Assembly: GCA_031422175.1 (NCBI GenBank)
Contig: JANOQC010000116.1
Location: 2,932 to 66,931 of the forward strand
DNA length: 64,000 nucleotides
Source: Sphingobacteriia bacterium
Lineage (GTDB): Bacteria; Bacteroidota; Bacteroidia; Chitinophagales; Chitinophagaceae
Reading direction: 5' to 3'
A program made the position numbers and the translations under genes. Below are positions 1 through 64,000 of the stretch, in pieces. The notes beneath the pieces were generated by a model. It saw nothing but the letters and a program-made list of their open reading frames with translations. It was not told where the DNA came from and ran no database searches. Within the stretch, counting starts at the first letter, position 1; every line of letters begins with the position of its first letter.

Positions 1-133
1 TTTCAACCCTTTGAACTAAGCTATACTCAATATCTGCAGCATTTGCTAGTCCATGAATGCTTAACTGTTTCTCTTTTCTTAATTGAGTAATTCGGCCAGC
101 CAATTTTAACAAAATTGTATCCTTGTGAATCAT
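1..133 (-). CDS. XRE/Cro-type helix-turn-helix transcriptional regulator (partial; C-terminus is off the window)
   Basis: Not in the ORF track because it runs off the edge. Reverse-strand translation from the ATG (complement 131-133) gives MIHKDTILLKLAGRITQLRKEKQLSIHGLANAADIEYSLVQRVE, a typical XRE HTH N-terminus. Confidence 0.6.
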   Translation of the reverse strand, partial: MIHKDTILLKLAGRITQLRKEKQLSIHGLANAADIEYSLVQRVE

Positions 134-163
134 AAGTACAAGGTCAATTGATTGGTCAAACCC

Positions 164-187
164 ATTGGCGTATGAATATACGCCAAT
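164..187. promoter_or_regulatory. Perfect 10-bp inverted repeat ATTGGCGTAT-gaat-ATACGCCAAT; candidate operator or hairpin
   Basis: Read directly from the sequence. It lies 31 nt upstream of the partial XRE gene start, in the divergent intergenic region. Confidence 0.35.
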
Positions 188-324
188 CATAAATTTATAT
201 TACATTGCATTAATCAATTGAACGCAGCAATTCTTAAAACCAAATAATTAAACAATGATTTCTATTCACACAAAACATTGGATTTTATACTCACTAATTA
301 TGCAAATAATTAAAATAAAATTAT

Positions 325-1308
325 CTAATTAGAGATATAGGCTAGAACAAATTCCAAGGTTCTTTTTTCAGCCCAGGTAAACTCACTCCCCTTAACCATA
401 AATCCACAATGGCCTCCTTGATCTGGCATTTCTAAAAAGAGGTTCGGATTTGATTGAGCTACTTCTATTGGCATGCAATTGGGTAATAAAAATGGATCGT
501 TTACCGCCTGAACAATTAAGGAAGGAATTGCAAGGTTTTTTAAATACGGACCAACACTTGCTTTTTCGTAAAAGTCTAATGCGTTTTCATAGCCATGCAA
601 TGGGGCTGTATAACGATTATCAAAGCTTATAAAATCATCAATATCATCGAATCCATCAGCATTAATCAAATTTGGAAAAAGTGCTGCTTTGATTTTTATT
701 TTAACACCTAGTTTTTTTAAAAATCTTTTTCTATAAACAGCATTTTGTTTGGTAGTTAATGCATCTACACTTCCCTTTAAACTACATGGAACCGAAAAAC
801 CAATAGCTGTTTTTATTTGCACTGGTACTTGAAACGGATCTTCTGCTATTGCTCTGAATGTTAAACTTCCTCCCATACTAAAGCCTATCAAAATAATTTC
901 ATCATACCCGAAAGTATTAATTGCATGATCAATAACAAAGCGTAAATCATTGGCATCTCCATGATGATAAAATCTTGGCAATCTATTAATTTCTCCACTA
1001 CAACTTCTGCAATTCCATCCCAACGCATCAAATCCATTTGTTGAAAATAACTTTGCCATACCAGTAACATAATGCCTGGTTGAATCTCCTTCTAAACCAT
1101 GAGTAATTATAGCCAATCTATGATTAGATTTTTTTGGCGAAGACCAATCTAAATCTACAAAATCTCCATCAGGTAATTCTAATCTTTCTCTTCGGGCATA
1201 GTTGAATTTAACTTTCCGAAATAGGCTAGGGTAAATACTTTGAATATGCCCATTAAATTGCCAAAATGGAGGATATAAATTAGGCTTAGGTAAAACGGGC
1301 ATATACAA
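325..1308 (-). CDS. alpha/beta-fold hydrolase (YheT-like)
   Basis: 327-aa ORF with nucleophile elbow GFSMGG and C-terminal GGHCGF His. The overall layout resembles YheT/ABHD-type hydrolases. Confidence 0.75.
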   Translation of the reverse strand: MYMPVLPKPNLYPPFWQFNGHIQSIYPSLFRKVKFNYARRERLELPDGDFVDLDWSSPKKSNHRLAIITHGLEGDSTRHYVTGMAKLFSTNGFDALGWNCRSCSGEINRLPRFYHHGDANDLRFVIDHAINTFGYDEIILIGFSMGGSLTFRAIAEDPFQVPVQIKTAIGFSVPCSLKGSVDALTTKQNAVYRKRFLKKLGVKIKIKAALFPNLINADGFDDIDDFISFDNRYTAPLHGYENALDFYEKASVGPYLKNLAIPSLIVQAVNDPFLLPNCMPIEVAQSNPNLFLEMPDQGGHCGFMVKGSEFTWAEKRTLEFVLAYISN

Positions 1309-1355
1309 ACATATTTACAAATGTAGGGTATCGCAAATTTTTCTATCTTCAAACT

Positions 1356-2453
1356 ATGACTACATCCAAATACTTGAAATATTTTAATGTTTTATCGATG
1401 TTCGATACCAAAAGAACAAGAGATATATTTAAAATAAATCCTACCATACCAACATGTAGAATTGAAGCGGATGAAATTCATGTAGATGTTTTTGATTATA
1501 ATCCAAGTTATTTAGAAGAAACCAAACTTTCTGAAATTGAATCTAGTTTTACATATAAAGAAAACAACAATATAAGTTGGATAAATATTGGTGGAATTAG
1601 AAAAAGAGATCTTGAGGTATTGTGTAATCATTTTGATGTGCACTATTTAATATTGGAAGATATTTTAAGTATCAATCAACGTCCTAAAATGGACGAAATG
1701 GAGCCAGTCTTGTATTGTTTACTCAATATGCTTTATTTTAATGATGCTATTGGTACAGTTGAAACTGAACAAGTTAGTATTGTATTGGGCAAAAATTTTG
1801 TGTTGTCTATTCAAGAAGATTCAAATAGAGATGTATTTAATCCAATAAGGGATAAATTGCGCGCTGCAAACAGTAAACTACGTGTTAGCGGTGCAGATTA
1901 TTTATGTTATGCTTTATTAGATATGATTGTAGATAATTATTATCTAGTGATGGAAAAAATTGGAGAACGTATAGAATTTTTAGAAGATCGCATTATAAGA
2001 AGTAGCAATAAAAGATCTTTGGCAGAAATCAACGCACTTAGAAAAGAATTGATTGTACTTAAACGAAACGTAAGTCCAGTAAGGGATTTGGTCAATGGGT
2101 TTTTACGAACCGACAGCAATTTAATAGAAGATAAAACCACCAAGTATTTTAAAGATATTTACGATCATATCATCCAAGCAAATGACTTAGCAGAAAGTTA
2201 TAGAGATATGATGATTAACTTACAAGATTTATATTTGAGTAATGTGAATTTAAAAATGAACGAAGTAATGAAAGTGATGGCAATAGTAACTTGTTTACTT
2301 GCTCCTGCTACCGTTATAGGAGGTATATTCGGAATGAATTTTGACAAACTACCCTATATACACAATGAATATGGATTTTACATTGCTGCTACTTTGATGA
2401 TTTCAGCACCAATCATTATGGTATTTATATTTAGAAAAAGAGGATGGTTCTAG
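1356..2453 (+). CDS. corA: magnesium/cobalt transporter CorA
   Basis: 365 aa. The signature GMNF (GGIFGMNFDKLP) sits between two C-terminal TM helices, preceded by a long cytoplasmic N-domain. Confidence 0.9.
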   Translation: MTTSKYLKYFNVLSMFDTKRTRDIFKINPTIPTCRIEADEIHVDVFDYNPSYLEETKLSEIESSFTYKENNNISWINIGGIRKRDLEVLCNHFDVHYLILEDILSINQRPKMDEMEPVLYCLLNMLYFNDAIGTVETEQVSIVLGKNFVLSIQEDSNRDVFNPIRDKLRAANSKLRVSGADYLCYALLDMIVDNYYLVMEKIGERIEFLEDRIIRSSNKRSLAEINALRKELIVLKRNVSPVRDLVNGFLRTDSNLIEDKTTKYFKDIYDHIIQANDLAESYRDMMINLQDLYLSNVNLKMNEVMKVMAIVTCLLAPATVIGGIFGMNFDKLPYIHNEYGFYIAATLMISAPIIMVFIFRKRGWF

Positions 2454-2463
2454 TAAAAAGAAA

Positions 2464-2856
2464 TCAATGATTACAATCATCTGAATGAGCATGATTGTGC
2501 TTTCGACACATCCGAAAATTTAAAACATGCGCAGCTATAATAAATAGTACTGAAGGCACTAAAAGTATAAAGCGCCAATCATGAAAACTTACTTTTGCTA
2601 TAAGTAGTACAATTCCTGTACTAAATAATAATAAAGGCAACCAACTATGGTGGTGTTTTTTGAAACCATGAAATAAAGCATATACACCCACTATAAATGC
2701 AAGTCCAATCATAAAATACTCAAAACGGAGATTTTCGATAATATTTACCCCAAATAAAGGGAGGCTGCTTAAAAACAATGGTAAAATGGCACAATGTATA
2801 GCGCAAGCTACAGAAGCAGTAATACCCAAAGCGTCCCAATTGATTTTTATACTCAT
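2464..2856 (-). CDS. MerC-domain membrane protein
   Basis: Four hydrophobic segments, an AIHCAILPLF motif and a His/Cys-rich tail (HNHAHSDDCNH). The likely start is the internal ATG (MSIKINWD) rather than the ORF-track start at 2886. Confidence 0.65.
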   Translation of the reverse strand: MSIKINWDALGITASVACAIHCAILPLFLSSLPLFGVNIIENLRFEYFMIGLAFIVGVYALFHGFKKHHHSWLPLLLFSTGIVLLIAKVSFHDWRFILLVPSVLFIIAAHVLNFRMCRKHNHAHSDDCNH

Positions 2857-2937
2857 CAGTCGGTAAAAATACAACAGTGCAACCATGTTGCAAAATAATT
2901 GTAGATTCGCTTGTACATTTGCACTTTATAAGAAGAT

Positions 2938-3594
2938 ATGAGTAAGAAATTATTGTTTTATTTAGGCTTTTTTACGGTTTTAGTGCTGGCTTTTTATTTT
3001 TTCCTTTTTAGAGGAAATGATATGTGGAAGAAAAAATTAGCAATCATAAGTTATGTTAAACCATTTCGATTCAATAATCAAAATGGCCTTCCTGTTACCG
3101 ATAAAGACATGATGGGAAAAGTAACTGTTGTAGAATATTTTTTTACAACATGTAGAGGTATTTGTCCAAAAATGAATACCAATATGAAGGGTATTTATGA
3201 AACATTCAAAAGTGATCCCAATTTTATGATTTTATCACATACCTGTAATCCAGAAACAGACTCAGTTAATGTATTAAAAAGATATGCTGATTCATTAAAA
3301 GTAAACACCAATTCATGGGTTTTTGTTACTGGAAGAAAAGACAGCTTGTATAAAATGGCTAGAAACTCCTATTTATTAGACGATCCAAAAAATAGTTTTG
3401 AAAAAATAGAGGACCAATTTATACATACACAATTTTTTGCTTTGGTTGATAAAGATGGAAGAGTTCGTTCACAGATTTATGATGGATTAAAAAAAGAGGA
3501 AATAGAAAAACTCAAAAAAGACATTAGTATATTATTAATAGAAAAATCATCAACCGGAAATTTTGTTAATGGAATTTTTAGTAATAATCCTTAA
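2938..3594 (+). CDS. SCO1/SenC family copper chaperone / thiol-disulfide protein
   Basis: N-terminal TM anchor, CxxxC motif (CRGICPKM) and a downstream conserved His (FIHTQFF). Confidence 0.8.
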   Translation: MSKKLLFYLGFFTVLVLAFYFFLFRGNDMWKKKLAIISYVKPFRFNNQNGLPVTDKDMMGKVTVVEYFFTTCRGICPKMNTNMKGIYETFKSDPNFMILSHTCNPETDSVNVLKRYADSLKVNTNSWVFVTGRKDSLYKMARNSYLLDDPKNSFEKIEDQFIHTQFFALVDKDGRVRSQIYDGLKKEEIEKLKKDISILLIEKSSTGNFVNGIFSNNP

Positions 3595-3605
3595 GCAAAA
3601 CAGTC

Positions 3606-4025
3606 ATGCAGAATAGCATTACAGACACTTTAAAGAAACACCAACTGAGTATTACCGATTCCAGAAAGAAAATATTATCCCTTTTTCTTGAATCAAGAAG
3701 TGCTTTAGCACACGCAGATATTGAATTAAAAACAAGTACCGAATTTGATCGGGTAACAATTTACAGAACGCTTCAAACATTTGTTGAGAAAGGAATTATT
3801 CATACCATTCCAACAGCAGATAATTCCATTTTATATGCTTTATGTAAAGATGATTGCGTTGCTGGTCATCACCACGATGACCATGTACATTTTATTTGTG
3901 ATGAATGTAACAGCACTTATTGTTTAGATCATATCTCTATCCCAAAAGTTAAATTACCAAAGGGTTTTACAACCGTTCAAACCAATTTAGTTGTTAGTGG
4001 AGTATGTAATAAATGTGAACAATGA
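3606..4025 (+). CDS. Fur family transcriptional repressor
   Basis: 139 aa with a winged-helix N-domain (RKKILSLF...RVTIYRTLQTF), a His cluster HHHDDHVHF and CxxC pairs (CDEC, CNKC). Confidence 0.85.
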   Translation: MQNSITDTLKKHQLSITDSRKKILSLFLESRSALAHADIELKTSTEFDRVTIYRTLQTFVEKGIIHTIPTADNSILYALCKDDCVAGHHHDDHVHFICDECNSTYCLDHISIPKVKLPKGFTTVQTNLVVSGVCNKCEQ

Positions 4026-4999
4026 TTTTAGTAACAGGGGCATCCGGACTGGTTGGATCTCATCTGATTCAACAACTCATTCTAAATGGAGAGAATGTTC
4101 GTGCGTTATACCGAAAAGAAATTCCATCTAATAATTATGGTGAAAATGTAGATTGGGTAAAGGGGGATATTCTAGATATTCTTTCATTAGAAGATGCTAT
4201 GCAGCATATACAACAAGTATATCATTGTGCTGCTGTAGTTTCCTTTAACCCAAACAAAAGGTCTAGTCTTCAAAAAACAAATATAGAAGGTACTGCCAAT
4301 ATAGTAAATGCATGCATAAACAAAGGCGTAAAAAAATTATTGTTTGTAAGTTCTGTAGCAGCCCTTGGAAGAATTAGAGAAGACAAACCAATTGATGAAT
4401 CAATGAACTGGACACCCGAAACCAGTAATAGCGAATACGGAAAAACAAAATACATGGCCGAACTAGAAGTGTGGCGTGGTATGGGCGAAGGTTTGGATGT
4501 TACTGTTGTAAACCCTGTAATTATATTGGGGTCTGGAGATTGGACTAGTGGATCTTCTGCTATTTTTAAGTCCGCTTATGATGAATTTCCTTGGTACACC
4601 AGTGGCATGAGTGGTTTTGTAGATGTTAAAGATGTAGTTAACGCCATGATTGCTATTATGCAATCTGGTGTTTCTGGAAAACGATTTATTATTAGTGGAT
4701 CGAATGCCTATTACAAAGATGTTTTTGCCATTATGGCTAAATATTTTCAGAAAAAAGTTGCACATAAAAAAGTTACCCCTTTTTTAGCGGGTATTGTTTG
4801 GAGATTTGAAGCAATCAAAGCAATATTTACAGGCAAAGACCCATTGCTTACCAAAGAAACGGCGAAAACAGCTCAGGCTTGTGTTCGATTTAACAACTCT
4901 AAATTGCTGGAGTATTTTCCAGATTTTAACTACACCGATTTAGAAAAATCTATTGAGAGAATCTGTGAAGAATTGAAATTAAAATATAACTTGCCTTAA
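4022..4999 (+). CDS. NAD-dependent epimerase/dehydratase family (extended SDR) protein
   Basis: N-terminal Rossmann motif VTGASGLVGSHL and a YxxxK (YGKTK). Its start overlaps the Fur gene stop (ATGA). Confidence 0.8.
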   Translation: MILVTGASGLVGSHLIQQLILNGENVRALYRKEIPSNNYGENVDWVKGDILDILSLEDAMQHIQQVYHCAAVVSFNPNKRSSLQKTNIEGTANIVNACINKGVKKLLFVSSVAALGRIREDKPIDESMNWTPETSNSEYGKTKYMAELEVWRGMGEGLDVTVVNPVIILGSGDWTSGSSAIFKSAYDEFPWYTSGMSGFVDVKDVVNAMIAIMQSGVSGKRFIISGSNAYYKDVFAIMAKYFQKKVAHKKVTPFLAGIVWRFEAIKAIFTGKDPLLTKETAKTAQACVRFNNSKLLEYFPDFNYTDLEKSIERICEELKLKYNLP

Positions 5000-5013
5000 T
5001 TCATTTTTAAGCA

Positions 5014-5355
5014 TTGAAATTTTTTATCTCGATATTATTATCCTTTTCTTTATACGCCCCATCAATCGCTAAACTGATGGCATATGCAGATTGTTCAATT
5101 CAAGTGCTATCAAATAGCGAACCCTTATTGTGTGATTGTATTAAAATTATTGCACTAGATCAGGTTCCAATGTCGGCTGATGAAAGTAACCAACAACAAA
5201 AGATAGCACTGCAAACCGATTGGAAATTTACTGTAGTTAGCCCATACAATTTACCGCAAAAAGTAGTTTTTAATACTATACATATTAGTCAATTTTGCTT
5301 GGCGAAAGTTCCAGCTAAAAGAGCCGAATCAATTTTTCATCCGCCTTCATGTTAA
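5014..5355 (+). CDS. hypothetical small Cys-rich protein with N-terminal hydrophobic segment
   Basis: 113-aa ORF with a TTG start and 6 Cys (ADC, CDC, FC, PPSC). No family recognised with confidence. It sits inside the metal/redox cluster. Confidence 0.35.
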   Translation: MKFFISILLSFSLYAPSIAKLMAYADCSIQVLSNSEPLLCDCIKIIALDQVPMSADESNQQQKIALQTDWKFTVVSPYNLPQKVVFNTIHISQFCLAKVPAKRAESIFHPPSC

Positions 5356-5400
5356 TGGTTATTTCATGCAAAATAATTCTTAAACCATTAAACTTAGTAC

Positions 5401-5976
5401 ATGAAAAAAATATTCATGATTGCTGCTGTATTCGTTTTTACAGTAGGCAATACAATTGTTTTTGCACAAATAAAAACGCCAATAATCAATCAAGAAATAA
5501 TTACCGAAAATGGGCAAGCGATGCTGTTAGGTCATTGTTCTATTTCATCTTTAAAAAAAGAACCTTATTCCACTTGGTTCAATTCGAATTTTGATAATTA
5601 TGTCATAGATAGTGCTACCATCGAACAGATAAAGCCACTTCTCAAAAAAAAGAAAATGGATTTATTTATGGGAACTTGGTGTGGCGATAGTAAATATGAG
5701 GTTCCGAGAATTATTAAAATTTTGTTGGCAGCAGGTATGGATACAGTTCATTTATCTATTATAGCTGTTGGTAATGGTGTTGATATGTATAAAAAAAGTC
5801 CTCAAGGAGAAGAAGCGGGTTTGAATATTATGCGGGTACCCACTTTGATTGTGTATGAAAAGAAGAAAGAAATTGGGAGATTTATAGAATACCCAGTTGT
5901 TTCTACCGAAAAAGACCTGTTGAGAATTTTAAAAAAAGATGGATATATCCCTAATTATGCCAATTTGAAGGAATAA
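5401..5976 (+). CDS. thioredoxin-fold protein (monothiol WCGDS type), secreted
   Basis: Signal peptide MKKIFMIAAVFVFTVGNTIVFAQ. The thioredoxin-like motif GTWCGDS has Ser in place of the second Cys. Confidence 0.7.
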   Translation: MKKIFMIAAVFVFTVGNTIVFAQIKTPIINQEIITENGQAMLLGHCSISSLKKEPYSTWFNSNFDNYVIDSATIEQIKPLLKKKKMDLFMGTWCGDSKYEVPRIIKILLAAGMDTVHLSIIAVGNGVDMYKKSPQGEEAGLNIMRVPTLIVYEKKKEIGRFIEYPVVSTEKDLLRILKKDGYIPNYANLKE

Positions 5977-6924
5977 TTAAGGTGCCATTATTTTTTTCCA
6001 TAATAATGGTATGCGTTTAATCCATACGAGTTCCCTCCTTTTTTCAGCAGCTTCTAAAGCAGGATAACCAAAATAGGTTTTCCCACCAGCTAAAGAGGAG
6101 GGGACTCCACTTTTTCCCAATACTATAGCGTTGGCTCCGATTGTGAGGGTTTTGCCAACCCCAACCTGACCCCATAAAGTAACCCCAGCTTCAATTATTG
6201 TTCCTCCTGCTATTCCAACCTGGGCAGCAAAAAGGCAGTTTTTTCCTACAGTAACGTCGTGTCCAATATGCACCATATTATCCATTTTGGTGCCTTTTCC
6301 AATTCTGGTTTCGGCAGTTACGCCTCTGTCTATCATACAACCAGTTCCTATTTCAACCCAGTCTTCTATAACTACATTGCCACAACTCAACATTTTTTTG
6401 TACCAGAGGTCTCTGTTTTTTTTTGTGTTATAATAAAATGCATCACCCCCTAAAACAGTTCCTGATTGTATAATTACATGATCGCCAATAATGGTACAAT
6501 CCAGTAAAGTAACATTTGGATAAATTATACAATTTTTTCCAATGACTACCTCTTTACCAATAAAAACATTGGGCATAATTACAGTGCCTTCTCCAATAAT
6601 TACATCATCACTAATTGATTGTTGAGCTGCAGAAAAAGGACGAAAATGTTGTACAATTTTTAAATAAGCATTAAATGGGTCTGTTACTATAAAGATTGTT
6701 TTCCCTTCAGGAATAATTACGGCTTTCGTGTTTATGATAATAAAATCGGCTAGGCTTTTTAAACAGGTATCATAATATTTTGGATGATCAACAAATACCA
6801 AATCGCCTGACTCAACTTTGTGAATTTCATTTATTCCAAGTATCATTGAATTGGTATTTCCAACAACTTCTGCTTGTATCAAGTTTGCAAGCCAATTAAC
6901 CGAAACGGGAGATGGAAACTTCAT
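5977..6924 (-). CDS. lpxD: UDP-3-O-acylglucosamine N-acyltransferase
   Basis: Left-handed beta-helix hexapeptide repeats throughout, an MVHIGHDV catalytic His region and an LpxD-type N-terminal domain. Confidence 0.85.
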   Translation of the reverse strand: MKFPSPVSVNWLANLIQAEVVGNTNSMILGINEIHKVESGDLVFVDHPKYYDTCLKSLADFIIINTKAVIIPEGKTIFIVTDPFNAYLKIVQHFRPFSAAQQSISDDVIIGEGTVIMPNVFIGKEVVIGKNCIIYPNVTLLDCTIIGDHVIIQSGTVLGGDAFYYNTKKNRDLWYKKMLSCGNVVIEDWVEIGTGCMIDRGVTAETRIGKGTKMDNMVHIGHDVTVGKNCLFAAQVGIAGGTIIEAGVTLWGQVGVGKTLTIGANAIVLGKSGVPSSLAGGKTYFGYPALEAAEKRRELVWIKRIPLLWKKIMAP

Positions 6925-7216
6925 TTGAGTCGTTTTTAGCTGGTTTAAAGGTAATAATACAAAAAAATTTCAGAATTTATTTTATTTTAAAACAAATAAA
7001 CAAATAAAAAGTTACGGCAATTGTTTATAAAAAAAGGAATCATCATTAGTGAAGCAATTACTAGTTTAAGAATAAATAAATCTTCTGTAATTCTTATAAA
7101 CAAAGGGATTCAGGGGATAATTATAAATTAGGTAAGTGTTTTAATTTTAAAATAAATGTTTTATTAAACACAATCCCATCTTTAAAATTTGCTTGAAATT
7201 CACATCGGCAACTAAA

Positions 7217-7279
7217 ATGTTAATAAAATTGTTTAAAATAATTTTTGCATTGGTTAAAAGTATTTTTAATATTGTGTAA
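7217..7279 (+). CDS. candidate 20-aa amphipathic mini-ORF (MLIKLFKIIFALVKSIFNIV)
   Basis: ATG..TAA read directly from the sequence. It is followed by hairpin GGAAAC-tt-GTTTCC (7280-7293) and a strong terminator (7320-7351). AT-rich DNA can produce such ORFs by chance. Confidence 0.2.
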   Translation: MLIKLFKIIFALVKSIFNIV

Positions 7280-7319
7280 GGAAACTTGTTTCCTAGTACT
7301 TACTAACCCATCTATATAC

Positions 7320-7351
7320 AAAGTCTCGCTTCTGCGAGACTTTTGTTTTTG
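7320..7351 (+). terminator. Rho-independent terminator-like hairpin just upstream of lysS
   Basis: Perfect 9-bp stem AAGTCTCGC-ttct-GCGAGACTT followed by TTTTGTTTTTG. Confidence 0.7.
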
Positions 7352-7374
7352 TAGAACACAACCTCGAAATTATT

Positions 7375-8901
7375 ATGAGTCAAGTACATTTTTCAGAGCA
7401 AGAATTAATCCGAAGAGAGAAACTTGCCAAGTTACAAGCTGCAGGAATTGATCCATTTCCTGCTCCGCTTTATCCAGTGAATATTTTTTCGGTAGAAATA
7501 AAAAATAAGTACTCCGAAGAAACAAAAGATCAGTTGATCAATTTGTGTGTTGCCGGAAGAGTAATGAGTATTAATGATAAGGGAAAAGTTTTCTTTATTA
7601 AAATACAGGATAGTAAAGGAATTATACAATTGTATGTGAAGAGAGATGATATCTGCCCAACGGAAGACAAAACTTTTTTTGATGATGTTGTAAAACATGG
7701 ATTGGATTTAGGAGACATAATTGGTTGCACAGGATATGCTTTTGTAACCAAAACAGGGGAAACTTCTATTCACGCTCAAACCATCACCCTCTTAACAAAA
7801 TCGCTCAAACCACTTCCTGTAGTAAAAAGAGATGAGGAAGGAAATACATTCGATGCAGTTACTGATCCAGAATTTAGGTATCGCCAACGATATGCCGACT
7901 TAATTGTAAATCCTGAAGTAAAAGACGTTTTTGTAAAAAGGGCTACTATAATTAATACTATTAGAGAATTTCTCAATAACCAAGGTGCTTTAGAGGTGGA
8001 TACCCCTGTTTTACAAACAATTCCGGGTGGTGCTGCCGCAAGACCATTTAGTACTCACCACAATGCCTTAGATGTACCTTTCTACCTTAGAATTGCCAAT
8101 GAGCTCTATTTGAAGCGCTTGATTGTTGGTGGATTCGATTGGGTATATGAATTCAGTAGAAATTTCCGCAACGAAGGAATGGACAGAACCCATAATCCTG
8201 AATTTACAGTGTTAGAATGGTACACTGCCTACAAAGATTATATATGGATGATGGAAATCACCGAGCAGTTAATAGAAAAAATCGCCATTACACTTCACGG
8301 AACAACCGATGTGGTGTTGGGAGATAAAACCATCAGTTTTAAAGCGCCATTTAAACGCATCAGTATTCATGATGCCATAAAAGAGAATACTGGAATTGAT
8401 GTTGGTGATATGGATGAAATTGGTTTAAGGGATGTTTGTAAACAACTCAAAATTGACGTTCCTCAAACGATTGGTAAGGGTAAATTAATTGATGAAATTT
8501 TCGGTGCAACCAGCGAACATACTTATGTTCAACCTACTTTTATAATTGACTATCCGGTAGAAATGAGTCCGCTTACTAAAAAGCATCGCAGCAAACCAGG
8601 ATTGGTTGAGCGTTTTGAATTGATGGTGAACGGAAAAGAATTAGCGAATGCTTATACAGAGTTAAATGATCCAATTGATCAACGCGAACGTTTTGAAGAG
8701 CAAGTGAAATTAATGGAACGCGGAGATGATGAAGCCATGTTTATTGACTATGACTTTTTGAGGGCACTTGAATATGGAATGCCGCCTACATCTGGAATTG
8801 GAATCGGAATTGATCGCTTGTGTATGATGATGACCAATCAAGTATCTATACAAGATGTATTGCTGTTTCCTCAAATGCGCCCAGAGCGCTGGGAGGAATA
8901 G
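7375..8901 (+). CDS. lysS: lysine--tRNA ligase (class II)
   Basis: 508 aa with an OB anticodon-binding N-domain, motif 2 FRNEGMDRTHNPEFT and motif 3 GIGIGIDRL. Confidence 0.95.
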   Translation: MSQVHFSEQELIRREKLAKLQAAGIDPFPAPLYPVNIFSVEIKNKYSEETKDQLINLCVAGRVMSINDKGKVFFIKIQDSKGIIQLYVKRDDICPTEDKTFFDDVVKHGLDLGDIIGCTGYAFVTKTGETSIHAQTITLLTKSLKPLPVVKRDEEGNTFDAVTDPEFRYRQRYADLIVNPEVKDVFVKRATIINTIREFLNNQGALEVDTPVLQTIPGGAAARPFSTHHNALDVPFYLRIANELYLKRLIVGGFDWVYEFSRNFRNEGMDRTHNPEFTVLEWYTAYKDYIWMMEITEQLIEKIAITLHGTTDVVLGDKTISFKAPFKRISIHDAIKENTGIDVGDMDEIGLRDVCKQLKIDVPQTIGKGKLIDEIFGATSEHTYVQPTFIIDYPVEMSPLTKKHRSKPGLVERFELMVNGKELANAYTELNDPIDQRERFEEQVKLMERGDDEAMFIDYDFLRALEYGMPPTSGIGIGIDRLCMMMTNQVSIQDVLLFPQMRPERWEE

Positions 8902-8914
8902 GTAAGTTATAGAT

Positions 8915-9867
8915 TTAAGGATTATGAGATTTTTGTATTTTTTTTAGTTCTTTTTCAGCCAATTTTATGGCTACTTCGTGGCTTACTTTTCCTGCATCTT
9001 TAAGTATTTGATATTAGTTGAACTGCAAGAATGCATCTAACCGCGTTACCCAGTCTGACATTTTCATTGGTATTTGTCTTTCTGCTTGCAGCTCGGCAAA
9101 ATCTAAATACATTGTAACTATACGTTCTAACTCTTTGATTTCTTTTTCCTTCATATAGTTTTTTGCAGTTCCTATATCGCCTTTTAATACTTTGCCAATG
9201 GGTGCATTTTTCCATGTTTGTAACCCATATTGGGTTTATCTGCTCTGGCTCTTTCTGCAATAATTTGAGCTGCAGTTTTGCCTGAAATGGCAAAGTGTAG
9301 CTTGTTTTGAACTGTTTTAAAGAACTTCTGAGTTATTTCTGCTTCTTTATTATAGTCGATGCTGCACTGCTCGTATATGTCGGTAATTTTGAGGTAAAAG
9401 CGTCTTTCACTGGCTCTTATTTCCCTGATGCGTTCTAAGAGTTCATCAAAGTAATCTTTTCCAAAATTTTTGCCTTGTTTAAGGCGTTCATCATCTAATA
9501 CATAGCCTTTGATAATGAACTCTCTTAGGGTTTTGGTAGCCCAAATACGGAACTGAGTTGCCTGATGGCTGTTTACACGATAGCCAACAGCTATAATGGC
9601 ATCTAAGCTGTAATAGGAGGTCTTGTAGTTTTTGCCATCGGCAGCAGTTGTTTCCAAAATGGAAATAACTGAATTTTCGGCTAACTCGTTGGTTTAAAAA
9701 ATATTGGTTAAGTGCTTGCTAATGGCTGGCACTTTTACTCCAAATAATTCTGCCACTGCCTTTTGCGTAAGCCAAAAGTTTTCGTTGTTAAAAACTACTT
9801 CTATTTTCACATTGCCCGTTGGGGTGGTGTAAAATATGATGTCGTTATTTTGATTTTTATCTGTCAT
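8915..9867 (-). pseudogene. RhuM-family protein pseudogene (two in-frame stops and one frameshift)
   Basis: Reverse translation gives MTDKNQNNDIIFYTTPTGNVKIEVVF..SKHLTNIF*TNELAENSVISILETTAADGKNYKTSYYSLDAIIAVGYRVNSHQATQFRIWATK. There is a TAA at 9694-9696. A 1-nt deletion lies near 9219-9226 (ATGGGTTACAAACATGG). The shifted frame continues WKNAPIGKVLKGD...RLDAFLQFN*YQILKDAGKVSHEVAIKLAEKE, with a TAA at 9014-9016. Confidence 0.8.
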
Positions 9868-10066
9868 ATATTTGCATTTCTTTTATATCAGCTTTGAGTG
9901 TTTGGGCTAATAATGGGATTTGCTCTTTCTTTAATTGCCTGTCGCCTCGTTCTATCTTACTAATGATAGTAGTGTCCAAATCAAATTAAGAAGAAAGCTG
10001 CCGCAGCAATAAATTTTACTACTTTTTTTGTTCTCTTATTCGTTCACCAAATTGTGTTGTTATTAT
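9857..10066 (-). pseudogene. XRE-family HTH regulator pseudogene (no ATG, three in-frame stops)
   Basis: A single reverse frame reads (I)ITTQFGERIREQKK**NLLLRQLSS*FDLDTTIISKIERGDRQLKKEQIPLLAQTLKADIKEMQIYDR*. Stops lie at 10016-10021 (TAG TAA) and 9986-9988 (TAA). Its 3' end overlaps the RhuM ATG. Confidence 0.65.
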
Positions 10067-10070
10067 AATA

Positions 10071-10095
10071 ATATTGTCTTGACAAATATTGTCTT
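10071..10095. repeat. Direct repeat ATATTGTCTT-gacaa-ATATTGTCTT (operator-like)
   Basis: Read directly from the sequence, immediately upstream (minus-strand sense) of the XRE remnant. It contains the small palindrome TTGTC-tt-GACAA. Confidence 0.5.
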
Positions 10096-10155
10096 CTAAT
10101 ATTATGATAAAAACATTCTAGCATCATTTTAAGAATATACTTTCAATATCAGACT

Positions 10156-11595
10156 TTAGTCTCTATAATTAAGTGCAGGTTTTCTATCACCCAATAATGC
10201 TTTGTATTTATAATCACCTACCGATTTAATAAATTCTTCTTTCGATTTTGCAATCAATGCAGGATTGGTAAATAAATCAATCGCCGTTAATGCCATTGTT
10301 TTTGCGGCAACCATCATTCCCTTTGTTCCTATTTCGGTTCCACCGCAGGCAACTGCTTGCCAACTGTGTGCCGGTGTACCCGGAATCCAAGTAGCAGCTT
10401 CTAATCCAACAGTAGGTATTGCATAGCTTACATCGCCCACATCTGTTGATCCGCCGCTTGCGTCAATGAAAGCTTGTAAAGGAGTTATTTGTGTTGCGTT
10501 GTCTATTGGTGGTGCTTTAAATGTAAAAGAGGATTGAATTTTTTTCCCAAACTCTATTTCAGTGGCACTATATTTTACACCACCTACCTGATCAAGATTT
10601 TTTTGCATGGCTTCTGCTAAAGTTTTATTGATCAATAAATCATGTGTACCTCCAATAATTTCATAATCAACTTTAGTTTCTGTACCCATCGATGCACCGT
10701 TTGATGCTTTTACTAAACGCTGAAAAATACTGGCTACCATATCTTTCTTTGGATGACGCACATAATAAAATACTTCTGCAAAATCAGGCACTACATTAGG
10801 TGCTTTACCACCCTTTGTAATTACATAATGAATCCTTGTTTCTTGCGGAACATGTTCACGCATCATATTCACCATATTGTTCATCGCTTCTACCCCATCT
10901 AATGCAGACCTGCCGGTTTCTGGTGACATAGATGCATGTGATGACAACCCATAAAAACGAAATTTTGCCGAAGTATTGGCCAATGCACTTGTCATAGTAA
11001 TATTGTTTGAGTTTCCTGGATGCCAATGAACTGCCACATCTACATCTTTAAATAATCCGGCTCTTACCATATATACTTTGCCGCTACCACCTTCTTCTGC
11101 TGGGCAACCATAAACCCTAACTGTTCCTGTTAATTTTTTTGCTTCAATTAATTTTTTTATTTCTATACCAGCTGCAACAGATGCTGTTCCAAATAAATGA
11201 TGCCCGCAACCATGGCCTGCATCTATTCCATTAATGGATTTTTTTTCTGCATTCGCTTCCTGAGATAACCCGGGTAATGCATCATACTCTGCAAGTATAG
11301 CTATAACTGGCTTTCCGCTTCCATAACTGGCAACAAATGCAGTAGGCATTTCTGCAACTCCAGATTCAATGGTAAATCCATTGCTCTTTAAAGTCTCTTG
11401 TAAGAGTTGTGTACTTTTTACTTCTTTATACCCAACTTCTGAAAAACCCCAAATTTGTAATGCAATATTTTTATAGGTGTCGTATTTGCTATCAATATTT
11501 TTTATTGCATCGGTCTTAAGAATGCCATTATTGTTTTGTGCTTGAGTTATGCATATTAAAAACATGCATAAAGTTGATACCAATAATTTTTTCAT
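10156..11595 (-). CDS. secreted M20-family amidohydrolase/peptidase (AbgB-like)
   Basis: 479 aa with signal peptide MKKLLVSTLCMFLICITQAQ. M20 metal-site regions GHGCGHHLFG and PAEEGGSGK are present. Confidence 0.8.
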   Translation of the reverse strand: MKKLLVSTLCMFLICITQAQNNNGILKTDAIKNIDSKYDTYKNIALQIWGFSEVGYKEVKSTQLLQETLKSNGFTIESGVAEMPTAFVASYGSGKPVIAILAEYDALPGLSQEANAEKKSINGIDAGHGCGHHLFGTASVAAGIEIKKLIEAKKLTGTVRVYGCPAEEGGSGKVYMVRAGLFKDVDVAVHWHPGNSNNITMTSALANTSAKFRFYGLSSHASMSPETGRSALDGVEAMNNMVNMMREHVPQETRIHYVITKGGKAPNVVPDFAEVFYYVRHPKKDMVASIFQRLVKASNGASMGTETKVDYEIIGGTHDLLINKTLAEAMQKNLDQVGGVKYSATEIEFGKKIQSSFTFKAPPIDNATQITPLQAFIDASGGSTDVGDVSYAIPTVGLEAATWIPGTPAHSWQAVACGGTEIGTKGMMVAAKTMALTAIDLFTNPALIAKSKEEFIKSVGDYKYKALLGDRKPALNYRD

Positions 11596-11646
11596 TGATT
11601 TTATTTAATAGGTAATAAAAGAGTAGTTAAAAATAAAGCATTCAAA

Positions 11647-12234
11647 TTACCAACCTAAAAATTCTTTAATTACTTTTTCCGTTTCTGCACATGCAATTTC
11701 CAGGTCTTTATTGATGATGGTTTTATTGAACTGGTGGCTAAATGAAATCTCGTAACTGGCTTTGTTAATGCGTGTAGCTAAACTTTCTGCGGTTTCAGAG
11801 CCCCTGCTTTCTAATCTTTTCTTGAGCTCTTCCACCGAAGGTGGTTCAATAAAAATAGACAAGCAGTTTTTGCCAAATTGTTGTTGAATATGAATGGCTC
11901 CTTTTACATCAATATCCAAAACAGGTGTTTTACCAAAATGCCAAATTCGTTCTAGTTCGGTTTTTAATGTGCCGTAATAATTGCCTTCGTACACCATCTC
12001 CCATTCTACAAATGCATCAGCATCAATTTTGTTTTTGAAATCTTGCTCCAACATAAAATGATATTGCACTCCATCGGCTTCTCCCTCTCTTGGTTTTCGG
12101 GTAGCAGCAGAAATAGAAAAAGACAAGAGTGGATACTTATTCAATAAATATCGAGTAATAGATGTTTTACCCGCACCTGATGGTGCGGTGATAATGATGA
12201 TTTTTTGAGCTGGGTTCAAGGGTATTTGGTTCAA
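11647..12234 (-). CDS. gmk: guanylate kinase
   Basis: P-loop APSGAGKTS, ATRKPREGE and YHF motifs, 195 aa. Confidence 0.9.
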   Translation of the reverse strand: MNQIPLNPAQKIIIITAPSGAGKTSITRYLLNKYPLLSFSISAATRKPREGEADGVQYHFMLEQDFKNKIDADAFVEWEMVYEGNYYGTLKTELERIWHFGKTPVLDIDVKGAIHIQQQFGKNCLSIFIEPPSVEELKKRLESRGSETAESLATRINKASYEISFSHQFNKTIINKDLEIACAETEKVIKEFLGW

Positions 12235-12286
12235 TGGAACTATTTTTATTATAATAAATCAGTTGATTTTAAAAGTTGTAACAACT

Positions 12287-12757
12287 TTATGCTTCAGCCA
12301 TTTGGGCTCTTTTACTATTGCGTCCAACTGCATAGTGCGGATGCAATTCATTATAGATAATAACAAATTCCGGAATGCCGGCATTAGCGGCGGTTTTGGC
12401 ATTTTGGAAATAAGCCCTTGATTGTTGTAATACTTCTTTGCCAATTAATAATTTAGCGTCTTCTAGTTTACTCCTTATTTCTTCTACCTCTGAAAGCAAT
12501 TCCGAATATTGATCATATAAATGTAAATAATTGTTACATACACTAACATCTACATAGGATGGTATGGTATTGGGGTTTCTTCTCATAAATTGAACAGCTT
12601 TTTGTACAAATTCCTGTTTCTTGGTATTTAACTTAAACATACTTCTTCTTTCACTAGGCTTTAATTTGATATTACCTGGAATCATACTTCTTAAGGCAGA
12701 AATATGTTGACGCAAAGACATTAATTCTGAACCTATAAAACTCCTGAATGTGCTCAT
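12287..12757 (-). CDS. hypothetical protein (predicted all-helical)
   Basis: 156-aa ORF with no overlapping competitor of better quality. No catalytic motif recognised. Confidence 0.5.
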   Translation of the reverse strand: MSTFRSFIGSELMSLRQHISALRSMIPGNIKLKPSERRSMFKLNTKKQEFVQKAVQFMRRNPNTIPSYVDVSVCNNYLHLYDQYSELLSEVEEIRSKLEDAKLLIGKEVLQQSRAYFQNAKTAANAGIPEFVIIYNELHPHYAVGRNSKRAQMAEA

Positions 12758-12883
12758 ATTGTCTATTTAAAAGCATAAACGCTCATTCGAATTAGAAAAT
12801 TGCTCATTATTTGGCTCAATCTTTCATTAAAAGTGTTGATTTTTAGTGTTTTTTATTATCTTGAACCAGCTCAATTGATTGCC

Positions 12884-13447
12884 ATGCGTTTATGTTGGAA
12901 CCTATTTCTGCGCCTTCAGGGGTGGAAAGTAGTAGGGGAATTTCCCCATTATATACAAAAAGCTGTTTTAGTAATGGCTCCGCATACAAGCAGTTGGGAT
13001 TTTGTGATAGGCCTGGCAATCAGAAGTAAACTAAAATTATATCACTTCAAGTTTTTGGGCAAAGATTCCCTTTTTAAAGGTCCATTTGGGTTCTTTTTTA
13101 GAAAGATGGGGGGCTTCCCTGTAGACAGATCTAATAATAATAAAATGGTGGACCAGGTAGTTGATCTTTTTAATAGTAATGAACAATTCATTTTGGCACT
13201 TTCGCCAGAAGGAACTCGAAAAAAAGTAGATAAATTAAAAACAGGTTTTTATCATATCGCTCAAAAAGCCAATGTGCCAATTATTCTAACAGGATTTGAC
13301 TTTGGAAATAAGGAGGTCTCTTTTTCCAAACCTTTTTATCTAACCAATAATGTAGATGCTGATATTCAACAAATGCTTCAGTTTTATTCAACTATAAAAG
13401 GTAAGAACCCCGAACTAGGAATACATCATTTAATTGTACCCACATAA
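12884..13447 (+). CDS. 1-acyl-sn-glycerol-3-phosphate acyltransferase family protein
   Basis: HxxxxD box (APHTSSWDF) and SPEGTR box. The ATG at 12884 is preferred over the TTG at 12800. Confidence 0.75.
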   Translation: MRLCWNLFLRLQGWKVVGEFPHYIQKAVLVMAPHTSSWDFVIGLAIRSKLKLYHFKFLGKDSLFKGPFGFFFRKMGGFPVDRSNNNKMVDQVVDLFNSNEQFILALSPEGTRKKVDKLKTGFYHIAQKANVPIILTGFDFGNKEVSFSKPFYLTNNVDADIQQMLQFYSTIKGKNPELGIHHLIVPT

Positions 13448-13456
13448 TCATTCATT

Positions 13457-15103
13457 ATGAGTAATCAATACCCAACTATTGTAGATAAATTCTGTCAATA
13501 TGAAACTGAAAAAGCAAACCAACTCTTTTTGGCAGAACCTGTAAAAAAAGTGTATCAAAATTTTACTTGGTCAGAAGCGGGTAAAGAAATTAGAAGCATA
13601 GCAAGTTACCTACAAAATGCTGGCTTACAGAAGGGCGATAAAGTAGCGATTTTGAGTAAGAACTGTGCGCATTGGATAATGAGTGATATTGCAATTGCTA
13701 TGGCTGGAATGGTTTCCGTTCCACTCTATCCAAATATTACTACAGAAGCGGTAAACCAAATTATTAAACACAGCGAAGCAAAAATAATTTTTGTTGGAAA
13801 GCTTGATAAGCCAGAGGAAATTAGAAAGGGCATCCCAGAAAATTTAATTCAAATTAGTTTTCCTTTTTATTTTAATGAAGGATGTTTGAATTGGAATGAT
13901 TTAGTTCAATTGAATACCCCATTAACGGAAACCCCTTCTATCAATGCAAAAGATCTTGCTTGTATTGTATATACATCGGGCACTACAGGTCAACCAAAAG
14001 GGGTTATGCATAGTTTTCATGCTATGTCATTTGCTGTTGAATCTTTCTTAGAAAGCAATCCTCCATTTATAGATGAAAAGTTTTTCTCGTATTTGCCGCT
14101 TTGCCATGTAGCTGAAAGAATGTTGGTTGAGTGTGGCACTGTATTTACTGGAAGCTCTGTATATTTCGTTGAGTCCATGGATAATTTTTCTGCTAATTTA
14201 CAATATACAGAACCCACTGTTTTTTTAGCAGTACCACGTATTTGGGAAAAAATGCAAGAAGAGATTTTAAAGAAAATGCCTCAGCAAAAATTGAGTCGTT
14301 TATTAAGTATACCAATTGTTGCTGGAATAATTAAATCTACCATTAAGAAAAAAATGGGCTTTGCAAAATGCAAATATTTTTATACGGGAGCATCTCCAAT
14401 TAATAAGGCGGTATTGGTTTGGTTTTCTAAACTTGGCGTAACTATTCAAGAGGCTTATGGTATGACAGAAAACTCTGCACTATCGCATGTAAATAGAAAA
14501 CACAATGCAAAATTTGGTACTGTTGGTCAAAGCTACCCTGGTGTAGAAGTAAAATTGAGTGATATTAATGAGGTATTGGTTAAAAGTGATGCAACCATGT
14601 TGGGCTATTATAAAGAACCCCAATTAACCGCCGAAATGTTTGAAGGCGATTGGTTAAAAACAGGTGATGAGGGCTCAATTGACGCAGAAGGATATTTGAC
14701 TATAACTGGAAGAATAAAAGACCAGTTTAAAACAAGTAAAGGCAAATATGTGATTCCTTCGAATATCGAATCAATAATTTTGGCTCATCCTCTTATCTCT
14801 CAAGCTTGTGTAGTTGGTTCGGGAATGCCTGCCCCACTTTTATTGTGTACGCTTTCAGAAAAAGCTATGAAAGAAGAAAAACCATTTATTATCGAAGAGC
14901 TTACTGGTTTTCTTTCTACAATGAATGAACAGTTAGAACACCATGAACATGTAGCAAAAATCATTGTTTTAAAAGATGAATGGACACTCGAAAATGGAAT
15001 TCTGACTCCAACTTTAAAGATCAAACGAAAAGTGGTAGATGAATTGTTTCAACACCAATATTCGGGTTGGTACAATTTGCAACAAAATGTTGCAATGCTA
15101 TAA
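13457..15103 (+). CDS. AMP-dependent synthetase/ligase (long-chain acyl-CoA synthetase-like)
   Basis: AMP-binding signature YTSGTTGQPKGV, GYGMTE-like EAYGMTEN, and TGD...GR.KD. Confidence 0.85.
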   Translation: MSNQYPTIVDKFCQYETEKANQLFLAEPVKKVYQNFTWSEAGKEIRSIASYLQNAGLQKGDKVAILSKNCAHWIMSDIAIAMAGMVSVPLYPNITTEAVNQIIKHSEAKIIFVGKLDKPEEIRKGIPENLIQISFPFYFNEGCLNWNDLVQLNTPLTETPSINAKDLACIVYTSGTTGQPKGVMHSFHAMSFAVESFLESNPPFIDEKFFSYLPLCHVAERMLVECGTVFTGSSVYFVESMDNFSANLQYTEPTVFLAVPRIWEKMQEEILKKMPQQKLSRLLSIPIVAGIIKSTIKKKMGFAKCKYFYTGASPINKAVLVWFSKLGVTIQEAYGMTENSALSHVNRKHNAKFGTVGQSYPGVEVKLSDINEVLVKSDATMLGYYKEPQLTAEMFEGDWLKTGDEGSIDAEGYLTITGRIKDQFKTSKGKYVIPSNIESIILAHPLISQACVVGSGMPAPLLLCTLSEKAMKEEKPFIIEELTGFLSTMNEQLEHHEHVAKIIVLKDEWTLENGILTPTLKIKRKVVDELFQHQYSGWYNLQQNVAML

Positions 15104-15114
15104 ATTTCTTAACA

Positions 15115-15144
15115 TTTTGGTTTAAATTTTGGCATTAATTTTGG
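15115..15144. repeat. Three phased TTTTGG motifs at 12-bp spacing
   Basis: TTTTGG occurs at 15115, 15127 and 15139, upstream of the OmpA-family gene. Confidence 0.4.
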
Positions 15145-15219
15145 TTATTGGATGCACATTGAGCAATTTTATTGTTTAATAATCGTTCTATATACAAGTT
15201 TATTCTAACTACTGAAATT

Positions 15220-16122
15220 ATGAACATGAAATTTTACTTATTTGCAGCAATTGCATCATTTAGTTTATTCTCTTGCGCTAGTCCAAAAGAATTAAAACAG
15301 GCACAAGCTAATTATGCAGAACTAAAAGGTGCTTATGCCGACATGCAGGCGAAATACAGGGCTTTACAAGATGAGTTGAACAAGTGTAATGCTGAAAGAG
15401 AAAAAGGAACTGCGCAATCAGCAGCTCAAAAAGCTGGTTTAGAAGCCCAGATTACAACATTGAATAATCAATTAGATTATTTAAAACAGAATAATAATAC
15501 GGTATTAAATCAATTAAAAGATTTATCTGTAGTTACCGGTTCTCAAGCGGAAAGTATCAGAAAGTCTCTAGATAATATTGGCATGAAAGATGTTTATATT
15601 CAAGATTTAAGAGGTTCTATTGCCCGTAAAGACTCCTTGAATATGGCCTTGGTAATGAACTTGAAAGGAGCTATTGGTAATCTAGATGATAAAGACATCA
15701 ATATTAAAGTAGATAAGGGTGTTGTATATGTAGACATATCTGATAAATTATTATTTAAGAGTGGCGCTTATGATGTAACTGATCGAGCTAAAGAAGTATT
15801 GAGTAAAGTGGCCAAAGTATTAAATGCTCAACCTGAAATTGAATTTCTGGTAGAAGGTCATACCGATTCATTGGCAATTCGTGGAACAGGTGCAATTGTA
15901 GACAATTGGGATTTGAGTGTTAAAAGAGCTACTACCATCGTAAGAATTTTACAAGACTCTTATGGATTAAATCCAAAAAGAATGACTGCGGCTGGTAGAG
16001 GTCAATACGTACCAATAGCAGATAATACTACCAATGAAGGTAGAGCAGCAAACAGAAGAACAAGAATTGTGATTTTACCACAACTCGATCAGTTCTTTAA
16101 ATTGTTGGAGACTAAGAAATAA
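15220..16122 (+). CDS. OmpA/MotB-domain lipoprotein with coiled-coil N-region
   Basis: Lipoprotein-type signal MNMKFYLFAAIASFSLFSC and a Q/A/L-rich coiled coil. The C-terminal OmpA_C motifs are GHTDS, NWDLSVKRA and NRRTRIV. Confidence 0.85.
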   Translation: MNMKFYLFAAIASFSLFSCASPKELKQAQANYAELKGAYADMQAKYRALQDELNKCNAEREKGTAQSAAQKAGLEAQITTLNNQLDYLKQNNNTVLNQLKDLSVVTGSQAESIRKSLDNIGMKDVYIQDLRGSIARKDSLNMALVMNLKGAIGNLDDKDINIKVDKGVVYVDISDKLLFKSGAYDVTDRAKEVLSKVAKVLNAQPEIEFLVEGHTDSLAIRGTGAIVDNWDLSVKRATTIVRILQDSYGLNPKRMTAAGRGQYVPIADNTTNEGRAANRRTRIVILPQLDQFFKLLETKK

Positions 16123-16155
16123 ATAAATTGAATCTTTATTGATTGTATAATCATT

Positions 16156-16194
16156 AAAAATCCCGGTTACCATTTGGTAATCGGGATTTTTTTT
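16156..16194 (+). terminator. Rho-independent terminator
   Basis: Stem AAAAATCCCGGTTACC-attt-GGTAATCGGGATTTTT with a T-run. Confidence 0.8.
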
Positions 16195-16290
16195 GCTCAT
16201 TATTATTGAAACAGTTATTTAACCCTTATTTATTCACGGTTCTTGATTCGTACCAACAAGCGCTTATCTTGCAAGCCGAAAGTAAAAAGT

Positions 16291-18645
16291 ATGCAGGAGT
16301 ATTTGAAAGGACTAAATGAACCTCAATTAGAAGCAGTAAAACATGTGAAGGGTCCTATCATGATTGTGGCTGGAGCGGGAAGTGGAAAAACAAAAGTATT
16401 AACCACTCGTATTGCGCATTTAATGTCTGCCGAAAAAGTGGATGCATTTAATATTTTGGCGCTCACTTTTACCAATAAGGCTGCTGCCGAAATGAAAGAG
16501 CGTATTGAAAAAATATTGGGTAACTCAGAAGCAAGAAATTTATATATAGGAACTTTTCACAGTGTATTTGCAAGAATACTAAGGGCCGAAGCAACACGAT
16601 TAGGCTATCCGAGCAACTTCACCATTTATGATACCGACGACAGTAGATCGGTTTTAAAAACGGTGATCAACGAATTAAATTTAGACGATAAACATTATAA
16701 ACCCAATATTGTAGGTAATAGAATTTCTTCTGCAAAAAATGCATTGGTAGGGCCGGCAGAATATGCCAATGATTATTATATTCAGCAAGAGGATATGCGC
16801 GCTAATAGGCCCGCTATTTCAAAAGTGTATGCGGCTTATGCCAATCGCTGCTTTAAAAATGGCGCTTTTGATTTTGATGATCTCTTATTAAAAATGTATG
16901 AGCTGCTGAAAAACTTTCCAGATGCTTTACACAAGTACCAACACAAGTTTAAGTATATTTTGATTGATGAGTACCAAGATACCAATGCAGTTCAATATCA
17001 AATCACTAAACTATTAGCTGCTGTTCACGAAAATATTTGTGTAGTGGGCGACGATGCACAAAGCATCTACAGCTTTCGTGGGGCAACCATAGAAAATATT
17101 TTACAATTTCAGAAAGACTATGACGATGTAAAAGTGGTTAAGCTCGAACAAAACTACCGAAGTAGTAGCCAGATTATTAATGTAGCCAACCAAATTATTA
17201 AAAACAATAAAGGGCAGATTCCAAAAAACTTATGGACTAATAATGGGGCTGGTGAAAAAATCAGTTTGGTAAGAACCATGACGGATAATGAAGAAGGGAA
17301 ATTTGTAGCCGATACTATTCAAGAACAAAAATTACGCAATCATTTTTTTAATAAAGACTTCGCCATTTTATATCGTACCAACGCTCAGAGCAGGTCCTTT
17401 GAAGAAAGCTTGCGCAAAATGGGAATACCCTATCGAATTTATGGTGGAACAAGTTTTTATCAAAGAAAAGAAATCAAAGATATTTTGGGCTACTTGCGCG
17501 TGATTGTAAATATCCAAGACGAAGAAGCACTTAAAAGAGTTATCAATTATCCTGCAAGAGGCATTGGAAAAACCACTTTAGAGAAATGTGTGATTTTTGC
17601 GAATGAACATAATATCTCCATGTTTGATGTGGTGAGCAGGGCTGCAGAGTTTGGATTTAAAGCAGGCACATTAGAGGCCTTACAAAATTTTGTAACGATG
17701 ATTCGTTATTTCCAAAGTATGTTAACTGATAAAAATGCTTATGATGTTGCGGTTCAAGTAGGAAAACATACCAATTTAGTAAAAGAGTTATTCAGCGATA
17801 AAACTACAGAAGGTTTAGCTCGCTATGAAAATATTCAAGAATTATTAAACTCCATTAAAGAATGGACAGAAAGTCCTAGCAATGATGATGGCGAATTGGG
17901 TGATAAAACTTTAGGCGCTTATTTACAACAGATCACATTATTAACCGATGCAGATGATGATAAAGAAAATAATGATGTAGTAAAATTAATGACCATTCAT
18001 GCCGCAAAGGGTTTAGAGTTTGGTTGTGTGTTTATAGGTGGGGTAGAAGAAACACTTTTTCCAAATGCAATGAGTATTAATACCAGAGAAGAACTCGAGG
18101 AAGAACGCAGACTATTTTATGTTGCCATAACAAGAGCTAAACAAAGACTATGGTTAACTTATTCTAATTCTAGATACCGTTTTGGTCAATTGGTACAAAA
18201 CGAGCCCAGTCGATTTATTGAAGAAATGCCAGAAGACAATGTAGACAAATCTTATGCTGGTGGTGGTGCGAGAAATAATTCCAATACCGATTGGGGTGGA
18301 GCATATGAAAGAATGCAACGTGGTTTTAATTACAGAGACACCGCTCAAGCAGAAAAAAAATACGGAGCAGCTCCCAATAAAAAACCAGCAACAAGTAAGC
18401 CAGAATATTTACCCATTATACCTCCAACTACTAAAGTGACTGCACATATTCCATCGGCTGATTTTGTTGCAAGCGATACTTCAAATTTAGAAGCTGGTCA
18501 AAAAGTAGAACACCAAAAATTTGGTTTTGGAAATGTAACAAGTATAGAAGGTTCTGCACACAATCCTGTTGCTACCATTCAATTTGAAAAAAACGGGGAG
18601 AAAAAAATAATGTTGAACTATGCGAAGTTGAGGATTGTTGGTTGA
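16291..18645 (+). CDS. uvrD: ATP-dependent DNA helicase, UvrD/PcrA/Rep family
   Basis: Walker A AGAGSGKT and DEYQDTN, with SF1 motifs throughout and a C-terminal Tudor-like extension. The ATG at 16291 is preferred over the TTG at 16243. Confidence 0.9.
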   Translation: MQEYLKGLNEPQLEAVKHVKGPIMIVAGAGSGKTKVLTTRIAHLMSAEKVDAFNILALTFTNKAAAEMKERIEKILGNSEARNLYIGTFHSVFARILRAEATRLGYPSNFTIYDTDDSRSVLKTVINELNLDDKHYKPNIVGNRISSAKNALVGPAEYANDYYIQQEDMRANRPAISKVYAAYANRCFKNGAFDFDDLLLKMYELLKNFPDALHKYQHKFKYILIDEYQDTNAVQYQITKLLAAVHENICVVGDDAQSIYSFRGATIENILQFQKDYDDVKVVKLEQNYRSSSQIINVANQIIKNNKGQIPKNLWTNNGAGEKISLVRTMTDNEEGKFVADTIQEQKLRNHFFNKDFAILYRTNAQSRSFEESLRKMGIPYRIYGGTSFYQRKEIKDILGYLRVIVNIQDEEALKRVINYPARGIGKTTLEKCVIFANEHNISMFDVVSRAAEFGFKAGTLEALQNFVTMIRYFQSMLTDKNAYDVAVQVGKHTNLVKELFSDKTTEGLARYENIQELLNSIKEWTESPSNDDGELGDKTLGAYLQQITLLTDADDDKENNDVVKLMTIHAAKGLEFGCVFIGGVEETLFPNAMSINTREELEEERRLFYVAITRAKQRLWLTYSNSRYRFGQLVQNEPSRFIEEMPEDNVDKSYAGGGARNNSNTDWGGAYERMQRGFNYRDTAQAEKKYGAAPNKKPATSKPEYLPIIPPTTKVTAHIPSADFVASDTSNLEAGQKVEHQKFGFGNVTSIEGSAHNPVATIQFEKNGEKKIMLNYAKLRIVG

Positions 18646-18646
18646 T

Positions 18647-19969
18647 TTAATTTTTATACTTCGCCACCCTTAGCCCACTATCGGAATTTATTTGCTTCAT
18701 TATGGGTTTATATAAGCCACCATTGGGTTGTGGCAGCAAAATTGTTCCTGGTAAAAACAAAAAGCTTTCGGGTGGTGGTGGCGGCACTGTTGGTATTGGT
18801 GTTCTTTCAATTACGGGCGCGTTATTTTGAGTTGAGTTGCTATTAATTGATTCAGCAGTATTGCTATTTGAATTTGCATTAGCGGGTGTTGAGCCAGCGG
18901 TAGTTGTGTTTGAAGAAGCAACTATCGGCTTTTCTTCATAAGCTACTCCAGTAATAAATTGTTGCAAAACACCCATTTGTGGCCGATCGGTTTGTGCCAA
19001 TGGATAAACCGATAATGGATTACCACTCCATCTTTTTCCTGAAGCCCAATAATTAGCAGCAACATTATTATAATTGAGGTAACGAAGAAAATTTTCCATC
19101 AATTTCAACCATCGAGGATCGGTATCTGGTGCACCAAATGCACCTACTATTCCTTTTTTATTATTGTCTTTTAACCAATTTACAAATGGCATGACTCTTT
19201 TTATTCCTGTACTATCTTCCACTTTACTTTGTTCATAGGAATAGAGGTATTTACCGGTGAAATCTAGGTCGAAAAAGCAATGTGCATTGTAAATAATCTT
19301 ATCAGAGGGGTCTTTTAAATTTTTAAGATTATCGCTGTATTCCTTCCAGCTTTCCGATGCTGCATAATTTTCGCCAGCAATAATAATATAGTTTCTTTTA
19401 TCTGCTTCTCTGATAGAATTAATGGCCTGTTGCGCTGTAGTAAACCAATCAAATCCTTGCATTTCATGCGGCTCGGTCATAATTTCATAGCCGTAAATAT
19501 TTTGATATCCCGAAAATGCATTCACCAATCTATTCCATACATCTGCATAGTCTGCCCTGCTTACCGAAAAGGAGCCAATCAAATAATCAATTCCATATTT
19601 TCTGTACCTACCCAAATTATGCATGCTTATAATCACTTGCATACCTTTATTAGAACACCAAGTAACTACTTTCTTCATTTCACCGATCTCCTGAAAATCC
19701 AAGTCTCCTCCTAAATCTTTCTGAACACGCTCCCATCTAAATGGAATGGTTACTAGTTTAAATCCTTTTTTATAGAAATAGTCAACTTCCTCTTCGGTTG
19801 GATAGCTATAATGGTTGTTGAGTGTTCCAGGAATGTTATTCTCACCCATTTCTCCTCCACAGAGGTTAATACCAAGATTAAACCCGGTCCCCTGAGAAAA
19901 GCCAGAGCCCTGCGCTTTACTTAAAGTGATTAGTACAAAAAGAAATATAACAGTTAAAAAGCTACGCAT
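18647..19969 (-). CDS. secreted GH5-like (cellulase-fold) protein with atypical active-site residues and a Ser/Asn/Pro-rich tail
   Basis: Signal peptide present. GH5 landmarks IPFRWE, ISMHN, AHC and NYW are present. However NEP reads TEP (GYEIMTEPH), H.Y reads HCF, and the nucleophile box GEFG reads GAFG. Confidence 0.7.
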   Translation of the reverse strand: MRSFLTVIFLFVLITLSKAQGSGFSQGTGFNLGINLCGGEMGENNIPGTLNNHYSYPTEEEVDYFYKKGFKLVTIPFRWERVQKDLGGDLDFQEIGEMKKVVTWCSNKGMQVIISMHNLGRYRKYGIDYLIGSFSVSRADYADVWNRLVNAFSGYQNIYGYEIMTEPHEMQGFDWFTTAQQAINSIREADKRNYIIIAGENYAASESWKEYSDNLKNLKDPSDKIIYNAHCFFDLDFTGKYLYSYEQSKVEDSTGIKRVMPFVNWLKDNNKKGIVGAFGAPDTDPRWLKLMENFLRYLNYNNVAANYWASGKRWSGNPLSVYPLAQTDRPQMGVLQQFITGVAYEEKPIVASSNTTTAGSTPANANSNSNTAESINSNSTQNNAPVIERTPIPTVPPPPPESFLFLPGTILLPQPNGGLYKPIMKQINSDSGLRVAKYKN

Positions 19970-20147
19970 GGTCGATTTTGAGTAGATCCGTATAATTTAT
20001 AACGCAAAATCAGCCTATTTATTGAGTAGATTGTCGATATCCGTAAAAATAAGGCCCGATTTAGCCGTTTCGGCTTGAGCGAACTAATGCCTCGCGAGAA
20101 TTGTTTATTTTTGTACTTTACAATAGCATCGATAAAAATAGTCGTTT

Positions 20148-20747
20148 ATGATTCAAACAGGCAACCCGATAATCAGTATTTATACCGAAATGACACCCAA
20201 TCCAGAGACCATGAAATTTGTGGCCAATAAGTTATTGTACCCAGGTAAAAGCATAGACTTTGGGGATGAAACTTTGGCAGGACCCTCTCCTTTGGCTAAA
20301 GAGTTATTTAGTTTCCCTTTTATAAAGGCTGTGTTTATTGCAAGCAATTTTATTACGCTTACTAAAACAATTGATACCGAAGACTGGCAGGATGTAATTC
20401 CTACTATCAAAACATTTTTGAAAGAATACCTCGAAAATGGCGGAGTTGTGGTAAATGATGATGAAGTAGCAAAAGTAAAACAAGAAGCTACCAATACGGT
20501 GAGTGCTGATGATGATGATATAGTAAAAAGAGTGAAGGAATTATTAGAGAACTATGTAAAGCCGGCTGTTGAAATGGATGGTGGTGCTATTCAATTTAAA
20601 AGCTACAACGATGGAGTTGTAAACCTCATGCTGCAAGGTAGTTGTAGCGGATGCCCTTCTTCCATGATTACTTTAAAATCTGGTATAGAAGGAATGATGA
20701 AACGCATGATTCCAGAAGTAAAAGAAGTGGTTGCAGAAGCTGAATAA
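20148..20747 (+). CDS. NifU/Nfu-type Fe-S cluster scaffold protein
   Basis: Nfu_N-like N-domain and a C-terminal NifU domain with CSGCPSS. Confidence 0.85.
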   Translation: MIQTGNPIISIYTEMTPNPETMKFVANKLLYPGKSIDFGDETLAGPSPLAKELFSFPFIKAVFIASNFITLTKTIDTEDWQDVIPTIKTFLKEYLENGGVVVNDDEVAKVKQEATNTVSADDDDIVKRVKELLENYVKPAVEMDGGAIQFKSYNDGVVNLMLQGSCSGCPSSMITLKSGIEGMMKRMIPEVKEVVAEAE

Positions 20748-20753
20748 GCTATC

Positions 20754-21296
20754 ATGAATAAAGAAGCTATAGTTATTTCAATTGAGCGTGCTTATCAAAA
20801 TCTCATCAATTATATTGAAGGTTTGGATGAACGTGCTTTTTTATTGGCGGCTGAGGACAAATGGTCGGCAGGAAAGCAATTGGATCATATGATCAAAAGT
20901 GTTGCTCCTGTAAACATGGCCATGGCCTTGCCCAATTTCATTCCCGCCCTTTTATTTGGCAAAGCCAATAGGTCCTCTAAAACATATGAGGAATTAGTAG
21001 CAAAATACAAATCTAGACTAGCCGATGGAGGAAAAGCACCTGCAAAATTTGAACCTCCTTTTGTTCCTTTTGAAGACAAAAATAAATTGATCAATCGGTT
21101 GAATCAATTGGTAAAAGCATTGTGTAAAAAAATCAATCGAAGTTCAGAAGAGGATTTGGATAAAAACATTTTACCCCATCCATTACTCGGTAAACTGACT
21201 TTGCGCGAAATGCTTTATTTTACAGCATATCATGCGGCTCATCATCAAGCATCGATAGAGCAAGCGATAGCGCTGAATGAAAAACACCATTCATAA
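20754..21296 (+). CDS. DinB-family (DinB_2) four-helix-bundle protein
   Basis: 180 aa with His residues spaced as in DinB_2 (LDHMIKS ... AYHAAHHQ). Confidence 0.65.
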   Translation: MNKEAIVISIERAYQNLINYIEGLDERAFLLAAEDKWSAGKQLDHMIKSVAPVNMAMALPNFIPALLFGKANRSSKTYEELVAKYKSRLADGGKAPAKFEPPFVPFEDKNKLINRLNQLVKALCKKINRSSEEDLDKNILPHPLLGKLTLREMLYFTAYHAAHHQASIEQAIALNEKHHS

Positions 21297-22776
21297 AATA
21301 ATTATTAATTATTGGGATGCATTAATTGCGTCTTCTTTGGTATTCGTACTCATTTTGTTGTTTACGCAGCACAGCGGTATTGGAATTTCACCAGATTCAG
21401 TGCAATATCTAAGTGTTGCCAATCATATAGTAGAACGATTTTCTTTTACCGATTTTAACAACGAACCATTTGTATTGTTTCCACTTGGCTATCCTGTTTT
21501 TTTAGTCTTGATAAAAATTATTTTTCCTTTTTCGCTAACTACGTTCTTGCCAATTTTAAATGCATTGATTTTTTCTGCAATACTATTTTGTTGTTCCGCT
21601 ATTCTTAGAGAATCAATTAAAATGAATGGCCTTGCTCGATTATTGGTTTTATTGTTGATTGCATGTAGCCCTGTATTATTAGAAGTGTACACCATGATCT
21701 GGTCGGAAACTTTATTTATTTTGTTCAGCATATTTTTTGTGATGGCTGCAAAAAAATACCTGCATCAATCATCTATAGCTAACTTGTTGTTGTTAGCATG
21801 TATCGCTGCAATTGGGTTTTCGATACGTTATGTGGGAGTTGTAATTGTACTTACGGGAGTTATTTTAATATTGCTTACTCCTCATTTAAGATTTAAACAA
21901 AAATTATTGCATGGGTTATTATTTGGAGTTATTGGAAGTTCAATGGCAATGATAAACCTCTTACGAAACTCAATGGTATCAGGTACTTATACAGGTGTTC
22001 GTCAGAAAGCCATAAGAGGATTATGGGAAAATTTACAAGATGTTGGGAGAGTGATTGCGTATTGGTTGCCAATTGAAGAAGCGCAACATTATCTTGCAAT
22101 AGTACTAGTGCTTTTCTTATTGCTAACCACATTAATCTTAGTTGTTTATCATTGCATACAAGCCCAATATTATGATCGCTATTCAACCATAATTGCTTTA
22201 TTTTTTTTGGTATATATTTTTTTTATGTTGATCGCGGCATCTGTTTCTCGTTTTGAAACATTGAGTAGCAGATTATTGTCGCCAATATTTATTCCGATTA
22301 TTTTGTTGATGACTTTTTTTGTTTCTGGTTTGATGATTGGAAAAATAAAAACAGTACGTGAATTTATTGTTTTGACTTTTTTAGGGATTTATGGTTTTGT
22401 ACAATACCATCAATTCAAATTGAATATAGATACTTTGGAAGGCGTAAGCACTGCAGGAATACCGGGCTACAGTGAAAATCAATGGACCCAATCTCCCATA
22501 GTAGCTTATATTAAAAATGATGTGAAAAAATATCAGTCCATTGTTTTTACCAACGCCAATGATGCATTGTATTATTTAACCGGAATTAATACAGTAGCAT
22601 TACCGCATAAAGACATCCCAAAAGAAATAGCTCAATTTAAATCCAATCAGCATTTTTTCTTGATTTGGTTTTTCTATGGTGAAAACAACGATTTGATTGA
22701 TCTTGTATTTATTCTTCAACAAAAAAAACCGATTGCCAGTTGGCAATTTAAAGATGGAATTATTTACTGTTTTTGA
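21277..22776 (+). CDS. polytopic membrane protein, GT-C (ArnT/PMT-like) glycosyltransferase fold candidate
   Basis: 499 aa with about 11 hydrophobic segments, a first-loop ISPDSVQY motif and a soluble C-terminal domain. It overlaps the DinB gene by 20 nt. Confidence 0.55.
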   Translation: MKNTIHKIIINYWDALIASSLVFVLILLFTQHSGIGISPDSVQYLSVANHIVERFSFTDFNNEPFVLFPLGYPVFLVLIKIIFPFSLTTFLPILNALIFSAILFCCSAILRESIKMNGLARLLVLLLIACSPVLLEVYTMIWSETLFILFSIFFVMAAKKYLHQSSIANLLLLACIAAIGFSIRYVGVVIVLTGVILILLTPHLRFKQKLLHGLLFGVIGSSMAMINLLRNSMVSGTYTGVRQKAIRGLWENLQDVGRVIAYWLPIEEAQHYLAIVLVLFLLLTTLILVVYHCIQAQYYDRYSTIIALFFLVYIFFMLIAASVSRFETLSSRLLSPIFIPIILLMTFFVSGLMIGKIKTVREFIVLTFLGIYGFVQYHQFKLNIDTLEGVSTAGIPGYSENQWTQSPIVAYIKNDVKKYQSIVFTNANDALYYLTGINTVALPHKDIPKEIAQFKSNQHFFLIWFFYGENNDLIDLVFILQQKKPIASWQFKDGIIYCF

Positions 22777-23386
22777 TGCGTTTGTTCAAGGACTCAAAGC
22801 AACAGGCCCGATTGAATTCGTTGCTGTACTAGCAGGTATTGTATCTGTTTGGTTTAGCAGAAAGGAAAATATTTTGGTATATCCAGTGGGCCTGGTAAAT
22901 ACAATTTTTTATATCTATTTGAGTATTAAAGGAAATTTATTGGGAGAAGCCAGTGTAAATTTTTATTACTCAGTGATGAGTATTTATGGTTGGATATTAT
23001 GGTCTAAAAAAGACAAGAGCAGCGCTGCACCAGTTTTACTTATTAGTTTCAGTAATCGCAAGGAGTGGTTGCAACAATTAATATTCTTTGGCGTATTTTA
23101 TGTATTCATTTTTTCTGCACTCAGTTGGCTCAAACAATCTTTTGCACCAGAGGCCATTCCATGGGCCGATGCATTGGCCAGTGCAACGGCTTATACAGGC
23201 ATGTGGCTGATGGCCAGAAAAAAAGTAGAGAGTTGGATCTGGTGGATAGCAACAAATATTGCTTCTATTCCGTTATACTTTATCAAAGGATATGTATTTA
23301 CCAGTGTACAGTTTTTAGTACTCTTGATTTTAGCCATTGCAGGATTGATTAGCTGGCAACAAAAAGCAAAACATGCAACCCATTAA
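22754..23386 (+). CDS. pnuC: nicotinamide riboside transporter PnuC
   Basis: 7-TM protein with PnuC hallmarks (WFSRKENILVYPVGL, YGWILW, WIWWIATN). The ATG at 22754 is preferred. Confidence 0.85.
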   Translation: MELFTVFDAFVQGLKATGPIEFVAVLAGIVSVWFSRKENILVYPVGLVNTIFYIYLSIKGNLLGEASVNFYYSVMSIYGWILWSKKDKSSAAPVLLISFSNRKEWLQQLIFFGVFYVFIFSALSWLKQSFAPEAIPWADALASATAYTGMWLMARKKVESWIWWIATNIASIPLYFIKGYVFTSVQFLVLLILAIAGLISWQQKAKHATH

Positions 23387-23915
23387 AAAGATTGTGATTA
23401 TCGGGCCAGAGTCTACCGGTAAAAGTACCCTCTGTACTTTATTGGCCGATCATTACAAAACCGAATGGTGCAGTGAGTTTGCCAGAGATTATTTATTAAG
23501 CAATGGAATGGATTACAGCGCAGCAGATTTAGTATCCATTGCAAAGGGTCAGTTAGCATTGGAAGATGAAGTAACCGCAACAATCAAAAACCCTCCCTTG
23601 CTTTTTATAGATACTGATATGTATGTAATGAAAGTATGGAGCGAATATGTTTTTAGGGAATGCGATTTTTTTATTCTCGATCAAATAGTAAAAAGAAAAT
23701 ACGATCATTATTTACTCTGCAATATTGATCTGCCTTGGGTAAAAGATGAATTGCGCGAATACCCCGACGAAAAACCAAGAATTGAATTATTCAATATTTA
23801 CAAAGACTTGCTCATCAATCAATCTATTCCTTGGACCATCATTAGTGGCAATTATGAAGAGCGGCTGGCTAAGGCAATTGAAACTGTTAATGCGTTAATT
23901 GATTTCTCTTCTTAG
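23373..23915 (+). CDS. NadR-type ribosylnicotinamide kinase-like ATPase
   Basis: P-loop GPESTGKST, 180 aa. It overlaps pnuC by 14 nt, the classic pnuC partner arrangement. Confidence 0.75.
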   Translation: MQPIKKIVIIGPESTGKSTLCTLLADHYKTEWCSEFARDYLLSNGMDYSAADLVSIAKGQLALEDEVTATIKNPPLLFIDTDMYVMKVWSEYVFRECDFFILDQIVKRKYDHYLLCNIDLPWVKDELREYPDEKPRIELFNIYKDLLINQSIPWTIISGNYEERLAKAIETVNALIDFSS

Positions 23916-23931
23916 TTTTGTATATTTGATT

Positions 23932-24141
23932 ATGCCAAGAAAATTTGTAGATACCAGTATTATTGAAATACGAAATATGGAGAAGGATGGGAATATTGAC
24001 CGTTCCTTTTGGCATTCAAGTACTATTCAAGAAAGACTAAAGGCTGCTGCTACTATGATCAGTGTTGCATTTCAAGAGCCAAATTTTTTGAAACGAAAAG
24101 TTGATCGTACTTATATACAGATGAAAAAAAGGGATTTATGA
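23932..24141 (+). CDS. small hypothetical protein (69 aa) translationally coupled to the downstream nucleotidyltransferase
   Basis: The ATG at 23932 is preferred. Its stop overlaps the next start (ATGA at 24138-24141). No known motif recognised. Confidence 0.45.
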   Translation: MPRKFVDTSIIEIRNMEKDGNIDRSFWHSSTIQERLKAAATMISVAFQEPNFLKRKVDRTYIQMKKRDL

Positions 24142-24593
24142 ATTTGCTTAACGAGGATTTTCAGGATTTCATTACAGCTTTAAATAAATATGGAGTGAGA
24201 TATATTCTTGTAGGTGGATATGCTGTAGTTGTTCGAGGATATAGTAGATCTACTGGAGATATGGATGTATGGATAGAAAAGTCCGAAACAAATTATGAAT
24301 GCTTTTTAGAAGCAATACATAATTTCGGTATACCTACAGAAGCTATTCCAAAAGTTAAATTTTTTTCAACAGCATTTGATGTATTTGCGTTTGGCAAACC
24401 ACCTTATGCAATAGAAATAATGACAGCTGTTAAAGGGTTGGATTTTGAATCTACTTACAATAAAGCAACTTGGGAAGAAATTGATGGAATAAAAATAAAA
24501 GTGATTCATTTAAATCATCTTATAAAAGCCAAAAAAGCTGCTGGAAGAAACAAAGATTTAAATGATATAGAAAACTTACCTCAGGGAGACTAA
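24138..24593 (+). CDS. minimal nucleotidyltransferase (MNT-fold) protein
   Basis: The pol-beta NTase signature is VGGYAVVVRGYSRSTGDMDVWI: GG, then 12 residues, then DxD. The C-terminal motif is KAKKAAGRNKDLNDIENL. Confidence 0.65.
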   Translation: MNLLNEDFQDFITALNKYGVRYILVGGYAVVVRGYSRSTGDMDVWIEKSETNYECFLEAIHNFGIPTEAIPKVKFFSTAFDVFAFGKPPYAIEIMTAVKGLDFESTYNKATWEEIDGIKIKVIHLNHLIKAKKAAGRNKDLNDIENLPQGD

Positions 24594-24610
24594 GTTTTTG
24601 TTGCTCATAT

Positions 24611-25333
24611 CTAACGAATAATTGCTTGCAAGTCTTCATCATCTTCAATGTTTTGCATTTGATGCACGATCTGTGGATACCTCCAAGAAACCCTTCTGCT
24701 CATGGGTTTAACCGAAAACTTTTTGGGATTGGGTAAGCAGGCAATGATCATTGCCGATTCGGCACGGCTTAGTTTTTTGGCTGATTTATGAAAATAGTTT
24801 TGGGCTGCTGCTTCAATGCCAAAAATACCTGGGCCCATTTCAATTGTATTGAGATATACTTCTAAAATTCTTTTCTTGCCCCAAATCAATTCGATCATAA
24901 CTGTAAAATACAGTTCTGGTACTTTGCGAATGTACTTGGTAATATATCCTCCCTGCCAGAGAAATACATTCTTTGCCGTTTGTTGTGTAATAGTGCTGGC
25001 ACCTCCACCCAATGGTATTTTAGATTTTTTGTTTTTCTTTTTTGGCTTGAGGCTTTTCTCAATAGCATCCCAATCGAAGCCGCTATGATCGGGGTAAGAT
25101 TGATCTTCACTGGCAATAGCGGCTAATTTAACGTTATAGGAAATTTGATTCCAGGAAACATAATCTCTTTTCAACCCATAGCCAAATGCATTGCTGATTT
25201 GAGTAATGGTAATGGGCGGCATCAACCATTTACAAATAAATAAATACACTGTAGAGCTGAAAAACAAAATCAAGAATAACTTACCAATGAATCGTATGGT
25301 TCTTTGAAAAATGTTTTTGTTGCTGCTTGCCAT
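24611..25333 (-). CDS. mtgA: monofunctional biosynthetic peptidoglycan transglycosylase
   Basis: GT51 motifs ASEDQSYPDHSGFD, GASTITQQ and RKVPE, with an N-terminal TM anchor. Confidence 0.9.
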   Translation of the reverse strand: MASSNKNIFQRTIRFIGKLFLILFFSSTVYLFICKWLMPPITITQISNAFGYGLKRDYVSWNQISYNVKLAAIASEDQSYPDHSGFDWDAIEKSLKPKKKNKKSKIPLGGGASTITQQTAKNVFLWQGGYITKYIRKVPELYFTVMIELIWGKKRILEVYLNTIEMGPGIFGIEAAAQNYFHKSAKKLSRAESAMIIACLPNPKKFSVKPMSRRVSWRYPQIVHQMQNIEDDEDLQAIIR

Positions 25334-25354
25334 AAAAGAAAGTTACAATAAAAT

Positions 25355-26020
25355 TTAATGCATCTTTATCGCATCACCATAATTGAGCACACCCCATGCA
25401 AGCACAACACCAAAACCAATTAAGATTAATCCAGAAATTTTATTAATGATGCGCAAATTATGTGGTGTTAATTTTGATCGGAGTTTGCCTGCAACCGCTA
25501 CTTTGGCAATATCACTCAATAAAACAAATACCAAGCAAGTAATAAAAACGGTGAACTTATAATTCACTGGATTGGGTGTACTGGCAGCATCGCCTACAAT
25601 TGCGGCGGTCCAGGCAAACCAAAATATAAAAACACCAGGGTTTAAAATATTCATGAAATAGCCCGACAAAAAAATACCGGCTAAATCTCTTTTTCTAAAC
25701 TTCTTCTCTATTAAATTATTGTCTTGGTCGGTCGCTACTTTCTTAAAGAATAAAGTATAAATACCCACCACTACTAAAAATGCACTTCCCGTTAATGCAA
25801 TTTCCTTACTATGGTTTAATGCTGATGTAAATAGGGTAGTAAAAAAATTACAGATCAATACCAATGTAATATCACTTGCCGAAACACCGGCAACAAATGT
25901 ATATCCCGCTTTATGTCCGTTATTTACACTTTGTTTGATAATAGCAAATATGATTGGACCTACTGAAATACTGAGCAGTAATCCTAAAACCAATCCTTTT
26001 AATATGGCTGCTGTTATCAA
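25355..26020 (-). CDS. LysE/RhtB family amino-acid exporter
   Basis: 221 aa, 6 TM segments and an N-terminal GLLLSISVGPI motif typical of LysE. Confidence 0.75.
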   Translation of the reverse strand: MITAAILKGLVLGLLLSISVGPIIFAIIKQSVNNGHKAGYTFVAGVSASDITLVLICNFFTTLFTSALNHSKEIALTGSAFLVVVGIYTLFFKKVATDQDNNLIEKKFRKRDLAGIFLSGYFMNILNPGVFIFWFAWTAAIVGDAASTPNPVNYKFTVFITCLVFVLLSDIAKVAVAGKLRSKLTPHNLRIINKISGLILIGFGVVLAWGVLNYGDAIKMH

Positions 26021-26030
26021 TCAAAATAAT

Positions 26031-27581
26031 TTATGCACGAGATCGCTCGGCTTGTTTCTTAACTGGGTTGGCTAAAAAATGTTGCCAGTCTGCCAACATG
26101 GTTCCTTTTAATACTCGGGGAAATTTATGTTGTCCGCCCACTTTTCCTTTAGAACGCATAAAATCCATAAAATGTTTTTCACTCAATACTTCTAATCGAA
26201 CTTCTTTTAAAGCGCTTTTTCTTTCCACCGCATAATCATCGTTCAATTCATTCAAACATTCGTCAATATATTTTCCCAATGCAACTGAATCTACTGCATC
26301 ATCACAGGCAACATACCATTGATGTCCGAAAAAATTACCGATAGGTATTCCTGCTACTGTAAATTCTGGAATACAAATATTGAATTTTTCTCCTGCCATT
26401 TGAATGGCCTTGTTCATATTATCTACACTCAAATGCTCTCCTACCAAACTCAGGAAATGTTTGGTTCTTCCAGTAATGATAATTTCTGAACGTTCTTTAT
26501 CTACAAAACGAATGGTGTCTCCAATTAAATAACGCCATGTTCCTGCAACCGTGCTAATCAACAATGCATAATCCTTTCCCTCCTCTACTTCATGCAACAT
26601 CAATGCCTCTGGCTTTTCAATCATTTCTCCATCAGATGTAAAATTAATATCATCAAAAGGTACAAACTCTAAAAAAATATGTTCGTTGGTAACTAATCTC
26701 ATGCCTTGTGCATACTGCCGATCTTGATAAGCAATAAAACCTTCACTTGACAAATAGGTTTCAATATATGTGATGGGCTTGCCTAATAATTTTTCAAATC
26801 CTTTTTTATAGGGCTCAAAACTTACACCTCCATGCACAAAAAAAGCAAGGTTGGGCCATAGCTCATGAATATCACTGAGTTTATATTTTTCAATAATTTG
26901 CTCTAAACACAATTGAATCCAAGCGGGTACACCAACTAAGCAGCCAATATCCCATTGAGGTGCATTGTCTACAATCTCTTTGATTTTTTTATTCCAATCT
27001 TTTTGTTTGGCTGTTTTTTTTCCTGGCTTGTAAAATGGCTGAAACCAAAATGGTGCTTTCTTTACCGTAATACCACTTAGGTCTCCCGCATAATAGCCTG
27101 CACCTTTTTGTAATTCGGTACTACCGCCTAATGTTAACCATCCTCTGCTTAAGGAAGTAAAAGGGAAATTTTCATAAGACCGCAAACTCAACAATTGCTT
27201 GATCATTACAATTTTATTTCCTTTTAATAAATCGTTGGTGATAGGAATATACTTGCTAGCAGATTCACTTGTGCCACTACTTAAAGCATAGTATTTGATT
27301 TTTCCTGGCCAGCAGATGTCGGATTGCCCTTCGATGGTTTTATGCCACCATTGATCGTAGATGGTATTGTAATTAAAAGTGGGAACGAGTTCCTGAAATT
27401 TTTTACCAGGATGTTTGCTGACTAAAATATCATCAAAACGATATTGCTGCCCAAATGAAGTGAAGCGCGCTTTCTTCAATAATTTTTTCAACACTTTTAA
27501 TTGATCTCTTCGCAGGTTGTTCTGAGGCAAACGCAAAGCTTTAAGTATTGAATTAGGCAATTTAATATCAATGATAGACAT
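26031..27581 (-). CDS. GH3 (auxin-responsive promoter) family acyl-acid amido synthetase-like protein
   Basis: The SSGTS-type motif is present as LSSGTSESASKYIP, with GH3-family layout throughout. The ATG at 27581 is preferred over the TTG at 27629. Confidence 0.75.
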   Translation of the reverse strand: MSIIDIKLPNSILKALRLPQNNLRRDQLKVLKKLLKKARFTSFGQQYRFDDILVSKHPGKKFQELVPTFNYNTIYDQWWHKTIEGQSDICWPGKIKYYALSSGTSESASKYIPITNDLLKGNKIVMIKQLLSLRSYENFPFTSLSRGWLTLGGSTELQKGAGYYAGDLSGITVKKAPFWFQPFYKPGKKTAKQKDWNKKIKEIVDNAPQWDIGCLVGVPAWIQLCLEQIIEKYKLSDIHELWPNLAFFVHGGVSFEPYKKGFEKLLGKPITYIETYLSSEGFIAYQDRQYAQGMRLVTNEHIFLEFVPFDDINFTSDGEMIEKPEALMLHEVEEGKDYALLISTVAGTWRYLIGDTIRFVDKERSEIIITGRTKHFLSLVGEHLSVDNMNKAIQMAGEKFNICIPEFTVAGIPIGNFFGHQWYVACDDAVDSVALGKYIDECLNELNDDYAVERKSALKEVRLEVLSEKHFMDFMRSKGKVGGQHKFPRVLKGTMLADWQHFLANPVKKQAERSRA

Positions 27582-27673
27582 CGTTAGAACGAACAGTTTA
27601 GCAGGTACGAAACTAAAACAAATGCCCAATATTTAAGCATTCTATTCTAAATATGGGTCGAAGCGCCATTATT

Positions 27674-28525
27674 TCAGTGATTTTTTAACAATGCAATTGA
27701 TTTTAAGCCGCTAATAGCTATATTTAATAGCTTTCTAACCAGCCAATGGCTTTTTCCAACGTAATATTTATTGACAAATAAATGCATAGAAAGATAAAAA
27801 TGATATTGATAGCTGCTGCTGTTTTTATTGGTGCTTGCCCCTTTAAAATGTTGCATCACTATATTTCCCAAATAATAATTTTCAAATCCTGCATCAGTCA
27901 ATTTTTTACTGAGATCTATATCTTCTCCATACATAAAAAATTGCTCATCAAACGCACCAACCGATTTTACCAATTGGGTTCTAGCCATTAAATAGGCACC
28001 AGCAAGTATGGCTACAGGATGAACTTTGTCTTTATCTAAATTTCCCAAAGCATATTTGTTGAAAAAACCTGAGCGGGGAAAAAGATGGGCAATTCCACAC
28101 AACTTAAAAAAAGATGCCATCGGGGTAGGAAAAGACCTCTTACTCTCTGGCAAAAACTGGCCCCTTTTGTTCACCATTTGAAGTCCCAATGCCCCTACAG
28201 AAGGGTGTTTGTACAAAAAATCCAAAGACCCTTTTAATGCGTCAACTGGTAAAATTGTGTCTGGATTAAGAAATAAAACATGTGCACCTTTGCTAATGGC
28301 AATAGCCTTGTTATTGGCTTTGGAAAAGCCCTTGTTCTCTTTATTTTCAATCAAAATTATGGAAGGAAAAAGCCGTTTAACATCCGCTATTTCAGCCTCA
28401 TTGTATTCATTATCCACTACAATAATTTCACTACTAATCTCGTGAAGTGCCGTCAGCACAGATTGAATGCAGGGAATCAAATAATGATATACTTTGTAAT
28501 TCACTATGATAACAGACAGTTCCAA
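27674..28525 (-). CDS. family 2 glycosyltransferase
   Basis: N-terminal LSVIIVNYK, a DNEYNE (DxD-like) region and LNPDT, which are GT2 hallmarks. Confidence 0.8.
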   Translation of the reverse strand: MELSVIIVNYKVYHYLIPCIQSVLTALHEISSEIIVVDNEYNEAEIADVKRLFPSIILIENKENKGFSKANNKAIAISKGAHVLFLNPDTILPVDALKGSLDFLYKHPSVGALGLQMVNKRGQFLPESKRSFPTPMASFFKLCGIAHLFPRSGFFNKYALGNLDKDKVHPVAILAGAYLMARTQLVKSVGAFDEQFFMYGEDIDLSKKLTDAGFENYYLGNIVMQHFKGASTNKNSSSYQYHFYLSMHLFVNKYYVGKSHWLVRKLLNIAISGLKSIALLKNH

Positions 28526-28591
28526 ATAATCCTAATTTCGTCAAAGATGCGGAAACCTCGTTAAAAATTACTATTTCAAATCAAGTAGGGT

Positions 28592-28599
28592 TACTTTTG
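28592..28599 (+). promoter_or_regulatory. Bacteroidota -7 box candidate (TACTTTTG = TAnnTTTG)
   Basis: Exact consensus match ending 5 nt before the ATG at 28604. This would imply a near-leaderless transcript. Confidence 0.3.
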
Positions 28600-28603
28600 C
28601 CCC

Positions 28604-29392
28604 ATGTTAAAAAATACGCTATTAAAAGCTACTGAGGCTGGGGCTGCCGAATTAAAACGTTTTTTCAACGGCAGTTTTGTAATCAGCAATAAAGAAGGAA
28701 TCAATAATCTGGTTACCGAAGCCGATCATGCTGCTGAAAAAGCCATCATGCAAGTAATTCAAACCGAATACCCCGATCATTATATTTTGAGTGAAGAGAG
28801 CGGAGAAATTGTTCAAGATTCTAGTTACAAATGGATTATCGACCCTATTGATGGAACAGTAAATTTTGCCAATGGTATACCAATTTGTTGCGTTAGCATT
28901 GGTTTAGAACAAGATGGAAAAATGATTATGGGTGCTGTGTATAACCCAATAATGAACGAATTTTATTTTGCTGAAAAAGGATTTGGTGCTACGCTTAATA
29001 ACCAAAAAATTGAAGTAAGTAAAAAAACAGCAGTCATTAAAAGTTGTTTGGTTACAGGATTTCCATACACTTATTTAGATGAACCCAATGGACCGATTCA
29101 GGTATTTGAAAAATTAATTAGAAAGGGAGTTCCTGTGAGAAGATTGGGTAGTGCCGCCATTGATTTATGTTGGGTTGCTGCCGGAAGATTTGATGGATTT
29201 TATGAACACAATTTACAGGCCTGGGATAGTGCTGCAGGATTTTTAATGGTAGAAGAAGCTGGAGGAAAAGTAACCGATTTTAATGGCTATTATTATTCTC
29301 CATATCAACCTCATTTAATAGCTACCAATGGAAAAATTCATGATGAATTGTTGGGAATTGTAAATGGTGCAAATTTAAAAGACCCCGAATAA
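28604..29392 (+). CDS. suhB: inositol monophosphatase family protein
   Basis: Motifs SEESG, WIIDPIDGT and WDSAAG. Confidence 0.85.
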   Translation: MLKNTLLKATEAGAAELKRFFNGSFVISNKEGINNLVTEADHAAEKAIMQVIQTEYPDHYILSEESGEIVQDSSYKWIIDPIDGTVNFANGIPICCVSIGLEQDGKMIMGAVYNPIMNEFYFAEKGFGATLNNQKIEVSKKTAVIKSCLVTGFPYTYLDEPNGPIQVFEKLIRKGVPVRRLGSAAIDLCWVAAGRFDGFYEHNLQAWDSAAGFLMVEEAGGKVTDFNGYYYSPYQPHLIATNGKIHDELLGIVNGANLKDPE

Positions 29393-29405
29393 ATAACATA
29401 TAACA

Positions 29406-30437
29406 ATGGAAGAAAGAACAGAAATAGCAGCCTTAGGTGAATTTGGATTAATCGATCATCTAACAAAAAACAATGAAATTAAAAATGCTTCATCGGTATT
29501 GGGTATTGGGGATGATGGTGCCGTGATTGATCATTTTGGAAAACAAACTGTTATTAGTACCGACCTCTTAATTGAGGGCGTACATTTTGATTTAATGTAT
29601 TCTCCACTCAAACATATAGGGTATAAAGCAGTAGTGGTAAACCTGAGTGATATTTATGCAATGAATGCTATACCTACTCAAATTACCATGAGCATTGGTA
29701 TTAGCAATCGCTTTAGTGTAGAGGCTTTGAGCGAATTATATGAAGGTGTATATTTTGCTTGTGAAAAATATGGAGTAGATTTAATTGGAGGAGATACTAC
29801 CACTTCTCCTAAAGGATTAATAATTTCAGTAACAGCTATTGGTGAAGTTGCACCAGATCAATTTGTAAAAAGAAGTACCGCACAAAAAGGAGATTTAATT
29901 TGTGTAAGTGGCGATTTGGGTGGAGCTTTTTTAGGATTAACTTTAATGGAAAGAGAAAAGAAAATCTATTTAGAGAACCCTGCTATTCAACCCGATTTAG
30001 AAAATGAAACTTATGTGGTTGGCAGATTGTTAAAACCAGAAGCCAGAAAAGACATCATCGAATTTTTTACCGCTAATCAAATTATTCCAACCTCAATGAT
30101 GGATGTAAGCGATGGTATTAGTAGTGAAGTATTGCATTTATGCAAGCAGTCTAATTTGGGTTGTGTGATTTACGAAGAAAAATTACCCATACATGAAGAC
30201 AGCAGACATGCTGCTTATAAATTTGGGCTCGACCCAACAGTATGTGCATTAAATGGAGGCGAAGATTATGAATTGATTTTTACGTTGAAACAGGAAGATC
30301 ATGATAAGATCGTATTGAACGAAGAGATCAGTGTGATTGGCTATACTACTGATATTGAAGCAGGATCAAAATTGCATACAAAGGGAGGAAATATATTTAA
30401 TATTACTGCACAAGGTTGGAATGCATTTAATCAATAA
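29406..30437 (+). CDS. thiL: thiamine-monophosphate kinase
   Basis: AIR-synthase-like fold with GIGDDGAVI, and GGD.T and DVSDG motifs. Confidence 0.85.
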   Translation: MEERTEIAALGEFGLIDHLTKNNEIKNASSVLGIGDDGAVIDHFGKQTVISTDLLIEGVHFDLMYSPLKHIGYKAVVVNLSDIYAMNAIPTQITMSIGISNRFSVEALSELYEGVYFACEKYGVDLIGGDTTTSPKGLIISVTAIGEVAPDQFVKRSTAQKGDLICVSGDLGGAFLGLTLMEREKKIYLENPAIQPDLENETYVVGRLLKPEARKDIIEFFTANQIIPTSMMDVSDGISSEVLHLCKQSNLGCVIYEEKLPIHEDSRHAAYKFGLDPTVCALNGGEDYELIFTLKQEDHDKIVLNEEISVIGYTTDIEAGSKLHTKGGNIFNITAQGWNAFNQ

Positions 30438-30455
30438 GTTTCAACAATAAAAGGA

Positions 30456-31982
30456 ATGAGAAAAAAGTGTTTATTTTTTTTATTGTTTTTTGGAGTATTA
30501 TTTTTAACACAGGCTCAGCAACAAAATTTATTGACAAAAAAATTGGCGCCCCAACAAATGCGTTCAGATATGGATTTATTAAAAAAAATCCTTGAAGCCA
30601 ATCATCCCAGTTTATATTGGTATGCTTCTAAAGATAGTTTAGATGAATTTTACAATAATATATATTACTCTTTAAAAGATTCATTAACTGAATTACATTT
30701 TAGAAATAGAGTAGGTTCTTGGGTAACTGCAATCAAATGCGGACACACTTCCGTGAGACTATCTAAAAAGCTATCAAAGGAATTATCAAAAAACAAACTA
30801 CCTCAATTTCCATTGCAATTAAAAGTATGGGAAGATAGTATAGTGGTTTTGGGTAATGCTTATTCAACAAATTCTACTATTAAAAGAGGAACCATAATTG
30901 CAGGCATCAACGGATTATACAATCAGCAAATTAGGGATTCAATTTTCAATATTATTTCAACTGATGGAAATTCTATCAATCATAAAAACCAGGTATTGAG
31001 TAATTCATTTCCTTACTGGTACAATACAGTTATTGGTAGAGATTCTGTTTATACCATTAATTACTTCGATAGCTTGGGTAAACTACAGACAACGCAGTTA
31101 AAAAGTTTTGTATCTATTCAAACACCAAAACGGTCAAGTGCACAAAATATCAATAGAACTGTTCTGCCAAAACCAGATTCCGCACGGGTAAATCAGGTTA
31201 TTAGGGAGCAACCAAAAAAAATGAGTAAGCATCAAATAATGCAATTATCCAGAAGATCCTTGTTAATAGATACGGCCAATCATATTGCAATTATGCGTTT
31301 GAATACTTTCAGTAGGGGCTCGTTAAAGCAATTTTTTAGACGTAGTTTTCGTTCTTTAAAAGAGCTGGAAATAAAGGATCTGGTTATAGATTTAAGAAGC
31401 AATGGTGGTGGAAAAGTAGAAAACAGTACCCGATTAACTCAATACCTAATCAATCGTTCTTTTAAAATTGGAGATAGTGTTGTGGCATTGAGCAGAAAAT
31501 TTGAATATGGCAGGTACATTCGCCCATCATTTATTTATTGGCTTTCTATGAATTTTGGTGGAACAAAAATGGATGACGGTAAAATTCATTATCGGCGTTA
31601 TGAAAAACATTTTTTTGATCCAAAAGAAAGAAATCATTTCAATGGAAGTGTTTTTCTTTTACAAGGGGGGGCTAGTTTTTCTGCTGCAACCATGTTTATT
31701 GCAGCATTAAAGGGGCAAGAAAAAGTAACTGTTTTGGGAGAAGAAACAGGGGGCGGTTATTATGGTAATTCGGCTATGCATATACCTATGATTGTTCTTC
31801 CAAATAGTAAATTGAGGGTTGGCTTACCCATGTATCGTTTAGTAATGGATAAAAATAGGCCGAAGGGAAATGGAATAATTCCTGATATAATTATCCCGCC
31901 CTCTTCTTTAGCCATTAAAGCTGGGGTTGATCTTAAAATGAATCGGGTGATGGAATTAATTAATACTCCAATAAAAAAGTAA
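30456..31982 (+). CDS. secreted S41-family peptidase
   Basis: Signal peptide present. DLRSNGGG and GGASFSAATMF are the S41 catalytic Ser region. Confidence 0.75.
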   Translation: MRKKCLFFLLFFGVLFLTQAQQQNLLTKKLAPQQMRSDMDLLKKILEANHPSLYWYASKDSLDEFYNNIYYSLKDSLTELHFRNRVGSWVTAIKCGHTSVRLSKKLSKELSKNKLPQFPLQLKVWEDSIVVLGNAYSTNSTIKRGTIIAGINGLYNQQIRDSIFNIISTDGNSINHKNQVLSNSFPYWYNTVIGRDSVYTINYFDSLGKLQTTQLKSFVSIQTPKRSSAQNINRTVLPKPDSARVNQVIREQPKKMSKHQIMQLSRRSLLIDTANHIAIMRLNTFSRGSLKQFFRRSFRSLKELEIKDLVIDLRSNGGGKVENSTRLTQYLINRSFKIGDSVVALSRKFEYGRYIRPSFIYWLSMNFGGTKMDDGKIHYRRYEKHFFDPKERNHFNGSVFLLQGGASFSAATMFIAALKGQEKVTVLGEETGGGYYGNSAMHIPMIVLPNSKLRVGLPMYRLVMDKNRPKGNGIIPDIIIPPSSLAIKAGVDLKMNRVMELINTPIKK

Positions 31983-32020
31983 ATCATGAAACAATTAACA
32001 CTGTTTTTATATTAGCTGAT

Positions 32021-32785
32021 ATGCCAAAAAAAATTGTTTGTTTTTGCCTTATTCTTTTTTGTTTTTTATATGCTACTGCACAAAAACAAAAAAAGCCTTA
32101 TGTAACTGGAGCTGCTTATTTTGATTCATTAAAAAGTCAAAAGCCCTCTATTAAACCAACTGGTGATTTTGATCAGCGATTTTCTTTTATTGATGACAAT
32201 AATAAAGAAGTAAATATCTGGGGGTATCGTATTGGCTTATTGGTGAATGATAGGTATAAAGTAGGTATTGGTGGATATACTTTCAAAGCCAATTTTGATG
32301 CAAAAAAAGATAGCGCTAGAATAAGAACCAGAACCGTTACCAATATCAGTCAGGTTAGTCAATCTGTTTATTTTGGCACTATGTATTTAGAGCCCTATCT
32401 GATTAGAAGAAGGCGCTGGGAGATGAGTTTAATAATGGAACTTGGCTATGGGTCTGCTACCATTGATTCTACCAATACCAATAAAGTGTATGTTGGAAGA
32501 AATACTACAACAACTAATACTAATGTAACAATAAAAGAGCCATTTGTGCCAATTGGAATGGGTTTATCGTTTAACCTTATTATCCCCGATAAAAAAGGAT
32601 GGCATTTCTTAACTTATTTTGGTTTAAATGCGATTGTTGGGATGCGCACTGTTATTTTAGATAGTGACTTCAAAGAAAACTATGATGGCTTTTTTTATAG
32701 TCTTGGAACTGCTATTTATATAGATCGGATTTTTACTGATATTTCTGGGAAGAAAAAAAAGAAACAAGTTGTTTCTACTAATTAA
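32021..32785 (+). CDS. hypothetical secreted protein, possible small beta-barrel
   Basis: Signal peptide ending ATAQ, alternating hydrophobic beta-strand-like segments and a Lys-rich tail. No family recognised. Confidence 0.5.
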   Translation: MPKKIVCFCLILFCFLYATAQKQKKPYVTGAAYFDSLKSQKPSIKPTGDFDQRFSFIDDNNKEVNIWGYRIGLLVNDRYKVGIGGYTFKANFDAKKDSARIRTRTVTNISQVSQSVYFGTMYLEPYLIRRRRWEMSLIMELGYGSATIDSTNTNKVYVGRNTTTTNTNVTIKEPFVPIGMGLSFNLIIPDKKGWHFLTYFGLNAIVGMRTVILDSDFKENYDGFFYSLGTAIYIDRIFTDISGKKKKKQVVSTN

Positions 32786-32804
32786 ACATTGCTCTTTTTG
32801 GCCA

Positions 32805-32838
32805 TAAAAAAACCGAAGTAATTGCTTCGGTTTTTTTA
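32805..32838. terminator. Bidirectional Rho-independent terminator
   Basis: A7-CCGAAGT-aatt-GCTTCGG-T7, between convergent genes. Confidence 0.8.
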
Positions 32839-32853
32839 TTGAATTAATTTGAA

Positions 32854-33240
32854 TTAGTGTTTTTCTCCAACCACACATTTTTCTTTGATCTCATGAAAAT
32901 CATCGTGTGCTTTAGTAATCAAGACCGTTAATTCTTTATCAGATTTTTTAGCTTTAACACCAGCTTCAATAGCTTCGCAACTTGCCACTAATTTTTTCAA
33001 AATTGGCTTGGCAATGGCTGCATCAAATCCTTTAGGTATAGGAGCAGATTCCCAAGATTTTGCCTTTGTAGTTAATGTAGCGGCATTTTCTTTAGTAGGC
33101 TTTAGATTACCCTCTTCTGCAGGGTGAAATGTTTTACTCATTACCGAATGGAAATCTTCCATTTGTTTCCATTCTGCTTTTTGTGCAAACCCTGCTACAG
33201 ATAAAAAAGCAGCGCATGCAAATAAAAATAATTGCTTCAT
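32854..33240 (-). CDS. hypothetical secreted helical protein
   Basis: 128 aa with signal peptide MKQLFLFACAAFLSVAGFAQ. No family recognised. Confidence 0.5.
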   Translation of the reverse strand: MKQLFLFACAAFLSVAGFAQKAEWKQMEDFHSVMSKTFHPAEEGNLKPTKENAATLTTKAKSWESAPIPKGFDAAIAKPILKKLVASCEAIEAGVKAKKSDKELTVLITKAHDDFHEIKEKCVVGEKH

Positions 33241-33306
33241 AATATATCTTGTTTAATGAATACAAAGCTAAGGTGTAAGCGCTATCAAATAATGGCTTAT
33301 TTTAAA

Positions 33307-34392
33307 CTATTTTGTTAAAACAAGATCATTGTTTAAACAAATATAATCTGCCTGATAGCCAGGTTCTATGATTCCCGAAATGCCAGGCGTTTTTAGTACC
33401 TGTGCTGGATATACGCTGCACATATTAATAGCCTCCCCTAATTCAATACCTACTTGTTTATTTAAATTAAGAACACAACTTAGCATAGTTAAAGCAGAGC
33501 CGCTTAATATTCCATTGGCTTCATATTTATCTCCATTTAATTGATGTGGATACGGTCCATGGCCAGTATTTGTAACTGCATCTGTTATTGCAAACAATCG
33601 GTTTCCCAATTGTTTTTTGGCAATCTTGATTGCGGAAAAATCTACATGGTATCCGTCTGGTACAATACTACACATAACAGATGGGTGATTAAATATGGCA
33701 CCCACCATTCCTGGTGATCGATGCTGCAAGGGGCTCATTGCATTAAATAGGTGGGTTGCCGTTTTAATTCCTCCATCAAATGCTTCCATTGCTTCATTAT
33801 AAGTAGCATCGCTATGTCCGGCAGAAACAACAACACCATAAGAATGAATTAAATCAACTATTTCTTTGTTGCATATTTCTGGAGCCAAGGTAATCATGGT
33901 TATAATTCCTTTTCCATAATCGAGCAATTCTTTTACTTCGTTCAGAGAAGGCGAATAAATAAATTGAGTTAAATGAGCTCCTCTTTTTTTATCATTAATC
34001 CATGGACCTTCCACATGTAATCCGATACAACCCTTTCCACCATCAGCCCAATAAGCTTTAATCGCATCTACACAATCAAAAATAATTTTATTGCTATTGG
34101 TTGCAACGGTTGGCTGAAACCAGTAAGCTCCTCCATTAATACAATACGCTCTCAGCAAATACAATGCTTCTTTGTTCGGATGCATGCTCAATAATTGCCC
34201 GCCTGCTCCATAAATTTGCAAATCAATCAGTGCTGGAATGATGAAAGGATATACTTGCGTAGGTTGAAAATTTAACGATGTTGTTTGTATAATTGCAGTT
34301 ACTATATTATTTTCTATAAGCAGTGTTGAGTCTTCATACCAGCGTTTCCCACTATATATTTTATGGGCAGATAGATAAGTTGGATTATTCAT
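33307..34392 (-). CDS. nagA: N-acetylglucosamine-6-phosphate deacetylase
   Basis: Motifs HVEGPW, AGHSDATY, THLFNAM and ITDAV. The ATG at 34392 is preferred and overlaps the upstream gene by 8 nt. Confidence 0.85.
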   Translation of the reverse strand: MNNPTYLSAHKIYSGKRWYEDSTLLIENNIVTAIIQTTSLNFQPTQVYPFIIPALIDLQIYGAGGQLLSMHPNKEALYLLRAYCINGGAYWFQPTVATNSNKIIFDCVDAIKAYWADGGKGCIGLHVEGPWINDKKRGAHLTQFIYSPSLNEVKELLDYGKGIITMITLAPEICNKEIVDLIHSYGVVVSAGHSDATYNEAMEAFDGGIKTATHLFNAMSPLQHRSPGMVGAIFNHPSVMCSIVPDGYHVDFSAIKIAKKQLGNRLFAITDAVTNTGHGPYPHQLNGDKYEANGILSGSALTMLSCVLNLNKQVGIELGEAINMCSVYPAQVLKTPGISGIIEPGYQADYICLNNDLVLTK

Positions 34393-35191
34393 TATCGATG
34401 ATAGAGTTGGTAATTGTAAAATGATCGGCATCTTTCCAAAAAGGAAAACGCGTTCTGATTTCGTTTAATTTTTCTTTGCTGAGTTCCTGTGTAAAAATAC
34501 TTTCGAGATTAGCTTCTGTATACAATACTTCTCCCAGAGGATCAATCAACACGCTATCACCACTGTGTTCTATATTATTACCATCATTACCTACTCTGTT
34601 CACTCCAATAACATAACATTGGTTTTCTATGGCTCTTGCTATTAATAGAGATTTCCATGCATGGCTTCTTCTTGCTGGCCAATTGGCTACATACAGCAAT
34701 ACATCATACTCGGGCTCTTCGCCAGAACTTTGTCTTGCCCAAACAGGAAAACGCAGATCGTAACAGACCTGTGTATTTATTTTCCATCCATTTACACTGG
34801 TGATTAATCGCTTAGTACCTGCAGTATAAAATTGATCTTCGCCCGCAAATGCAAATCGGTGTCGCTTATCGTATACTCCTACAACACCATTGGGTAAAAC
34901 CCATAATAAACGATTGTAGTAATTGTTTTTTTCTTCTATAATTAGGCTTCCAGTTAAGATGATTTTTTTTGTTGCTGCAATTCGTTTCATCCATTCAACT
35001 GTTGGGCCATCCATTTTTTCGGCCAATTCGGCTGGCTTCATACTAAAGCCTGTTGAAAACATTTCAGGTAAAACAACCAAATGAGATAGTGTTGTAATAG
35101 ACATTATTTTTTCCTCAAACATGGCCAAATTTGCCTGCTTATCTTCCCATTGTAAATTGGCTTGAATTATTGTTACTGTTAAATTACTCAT
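34385..35191 (-). CDS. carbon-nitrogen hydrolase (nitrilase superfamily, omega-amidase/YafV-like)
   Basis: The E-K-C triad context is LPEMF, YDKRH and VCYDLRFP. Confidence 0.85.
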   Translation of the reverse strand: MSNLTVTIIQANLQWEDKQANLAMFEEKIMSITTLSHLVVLPEMFSTGFSMKPAELAEKMDGPTVEWMKRIAATKKIILTGSLIIEEKNNYYNRLLWVLPNGVVGVYDKRHRFAFAGEDQFYTAGTKRLITSVNGWKINTQVCYDLRFPVWARQSSGEEPEYDVLLYVANWPARRSHAWKSLLIARAIENQCYVIGVNRVGNDGNNIEHSGDSVLIDPLGEVLYTEANLESIFTQELSKEKLNEIRTRFPFWKDADHFTITNSIIDNE

Positions 35192-35200
35192 GTATGCAAA

Positions 35201-36139
35201 TTAATGAATTCGGTAAGCAATTTGAAATGAACCATATCGGTGTGATTTGGTTTGTGATAGCGTTTCTTTAGATTGATAAATGTACTCTATCCTTCCCGTA
35301 AACCTCCCCGATGCATAACACACACCCAATGTTTGTTGATACATGAATGTTGAAGGGCTTTGAGTTACTTGCATGGAACCATTATTAAAAACACCTCCTT
35401 GCAAAGTTGCATTGTATGCCTGTGCAATTATTTGTGGGTAGAAATATCCAAAGAATTCGTACCCCCTTTCTGACTTTTCTTTGTTAGTACTTAAACGTGC
35501 ATTCCATAAAGCGGATTGAGCGTTTTTTTCAAAAGCACCACAAACAATCATTGCACCTATTTTGGCATTGGTGTAAGTTGTTCCTAAATTCACTTGCATC
35601 ACCGGCATTAATTTTATACCATTCTTTTCTGCAATTGTAGATGCATATGTAGCGCCAATATCTATTCCGAAGGCATTTTCAATTTGGTATTTCCAGCCAG
35701 TAAATTTAGCAAAACCAAGCCATCCATGATAGGTGTTTTGTAAGCCCTCTCCCCAAGCAGTTGGGCCCACCAAACCCAAACTACCATTGAGTTGTATCAA
35801 CCTGTCTTTTTTTAAGAATTGTGTTTGTGCATAATTTAAATACAAGTATCCACAATAAGCTCGATCAATATCTGCAGGGTTTTTTGTTTCTCTTTTTAGT
35901 GGTGTGAAAATTTTTTGGCCTAATTCAAATGAATGAATTTTCTTTTTCCCTTGTTGATCTTTTACAAATGCATAGCTCAACATAAAACCATTGGTATAAT
36001 AGGCATCATTTAAATTGAAAAGGTATGCGTCATTTTCTGTTTTAAAAGAAAATTCTTTAGAATAATTTGTGGATTTGTCTTGCGCAAAACTATTTAGGGC
36101 TAACAAAAAAAATGCGATGATATTTAGGTATTGCTTCAT
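35201..36139 (-). CDS. lipid A deacylase LpxR-family outer-membrane protein
   Basis: Signal peptide and N-terminal ENDAY...DAYYTNG motif typical of LpxR/DUF2219. The rest is beta-rich. Confidence 0.7.
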   Translation of the reverse strand: MKQYLNIIAFFLLALNSFAQDKSTNYSKEFSFKTENDAYLFNLNDAYYTNGFMLSYAFVKDQQGKKKIHSFELGQKIFTPLKRETKNPADIDRAYCGYLYLNYAQTQFLKKDRLIQLNGSLGLVGPTAWGEGLQNTYHGWLGFAKFTGWKYQIENAFGIDIGATYASTIAEKNGIKLMPVMQVNLGTTYTNAKIGAMIVCGAFEKNAQSALWNARLSTNKEKSERGYEFFGYFYPQIIAQAYNATLQGGVFNNGSMQVTQSPSTFMYQQTLGVCYASGRFTGRIEYIYQSKETLSQTKSHRYGSFQIAYRIH

Positions 36140-36631
36140 TTACTTTTTAGCCGATTCGGCTCTTATATTTTTGATCAACTCTAGAATCAATGCCGACTCA
36201 TATCCTTTTTGTAATAAGTAGGCCATTGTTTTTGATTGGCGGTTAAGGTATTGTTCAGTTTTTAATAAATTCCATTTGGTTTTAACCAATTTGGCTGCCG
36301 TTTTTTGGTATTCATCTCGATCAATTTCCTTCAACCCTTTTTTAATAATATACTCACTTATTTTTTTTTGTTTGAGCGCATACACAATTTTATTAATTCC
36401 CCATTTCTTTTGTCTGAAATATCCTCCCACAAAAAGTTTTGCATAACGCTCCTCATTGAGGTAATCTTCTTCAATTAATTGACTTATTAATTGCTCCACT
36501 ACTGCTTTTCGCAATCCCAAGTTATAGGCTTTTTCTTTCACTTCTGCATGACATCGCTCTTGATAGCCACAGTAGTGCTTCAGTTTCATAAATGCCTGTT
36601 CTGGTGTTGGGGTAGATTTAGGTTTGAACAA
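36140..36631 (-). CDS. recX: RecA regulator RecX
   Basis: 163 aa of three-helix repeats. A KLKHYCGYQERCHAEV start is typical of Bacteroidota RecX. Confidence 0.8.
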   Translation of the reverse strand: MFKPKSTPTPEQAFMKLKHYCGYQERCHAEVKEKAYNLGLRKAVVEQLISQLIEEDYLNEERYAKLFVGGYFRQKKWGINKIVYALKQKKISEYIIKKGLKEIDRDEYQKTAAKLVKTKWNLLKTEQYLNRQSKTMAYLLQKGYESALILELIKNIRAESAKK

Positions 36632-36657
36632 GTCTTTCTTTTTTTAGTTAAAGTAGG

Positions 36658-36665
36658 TATATTTG
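36658..36665 (+). promoter_or_regulatory. Bacteroidota -7 box candidate (TATATTTG)
   Basis: Exact TAnnTTTG match 60 nt upstream of the response-regulator ATG. Confidence 0.3.
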
Positions 36666-36724
36666 TTAGGGGTTCAAAATAACTTCATTTATATCGTCTT
36701 TAATTAGAGACCACTTAGAATGCT

Positions 36725-37138
36725 ATGGCTGCACCAAAACTCAATGTTTGTTTAATTGACGACGATAAAATTTATCAATTTACCGCCCGCAAAATATTGG
36801 AATCTACCGGACTGGCTAAAAATATTCTTTCTTTTTACAATGGCAAAGAAGCAATTGGCTTTTTTCAGGAAAAGCAAAATAATAGTAAAGAAGAATTACC
36901 AGATGTGATTTTCTTGGATATTAACATGCCCGTGATGAATGGTTGGCAGTTTTTAGATGAATACCAGAAACTAAACAATTCACTCAAAAGCGCCATTACT
37001 ATTTATATGGTTAGCTCTTCGGTTGACGACTGTGATATACAAAAGTCTAAGGAATATAGCACTGTAACCGAATACATTATTAAGCCCATTAACCGGATCA
37101 GGTACCAGCAATTGATTGAACAGCTCAATAGAGCCTAG
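36725..37138 (+). CDS. stand-alone response regulator receiver (CheY-like)
   Basis: Acidic pocket IDDD, phospho-acceptor FLDINMP, then MVSSS and IIKP. There is no output domain. Confidence 0.85.
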   Translation: MAAPKLNVCLIDDDKIYQFTARKILESTGLAKNILSFYNGKEAIGFFQEKQNNSKEELPDVIFLDINMPVMNGWQFLDEYQKLNNSLKSAITIYMVSSSVDDCDIQKSKEYSTVTEYIIKPINRIRYQQLIEQLNRA

Positions 37139-37224
37139 TTTTTCTCTAATTCACATCCAACCCACAGTTCTATACATTTAAAAAAATGGTGCTATTTTGC
37201 TAACAGAATCTTACAATTTTACTG

Positions 37225-37232
37225 TAGGTTTG
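37225..37232 (+). promoter_or_regulatory. Bacteroidota -7 box candidate (TAGGTTTG)
   Basis: Exact TAnnTTTG match 20 nt upstream of the dnaN ATG. Confidence 0.3.
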
Positions 37233-37251
37233 TTGAGTATAAAACGCTTTT

Positions 37252-38367
37252 ATGAAATTTATTGTTTCTTCCTCTTCCTTATTAAAACACTTGCAACAAA
37301 TTAGCGGTGTTATTAATGCCAATACGGTTTTACCCATTTTGGAAGATTTTTTGTTTGAGATTCAAGACAAAAAACTCAATGTAGTAGCAACTGATCTTGA
37401 AACCGTAATGCGGGTTCAGATGGATGTGGAAAGCAAAGCCAATGGAAAAGTGTGTATCCCAGCAAAAATTTTGTTGGATTCATTAAAAAATATAGCTGAC
37501 CAGCCACTTACTTTTACTATCGATAAAAATTTCTCCATTGAAATTACCAGCGATAATGGTAAATACAAGGTGATGGGCGAAAATCCCGATAATTTTCCAA
37601 AAGAACCATCATCAGATGATACTACCAGTTTTAAAATGAGCAGTACTGCTTTATTAACGGGTATCAACAAAACTTTGTTTGCGGTAAGTGGCGATGATTT
37701 ACGTCCGGCCATGACGGGGGTATTTTTTGAATTGACTAAAGAAAGTGTTCAGTTGGTAGCAACAGATGCTCATCGATTGGTTCGATATAAGCGTACCGAT
37801 ACACATGCTTCTAAAACAGATTCGTTCATCGTTCCAAAAAAGCCATTGAACTTATTAAAAAACGCTTTGCCTGATAACGAAGATGAATTAACCATCAGTT
37901 ACAATAGCAATCATTTATTTGTTCAGCATGGTTCTACCCATATGATTTGTAGATTGATCGATGCTAGGTTCCCAGATTATAAAGTGGTTATCCCTGCCGA
38001 CAATCCGTATAAACTAGTGGTTAATAAAGCTGATTTTCAAAATGCATTGCGCCGCGTAAATGTATTCTCAAATAAGAGCACCAATCAAGTTGCATTGAAT
38101 ATTACAGGTAGTGAATTACAAATGGCTGCACAAGATGTAGATTTTAGTTTTGAAGGAAATGAGCGCATGAATTGCCAATACGATGGAGAAGATCTTCAAA
38201 TTGCGTTCAATGCGCGTTTCTTAATTGAAATGCTCAACGCTGCTGATACAGATGATATTAAAATGGAATTATCTACTGCAACCAAAGCTGGTTTAATTAA
38301 ACCTACCGAACAAGCAGAAGGTGAAGACTTGTTGATGTTGGTGATGCCCTTGATGTTGAATAATTAA
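37252..38367 (+). CDS. dnaN: DNA polymerase III subunit beta (sliding clamp)
   Basis: 371 aa with three-domain clamp layout. The N-terminus is MKFIVSSSSLLKHLQ and the C-terminus is LMLVMPLMLNN. Confidence 0.9.
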   Translation: MKFIVSSSSLLKHLQQISGVINANTVLPILEDFLFEIQDKKLNVVATDLETVMRVQMDVESKANGKVCIPAKILLDSLKNIADQPLTFTIDKNFSIEITSDNGKYKVMGENPDNFPKEPSSDDTTSFKMSSTALLTGINKTLFAVSGDDLRPAMTGVFFELTKESVQLVATDAHRLVRYKRTDTHASKTDSFIVPKKPLNLLKNALPDNEDELTISYNSNHLFVQHGSTHMICRLIDARFPDYKVVIPADNPYKLVVNKADFQNALRRVNVFSNKSTNQVALNITGSELQMAAQDVDFSFEGNERMNCQYDGEDLQIAFNARFLIEMLNAADTDDIKMELSTATKAGLIKPTEQAEGEDLLMLVMPLMLNN

Positions 38368-38390
38368 TATTTCAATTTTTTATAAGTGAA

Positions 38391-38417
38391 CCCTGCAATT
38401 GTATTGCGGGGTTTTTT
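38391..38417 (+). terminator. Rho-independent terminator after dnaN
   Basis: CCCTGCAAT-tgt-ATTGCGGGG followed by TTTTTT. Confidence 0.8.
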
Positions 38418-38489
38418 AATGTATGTTAAATTTTATAATTGAATTATTGAATATGCTTATATACTTTTACTTCATTATAAAACTATAAT

Positions 38490-39281
38490 ATGAAAATTAA
38501 GATTATCTTCCTACTGCCATTCGTCTTAGTTCTTTTCTGTACCAGCGTTTTAGCATATTATACCAAGCCAATCAAAAAAGACATTTATCAGATAAAAGTT
38601 TATCATCTGAAAACGAATGAACAGGTAGCTGCGTTAGATCTTTTTTTACAAAACGCTTACTTGCCTGCACTACACCGATTGGGTATTAAAAATATTGGTG
38701 TTTTTAAAAATATCGGAATTGATACCGCTGCAGAAAAAACAATTTATGTATGGATTCCTATGAATTCACTAGATCAGCTTTCGCAAATAGAAGATAAACT
38801 TACCAACGATGTTGTTTACAATAATGATGGTGCTTTGTTTCTGTTGGCGCCGTTTAATTCTCCTGCATATTCTCGAATTGAATCAATCATACTTCGTGCT
38901 TTTTCGCAAATGCCTCATTATAATCAGCCATCATTCAGTGGTGCTGTGAACGAAAGAATTTATGAATTGCGAAGCTATGAAGCAGCTAGTGAAAAATTGT
39001 ACCATCAAAAAGTAAAGATGTTTAATGAAGGTGGGGAAATAGCCCTTTTTAATAGACTTGGCTTCAATGCTACATTTTACGCAGAAGTTTTATCGGGCAG
39101 TCATATGCCCAACCTTATGTATATGACTAGTTTCGAAAATATAGCGAGCAGAAATGAACATTGGAAAACTTTTAGTGCAGACCCGGAATGGAAAAAGCTA
39201 TCTGCGTTGCAGGAATATAAAAACACTGTTTCTAAAGCGGATATTATTTTACTGCACCCTACTGCTTATTCAGAATTATAG
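38490..39281 (+). CDS. NIPSNAP-family protein with N-terminal signal/anchor
   Basis: Two ferredoxin-like halves with IYQIKVYH and IYELRSYE motifs. Confidence 0.7.
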   Translation: MKIKIIFLLPFVLVLFCTSVLAYYTKPIKKDIYQIKVYHLKTNEQVAALDLFLQNAYLPALHRLGIKNIGVFKNIGIDTAAEKTIYVWIPMNSLDQLSQIEDKLTNDVVYNNDGALFLLAPFNSPAYSRIESIILRAFSQMPHYNQPSFSGAVNERIYELRSYEAASEKLYHQKVKMFNEGGEIALFNRLGFNATFYAEVLSGSHMPNLMYMTSFENIASRNEHWKTFSADPEWKKLSALQEYKNTVSKADIILLHPTAYSEL

Positions 39282-39368
39282 TGAGCGATATTACTAAACT
39301 ATAATTGAATTGAATGCTAATAAACTTTTATTGAAATAATTTGTAATTTCAAGGAATATTTGCCAACC

Positions 39369-40190
39369 ATGATCGATTCGATTGTAGCCTATTTTTCTCA
39401 AATTCCAAGTTTACACCGAGCGTTAATTTTAGCAGGTGGAATCACTTTCTTTTGGATCATTGAAGGAGCGGCACCTTTATTTGGATTTAAATACAATAAA
39501 TGGAAGCATGCTTCTATCAATATCTTTTTTACATTCACTACTATTGTGATCAATTTTGCTTTTGCTTTATTGATGGTAAAAACCAGTGACTGGGCTATAC
39601 AAAAGCATTTCGGCATTTTGCAATTAATTGAGTTGCCTACATGGGTATCATTGATCGGAGGTGTTTTATTACTTGATTTGGTGGGTGCTTATACTATTCA
39701 TTTTGTTGAACATAAAATAAAATGGATGTGGAAATTTCATATGGTACACCATGCCGATACTCATGTGGACACTACTACTGCAAACAGACATCATCCAGGT
39801 GAGTCTGTATTTCGCGCGGTGTTTACGATTATTGGTGTAGCGCTTTGCGGTGCGCCGATGTGGGCGGTGATGTTGTATCAAAGCATGAGCGCTGTGCTCT
39901 CTCAATTCAATCATGCTAATTTAAGATTGCCTTTGGCAATTGATAATGCCTTGAGTTGGATTATTGTATCACCCAATATGCATAAAGTACATCATCATTA
40001 CCAACAACCTCAAACAGACAGTAATTACGGAAATATTTTTTCTATCTGGGACCGATTGTTCGGAACCTTTAATTATACTCCAATAGAACAAGTTCGTTAT
40101 GGATTGGATGTGCTAGACGATTCCACTGATGAAAAATTAGCATATCAATTAAAAATTCCTTTTGATAGGAGTATTAAAACAAATAGATAA
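39369..40190 (+). CDS. sterol desaturase / fatty-acid hydroxylase family membrane protein
   Basis: His boxes HFVEH, HMVHH and HKVHHH. Confidence 0.8.
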   Translation: MIDSIVAYFSQIPSLHRALILAGGITFFWIIEGAAPLFGFKYNKWKHASINIFFTFTTIVINFAFALLMVKTSDWAIQKHFGILQLIELPTWVSLIGGVLLLDLVGAYTIHFVEHKIKWMWKFHMVHHADTHVDTTTANRHHPGESVFRAVFTIIGVALCGAPMWAVMLYQSMSAVLSQFNHANLRLPLAIDNALSWIIVSPNMHKVHHHYQQPQTDSNYGNIFSIWDRLFGTFNYTPIEQVRYGLDVLDDSTDEKLAYQLKIPFDRSIKTNR

Positions 40191-40265
40191 GGTTCAGCCA
40201 ACTCAATTTATCGTGAAAAACAGTATATTTATACAGCTTTTCACGTAAAGCTGAAAGCTCTAGTG

Positions 40266-41138
40266 ATGATCAATCAAACCACAAAAGACAAAATAGAGGC
40301 ACTCATAAATCGTTATGAATTATTGGCAAAGGACAACCAAACTTTATTAAAAGAGATAGCACTTGCCGAAATTGCCGAAATGGTTTATAACTCAAATGCA
40401 ATAGAAAATTCAACACTAACATTAGAAGACACAGAAAGAATATTGGCAGGCGATACCGCGAGTCGTAATTTAAACGTGCGCGAAATTTTTGAGGCGAAGA
40501 GTCTCGCAAAAATTACAGAAACCTTACTTGAAAAGCCGAATCACAAACTCAACATTAAACTCATTTTAAGTTTACACAATACCTTATTTACGCATATTGA
40601 TGATAAGATTGCAGGACGATTTCGCAGCGGCAAAGAATGGGTGCGAGTAGGCAATCATTTGGGTGCAAATCCAAAGTTTGCAGATACCTTAATCCAAGCA
40701 TTGATAAATGATTTTAACCAAGATAAGGAAAGCTATTTTTTAGACAATATTGCACGTTTTCATGCTGAATTTGAAACCATTCACCCTTTTGTTGATGGTA
40801 ATGGGCGAATGGGTAGGGTGATTATCAATTTACAGTTAATGAATGCTGGCTTACCTCCAATCATCATCCAAAACAAAAGCAAAACCACATCATACTACCC
40901 GTTGTTTACAAAATATCAAACCACCATAAAGTTTGGAGGGTTTACTTCACTTTTCGCTTTACTATTACAAGAAACATTACAAAAACGAATCACTTTGCTT
41001 ACAGCAAAAAAAATTATACCACTTGCGTTTTGGGCAGCCAAAAATGGCATCAAAGCTAATGTAGCAGCCAACAAAGCAAAAAGACAAACTATTCCAGCAT
41101 TTCGTATGCGTGAAAAATGGATGATCGCTCAAGAATAA
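40266..41138 (+). CDS. Fic-family protein (class II, with N-terminal inhibitory motif)
   Basis: Fic motif HPFVDGNGRMGR and the inhibitory [ST]xxxE[GN] motif as SNAIEN. The C-terminal segment IPAFRMREKWMI resembles an excisionase-type HTH. Confidence 0.85.
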   Translation: MINQTTKDKIEALINRYELLAKDNQTLLKEIALAEIAEMVYNSNAIENSTLTLEDTERILAGDTASRNLNVREIFEAKSLAKITETLLEKPNHKLNIKLILSLHNTLFTHIDDKIAGRFRSGKEWVRVGNHLGANPKFADTLIQALINDFNQDKESYFLDNIARFHAEFETIHPFVDGNGRMGRVIINLQLMNAGLPPIIIQNKSKTTSYYPLFTKYQTTIKFGGFTSLFALLLQETLQKRITLLTAKKIIPLAFWAAKNGIKANVAANKAKRQTIPAFRMREKWMIAQE

Positions 41139-41177
41139 GAGGATAGAACTAACTTTACACCTTATTAAATCATCCTC

Positions 41178-41894
41178 ATGTCTCGAATCGCTATGATCCC
41201 TGCTCGCTACGCCGCTACTCGTTTTCCTGCTAAGCTCATGCAAATGCTGGGAAGCAAAACAGTGATCAGGCATACATACGACAACACCATTGCTACTGGT
41301 TTATTCAATGAAGTTGTGGTGGTAACAGATAGTGAAATTATTTTTAATGAAATAGTGAATCATGGCGGCAAAGCCATCATGAGTAAAAAAAATCATGAAA
41401 GCGGTAGCGACCGTATTGCAGAAGCCGCAGCAGATTTGGAAGTTGATATTATTGTAAATGTGCAGGGCGATGAACCATTTGTTCAAAAAGATCCTTTAGA
41501 AAAACTGCTCGCTACTTTTAGCGACCCTTCTGTTCAAGTTGCATCTTTAATGCAAGAATTAAAAGACGAAGCGTTGATCAATGATCCCAATTACGTAAAA
41601 GTTGCCGTTGACCGCAATATGAATTCCTTATTTTTTTCTCGCAGTGTAATTCCTTATGCGCGCAACAAAGAAATAAAGATCCCCTACTACGAACATATTG
41701 GGGTATATGCGTTCCGCAAAAAAGCATTACTTGATTTCACTACTTGGCCAATGACCCCTTTAGAAGCTGCTGAAAAAATTGAATGCCTTCGTTATTTAGA
41801 ATATGGTATTCCATTAAAAATGGTACTCACTCAATATATGGGTGTTGAAATTGATACGCCAGAAGATTTAATTAAAGCTGCAAAATTATTATAG
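41178..41894 (+). CDS. kdsB: 3-deoxy-manno-octulosonate cytidylyltransferase
   Basis: IPARYAATRFPAKLM and NVQGDEP motifs, 238 aa. Confidence 0.9.
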   Translation: MSRIAMIPARYAATRFPAKLMQMLGSKTVIRHTYDNTIATGLFNEVVVVTDSEIIFNEIVNHGGKAIMSKKNHESGSDRIAEAAADLEVDIIVNVQGDEPFVQKDPLEKLLATFSDPSVQVASLMQELKDEALINDPNYVKVAVDRNMNSLFFSRSVIPYARNKEIKIPYYEHIGVYAFRKKALLDFTTWPMTPLEAAEKIECLRYLEYGIPLKMVLTQYMGVEIDTPEDLIKAAKLL

Positions 41895-42962
41895 CTTGTC
41901 AAATAAGGCTCTTAACTTTTCGCGCGTCATTATTTTTTCCCAGTCTTTTCCCAAAGCATTCTCCCATAAGGGTTTCATGCCCATCGATACATTGATCATT
42001 TTTTCGAATTCTTCTTCACTTAATCCTTTACAAATACTTTGAGGAATTTCAATCTTATTCTTCTCCACCATATATTTAAACTCTTTCACACCTGCAGGAT
42101 AATATTCTTCTAAATGATTCATTACAATACAATTGCCAATTCCATGTTTGGTGCCTAATAAATAACTCAAACCATAACTCACTGCATGCGCAACACCTAC
42201 TTGAGAATAAGCAATACTCATTCCTCCTGAATAAGATGCCATCATTAATTGATCATCACATTCATCATCCCAAACGTTTTTTTCTACAAATACTTTTTGA
42301 CACAATTGCAATGCTTTCTCTCCGTAACTCTTGCTGAACTCATTTAAATAAGTACCTTCTAAACTTTCTATACAATGTATATAACAATCCATGCCTGTAT
42401 AGAATCGTTGGTTGGCTGGTGCTTCTTTGGTTAATTCAGGATCCAACACTATTTGATCGAAGGGAGTAAAATCTGAATTCATTCCGAGCTTACGTGTTGG
42501 TCCTGTAAGTACGGTTGTTCTGCTCACTTCTGCACCTGTTCCACTCAATGTTGGAATACCCGCTTTATAAACACCAGGCTCTTGTACTAAATCCCATCCT
42601 TGATAATCGGCAGAAGATCCCGGGTTGGTCATCATCAAAGAAACTGCTTTAGCCAAATCCATGGTAGAACCTCCGCCAATTCCAATAATACCACTCACTG
42701 TTCCAAATTCTTCTTTCAAAGATTTAGCCAATGCATCTACCTGGGTTGTTTTTGGTTCATAGGTTACATCGGTCATAATCACTTTATCTTTCCCGCGAAG
42801 AGGAATTCTATTCAACAACGGTTTGCCGTCAAAAAAATGATCTACTAAGAATATCATTGGGGCATCTCCTTTGCGCTGAGGTGCTAAAATTTCATCTAAT
42901 TGATTAAAACTTCCGCGGCCATATACCACGTAGCTCACCATTTTAAAATTTCTAAAACTCAT
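41889..42962 (-). CDS. iron-containing (group III) alcohol dehydrogenase family protein
   Basis: GIGGGSTMDLAK nucleotide-binding motif and a His-rich metal site (HCIE ... HAVSY ... H). Its 3' end overlaps kdsB by 6 nt. Confidence 0.75.
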   Translation of the reverse strand: MSFRNFKMVSYVVYGRGSFNQLDEILAPQRKGDAPMIFLVDHFFDGKPLLNRIPLRGKDKVIMTDVTYEPKTTQVDALAKSLKEEFGTVSGIIGIGGGSTMDLAKAVSLMMTNPGSSADYQGWDLVQEPGVYKAGIPTLSGTGAEVSRTTVLTGPTRKLGMNSDFTPFDQIVLDPELTKEAPANQRFYTGMDCYIHCIESLEGTYLNEFSKSYGEKALQLCQKVFVEKNVWDDECDDQLMMASYSGGMSIAYSQVGVAHAVSYGLSYLLGTKHGIGNCIVMNHLEEYYPAGVKEFKYMVEKNKIEIPQSICKGLSEEEFEKMINVSMGMKPLWENALGKDWEKIMTREKLRALFDKL

Positions 42963-42993
42963 GTTGCTGTTTTTACAAATACAAAGATGCTGT

Positions 42994-44481
42994 TTATTTC
43001 CAAATAGATTTCATAGGCCAGAACCAAACATTTTCAAATACCGTTGGATTTCCATCACTGAAAAATTCAATACCCGTATCGGATTCTTCCGGAAAAATTT
43101 GTGACGTAAATACCAATTCTCCATTATTTGCAAATACTTCAATAATACTCTTGTCAAAATAAATACGCAAGTGTATTACATCGTTCTTGGTTTTTAAATA
43201 GGCGTTTTTTTGATTGAAGAATGGATACTGAACACTAAATGGTACCAATGGACCAGTTCTTTCAATATATAACTGTTCTACATTCGCTATATATTTAATG
43301 GAAAAAAAACGATTGCCACCAACGGCAATTTTTACACCGCTTACGCTTGTTGCTGTTGGCCTAATATCTAACTCCATTTCAAAGGATTGACCCTTAAATG
43401 GAGTTGTATAATTGGTTTTTACTGTAACTGGATCTTTTATTACTTCTGCCGTAGAACGCAAGCTATTAATGGCTTTGATGGGTTCTTGAATGAGAATCCA
43501 TTCGTTACCCATTTTTTTAACTGCTAATTTTCTTGGAAGAGACATAGCTCCCTTCCATGGCTTAGTAGGAATATCACTTGCATAATTCCAATTGTTAACC
43601 CAACCTATGGTAATAGGTATTTTATCGGGTGTTGTTTTATAGGAAACGGCTGCATAATAATCCATTCCATAATCTGGTCTAAAAATTTTATTATAAGGGT
43701 TTTCATTAAAAAATTTAGCTCCATTAAAATTTCCAACAAAATATTGCATGGAAGAGTTTTGTGAAACCAACAAAACCCATTTCTTTTTTAGTGGTTCTCC
43801 GACTATTGGTACCTGTATTAAATCAGGACATTCCCATACTCCACTAACATCTCCCACCGGACCAAAATCTCCTTCGTATTTCCATTGCTTCAAACTAAAT
43901 GAACTATAGAATGAAATCATTTTTTCGTTAGGCATTGCAACAGCCATGATCCATCTTTTTCCCGCGTCATGCCAAAATACATTGGGGTCTCTAAAATCTT
44001 TCATTTGCAAATCCAATACTGGATTGCCCGTGTAATTGCTAAATGATTTTCCTCCATCAATACTATAAGCTAGGTTTTGGTTTTGAAGCGTACTATCGTG
44101 CGCTGTATAAATAGCCACTAACGGAACATCTTCTTTGTTTTTCCCTAAACCGCTTTTATTCTTTAGGTCTGCTACCATGGACCCAGAAAAGATCATTTTA
44201 TCATTTGATTCTTTAATAGCAACAGGAAGTTCTTTCCACTTTAAAAGATCCTTACTCACCGCATGGCCCCAACTCATATGGCCCCAGTTATTTCCAAATG
44301 GATTGTGTTGGTAAAATAGATGATACTCTCCATTGTGATAAATTAGTCCGTTAGGATCGTTGATCCAATTTCTTTGAGTGGAGAAATGAAACTGAGGGCG
44401 AAATCTTTCCTGATAAAAGTTAGGTTGGGCGTTTACTTTAATTGTAATACTTATTACAATCAGCAAAACCAATTTTTTCAT
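42994..44481 (-). CDS. secreted GH32 beta-fructofuranosidase/levanase
   Basis: WINDPNG (nucleophile), FRDPNVF (RDP) and WECPDL (EC acid/base), with a signal peptide. Confidence 0.9.
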   Translation of the reverse strand: MKKLVLLIVISITIKVNAQPNFYQERFRPQFHFSTQRNWINDPNGLIYHNGEYHLFYQHNPFGNNWGHMSWGHAVSKDLLKWKELPVAIKESNDKMIFSGSMVADLKNKSGLGKNKEDVPLVAIYTAHDSTLQNQNLAYSIDGGKSFSNYTGNPVLDLQMKDFRDPNVFWHDAGKRWIMAVAMPNEKMISFYSSFSLKQWKYEGDFGPVGDVSGVWECPDLIQVPIVGEPLKKKWVLLVSQNSSMQYFVGNFNGAKFFNENPYNKIFRPDYGMDYYAAVSYKTTPDKIPITIGWVNNWNYASDIPTKPWKGAMSLPRKLAVKKMGNEWILIQEPIKAINSLRSTAEVIKDPVTVKTNYTTPFKGQSFEMELDIRPTATSVSGVKIAVGGNRFFSIKYIANVEQLYIERTGPLVPFSVQYPFFNQKNAYLKTKNDVIHLRIYFDKSIIEVFANNGELVFTSQIFPEESDTGIEFFSDGNPTVFENVWFWPMKSIWK

Positions 44482-44528
44482 ATCATTTGGGTTTATAAGA
44501 ATGCATAAATTTAGTGAATATTGTTGCT

Positions 44529-46568
44529 CTAACGCATCAATTCCAACTCTTTCTGTAAGCGAAACATTTCATCTCTTAATCTGGCAGCTTCAATAAAATC
44601 TAAATCGCGAGCAGCTTTCTCCATTTCCTTTTTGGTTCTCTTAATAGCTGTTTCAACTTGGGGTATAGTGGCATAGCTAATTTGTTCCTCAGCTGATTTG
44701 GTTTCAACCAATGCTTGGTCTTGCTGCATAGCATAGGGGTTGGAAGGGTCGTAACCCTTAATATCTAAAACCGAAGTTTGGGCAAATACCTGTTCTTTGC
44801 TTTTAACAATTGTTGTAGGCGTAATTTGATGTTCAATGTTGTATGCTTTTTGCTTTTCTCTTCTTCTACTTGTTTCGTCGATGGTGCGCTGCATACTCTC
44901 CGTCATTTTATCTGCATAAAAAATAACCAATCCGTTTACGTTTCTTGCTGCTCTACCAGCTGTTTGGGTAAGTGATCTTTCATTCCTTAAAAAGCCTTCT
45001 TTATCTGCATCTAATATAGCAACCAAAGAAACTTCGGGAAGGTCTAATCCTTCCCTCAATAAATTTACTCCCACCAACACATCAATAACTCCCAATCTTA
45101 AATCGCGTAAAATTTCTACCCGCTCTAATGTATCTACATCACTATGTATGTATTTCGATTTGATATTGATTCTACCCAAATACTTATCCATCTCCTCTGC
45201 CATTCGTTTGGTTAATGTGGTAACCAACACGCGGTCGCCTTTTTTAACGCGCTCATCAATTGCATCTAATAAATCATCTATCTGATTAACGCTTGGCCTG
45301 ATTTCTATAGGAGGATCTAATAATCCTGTAGGACGAACAACCTGCTCTACTACAACACCACCTGTTTTCTCTAATTCATATTCTCCCGGTGTGGCGCTTA
45401 CAAATATGGTCTGACCTGTTAAGCTTTCAAATTCATTAAAATTCAACGGGCGATTGTCCATAGCGCTCGGTAACCTAAATCCATAATCAACCAATACCAA
45501 TTTTCTGCTTCTGTCTCCACCGTACATGCCAGCAACCTGCGGTATGGTTTGATGGCTTTCATCAATCACACATAAAAAATCTTTCGGAAAATAATCGAGT
45601 AAACAAAAAGGTCTGGTGCCTGGTTTTCTTCTATCAAAAAAGCGAGAATAATTTTCTATTCCATTGCAATAACCCAGTTCTCTAATCATTTCTAAATCAT
45701 ATTCTACCCTTTCTTTTAAACGAGAGGCTTCAATAAACTTTCCAGATGCTTTAAAGTATTCTACTTGTTGCATCATTTCGTCCTGAATTTCATGCATCAC
45801 TTCTACAATCATGTCTTTTGGGGCTAAGTATAAATTAGCTGGAAAGATAGCAGCGGTTTCCATAAGCCCTATACGCTTACTGGTAGCGGTTTCTATACTT
45901 TCTATTTCTTCAATCTCATCTCCAAAAAAACTGATTCGATAACCAAAATCTACATAGGGTAAATTTACATCCACCGTATCTCCCTTTACCCTGAAAGTGC
46001 CTCTGTTAAAATCTCCTTGCGAGCGATTGTACAAAGAGTTAACGAGTGCATGCAAAAATCCTTGGCGAGAAATTGTTTGACCTTTTTCAATACGAATAAT
46101 TCCATTTTCGTATTCGGTAGGATTACCCATACCATAAATACAACTCACACTTGCCACTACAATAATATCTCTTCTTCCACTGAGTAATTGTGATGTAGCT
46201 TGTAATCGAAGTTTGTCGAGCTCTTCGTTTATACTTAAATCTTTTTCTATATACACGCCACTAACAGGCATATAAGCTTCTGGTTGATAATAATCGTAAT
46301 AACTTACAAAATAACCCACCGCATTTTCGGGGAAAAATTGCTTGAACTCTCCATACAATTGAGCCACCAATGTTTTATTGTGCGTAAGCACTAGAGTAGG
46401 GCGTTGAACTTGTTGAATTAAATTTGCTATGGTGAATGTTTTACCACTTCCCGTAACCCCTAATAATGTTTGGTATTGTTCTCCTTCATTCACTCCATCA
46501 ACCAAATCTTTAATTGCTTTGGGTTGATCGCCAGCTGGTTGATAAGTAGTAACTAGTTTAAATGGCAT
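44529..46568 (-). CDS. uvrB: excinuclease ABC subunit B
   Basis: Walker A GVTGSGKT, a DESH box and a C-terminal UVR domain (AARLRDEM). Confidence 0.95.
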   Translation of the reverse strand: MPFKLVTTYQPAGDQPKAIKDLVDGVNEGEQYQTLLGVTGSGKTFTIANLIQQVQRPTLVLTHNKTLVAQLYGEFKQFFPENAVGYFVSYYDYYQPEAYMPVSGVYIEKDLSINEELDKLRLQATSQLLSGRRDIIVVASVSCIYGMGNPTEYENGIIRIEKGQTISRQGFLHALVNSLYNRSQGDFNRGTFRVKGDTVDVNLPYVDFGYRISFFGDEIEEIESIETATSKRIGLMETAAIFPANLYLAPKDMIVEVMHEIQDEMMQQVEYFKASGKFIEASRLKERVEYDLEMIRELGYCNGIENYSRFFDRRKPGTRPFCLLDYFPKDFLCVIDESHQTIPQVAGMYGGDRSRKLVLVDYGFRLPSAMDNRPLNFNEFESLTGQTIFVSATPGEYELEKTGGVVVEQVVRPTGLLDPPIEIRPSVNQIDDLLDAIDERVKKGDRVLVTTLTKRMAEEMDKYLGRINIKSKYIHSDVDTLERVEILRDLRLGVIDVLVGVNLLREGLDLPEVSLVAILDADKEGFLRNERSLTQTAGRAARNVNGLVIFYADKMTESMQRTIDETSRRREKQKAYNIEHQITPTTIVKSKEQVFAQTSVLDIKGYDPSNPYAMQQDQALVETKSAEEQISYATIPQVETAIKRTKKEMEKAARDLDFIEAARLRDEMFRLQKELELMR

Positions 46569-46577
46569 GAAACAAAA

Positions 46578-47165
46578 TTACTTTCTTTTTATAGAGAAGA
46601 TGATAATTGGTGGATCAAAATATTGGTTTCTTTCTTTTTGCTCATAAATTTTTCGAATGATATTCATTCCTTTAACTACTTTTCCAAATGCTGAATAGCC
46701 TTGTCTGTCTGGTACATTTTCTCCTCCAAAATCTAAACCGGGTTCGTTGTCTATGCAAATAAAAAACTCTGTTCCTGCTGTTCCTGGTTCTCCCCTTGCA
46801 ATTGAAATAATTCCGGCTTCGTGTTTAATGCCTGTTTGTTGAGTTGACTCATGCTTAATTCCTTTAATACGCTTCGCCAATGCATAATTTGTTTTCCAGA
46901 TACCTCCTTGTATTAAAAAAGATTTAGGTGCATTAGAGGGTTGGTTATACATATGCAATACCCTATAAAAACTAGCTCTATCATACCATCCCGAATCGAT
47001 GTATTGCAAAAAAGCCCTTGAAGTAATTGGCGCTTTGTTCTCATAAAGCAATAGTTCTACTTCGCCATAAACAGTTTCTAAAATAACGCGGGGATTGCCT
47101 ATTTTTTTTTCATTACAAGCATTCAAGAAAAAAAATAAAACCAAAAAAATAAATACAATACGCAT
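46578..47165 (-). CDS. secreted cyclophilin-type peptidyl-prolyl isomerase
   Basis: FYRV and GTAGTEFFI motifs, with a signal peptide. Confidence 0.8.
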   Translation of the reverse strand: MRIVFIFLVLFFFLNACNEKKIGNPRVILETVYGEVELLLYENKAPITSRAFLQYIDSGWYDRASFYRVLHMYNQPSNAPKSFLIQGGIWKTNYALAKRIKGIKHESTQQTGIKHEAGIISIARGEPGTAGTEFFICIDNEPGLDFGGENVPDRQGYSAFGKVVKGMNIIRKIYEQKERNQYFDPPIIIFSIKRK

Positions 47166-47178
47166 GAATCAATTAAAA

Positions 47179-48336
47179 TTATGGGAGTATTTCTATTAAA
47201 AAAAGTTGTGTTTTTTCTAATGGACTAAAATTATTATCAACAATTAAAAGGATGGATTGGTGCCCGTTTGGTAAAACTGGGCCCAATGTAATTCCTTCAA
47301 CATTGTCTATAAATGCTGGCATATCATCCATATTCAATAACAACTTTTTCTGCATAGGAATAAAGGAATTATCTAGGGCCAATGAAACAATATCTTTAAC
47401 ATTAGTTGCACCTCTTGCATCTGCTAAAAATAATTTGACGGTACATTTTTGCCTACCCGTAGAAAACGCTCTTTCTACTACAATAAATTTAAAATTTCCA
47501 ATATTCAACATTTCAGAAATGCCATTTACCTTAAATGCATTTAATGGGTTAGCCGGGTAATCAATTATTTCTGGTTTATATGCATATTGTTCAGTGTTAT
47601 TTTTAGAGGCAACGTCAAATCTAAAAAAACGCAACCAAGTGTTTTGAGGAAAAGATTCTATACGTGGCCCATCTTCTTGTAATGGTTCCTCTACACTTAC
47701 AAATAATTTTTTATAAAACTCACCAAAACTCAGTCCTTCTAATACCCCATTAACCCTTGGTCCTCTTGCATTGGCGCTCATTCTTAAATTATTGGGAAGC
47801 GGAAATGTATCAATCCATTTACCCCATTTATCCATAATATTAATGGATGGATTTACAAGAATTGTGTCTTGATCGTTTACCCTACGCTCTCCTTCACTAG
47901 TCCAAATAAAGTTTTTTGTAATGGGGTTATACCTAATAGATTCAGGGTCGCAAGCGTTTTTAGCGTCATTGGTATAATTGGGAAATACGCTGCCGTTTGG
48001 TTGTTTTAGGTATTGCATATCAGTCCAAATAACGCTATCAATTTTAGTGTCTTTCAATTTTATTTTAGCCGTATAAAATCTGGCGGGATTGATATTGGAC
48101 CGATCATCTGCTATAAAATAATATTCATTTGTTTCTATATTATATTCAATTCCGGATAGTCCGCCAACGGTGGTTTCTTTGTATTGTAAATTGTAGGGAA
48201 CTTCAAAAATATCCAACAGCTTTAGGCCAGCTATTTTATCAACCGTTTTTTGCTTGGAATATACAGTCTGTGTGGTTTTACAGGAACCAATTACCAAGGT
48301 AACCAAGCCTAAATAAAAATATTTTTTTAAAAACAT
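47179..48336 (-). CDS. phytase-like esterase domain (beta-propeller) secreted protein
   Basis: VGGLSGIEY....YYFIADDRS is typical of the 'esterase-like activity of phytase' family. The signal peptide may be of lipoprotein type (IGSC). Confidence 0.6.
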   Translation of the reverse strand: MFLKKYFYLGLVTLVIGSCKTTQTVYSKQKTVDKIAGLKLLDIFEVPYNLQYKETTVGGLSGIEYNIETNEYYFIADDRSNINPARFYTAKIKLKDTKIDSVIWTDMQYLKQPNGSVFPNYTNDAKNACDPESIRYNPITKNFIWTSEGERRVNDQDTILVNPSINIMDKWGKWIDTFPLPNNLRMSANARGPRVNGVLEGLSFGEFYKKLFVSVEEPLQEDGPRIESFPQNTWLRFFRFDVASKNNTEQYAYKPEIIDYPANPLNAFKVNGISEMLNIGNFKFIVVERAFSTGRQKCTVKLFLADARGATNVKDIVSLALDNSFIPMQKKLLLNMDDMPAFIDNVEGITLGPVLPNGHQSILLIVDNNFSPLEKTQLFLIEILP

Positions 48337-48357
48337 ATCGCCTATATATAGAATTGA

Positions 48358-50004
48358 TTATTTAAATTTAGGTGGGTGCATTTCATCCCATACCGTTGTT
48401 TTCTGATAAGCTTTTGCTGCCAACAAAATGCTTGCTTCGTCATATAAATTTCCTAAAAAACTAATACTAAATGGCGTGTTGGTTCTTTTATCAAAACCGG
48501 TTGGTACACATACAACAGGCTGGCCTGTTAAATTGGTAATAGCAGACTGGTTACCACTTCCTCTTGTAGGACAAATCAACACATCAATATTTTGCATGAC
48601 TTCGTTCACTTTTTGCATTAGTAGGTATCTGTGTCTGTTGGCATTTACATATTCTACTGCGGGCATTAATCTAGAAACCCTAAAACTATTGGGCCAATCA
48701 AAAACACCCTGTCGCGTCATTTCATCATCAATATTATTTCTGGTGAATTCATCAAATGCTGCTGCAGACTCTGCACTAATTACCGCATCCATAATATTGA
48801 ATTTATAAACAGAATCAGGAAATACAATTGGAATTAATTCAACACCCATTTGCTTAAACACTTCCAACACCTTCCATTCGCTTCTTGCGGTATCTCTAAT
48901 TAAATCAAAATAATTTTTAGCATAGCCGATGCGTAATTTTTTTATATCAGTTGCGGGTTGATAATTAAAGGGTTTGGATACTGCTGAAGCATCTAATCCA
49001 TCAGTACCATGTATATAACTAAATACTACAGCTGCATCTTCGGCTGATCTGCAGATTGGACCAACTTTGTCTAAGCTCCAACTCAACGCCATAGCACCTG
49101 TTCTGCTAATTCTACCAAATGTGGGCCGAAGGCCCGTTGCGCCACAGGTGGATGCGGGAGAAATAATAGATCCCCAGGTTTCTGTGCCAATTGCAAATGG
49201 AACTAGGCCCGCAACGGTTGCCGAAGCAGATCCTGCAGATGAACCCGATGATCCATTTTGTAAGTTCCAGGGGTTTTTAGTTCTACCACCATACCAATAA
49301 TCGCCCATTGCCAATGCGCCCAATGTAAATTTAGCTACCAATACAGCACCAGCTTCTCTTAGACGAGAATATACATAAGCGTCTTCTTGAATCACTTGAT
49401 TTTTGTACGGCGCTGCTCCCCAAGTTGTTTTGGTTCCTTTTACTGAAAACAAATCTTTTAGTCCAAATGGTATGCCATGTAAAAGGCCTTTGTATTTTCC
49501 AGAGGTGATGTCCGCATCGGCCTCTCTAGCTTGCTCTAATGCCAAATCCTCTGTTATTGAAATTACACATTGAAGGCTATCGCCATATTTTTTTATTCGT
49601 TCAATAAAAAATTTTGTGAGTTCAACCGAACTTATTTTTTTTGATTTTATTAATGCCGCCAATTCTTCGATAGAATAAAACGCCAATTCATTTATATCGG
49701 TTGGCATATTTTTTTTTGGTCGATCCCATTTAATTTTTTCTTGCTTTGTTGGAAAAACCATTCCGGGTAATGCTGGATTTTGTGCTAAGCTCATTTGCAC
49801 TCCATTGCTTAGTTTTTGTTGATGCATTGCTTTGAATAAAAGCCAATTTTCTTTAACGCCCGCATACATGGTATCTACTTCCTTATCGGAGTATTGTAAA
49901 TCCAATAATCTTGCCGCTGCGGGTATGTCTTTTTTGGTGATGGTATCTTGAGCGTGAAGATTGGAAAAAAGTAGCATGAAAGTTACTAAGCAGGATGATT
50001 TCAT
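48358..50004 (-). CDS. secreted amidase-signature (AS) family amidase
   Basis: A Gly/Ser-rich AS motif NGSSGSSAGSASATVAG with an upstream GLKD Lys context. Confidence 0.8.
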   Translation of the reverse strand: MKSSCLVTFMLLFSNLHAQDTITKKDIPAAARLLDLQYSDKEVDTMYAGVKENWLLFKAMHQQKLSNGVQMSLAQNPALPGMVFPTKQEKIKWDRPKKNMPTDINELAFYSIEELAALIKSKKISSVELTKFFIERIKKYGDSLQCVISITEDLALEQAREADADITSGKYKGLLHGIPFGLKDLFSVKGTKTTWGAAPYKNQVIQEDAYVYSRLREAGAVLVAKFTLGALAMGDYWYGGRTKNPWNLQNGSSGSSAGSASATVAGLVPFAIGTETWGSIISPASTCGATGLRPTFGRISRTGAMALSWSLDKVGPICRSAEDAAVVFSYIHGTDGLDASAVSKPFNYQPATDIKKLRIGYAKNYFDLIRDTARSEWKVLEVFKQMGVELIPIVFPDSVYKFNIMDAVISAESAAAFDEFTRNNIDDEMTRQGVFDWPNSFRVSRLMPAVEYVNANRHRYLLMQKVNEVMQNIDVLICPTRGSGNQSAITNLTGQPVVCVPTGFDKRTNTPFSISFLGNLYDEASILLAAKAYQKTTVWDEMHPPKFK

Positions 50005-50017
50005 TGTTTAGATTTAT

Positions 50018-50860
50018 TTATTCGTCAATTGTTTTAAAAGTATTACCCAAACGAATATCTCCAGTTTCAAATCCCTTTTTAAACCAATACATTCTTTGTT
50101 TAGATGTTCCATGCGTAAAAGCATCAGGTACAACGCTTCCTGAATTTGCTTGTTGTAATCGATCATCTCCAATAGCATTGGCTGCGGCCAAAGCCGACTC
50201 CAAATCGCCAGGCTCTACTATTTTTTGTAATTTATTGGCATGGTGGGCCCAAACACCCGCTAAAAAATCTGCCTGTAATTCTAGTTTAACAGATAGTTTA
50301 TTGTATTCTTTATCACTTAAAGAAGCGCGCATTTGTTGTACTTTTTCAGACGTTCCATTCAATTGTTGAATATGATGCCCAACTTCATGGGCAATAACAT
50401 AAGCCATGGCAAATTCACCGGGTGCATGAAATCGTTCGTCTAATTCTTTAAAAAAAGAAAGGTCTATATATACTTTGTGATCGGGTGGACAATAAAAAGG
50501 TCCGGTGGCCGCACTTGCAAAACCACATCCCGATTGTGTTTGATTGCTAAATAGTACCAAGTTGGGTTTTTCATATTGCTGACCATCTGCTCTATAAATA
50601 GAGTCCCAAACATCTTCGGTATACCCCAATACAACTTTAGTAAAGGATGCCAATTTATCTTCTTCGGGGGATCTTGGTATAGTAGATTGGGTTTGTTGTG
50701 GTGTTAAAACTTGATTTACCACATCGGAGGGATTTCCCCCTAATAACAAATAGATAACCGCAATAATAACAGTTCCTATTCCTCCGCCAATTGCCAAGCC
50801 TCCACCGCCACCCCTTCTATCTTCCACATTATTACTTTCTCTATTTCCAGACCATCGCAT
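50018..50860 (-). CDS. neutral zinc metallopeptidase (YpfJ-like)
   Basis: HEVGHH zinc motif, an N-terminal Gly-rich region and a TM segment. Confidence 0.8.
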   Translation of the reverse strand: MRWSGNRESNNVEDRRGGGGGLAIGGGIGTVIIAVIYLLLGGNPSDVVNQVLTPQQTQSTIPRSPEEDKLASFTKVVLGYTEDVWDSIYRADGQQYEKPNLVLFSNQTQSGCGFASAATGPFYCPPDHKVYIDLSFFKELDERFHAPGEFAMAYVIAHEVGHHIQQLNGTSEKVQQMRASLSDKEYNKLSVKLELQADFLAGVWAHHANKLQKIVEPGDLESALAAANAIGDDRLQQANSGSVVPDAFTHGTSKQRMYWFKKGFETGDIRLGNTFKTIDE

Positions 50861-50914
50861 ATCTTTTTTTTATTTTAACAAGTTACTAAAATTGGTTATT
50901 CATTAAGAACAATA

Positions 50915-51832
50915 TTATTGGTTCTGCCATCGAGTGGCACCAATTGTACTAATTATATGAAGCATTAAACTTAATATTATTATCATATACGATCCGGTAA
51001 TTGCATACAACACAAGATGAAAAAGCAATAAATAAAAAGGATAAGTAAGAAAAAGTACCCCAAAAAGTACCGAATCATAAAATACGGTTCCTCTTGTTTT
51101 TTCTTTGATTGATTTACTCAATAAATAATACAAGGGATAATTTAACCATTTTGCTAGAGCAGCTAGTTTTGATTTATAGGAACTCCTGCCATTTTTATCT
51201 ACAATGGGTATTTGAATCATCGTCTCTAATAGTGATCTGACCTGCTCATTAAAGTGATTAAGGTTTTTGGCCTCTTCTTCAAACGGAAATAAGGATTGAG
51301 CAAGAATTGGATGGGCAGCTTCAACTCTTACATTTTTTCCGAACTCGGTAAAACTAGTATAGGTTATTGAAATTGGCATAATCATTAAGGGGGTGGCAGT
51401 ATTGGTATGAAGCGCAATTCTGGCCGCTCCTTTTTTAAGCGGCTGAAGCTCATGACTGTTAACACAAATACCTTCAATAAAAATTAATACAATACCCCCA
51501 GATGCTAATATTCGTTTAGATTCTACGAATGAATATTCATTTAAATGCAAATTTTCTTTCCCTTCCCTTAATCTGTAAATTGGGATCATTTTGAGCATTT
51601 TGAGCAAAAAACGGTGCTTTTTCTGTTTAAAAGCGTCACCCCTGGCTAAAAAATGCACATTTTCATTAAAAATAGAACCTATAATTATTGCATCTAAAAA
51701 CGAATTTGGGTGATTGGCCACCACCAACAAGGGTCCTTTTTGGGAGAATACCGATCGATTGATTACGGCTATTTTCTTACAGAAAATAAACAAAGCGGCC
51801 CGAATCAATAATTTAAATACCTTAAATACCAA
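50915..51832 (-). CDS. lysophospholipid/glycerol-3-phosphate acyltransferase family protein with C-terminal TM region
   Basis: HxxxxD box (ANHPNSFLD) and an FIEGICV box. Confidence 0.7.
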   Translation of the reverse strand: MVFKVFKLLIRAALFIFCKKIAVINRSVFSQKGPLLVVANHPNSFLDAIIIGSIFNENVHFLARGDAFKQKKHRFLLKMLKMIPIYRLREGKENLHLNEYSFVESKRILASGGIVLIFIEGICVNSHELQPLKKGAARIALHTNTATPLMIMPISITYTSFTEFGKNVRVEAAHPILAQSLFPFEEEAKNLNHFNEQVRSLLETMIQIPIVDKNGRSSYKSKLAALAKWLNYPLYYLLSKSIKEKTRGTVFYDSVLFGVLFLTYPFYLLLFHLVLYAITGSYMIIILSLMLHIISTIGATRWQNQ

Positions 51833-51884
51833 TAGATTGATTTTGCAGTAATTTAAACAGAAATGAAAGAAAAAGAAGCATTTT

Positions 51885-51900
51885 AATGCTTTTAATTAGT
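51885..51900 (-). terminator. Weak terminator-like hairpin downstream of the five-gene cluster
   Basis: AAGCAT-ttta-ATGCTT. The minus-strand downstream sequence is CTTCTTTTTCTTTC. The stem is AT-rich. Confidence 0.35.
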
Positions 51901-51942
51901 TATTTTCTATTTAATAGATAGTTTACAACTAAAAATGATGTT

Positions 51943-52773
51943 TTAAGGAATTCTAACTGTTAGAAAGAAACTGGCTCCTAATCCTAATCCCATGTTTTTA
52001 CCATACAGCGTGTAGAGCCCATGTATTGAGGGGGTAATGGTTCTAGTAACTCGATGAGTTAAGCTTATGCCAATAGTTCCTCCTTCAAAATTCTTATTGA
52101 TTGATATGTTTTGATTGAAATTGGTATTGGCACTTCTAGAAACCATATGAGCAAAATTGCCCGAAAGTGTTGTATTGACTGTTAGCATTTTGCTTAATGT
52201 AAACGCTCCCCTATATTGATCGGGACCTTCAGAGGCATCTAAAAATCTCGTATAAGTAAATTCGAGGTTAGCAAAAGTTTCTTCAAATGGTACAAATGAA
52301 TAAGCGGCTCCTAATTGTATCCCCTTAGAAGCGAACCCTAAAAAGGGAGAGGATATGGTATCATTTTGATAAAAGGGGAAAATTACGCCCGCTTTTAAAG
52401 TGAGGGATTTTGTTTGGTTTACTGATGGAAAATGAAATGATAGGCCCGCACTTGCGTCACCCAACCCCGAGTTTGTTCTTTTAAATCCACCAGAACTAAC
52501 TGTTTGAACCAGAAACGGCAGGTATACGTTGAAATCTATTCTTCTTCCTATTCCTGTAATAAAGCTCAAAGAGTAAGAGCTTGAATTGAAAAAATCTCCA
52601 GATGGATACTTAATCAATTTTGCTTTGTCATCAAAATATTTATTAGAATAGAAATAGTTATAAGAGCCAACTAACGCTATTCTTCCTTTACCCAATGGAT
52701 AATCTCCATAACAAGTAGTAACGCTAATAAGCATTCCGCACAAACAAATTATATATATTAGAAACTTGCGCAT
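51943..52773 (-). CDS. putative outer-membrane beta-barrel protein (paralog of 55833-56657)
   Basis: Signal peptide and alternating beta-strand pattern. It shares with its paralog the blocks PLGKGRIALVGSYNY / PIGRGKYLLVPSYNL and GLGDASAGLSF / SLGDANIGLQY. It is reminiscent of the MetA-pathway/'transporter' outer-membrane family. Confidence 0.6.
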   Translation of the reverse strand: MRKFLIYIICLCGMLISVTTCYGDYPLGKGRIALVGSYNYFYSNKYFDDKAKLIKYPSGDFFNSSSYSLSFITGIGRRIDFNVYLPFLVQTVSSGGFKRTNSGLGDASAGLSFHFPSVNQTKSLTLKAGVIFPFYQNDTISSPFLGFASKGIQLGAAYSFVPFEETFANLEFTYTRFLDASEGPDQYRGAFTLSKMLTVNTTLSGNFAHMVSRSANTNFNQNISINKNFEGGTIGISLTHRVTRTITPSIHGLYTLYGKNMGLGLGASFFLTVRIP

Positions 52774-52776
52774 GGG

Positions 52777-54627
52777 TTATTTATATTTTTTTCTAAGTGT
52801 TTTTTCACTGAACCATGTAGCGATAGCCAAATTGTGAGAATACGGCACCTCGTGCCCTAGGTTGGGGTAAACATATAATTCACTTTTTCCTTTTACTGCT
52901 GGATTTAATTTATTGTATGCCGCTAGTGCGCTTCCAGAAGGAATAAATTCATCCAATAGACCAACAGCATATATAACCGGACATTGAAGTTTTGGCATAA
53001 AATTCATCAAATCGAAATAATTTAATGTTTCTATTGCTTCTGATTGCGAAAGTGTTTTTTCTTTATTGACGTAATTAATAATAGATTTATTGGGAAAGTA
53101 TAATTCTTTTTTAGATTGTCCAATCATAATGCTGTTTGTCCAGTTTGCAAAAACTGGGTTACTGGCAACTACTGCACCAATTTTATCTTTTGATAGTGCG
53201 GCTGCTACAATTCCGAGTGTTGCGCCTTGGCTTCCTCCAAATGCAATAACTCTTCCAATGTCCATTCCCATGTCGGCATGAGAAAAAATAAAATCTATCG
53301 CTCTCACACAATCAGTATAAATACCCCTGTACACGTATTTTTCTTTGTCTTCAATATCAATAACAATCTGCTCTTTATTATCGGGGTTAATTAAATCGAT
53401 GCTTTCTTTTTCTAATCCCCTAACATTTACTCCAAAAGAAATATAATCACCAAACTTCATAGGAAGTACATCTCTTCTATAACCACCATAGCCTATTAAA
53501 ACCGGGTATCTGCCTTTTAGTTTTGGAATAGAGAGGTATCCAAAAAAGGGAACATTGCCTATACCCATCATGTCTACTCTATACACATTGTGGTTTCTAG
53601 AGCTTTGTCCTTCGTCTTTAGTTATTTTGTATTGAGGATCGGTAGCTGCTAATTCGGCCAAGGCACCTTTCCAATATTCATCAAAGCCAGGAGGAAAATG
53701 ATAGGCTTGATTGATTTTATTGATATCAAATCCAAAAGCATGAATGCTGGTGTCATCATATGTTGTAGTATTTACCGCAACTTTTAATGTATAAACTCCG
53801 GGTTCTTTTACGGGAGGCAAAATCATTGTGAATTGTTTAAATCCTCTTTTACCTAATTTAAGTTTTACCTCTTTATTATTCACAAATTTTCCATCCTCTG
53901 TTTCAACAATCATATTGAGGGTTCCCTCTTGTTTAGACTTGTATTTATTGGTGATTTTTACGCTGTATTTAATTTTTTCTTTGTCAAAAAACAAACCGTC
54001 TTTGTGAGCTGGTTTTACTTTTGTTATAATCTCTCCTTCTTCTTCTTCTGTTTCTTCTTCTTCTTCGGGAGCCGGTGCTTCCGTTATTTTTTCTGGGGCT
54101 AACACAGCAGTATTACTTGGTGTGGCTTTATTAATATTATCTGCTGCCCAAGCGGTGTTGTATGGGTTTATTTCTCCTCTTTTGTCGTTTTGTTTTCGGG
54201 GTGGGCCTTTATAAGACAATTCTCCATTAAAGTTTTCGGTGTAGTCTGTTAGCTCCAAAGTGGCGTTCAGCTTATAATCGCCTTCTATATCGAGTGGTAT
54301 TTCAAAAGAAGAGGAAAGTTTTTTTCTTGCACTCACTTTTACATCCATTGAGTTGGTAATTATTTCATCTCCTTTTTCGTTGATGATGGTATATACCAAT
54401 GTTCCCTCTTGGTCTGTTTTTAAATTATTGGTTAGTGCAATCTTATACTTAATCGGAAATTTAGCACTAAACCTTGCTCTAGAATTATTAGGTACAAACT
54501 TAACTACAACATCTGGGGTTTGGGTTTTACGTTGAAACGCTACACTATCGGTTGGCGTTAATGAAAAAACCATTATAAACACCAAAAGTGTTTGTGTAAT
54601 TTTTTTTATTTTACAGTTTGTTGCCAT
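52777..54627 (-). CDS. secreted CE7/AXE1-type acetyl esterase with two N-terminal Ig-like repeats (catalytic triad intact)
   Basis: Signal peptide present. Two ~95-aa repeats are separated by a poly-Glu linker. The AXE1 N-motif is PPGFDEYW. The nucleophile elbow is GGSQG, the Asp lies in GLLDEFIP, and GHE lies in YPNLGHEVP. Confidence 0.75.
   Translation of the reverse strand: MATNCKIKKITQTLLVFIMVFSLTPTDSVAFQRKTQTPDVVVKFVPNNSRARFSAKFPIKYKIALTNNLKTDQEGTLVYTIINEKGDEIITNSMDVKVSARKKLSSSFEIPLDIEGDYKLNATLELTDYTENFNGELSYKGPPRKQNDKRGEINPYNTAWAADNINKATPSNTAVLAPEKITEAPAPEEEEETEEEEGEIITKVKPAHKDGLFFDKEKIKYSVKITNKYKSKQEGTLNMIVETEDGKFVNNKEVKLKLGKRGFKQFTMILPPVKEPGVYTLKVAVNTTTYDDTSIHAFGFDINKINQAYHFPPGFDEYWKGALAELAATDPQYKITKDEGQSSRNHNVYRVDMMGIGNVPFFGYLSIPKLKGRYPVLIGYGGYRRDVLPMKFGDYISFGVNVRGLEKESIDLINPDNKEQIVIDIEDKEKYVYRGIYTDCVRAIDFIFSHADMGMDIGRVIAFGGSQGATLGIVAAALSKDKIGAVVASNPVFANWTNSIMIGQSKKELYFPNKSIINYVNKEKTLSQSEAIETLNYFDLMNFMPKLQCPVIYAVGLLDEFIPSGSALAAYNKLNPAVKGKSELYVYPNLGHEVPYSHNLAIATWFSEKTLRKKYK
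54037..54066 (-). repeat. (GAA)5-ACA-(GAA)4 trinucleotide repeat encoding EEEEETEEEE linker
   Basis: Plus strand reads (TTC)4 TGT (TTC)5. It lies inside the esterase gene between the two Ig-like repeats. Confidence 0.9.
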
Positions 54628-55814
54628 TATACTTTTTTTGTTTCCAAAAAACCAGACTTCCTAATATATAAGTTTAACGGCTCTTCAACATATTTGTATA
54701 ATATAATAGACACCGCCGTTAAAAAACCAAACAATAATGTAAGAAGAACCAATGGGTAACTCAGATTTTCTGATATCCAATAATACTCCTTCGCATCCAG
54801 CCATTCGAAAAATCGGCTGGTAAACGTTTCAAGGTGGGTACTTGCAAACTTGGAGATAAAACCAAGGTGGATTAAATAAAATATATACGAGCTTCTACCA
54901 TTCAACTCGGCAAATGGAGTTGAAAGTATAAATCTAATTACGGTCTTTTCTTTTATTAAACCATAGAAAAATGAAGCAATTGCAAATGGTAGAATGATGT
55001 TGTTGGTAAAAATACCAATGGGTTGGTATAGTCCAAAGGGTACTTCTGGGCTAATTGGCTGCATTACCATCACGGTGGTTGTACCTGCAATTCCAAGTAA
55101 ACCAAGGTAGGTGAAAATGGGTTTATTGCTAATTGTATCGTTGCTTTTTCTAACGATTAATGCAAGTCCCATTCCAACAAAAAATTCTACACATCTTCCA
55201 AAAAAAGTATAGATGAACATAAATTTAAAGTCAACAAAAAATCCATAGAAATTTACATTTCTAAAAAGGAGTACAAGCAGTGCTCCTACTCCCATAAACA
55301 TTAAGGGTAAATAGATTAACCACTTTTTAGTTCGTTGAACCAATAAGAAAAAAAATGGTGCAGAAAAATAAAAACACTCTTCAACAGTTAGTGACCATCC
55401 TTGACCAATTCCTGTAAATTTAATATCATCAAAAAATCCTCGAATAAAACTAATGTTCAACAAAAAAACGGTGAAGTGAGATGATAGATTATTATAAATA
55501 GAGTTATCGTTTATGATCCAGGCAAACAGAAACGTTGCTATCGTTAAAATCAAGTATATCGGGTATACCCGAGCAATTCTATTCTTAATATACTTGCGCA
55601 TCCAATGCTTATTTACCTCTACGTTATCATAATATCGTAGGCATATTAAAAATCCACTCAACACAAAAAACATAGGTAGCGGAAAATGAAATTCGTTTAG
55701 AATTCTAAATAATGTTGGATGAAAATCTGGTTGATTAAAGTGATCTAGAAAAATTATAAATGCAGCGAAGCCTCTCACGCCGGTTAATGCGGGTATATAT
55801 TCTTTTGACTTCAT
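54627..55814 (-). CDS. acyltransferase family 3 (AT3) integral membrane O-acyltransferase
   Basis: 395 aa with about 10 TM segments. The N-terminal motif is ALTGVRGFAAFIIFLDHF (AT3 R/H motif). There is no fused SGNH domain. Its stop overlaps the next ATG (TAATG). Confidence 0.8.
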   Translation of the reverse strand: MKSKEYIPALTGVRGFAAFIIFLDHFNQPDFHPTLFRILNEFHFPLPMFFVLSGFLICLRYYDNVEVNKHWMRKYIKNRIARVYPIYLILTIATFLFAWIINDNSIYNNLSSHFTVFLLNISFIRGFFDDIKFTGIGQGWSLTVEECFYFSAPFFFLLVQRTKKWLIYLPLMFMGVGALLVLLFRNVNFYGFFVDFKFMFIYTFFGRCVEFFVGMGLALIVRKSNDTISNKPIFTYLGLLGIAGTTTVMVMQPISPEVPFGLYQPIGIFTNNIILPFAIASFFYGLIKEKTVIRFILSTPFAELNGRSSYIFYLIHLGFISKFASTHLETFTSRFFEWLDAKEYYWISENLSYPLVLLTLLFGFLTAVSIILYKYVEEPLNLYIRKSGFLETKKV

Positions 55815-55832
55815 ATTTAATTTTGTTTTTTC

Positions 55833-56657
55833 TTATAGTTTTGCTACAAGAGATATAGAACCGCCGCCGCCCTTTCCTGTATTTTTTCCTGAGATATCAG
55901 TAAAAATGTTAAAAAAGAGTTGATAGTTTTGGTTAATCTTTCTACCATACCCCGCAGTTAATCTGAAATAAGAAAATGATCTGTTCAAATTCAAATTATC
56001 TGGATTAAATACAGAGGACGAACTGGTGCTATTTACTGTGTTCACAGAAAAGGTAAACTTATTATAGTCATCTAAGGGAATTCCAAATAGTGCATCCACA
56101 AAAATTTGAGTGGGTCCTTCTGGGCTAAAATATTGTCTTAGTCCGGCAGTAACGTCGTAATAAGTATTTTTTAAACGCTCTCTATTTGTACCCGAGAAAG
56201 ACATTTTTACTTCTCCTCCCACTTGCTGAAAGCCGGTATAAGGCACTTTTGCTGGATCGTTGGTGTACAAGGGTAGAATCAAGGAACCGGTTACCGTTAA
56301 AAATTTATAATAATCAAAACTATTCAGCAGATATTGTAGGCCTATGTTTGCGTCTCCCAAACTTGCATTGGATTGCAACAAATTGGTTTCTCTTTTTTGT
56401 TGTAAAGTATAATTGATGCTGCCCACCAAATCCAACTTATCTCCAATGCCCATTCCTCCATAAATTCCAAAATAATGAGAGGCAAATTTTCCGCTATTCG
56501 TGTAATCAAAATAGTTGCCATCCTTATCCCAATATCCTTTTGCTGTATATAAATTATATGATGGAACCAATAAATATTTTCCTCTTCCAATTGGAAAGCC
56601 CGCAAAAACAGCGCTAGATATAATGGCGAATAACACTAAAGTGGTGATTTTTTTCAT
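55833..56657 (-). CDS. putative outer-membrane beta-barrel protein (paralog of 51943-52773)
   Basis: Signal peptide ...AVFAG, and the same conserved blocks as its paralog. Confidence 0.6.
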   Translation of the reverse strand: MKKITTLVLFAIISSAVFAGFPIGRGKYLLVPSYNLYTAKGYWDKDGNYFDYTNSGKFASHYFGIYGGMGIGDKLDLVGSINYTLQQKRETNLLQSNASLGDANIGLQYLLNSFDYYKFLTVTGSLILPLYTNDPAKVPYTGFQQVGGEVKMSFSGTNRERLKNTYYDVTAGLRQYFSPEGPTQIFVDALFGIPLDDYNKFTFSVNTVNSTSSSSVFNPDNLNLNRSFSYFRLTAGYGRKINQNYQLFFNIFTDISGKNTGKGGGGSISLVAKL

Positions 56658-56678
56658 GGGTATGCTATATTAACTTTA

Positions 56679-58010
56679 TCAAAATATTTTTTTGATCCAA
56701 AAATTTTCAAAACTATAATACACGTAATTCATGCCGGATTCGTCGGGAGCCATAAATAATTCCCTATTGTCAATTCTAATTTGGTTATACAAAGAAATTG
56801 CCGCTTGCGGTGGGCAAACGGTATTTTTTAAATTGTGTCCGAACAAAACCTTACACCTTATATTGGATGCAAAGTTTACTGGATCATAATAATCCCAATT
56901 TCTAAAAAGTCCTTCTTTGTTTAATCGATTTCTTGGATTAGAAATATAGGCTTGAAAATTTTTTACTGGCCATGGTGTTGCTTTTTGAGACTCTGCCAAT
57001 AAGAAAAGTGAGCGCATATCTGTATAAACGGGTCTTTCAATTATACAACCTTGTGGGCGTGGATCCATTGAAGCAACAACTGCGGCCAAGGATCCGCCTT
57101 GCCCCGACCCTTTTACAATTACGTTTTTAATGTCTAATTTTAAATGCTCGTGCCGATAAATAAACTCCAATCCCCGAAGTGCGTCCATATAAACGCCCCT
57201 GTATATATATTTATATTTATCGTTTAGGTTTATAATATTGAATGTATTAAAATCTGCATTGGTGTTGTCTTTGCTATTGCCATGACCTCGCACATTTAAT
57301 CGGAATACGGCCATGTCTTTTCTTAGAGAATCGGGTCTTAGTTCTTCTAAATATCCCGGCAATTGATACAACACTTTATACCTTCCTTTGTCTTTCGGAA
57401 CAGACAGCCATCCTCTTATAGTTTGAAGGTCGAGTGATTGAAACTCTACCAAAAACACATCTACTTCTCTGGTACTTTGATCACCTCTTCTGGTGACCCT
57501 GAATTTTGGATCAATATTAATGAGGTCTCTTTTAGCATCATCCCAAAATTGATCGAAATCCGGTGGGCGATTAACATTTGAATAAATTTTCTCAGGATCT
57601 ACCCCATAACCATAATACAATGTGTCTATATACCTGTTTGCTGCAACAATTAACCTTAGCTCATAAAAACCAGGAACGGTTAAATTGTTTTCTAATTTAA
57701 GATCATAGGCATAGCCCCTGTTTGCGTCTATAGTGAAGCCAATATCTTGGTTGAAGGTTTGTTCGCCTTTATAATTTCTTACTTCTGCCTTTATATTCCC
57801 CCTTATTTTTTCACCCGTGTTGTTTTTTAAACGCAGATCATAGCCAACTTTATCGTCATTTCTAAAAATAGCTTCTTTCTTGAATGGGATAATATTATAA
57901 GATATTCCTTTTTGTGCAAAGCATATTTTACCGGTACTCAAAAAGAAGAGCAGTAAACAGCAAACTAAAGCACTGTTCATTAGAGAATGTTTGGGTACCC
58001 AAGAGATCAT
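56679..58010 (-). CDS. secreted CE7/AXE1-like protein with one Ig-like repeat; predicted catalytically inactive paralog
   Basis: AXE1 landmarks are retained: PPDFDQFW, IRGWLSVPK, YRGVYMD and TVCPPQAAISLYN. However GGSQG reads GSGQG (Ser to Gly), the Asp reads Asn (LKNTVCPP), and GHE is absent with no His in the last ~50 residues. An alternative start is the ATG at 57980. Confidence 0.7.
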   Translation of the reverse strand: MISWVPKHSLMNSALVCCLLLFFLSTGKICFAQKGISYNIIPFKKEAIFRNDDKVGYDLRLKNNTGEKIRGNIKAEVRNYKGEQTFNQDIGFTIDANRGYAYDLKLENNLTVPGFYELRLIVAANRYIDTLYYGYGVDPEKIYSNVNRPPDFDQFWDDAKRDLINIDPKFRVTRRGDQSTREVDVFLVEFQSLDLQTIRGWLSVPKDKGRYKVLYQLPGYLEELRPDSLRKDMAVFRLNVRGHGNSKDNTNADFNTFNIINLNDKYKYIYRGVYMDALRGLEFIYRHEHLKLDIKNVIVKGSGQGGSLAAVVASMDPRPQGCIIERPVYTDMRSLFLLAESQKATPWPVKNFQAYISNPRNRLNKEGLFRNWDYYDPVNFASNIRCKVLFGHNLKNTVCPPQAAISLYNQIRIDNRELFMAPDESGMNYVYYSFENFWIKKIF

Positions 58011-58101
58011 ATGGATGGATATATTAATAGGTAAAACGTATTTGGGTGGGTTAATAGTATATGGATAACAATTATTTTATACCTGTAGCCAGCATCTGTT
58101 T

Positions 58102-58132
58102 AAAAAAGAAACCCCGACAAAATTTGCCGGGG
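58102..58132 (-). terminator. Rho-independent terminator after recA
   Basis: The minus strand reads CCCCGGCAA-attt-TTGTCGGGG (one mismatch) followed by TTTCTTTTTT. Confidence 0.75.
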
Positions 58133-58172
58133 CTCATTACTAACCCATCAAAAAAAACTATTTAAAAGGCTT

Positions 58173-59225
58173 TTATTGTGCCTCCACTGTTGCTGGTGCT
58201 TCTACAACTAGTTTCGCCCTAATTTTTGCTTCAATTTCATTGGCTAAATCTGGATTGTCGTGTAATAGGGTTTTCACCGAATCTCTACCCTGGCCAAGTT
58301 TATTGGTATCATAACTGAACCAGCTGCCATTTTTTTGAACAATGCCTAGTTCTACACCCATATCTATAATTTCTCCTACTTTGCTAATTCCTTCTCCGAA
58401 CACCAGGTCAAACTCTGCAGCCCTAAATGGAGGGGCTACTTTGTTTTTCACCACTTTTACTTTTACTCGATTGCCTATTGCCGCATCACCGTCTTTTATT
58501 TGCGTCATTCTTCTGATATCCAGGCGAACAGAAGCATAAAACTTCAATGCATTACCTCCGGTTGTTGTTTCGGGATTGCCGAACATAACCCCAATTTTCT
58601 CCCTTAGTTGGTTAATAAATATACAAATGGTATTTGTTTTATTAATAGTAGCTGTGAGTTTACGCATGGCTTGGCTCATTAATCGAGCATGTAAGCCCAT
58701 CTTACTGTCTCCCATTTCTCCCTCTAATTCACTCTTAGGAACCAAAGCGGCAACAGAATCAATAACTACTACATCAATTGCTCCCGATAAAATTAAACGG
58801 TCGGCAATTTCTAGCGCTTGTTCTCCATAATCGGGTTGCGATATCAATAAATTGTCTACATCTACCCCAAGTCTTTTTGCATATACACTATCAAAGGCGT
58901 GTTCCGCATCAATTATTGCACATATTCCTCCTTTTTTCTGGGCTTCTGCAATTACATGTATGGCTATGGTAGTTTTACCAGAAGATTCTGGTCCGTAAAT
59001 TTCTATAATTCTTCCTTTTGGTAATCCGCCTATACCCAATGCGGTATCCAGGCCAATCGAACCAGTTGAAATTACTTCCATGGGGGCCACACTCTTTTCG
59101 TTCATCATCATAACACTTCCCTTTCCGTAGTCTTTGTCGATCTTGTCGATCGTTAGCTTTAAGGCTTTTAGTTTTTCTGCATTTTGTTTTTCTACATTGC
59201 TCATGTTGGTCAATTTATTGGTCAA
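58173..59225 (-). CDS. recA: recombinase RecA
   Basis: Walker [10 protein letters not shown], with L1/L2 loops and the full RecA core. The start may be the internal ATG at 59204. Confidence 0.95.
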
Positions 59226-59326
59226 ATTTAAATGTGGTGTAAAACTAAGCGTTTTTTCTTATTAACACTAATATTTTTAGTATTTATTTACTAACGCATT
59301 TAGTTTTTTAATTATTGTGCTAAAAT

Positions 59327-59357
59327 AATACGCTATCTTTTTATTTGATAGCGTATT
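59327..59357 (-). terminator. Terminator-like hairpin after ggt
   Basis: Perfect 11-bp stem AATACGCTATC-n9-GATAGCGTATT. The minus-strand downstream sequence is moderately U-rich. Confidence 0.5.
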
Positions 59358-59388
59358 AATACTAGTAATAATTACTTTTTAACGGATT

Positions 59389-61281
59389 TTACCAGCCTAT
59401 ACCATAATCTTCTCCATTATTAGAAGAGCCACCCCAAATAGATCCATGTTTTCTATCCAAAAAAATGGCGTTGATCGGGCCACTTGTGCGATCTCCAAAA
59501 CTCAACCTATAGCCCATTTTCTTTAGTGCTTCTTTAGTGGTTTCGGGTGTTTTATTAGATAACAACAAGCCTCCTGGTCTTGGTCTGCGGTCGCTTATTT
59601 TAGTGCCGCCCAAAGACAACCACAATTGGTTGGAATTGATGTTGGCCGCCTCTGATGCCTGTTGTACGGTCATTCCAAAATCGTTCATATTTAAAAAGAA
59701 TTGAAGCAGGTTTTGATCCTGTGTATCTCCCCCCTGCACGGCAAAAGACAGATAGGGTTTTCCTTCTTTTAGGGCCATGGATGGGGTTAATGTAACCCTA
59801 GGGCGTTTGCCCGGTTCAACTACATTGAATGGACTTAAGTTGGCGTCCAATACAAAACTTTGCATGCGTTGGCTCATACCCACGCCCGTATTACCCGCTA
59901 TACATGCGGGCAACCATCCGCCACTTGGCGTAATAGAAACTACCCAACCCTCTTTATCGGCTGCTTCTACGCTTGTGGTTCCTCTCCACAAACGATCCAT
60001 ATATTCTTCTTTTTCTAACATAGCTGTTGCGCTGCTATCATGAGCAGGAACAAAATTTCTTTTTGTCAAACTATCACTATTTTTATTCCATCTTTTAATT
60101 TGTTCTGTGTAGGGATTCTTGCCGCCTTCAAATGCATAAGGATCACCAGGACCAAAATCAGGAACATTTTTTTCTGGATTGATAAGCAAAGCGCGTTGTT
60201 TGGCGTATTCCTTACTTAGTAAGCCTTTCATGGGTTGTTGTTCTTTTGCGTATGCGGGATCTCCATAATAAAAATCACGATCTGCAAAAGTCAAGCTCAT
60301 GGTTTGATATACCGTGTTAATATATTGAGGAGAGTTGTAGCCCATCTTTTTTAAGTCGAAATTTTCTAAAATATTCAAAGACTGTAAAAGGGTTGGCCCT
60401 TGTGTCCATTGAGATAATTTAAATACATCAACTCCTTTGTAGTTTACTTTCATGGGTTCTTCTTCTTTCACTTTCCAATTTGCTAAATCTGCTTTGGTAA
60501 TTAAGCCGCCTTGTTCTTGGCATCCTCTCACAAACTCATCTGCAATATCTCCTTTATAAAAACGGTCGTAAGCGGCTTGTATAGCCGCTTTTCGTGTTTT
60601 TTTGTTTTTAATGGCGTTTTTTTCTGCTTCAACCAATTTGGTAAGCGTGTTCAAGAGGTCTTGCTGTACAAATATTTCTCCCGCTTCCGGTGCTTCTCTT
60701 TTTTCTCCCTCGTGTGTAAGAAAAACTTTTTCGCTATAGGGCCATTGTTTAATTCGCTCTTTTCCTCTTTCAATACTATTGGCGGTTTGCGCATCTAGTG
60801 GATATCCTGCCGCCAATTGCATAGCGGGTGCCAATACTTGTTGCAAACTCATTGTACCATATTCGGCCAGCATATGACAAATTCCTCCTACGGTTCCTGG
60901 TGTAATCGCTGCTAATGGACCATATTCTGGAGGGAAATTATAACCCTTGCTTTTAAAAAAATCGGCTGTTGCTCCTGTTGGTGCAACACCCAATGCATTG
61001 ATTCCAATTACTTTTCCTGTTTTTGGATTGTATATAAGGGCCTGTGTTTCTCCGCCCCAACTCAATACGTCCCACATGGTGCATGTAGCTGCAAGCATTG
61101 CTACTGCCGCATCTACGGCATTGCCTCCTTGTTGAAACACAATAGAGCCTGCAGTTGCGGCCAACGGTTTACCGGTGATGGCCATCCAGTTTTTTCCATG
61201 CAAGGGTGGTTTTTGGGTGGGCTGTGCGTTTGCACTAAAAAAGCATAAAAGGGTTGTTAAAAATAAAATTGGTTTTCTCAT
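59389..61281 (-). CDS. ggt: secreted gamma-glutamyltransferase family protein
   Basis: 630 aa with a signal peptide. The autoprocessing Thr context is WRGTTSVEA, and a GGD/GGS.N.G C-terminal motif is present. Confidence 0.8.
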   Translation of the reverse strand: MRKPILFLTTLLCFFSANAQPTQKPPLHGKNWMAITGKPLAATAGSIVFQQGGNAVDAAVAMLAATCTMWDVLSWGGETQALIYNPKTGKVIGINALGVAPTGATADFFKSKGYNFPPEYGPLAAITPGTVGGICHMLAEYGTMSLQQVLAPAMQLAAGYPLDAQTANSIERGKERIKQWPYSEKVFLTHEGEKREAPEAGEIFVQQDLLNTLTKLVEAEKNAIKNKKTRKAAIQAAYDRFYKGDIADEFVRGCQEQGGLITKADLANWKVKEEEPMKVNYKGVDVFKLSQWTQGPTLLQSLNILENFDLKKMGYNSPQYINTVYQTMSLTFADRDFYYGDPAYAKEQQPMKGLLSKEYAKQRALLINPEKNVPDFGPGDPYAFEGGKNPYTEQIKRWNKNSDSLTKRNFVPAHDSSATAMLEKEEYMDRLWRGTTSVEAADKEGWVVSITPSGGWLPACIAGNTGVGMSQRMQSFVLDANLSPFNVVEPGKRPRVTLTPSMALKEGKPYLSFAVQGGDTQDQNLLQFFLNMNDFGMTVQQASEAANINSNQLWLSLGGTKISDRRPRPGGLLLSNKTPETTKEALKKMGYRLSFGDRTSGPINAIFLDRKHGSIWGGSSNNGEDYGIGW

Positions 61282-61439
61282 GTTTTTACTTTGAGCGGTT
61301 AATTTACGGCATATATTTTTTCATGCTACTATTTCTTGTATGAATGGGTGGGCGAGTTGGTTTTTGCTTTAAATAATCGCTCACTTTCTTCGAAATAAAT
61401 TTTTTCATGCTTTCCCAAGTTTGCTTATTTTGTTTTGTT

Positions 61440-62618
61440 CTATTTAATTTCATTGGCTTTCAACACCCTTAAAAAATTTCCGCCCAAGATTTTATTGATG
61501 TCTTTTTTTGAATATCCTTTTTCTAAAAGCGCTTTAGTAATTAAAGGATAATCAGTAACATCTTCTAATTCTCTGGGTGCAGAGGTAATGCCATCAAAAT
61601 CAGATCCCATACCAACATGGTCTACTCCTACTAATTGAACAATATGATCTAAGTGATTCAATAATACACTCAACGAGGGACGGTTTGCGTTTGCTTCTGC
61701 TGCATACTTGGTGGTTAATAAACTCATCGCATATTCTTGCTGCAGGCCTGTTTTCTTTAATGAGTCTAATTCATTCATATGCGATAAAAAAAACTGCGCT
61801 TCTTTTTTCTTGAATGTGCTGTCTATAAAACCAGAATAAAAATTGAGTTGAATTACGCCACCGTTTTTTCCAACAGCTTTAATTTGATCGTCTTTTAAAT
61901 TTCTAAATATGGGACAAATAGAATAACAATTGCTATGCGAAACCAATACGGGTTTTGTGGTGGTGGCAATAGCATCCCAAAACGTTTTTTCTCCTACATG
62001 AGACAAATCCACCAACATGCCCAATTGATTCATGCGTTGCACAACTTGCTTGCCAAATTCATTCAATCCCAATGTTCGTTGGGTTTTTAGCTCCGAGCTA
62101 GCCGTTGATTCAAACATGGCTGATGTGGCCCAGCTAGTAGAATTATTCCAAGTAAGGGTCATATATCTTACTCCTCTTTCATACAATTTATTAAGGTTGT
62201 CTAAATTGTCTTCCATCATGTGTCCGCCCTCAAGGCCAAACATGGCTGCTATTTTTTTTTGTTTTACAACCGCCGTTGCTTCGGAAACATTTTTTACAAT
62301 CGTAATTTTATCGGGGTTTCTTTCTGCAACAGCATAGAGGGTATCGATCTCTCTATTGGCCCATTGGTAGGGTGCTTTTTTATCTCCATCAGACCAAACC
62401 GAAAATAATTGTATATCAACCCCAGCTTCTTTAAATCTTTTAAGATCAGAATGTGTTTTGCCTTTCAGATCTCGGTCTATTTGAAGATTCTTTTCTATGG
62501 AGGCGGTTAGAATATCGTTGTGGGAATCTACCATAATGGACTTGTAATGAACCCTCTTATAGTTTTGTGCGTTGAGGGTTAAAGAAGAAAAAAACAGTAA
62601 TGCAAAAATCGTTTTCAT
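61440..62618 (-). CDS. secreted M19 membrane-type dipeptidase
   Basis: Signal peptide, with VDSHNDI (HxD), FGLEGG, DLSHV, VSHSN and GSDFDG metal-site motifs. Confidence 0.85.
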   Translation of the reverse strand: MKTIFALLFFSSLTLNAQNYKRVHYKSIMVDSHNDILTASIEKNLQIDRDLKGKTHSDLKRFKEAGVDIQLFSVWSDGDKKAPYQWANREIDTLYAVAERNPDKITIVKNVSEATAVVKQKKIAAMFGLEGGHMMEDNLDNLNKLYERGVRYMTLTWNNSTSWATSAMFESTASSELKTQRTLGLNEFGKQVVQRMNQLGMLVDLSHVGEKTFWDAIATTTKPVLVSHSNCYSICPIFRNLKDDQIKAVGKNGGVIQLNFYSGFIDSTFKKKEAQFFLSHMNELDSLKKTGLQQEYAMSLLTTKYAAEANANRPSLSVLLNHLDHIVQLVGVDHVGMGSDFDGITSAPRELEDVTDYPLITKALLEKGYSKKDINKILGGNFLRVLKANEIK

Positions 62619-62687
62619 GCTGAAGCTTTGAACTAAAGCTAATTAAATTGTACATTCGAAAACCCATTAATTTTCAAATTTGTATTT

Positions 62688-63152
62688 ATGCCAGCATATA
62701 AATTAAACGTAAACGGCAAAGATGCAACGGTAACCGTTCCGGCAGATATGCCATTGCTTTGGACGCTTAGAGATACATTGGATTTAACCGGAACCAAATA
62801 TGGTTGTGGTGTAGGGTCTTGTGGATCTTGCACGGTGTTGATTGATGGAGGGGCCGTTAAGTCCTGTCTATACACCGCAGCCGCAGCTGTAGGGAAAAAA
62901 ATTACCACCATCGAGGGTTTGAGTGAAGATGCCAGTCACCCCATTCAACAAGCTTGGATAGCGCTGAATGTTCCTCAATGTGGATATTGTCAGTCTGGTC
63001 AAATTATGACCACCGCTGCATTATTAAAAACCACACCCAACCCTACAGATGCACAAATTGACATTGCCATGGAGGGGGTTGTTTGTAGGTGTGGAACGTA
63101 TGCAAGAATTAGAAAAGCTATTCATAAAGCAGCCGAACTCAGCAAAAAATAA
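62688..63152 (+). CDS. (2Fe-2S)-binding small subunit of a molybdenum hydroxylase (IorA-like)
   Basis: [11 protein letters not shown] (plant-type cluster) and CGYCQSG ... CRCG (second cluster). Confidence 0.9.
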
Positions 63153-63158
63153 AACATC

Positions 63159-64000
63159 ATGCGAAGAAGAGATTTTATAAAACTTAATTCATTTATTTCT
63201 GGTGGTTGGGTATTGGCTCAACTAATTCCGATTAAAGGATTTTCTGCAGCAACTACAGATTGTTTTCAGCCGAGTCCTTTAATTAAATTGTGCTCAGACG
63301 GAAAAATTGTTGTTTATGTAATGAAACAGGAAATGGGTCAGGGTGTGCAAACATCTCTTCCTATGATTCTTGCAGAAGAGCTGGAAGCTTCGATGAATGA
63401 TATTATTGTGGAGGCTATGCCCTTTGATTCTAAGATGGGGGAGGCCTTTGACACAGGTGGAAGTACTAGTGTAATTGAAGCGTATTTACCGCTGCGTAAG
63501 GCGGGTGCGGCGGCGAGAGAAATGTTGATTGCAGTTGCAGCTAATGAATGGGGTGTTTCGGTTCAAGAATGTAGGGCTGAAAAAAGCAAAGTAATTAATT
63601 CGATCAATAATAAAGAGATTGCTTTTAAAGAATTAATTGGTAAAGCAGCATCTATGCCCATTCCAAAAGATCCTATTCTAAAAAACTATAAAGACTTTAA
63701 GATCATCGGAAAGGGTGGGCAAAAAAAAGCCAATATAAAGCAAATTGTAGGTGGTAAAATGATATATGGGATTGATTTAAAATTACCTGGAATGCTTTAT
63801 GCGGTTATTGTTCGTTGTCCGGTGCTTGGGGGAAAAGTAAAATCGTGGAATATTAATTCTATTGCTTCTGTTGAGGGAATAGAAAAGGTTTTTGAAATGA
63901 AAGAAATGGGGGAACAGATAGATAACCGAAGTGGTGTGGCGATTGTTGCAACAAATAGGTGGGGTGCCCTTAAAGCTCAACGCCTACTGAAAGTAGAGTG
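63159..64000 (+). CDS. molybdopterin-binding large subunit of a molybdenum hydroxylase (IorB-like), partial, Tat-type signal
   Basis: Not in the ORF track because it runs off the window. Translation from the ATG at 63159 gives MRRRDFIKLNSFISGGWVLA...MKQEMGQGVQTSLPMILAEEL...GGSTS. The frame stays open to position 64000. Confidence 0.8.
   Translation, partial: MRRRDFIKLNSFISGGWVLAQLIPIKGFSAATTDCFQPSPLIKLCSDGKIVVYVMKQEMGQGVQTSLPMILAEELEASMNDIIVEAMPFDSKMGEAFDTGGSTSVIEAYLPLRKAGAAAREMLIAVAANEWGVSVQECRAEKSKVINSINNKEIAFKELIGKAASMPIPKDPILKNYKDFKIIGKGGQKKANIKQIVGGKMIYGIDLKLPGMLYAVIVRCPVLGGKVKSWNINSIASVEGIEKVFEMKEMGEQIDNRSGVAIVATNRWGALKAQRLLKVE

Follow-up and report, generated by a model that had tools for sequence, protein, structure and literature searches.

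A gene cluster of CE7-like esterases, XagA-family barrels and a stand-alone AT3 O-acyltransferase as a candidate detached part of an exopolysaccharide system

Described systems and the layout of the cluster

Synthase-dependent exopolysaccharide systems, such as PgaA/PgaB (PNAG), AlgE/AlgK with AlgI/J/F/X (alginate), BcsC, PelB and NfrA/NfrB, combine an inner-membrane GT2 synthase, a periplasmic modifier or scaffold and an outer-membrane (OM) barrel. The exopolysaccharide porins have 16-18 strands. For XagA of the Xanthomonas xagABCD system, we know of no demonstrated biochemical role. In Xanthomonas, Xag-dependent biofilm formation requires both xagA and xagB (PMC3609779; PMC3528676).

Membrane acetyltransferases are found with secreted esterases acting on one polymer in PatA/PatB/Ape1 (peptidoglycan) and in WcsU/KpACE (Klebsiella capsule), the latter pair setting the acetylation of the cell's own polymer (PMC11556721). 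AT3 enzymes mostly acylate extracytoplasmic glycans, while TmaT acylates a lipid; AT3 domains are most often stand-alone, and Oac, WbaK and Lag1 are characterised examples; AT3-only enzymes in general are believed to act by themselves, with the need for a partner stated as an open question (PMC9558356). Among CE7 esterases, whose known substrates are acetylated sugars, BcCE7 of Bacteroides cellulosilyticus (Bacteroidota) is a periplasmic enzyme with a signal peptide and an additional fold at its N-terminus, and it works within a utilisation locus for mannan. In vitro, a Bacteroides CE7 can transacetylate oligosaccharides (PMC13276840).

The cluster described here lies in a 64-kb stretch of DNA, the whole of which was analysed and is called the window. 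The host is a Sediminibacterium-like bacterium. ORF calling in the window gave five tightly packed minus-strand ORFs with gaps of 21, 18, -1 and 3 nt, in exact agreement with an earlier note on this DNA. In gene order they encode a triad-less CE7-like protein, a barrel, an AT3 protein, a CE7 esterase and a second barrel; these and the flanking features are as follows.

56679..58010 (-), predicted CE7-like pseudo-esterase, 443 aa, exported (ORF; Pfam AXE1; residue check in orthologues)
55833..56657 (-), XagA-family barrel 1, 274 aa, partner of the pseudo-esterase (AlphaFold, Foldseek, JGI naming)
54627..55814 (-), stand-alone AT3 O-acyltransferase, 395 aa, integral-membrane (Pfam PF01757; motifs)
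52777..54627 (-), CE7 esterase, 616 aa, exported, triad intact (Pfam AXE1; PDB 1L7A match)
51943..52773 (-), XagA-family barrel 2, 276 aa, partner of the active esterase (paralogy to barrel 1; gene order)
50915..51832 (-), PlsC-like acyltransferase, 305 aa, C-terminal transmembrane helices (Pfam PF01553, E 6e-20)
58109..58135 (-), recA intrinsic terminator, upstream boundary (12-bp stem with 6 G-C pairs, then a T-run)
58033..58072 (-), candidate Bacteroidota-type promoter (read by eye against the consensus)
51876..51891 (-), weak AT-rich hairpin with a T-run, 3' of barrel 2 (read from the sequence)

The recA terminator proposed as the upstream boundary is real, with its 12-bp stem at 58135-58109 and a T-run after it. 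A downstream hairpin had been placed at 51885-51900; it does exist (AAGCAT-TAAA-ATGCTT, just 2 G-C pairs), but it lies about 10 nt off, at approximately 51891-51876, and the terminator scan did not call it there. The spacer that holds this hairpin is absent from relatives. The PlsC-like gene follows barrel 2 by 110 nt here and by 10-21 nt in many relatives, and the transcription unit, as read from the gene spacing, may comprise six genes with the PlsC-like gene included. Bacteroidota promoters have the consensus TTTG / TAnnTTTG. The candidate promoter of the 443-aa gene reads TAcgTTTt about 30 nt 5' of the ATG, with ATTG about 20 nt further upstream. The five genes are presumably co-transcribed; those for the AT3 protein and the 616-aa esterase overlap by 1 nt.

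The CE7-like proteins and the AT3 acyltransferase

Gene content, folds and the status of catalytic residues were established directly. The AXE1 and Acyl_transf_3 profiles placed the 443-, 616- and 395-aa proteins above cut-off, in the families that the earlier note had assigned to them. Against AXE1 (cut-off 21 bits), the 616-aa protein scored 142.7 bits (E 1e-41) and the 443-aa protein 122.3 bits (E 2e-35); the two are 29% identical to each other (E 2e-57). Residues 311-594 of the 616-aa protein also match the cephalosporin C deacetylase 1L7A from the PDB (E 8.5e-36).

The two proteins part ways at the catalytic residues, as had been predicted from the first reading. The 616-aa esterase has an intact triad (GGSQG, the Asp of LLDEF, and GHEV), and these motifs are kept in every full-length orthologue checked. 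The 443-aa protein has GSGQG as its nucleophile motif and Asn in place of the Asp, and the His is absent; this loss of Ser, Asp and His recurs in 43/43 orthologous ORFs examined. Judged by these residues, the 443-aa protein is a conserved pseudo-enzyme of CE7 fold. RGQ is a signature motif of CE7. At this position the 616-aa protein has RGL and most of its orthologues RGI, with Arg and Gly retained; across the CE7-like proteins of the window the position reads RGL or RGH, a difference from classical CE7 enzymes.

Both esterase-like proteins carry one N-terminal hydrophobic segment and Ala/Ser-Gln sites of the signal-peptidase-I type. Behind the signal peptide, the 443-aa protein has a beta-rich, putatively Ig-like N-terminal domain before the AXE1/CE7 fold, while the 616-aa protein would have two such domains and an acidic linker before CE7. 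Support for the Ig-like assignment, which the earlier note had made, is weak and comes from sub-threshold Pfam matches (MG2, Gmad2, Mannosidase_ig) and an internal repeat signal. The 616-aa protein shares its CE7 fold and triad with BcCE7 and with classical CE7 (B. subtilis cephalosporin C deacetylase), and the window proteins resemble the periplasmic BcCE7 in their signal peptide and in having an additional fold at the N-terminus. They differ in lying outside any utilisation locus, in the two domains that precede CE7 in the 616-aa protein, and in that one paralog is a conserved pseudo-enzyme. The earlier note had described the CE7 enzymes studied so far as mainly cytoplasmic and without signal peptides; the periplasmic BcCE7 is an already characterised case with one (PMC13276840).

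The 395-aa protein matches Pfam PF01757 (Acyl_transf_3) with E 5e-23 and 82 bits (cut-off 31). As first described, it is AT3-only: Pfam found the AT3 domain alone, without a C-terminal SGNH. We observed the motifs R14-x10-H25, FFVLSG at residue 49, RIAR (RXXR) at residue 79 and WSLTVE; the R-x10-H, FFxxSG-type and RXXR motifs are invariant in four aligned AT3 orthologues. By definition, AT3 proteins have R/K-x10-H in TMH1, an FFxISG-type motif and RXXR (PMC7448272). A crude hydropathy scan, which does not resolve the helix count, gave multiple hydrophobic segments. In its single domain and these motifs, the protein resembles Oac, WbaK and Lag1, though its gene, unlike theirs, is linked to genes for a CE7 esterase and XagA-family barrels. 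AT3-SGNH fusions (OafA/OatA type) carry a C-terminal SGNH domain and an 11th transmembrane helix; the 395-aa protein, with the AT3 domain alone, is not of this type. The earlier note had presumed that characterised AT3 systems need an SGNH protein, which is incorrect: stand-alone AT3 is the commonest form, with Oac, WbaK and Lag1 as characterised examples (PMC9558356). Since AT3-only enzymes are common, the missing SGNH is no anomaly that demands a CE7 partner.

The barrels and the conserved esterase-barrel pair

The 274- and 276-aa proteins had no match in Pfam. Against PF13557 (Phenol_MetA_deg), both gave nothing even at E <= 10; only distant barrel relatives matched it, weakly, at 20-24 bits. 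The OM-barrel fold itself holds, with 12 strands in the AlphaFold model of the 274-aa protein (mean pLDDT 84). The best PDB match of this model in Foldseek was the COG4313 channel 4RL8 (TM-score 0.70, E 2e-8), followed by FapF (TM-score of about 0.6), and NanC, another 12-stranded barrel, was also among the matches. The likeness to Pput2725 (4RL8) and FapF is one of the 12-stranded fold; sequence identity is just 12-13%, and the context of the window family is polysaccharide synthesis, in contrast to aromatic degradation or amyloid export. Small hydrophobic molecules are the compounds with which COG4313 channels have been associated.

Barrels 1 and 2 are 25% identical (E 8e-20) and each has one N-terminal hydrophobic segment. 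They belong to a small family that JGI names XagA: homologues at 43-76% identity are called 'protein XagA' there. A search of 1.84 billion proteins gave 347 representatives of the family at E <= 0.001. The label as used here reflects this source annotation together with gene context.

The window gene order is conserved well outside the strain: over 40 genomes and MAGs have it. In some 70 related loci (numbered with the prefix L), every esterase-like gene is followed by a barrel gene, at gaps of -20 to +43 nt, and such pairs occur singly, doubly or triply. Barrel 2 always follows the gene of the 616-aa type of esterase, at a spacing of -20 to +9 nt. The triad-less esterase and its barrel stand alone in several lineages. 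The neighbours of this core pair vary (recA, a MacB-type ABC transporter, unrelated genes). The AT3-esterase-barrel part, on the other hand, is missing in some Sediminibacterium genomes and duplicated in other congeners. The conserved unit is thus the esterase-like gene plus the barrel gene; AT3 is not constant, and the AT3-centred view of the earlier note gives way to one centred on this pair.

These data bear on the idea that AT3 and the CE7 encoded by the overlapping gene form a split O-acyltransferase, with CE7 doing the final transfer in place of the SGNH of OafA/OatA/PatB. In most loci, the distant L057, L060 and L062 among them, the stop of AT3 either overlaps the start of the esterase or is within 8 nt of it, and every AT3-linked esterase retains its triad; the in vitro transacetylation by a Bacteroides CE7 (PMC13276840) and the open question of partners for AT3-only enzymes (PMC9558356) also speak for it. 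Still, AT3-only is the commonest architecture and is thought to work alone (PMC9558356). AT3 orthologue genes lead directly to a barrel gene, without an esterase, in L066 and L073, and the barrel comes first in L069. Esterase-barrel pairs exist without AT3 and were duplicated independently of it, and a split transferase would leave unexplained the conserved pseudo-esterase and the rule of one barrel per esterase. We consider this reading unlikely. Equally doubtful is a variant in which CE7, docked at its own XagA-type barrel, does the final acyl transfer onto the polymer during export. If true, it would provide a non-SGNH answer to whether AT3-only enzymes use partner proteins, and the triad-less paralog would be a dedicated export adaptor.

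The fold matches and neighbours of the barrels could be read in a second way, as envelope-lipid remodelling: the barrels would move hydrophobic acyl compounds, the esterase would deacylate a surface (glyco)lipid, and AT3 with the PlsC-like protein would reacylate it. The COG4313 channel as the best structural match, the weak PF13557 matches of distant family members, the short distance to the PlsC-like gene in many relatives, the MacB/FtsX-type ABC transporter preceding the core pair in L046, L047 and L052, and the lipid-acylating TmaT (PMC9558356) are in line with it. CE7 enzymes, however, are short-acyl carbohydrate esterases, the PlsC linkage is confined to a Chitinophagaceae synteny that also holds an amidase gene (the linkage is absent from L057 and L060-L071), and the synthase and TPR contexts described below point to polysaccharide. 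Such remodelling seems very improbable.

A role in nutrient acquisition appears quite unlikely. Here the barrels would be small porins importing acetylated oligosaccharides for deacetylation by the periplasmic CE7, as BcCE7 does. Periplasmic CE7 enzymes do act in polysaccharide utilisation loci, the 12-stranded NanC is among the fold matches, and some related loci have GH26 and GH5 genes nearby. Yet a catabolic locus would have no use for an AT3 acyltransferase, the partner that is conserved best is a dead enzyme, and members of the barrel family sit within synthase operons for biosynthesis. Neither in the window nor in relatives were SusC/D, sugar transporter, cytoplasmic catabolic or regulator genes linked to the cluster.

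Links to BcsB/XagB synthase operons and proposed function

Conservation of the pair and genomic links to BcsB/XagB operons are likewise direct observations. The barrel gene lies between BcsB-like and MshEN-GT2 genes in L054 (Pedobacter-type), whose barrel is 32% identical to the 274-aa one, and in L058 (Balneolaceae-type); it overlaps the GT2 gene in L055/L056. The barrel of L051 sits within a Wzx/Wzy/glycosyltransferase cluster. A direct link is L057, a Bacteroidota contig with BcsB-like, XagB-type GT2, X (a gene so named here), AT3, active CE7 and barrel genes on one strand, where the AT3 gene shares 4 nt with the CE7 gene. Compared to the window, identity is 49% for the AT3 of L057 and 34% for its barrel. 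The XagB-type GT2 of Sediminibacterium shares about 60% identity with the one in L057.

We also observed barrel-less operons (kinase-like/BcsB/XagB/X) in genomes with window-type clusters: L059 with cluster L010 on contig CBDIRC010000001.1, and L141 with cluster L034 in assembly NCHN01. In L066, a barrel-less BcsB-XagB operon lies 5 kb from an AT3-barrel pair, and in L006 and L041 a GH18+CE4+GT2 fusion is found 164-177 nt upstream on the same strand. Only in L057, L066 and L006/L041 is a synthase physically near the cluster; there is none in the 64-kb window and none beside most related clusters. XagB-type GT2 adjacency was accordingly not seen in the window, but was seen for family members in L054, L055, L057 and L058. 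The AT3-CE7-barrel trio of L060, L062 and L068 is followed by an ORF of approximately 680-708 aa, which in L062 and L068 encodes a multi-TPR protein; exopolysaccharide porins usually have TPR proteins as their partners (cf. NfrA, PMC8669469).

The pairing, the XagA family, the L057 link and the barrel-less BcsB-XagB operons lead us to favour, with modest confidence, a reading of the window cluster as the detached portion, for periplasmic editing and OM export, of a synthase-dependent exopolysaccharide system of Xag type. The polysaccharide is most likely of the slime type, made by a cellulose-synthase-like enzyme encoded elsewhere. The XagA-family and BcsB/GT2 contexts, unseen in the earlier note, point to a synthase-made exopolysaccharide as the substrate. 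That note's function, addition and removal of O-acetyl on an envelope glycan with OM barrels, fits these contexts, while CE7 as the transfer partner is unsupported.

MshEN is a c-di-GMP-binding domain in other proteins. The synthase operon elsewhere in the genome would supply the sensor-kinase-like protein, the BcsB-like protein, the XagB-type GT2 with its N-terminal MshEN, and X, and the polymer would enter the periplasm from the BcsB/XagB synthase. AT3 would move acetyl (or another acyl) across the inner membrane and O-acylate the polymer, and the exported CE7 esterase would trim or pattern these groups. Each CE7-like protein would be paired with its own 12-stranded barrel as an OM conduit or anchor for the polymer; the triad-less paralog may bind the glycan uncut, as an adaptor or scaffold for barrel 1, like PgaB or AlgK/AlgX for their porins. 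In all this, we infer the substrate, the direction of transport and the physical contact between esterase and barrel. Against the Xag-type reading, a 12-stranded COG4313-like barrel, going by the model, may be too narrow or plugged; no synthase stands beside most clusters, the neighbours of the core pair vary, and a PlsC-like gene is linked in many relatives.

The cluster is a known kind of machinery in an unusual variant, not a new kind of system. In agreement with the earlier note, we found no characterised system of such architecture. The window barrels bear the name of Xanthomonas XagA in JGI annotation, and the genes of distant relatives are found immediately upstream of BcsB-like and XagB-type GT2 genes or flanked by them. 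Unlike in xagABCD, the window barrels are off the synthase operon and duplicated, each has a CE7-like partner, and the cluster includes an AT3 gene. Detached or duplicated barrels, CE7 pairing and AT3 did not appear in the xag papers examined (among them PMC3609779 and PMC3528676). Compared to the other synthase-dependent systems, the barrel is one of 12 strands, not 16-18, without fused TPR, the modifier is a CE7 alpha/beta-hydrolase rather than CE4 or SGNH, the acyltransferase is AT3 and not MBOAT, and the pseudo-enzyme paralog has its own barrel. The TPR protein beside the trio in L062 and L068, and MshEN with GT2 as in NfrB, recall NfrA/NfrB-type systems (PMC8669469). PatA/PatB/Ape1 and WcsU/KpACE differ in having no dedicated barrels; in the cluster described here the acetyltransferase and esterase genes overlap, and the esterase is CE7, while KpACE is related to CE1 and Ape1 is SGNH-type. 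In KpACE, an N-terminal CBM48 precedes the esterase domain and a non-catalytic binding role is described (PMC11556721), a likeness to the window proteins.

The five-gene cluster and its proteins

The cluster consists of five minus-strand open reading frames with intergenic gaps, in cluster order, of 21, 18, -1 and 3 nt. The features of the region are as follows.

58010-56679, minus strand: ORF of a 443-aa CE7-like protein without catalytic triad (pseudo-esterase)
56657-55833, minus strand: ORF of barrel 1, 274 aa
55814-54627, minus strand: ORF of AT3, an acyltransferase of 395 aa
54627-52777, minus strand: ORF of the CE7 esterase, 616 aa
52773-51943, minus strand: ORF of barrel 2, 276 aa
58135-58109, minus strand: strong recA terminator (12-bp stem and T-run), the 5' boundary of the unit
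~51891-51876, minus strand: weak AT-rich hairpin 3' of the unit, from reading of the sequence
56801-56821, minus strand: terminator-like hairpin in the 3' part of the 443-aa gene, from the terminator scan
50915-51832, minus strand: PlsC-like acyltransferase gene, product with two C-terminal hydrophobic segments, 110 nt 3' of the cluster

The earlier note had described five ORFs here, and its account of the ORFs, gaps, families, residues and fold proved correct, because the ORF, Pfam, residue, barrel-model, motif and export-signal results all agree with it. The five genes are presumably co-transcribed. The terminator scan made no call at the hairpin at ~51891-51876. The number of terminator-like sites in the region equaled, and did not exceed, the shuffled expectation; therefore, the hairpin at 56801-56821 is probably a chance occurrence. 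Rfam (gathering threshold) and tRNA/tmRNA scans of the window (1-64000) produced no match anywhere in the 64 kb.

The 443-aa and the 616-aa proteins, 29% identical to each other, both belong to the Pfam family AXE1/CE7, and the PDB sequence search matched the 616-aa protein to solved CE7 deacetylases (E 8.5e-36). We found GGSQG, Asp and GHE all present in the 616-aa protein, while the 443-aa protein carries GSGQG and lacks the Asp and the His. Ser, Asp and His were absent from 43 out of 43 ORFs of the 443-aa type and present in every full-length ORF of the 616-aa type; thus, there are two stable esterase classes, triad-less and triad-bearing. The AlphaFold model of the 443-aa protein, made from the single sequence with no alignment, was unusable (pLDDT 35.6). 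An N-terminal signal-like segment was observed in all four non-AT3 proteins of the cluster.

The 395-aa protein belongs to the Pfam family Acyl_transf_3. Its motifs R14-x10-H25, FFVLSG and RIAR correspond to the set R/K-x10-H, FFxxSG and RXXR defined for AT3 acetyltransferases (PMC7448272). A PDB sequence search with AT3 gave nothing useful.

The two barrels are 25% identical to each other. Their sequences had no match in Pfam, NCBIfam or PDB; the fold was identified only by a structure model and a fold search. The AlphaFold model of the 274-aa barrel, built from 19 homologues, was confident (pLDDT 84) and had 12 strands, with the COG4313 channel 4RL8 (TM-score 0.70) and then FapF as the best PDB fold matches. 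Two other roles were considered and rejected. An outer-membrane enzyme similar to PagP, PagL or OmpLA would not fit the alignment, which has no invariant His or Ser-His pair. As for an autotransporter-like translocator of the esterase, EstA, NalP and EspP matched at lower TM-scores, and we found no other support.

The esterase-barrel pair in related loci

The window proteins were mapped onto 48 loci from genomes and MAGs. The gene orders are listed below (L numbers denote related loci or contigs).

Type a: pseudo-esterase, barrel; other Chitinophagales (L001, L043, L044, L046, L047, L052)
Type a': pseudo-esterase, barrel, PlsC-like gene; some Sediminibacterium (L022, L023, L045)
Type b: pseudo-esterase, barrel, AT3, esterase, barrel; the window type
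Type c: type b with a second esterase-barrel pair; L011, L014-L018, L020, L021, L042
Type d: esterase, barrel, AT3, esterase, barrel, barrel; L006, L041

We observed that each esterase-like gene was followed by a barrel gene, with gaps from -20 to +43 nt; L006, L040 and L041 had one additional barrel gene without an esterase-like gene of its own. The invariant unit is an esterase-like protein with a barrel. The system is not centered on AT3, which is absent from types a and a'.

The type a' loci come from Sediminibacterium MAGs and are without AT3, the catalytic domain of the esterase and the second barrel. Their 436-nt spacer between the barrel and the PlsC-like gene contains only an intact ORF of ~141 aa (L022:3446-3900, L023:10771-11225, L045:10822-11276), which encodes the signal peptide and the first Ig-like domain of the 616-type protein (43% identity, E 2e-38) and stops at the domain boundary. 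This ORF may be a remnant or may encode a free-standing Ig-domain protein. Therefore, the AT3-esterase-barrel part is dispensable within the genus. Sediminibacterium salmoneum NBRC 103935 (L030) carries the window-type cluster.

A different lineage of the Chitinophagaceae has three genes on the same strand ahead of the pseudo-esterase/barrel pair (L046:6238-8514, likewise in L047 and L052). Their products are an ABC ATPase, a permease of the MacB_PCD/FtsX type and a secreted protein of 145 aa without a Pfam match, and the three genes may form a five-gene unit with the pair.

The AT3 stop and the start of the next esterase overlapped or were at most 8 nt apart, except in two assemblies (L010, L037) with gaps of 229-306 nt. 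Such a conserved overlap would fit the earlier proposal that AT3 and the CE7 esterase act jointly as an O-acyltransferase, as would the transacetylation by CE7 in vitro (PMC13276840) and the fact that the partners of AT3-only enzymes are an open question (PMC9558356). However, an orthologous AT3 gene may have a barrel gene as its immediate 3' neighbor, without any esterase gene, while the pseudo-esterase and the rule of one barrel per esterase are left unexplained, and we regard the joint enzyme as unlikely. The accompanying premise that AT3 systems need SGNH was mistaken, because the stand-alone form is the commonest AT3 architecture, and Oac, WbaK and Lag1 work without SGNH (PMC9558356). With their conserved overlap, the AT3 and CE7 genes are a natural test case for the use of partners by stand-alone AT3 enzymes.

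In many relatives the PlsC-like gene is only 10-21 nt 3' of the cluster, and it may be co-transcribed with it. This tight linkage, the COG4313 fold of the barrel and the MacB-type ABC transporter 5' of the core pair in L046, L047 and L052 could suggest lipid remodelling. The CE7 chemistry, as well as the synthase and TPR contexts described below, speak against this role, and we consider it very improbable.

The XagA family and synthase operons

The barrel family is small: the exhaustive profile search gave 347 representatives at E <= 0.001 among 1.84 billion proteins. A profile search from 72 diverse barrels in a word-indexed database added few new proteins; the exhaustive representative search and direct contig look-ups yielded more. 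Several members are named "protein XagA" by JGI, and the putative XagA identity of the window barrels follows from this name and gene context. In Xanthomonas, xagABCD is an operon for exopolysaccharide and biofilm, with XagB as a GT2 enzyme; an rpfG mutant lost its extra biofilm when xagA or xagB was deleted (PMC3609779; also PMC3528676).

The context of more distant family members agrees with the XagA name. For example, the Pedobacter-type locus L054 has the order BcsB-like, barrel (32% identical to the window 274-aa barrel), MshEN-GT2 and X, an unnamed gene of these operons. The Balneolaceae-type L058 has kinase, BcsB-like, barrel, MshEN-GT2 and X. The barrel gene overlaps the GT2 gene in L055/L056 and lies within a Wzx/Wzy/glycosyltransferase cluster in L051. 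In two distant members, P0103 (554 aa) and P0175 (538 aa), the barrel makes the C-terminal half of a longer protein, whose N-terminal half is long, partly hydrophobic and without a Pfam match.

Physical linkage of the cluster genes to a synthase was seen in only a few loci. In L057, genes for a BcsB-like protein, an XagB-type GT2, X, AT3, an active CE7 (GGSQG, Asp, HE) and a barrel lie on one strand, with a 4-nt AT3-CE7 overlap, and are followed by a response regulator, GH26 and a beta-helix protein. The L057 AT3 is 49% identical to the window AT3 and up to 57% to its relatives; the barrel identity is 34%.

A metagenome scan for the AT3 subfamily detected AT3-esterase-barrel trios in L060, L062, L063, L068 and L071 (AT3 identity 44-49%), AT3-barrel pairs in L066 and L073, and larger arrays in L069 and L070. 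An ORF of 677-708 aa lies directly 3' of the trio in L068:13443-15569, L062:13414-15447 and L060:9153-11279; the Pfam scan, which covered L068 and L062, identified both as multi-TPR proteins. TPR proteins are usual companions of exopolysaccharide porins, and those beside the trios recall AlgK and the TPR parts of PgaA, BcsC and PelB.

A second, different synthase context was found in two Chitinophagaceae contigs (L041:6-3242, L006:1-1232). A fusion of at least 1078 aa, GH18-like, CE4 deacetylase and processive GT2, is encoded just 5' of the esterase-barrel-AT3 cluster on the same strand. A homologue of the L041 fusion was not found in the window or in the Sediminibacterium flanks.

XagB-type MshEN-GT2 proteins of Sediminibacterium are ~60% identical to that of L057. 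One of them, P0266, is encoded on the same 3,115,496-bp contig as the window-type cluster L010 (proteins ~89-93% identical). Its operon, read from a second contig (L059) that encodes the identical protein, consists of GH5 (opposite strand), kinase-like, BcsB-like, XagB and X, with 24 nt between the BcsB-like gene and XagB and no barrel. Similarly, assembly NCHN01 has both a window-type cluster (L034) and a xag-like operon without a barrel (L141), while in L066 a barrel-less kinase-like/BcsB/XagB operon is 5 kb away from the AT3-barrel pair. The distribution is complementary: when a xag-like operon is missing its barrel, XagA-family barrels are encoded with CE7-like proteins at another place, which is a separate site in Sediminibacterium, close by in L066 and the end of that very operon in L057.

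GH5 'cellulase' genes adjoin BcsB/XagB-type operons in L059:5421-6545, L140:1-937, L054:3480-4562 and L066:4440-5597; the neighbor in L057:8625-9758 is GH26, not GH5. Their recurrence may be a sign that the polymer is of a beta-1,4-glucan or mannan-like kind and has its own hydrolase. The mannanase ManA disperses Xag-dependent biofilm (PMC3528676), and a Bacteroides CE7 deacetylates beta-mannans (PMC13276840). Together, these observations are a speculative pointer to the polymer type.

A putative periplasmic editing and export module

On balance, we lean towards a reading in which the window cluster belongs to a synthase-dependent exopolysaccharide system of the Xag type and supplies its periplasmic editing and outer-membrane functions from a site detached from the synthase operon. 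The stand-alone AT3 would O-acylate the polymer in the periplasm, and the CE7 esterase would trim or pattern the O-acyl groups. Each CE7-like protein would be paired at its own 12-stranded barrel, with the triad-less paralog serving as a non-catalytic binding adaptor. PgaB/PgaA, AlgX-AlgK/AlgE and NfrA/NfrB (PMC8669469) follow a similar logic, and the WcsU/KpACE pair (PMC11556721) resembles the window AT3 and esterase in adding and removing groups. KpACE combines a CBM48 domain with an esterase; it tunes capsule acetylation and has a second role, in binding only (PMC11556721).

The opposite direction, import and deacetylation of acetylated oligosaccharides, has a precedent in BcCE7 of Bacteroides cellulosilyticus, a periplasmic Bacteroidota CE7 with an N-terminal domain (PMC13276840). 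It is contradicted by AT3, the dead paralog and the biosynthetic contexts, and seems quite unlikely to us.

Each part of the putative editing and export module is known or has a precedent: AT3-only acetyltransferases (PMC9558356), the periplasmic Bacteroidota CE7 (PMC13276840), the 12-stranded COG4313-like barrel and xag-type synthases. Our literature searches did not find the conserved pair of CE7 or pseudo-CE7 with an XagA barrel, its coupling to AT3, or its apparent part in completing barrel-less BcsB/XagB operons. The module appears to complete Xag-type (BcsB and c-di-GMP-type GT2) synthase systems of freshwater and soil Bacteroidota, and CE7 esterase or pseudo-esterase, barrel and AT3 would be new parts for Bacteroidota polysaccharide export. 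The exopolysaccharide loci of these bacteria would then not be readable from the synthase operon alone. For the XagA family, we propose a testable role: its 12-stranded barrels would be the outer-membrane partners of proteins that edit polysaccharides in the periplasm. The CE7 that lacks the triad and comes with a barrel of its own would present a clean case of a pseudo-enzyme retained as a structural partner.

A single 1310-aa ORF in L070:14192-18124 has three consecutive CE7-type matches, an apparent triple-esterase fusion. The array around it contains two AT3 genes, one barrel and one further esterase.
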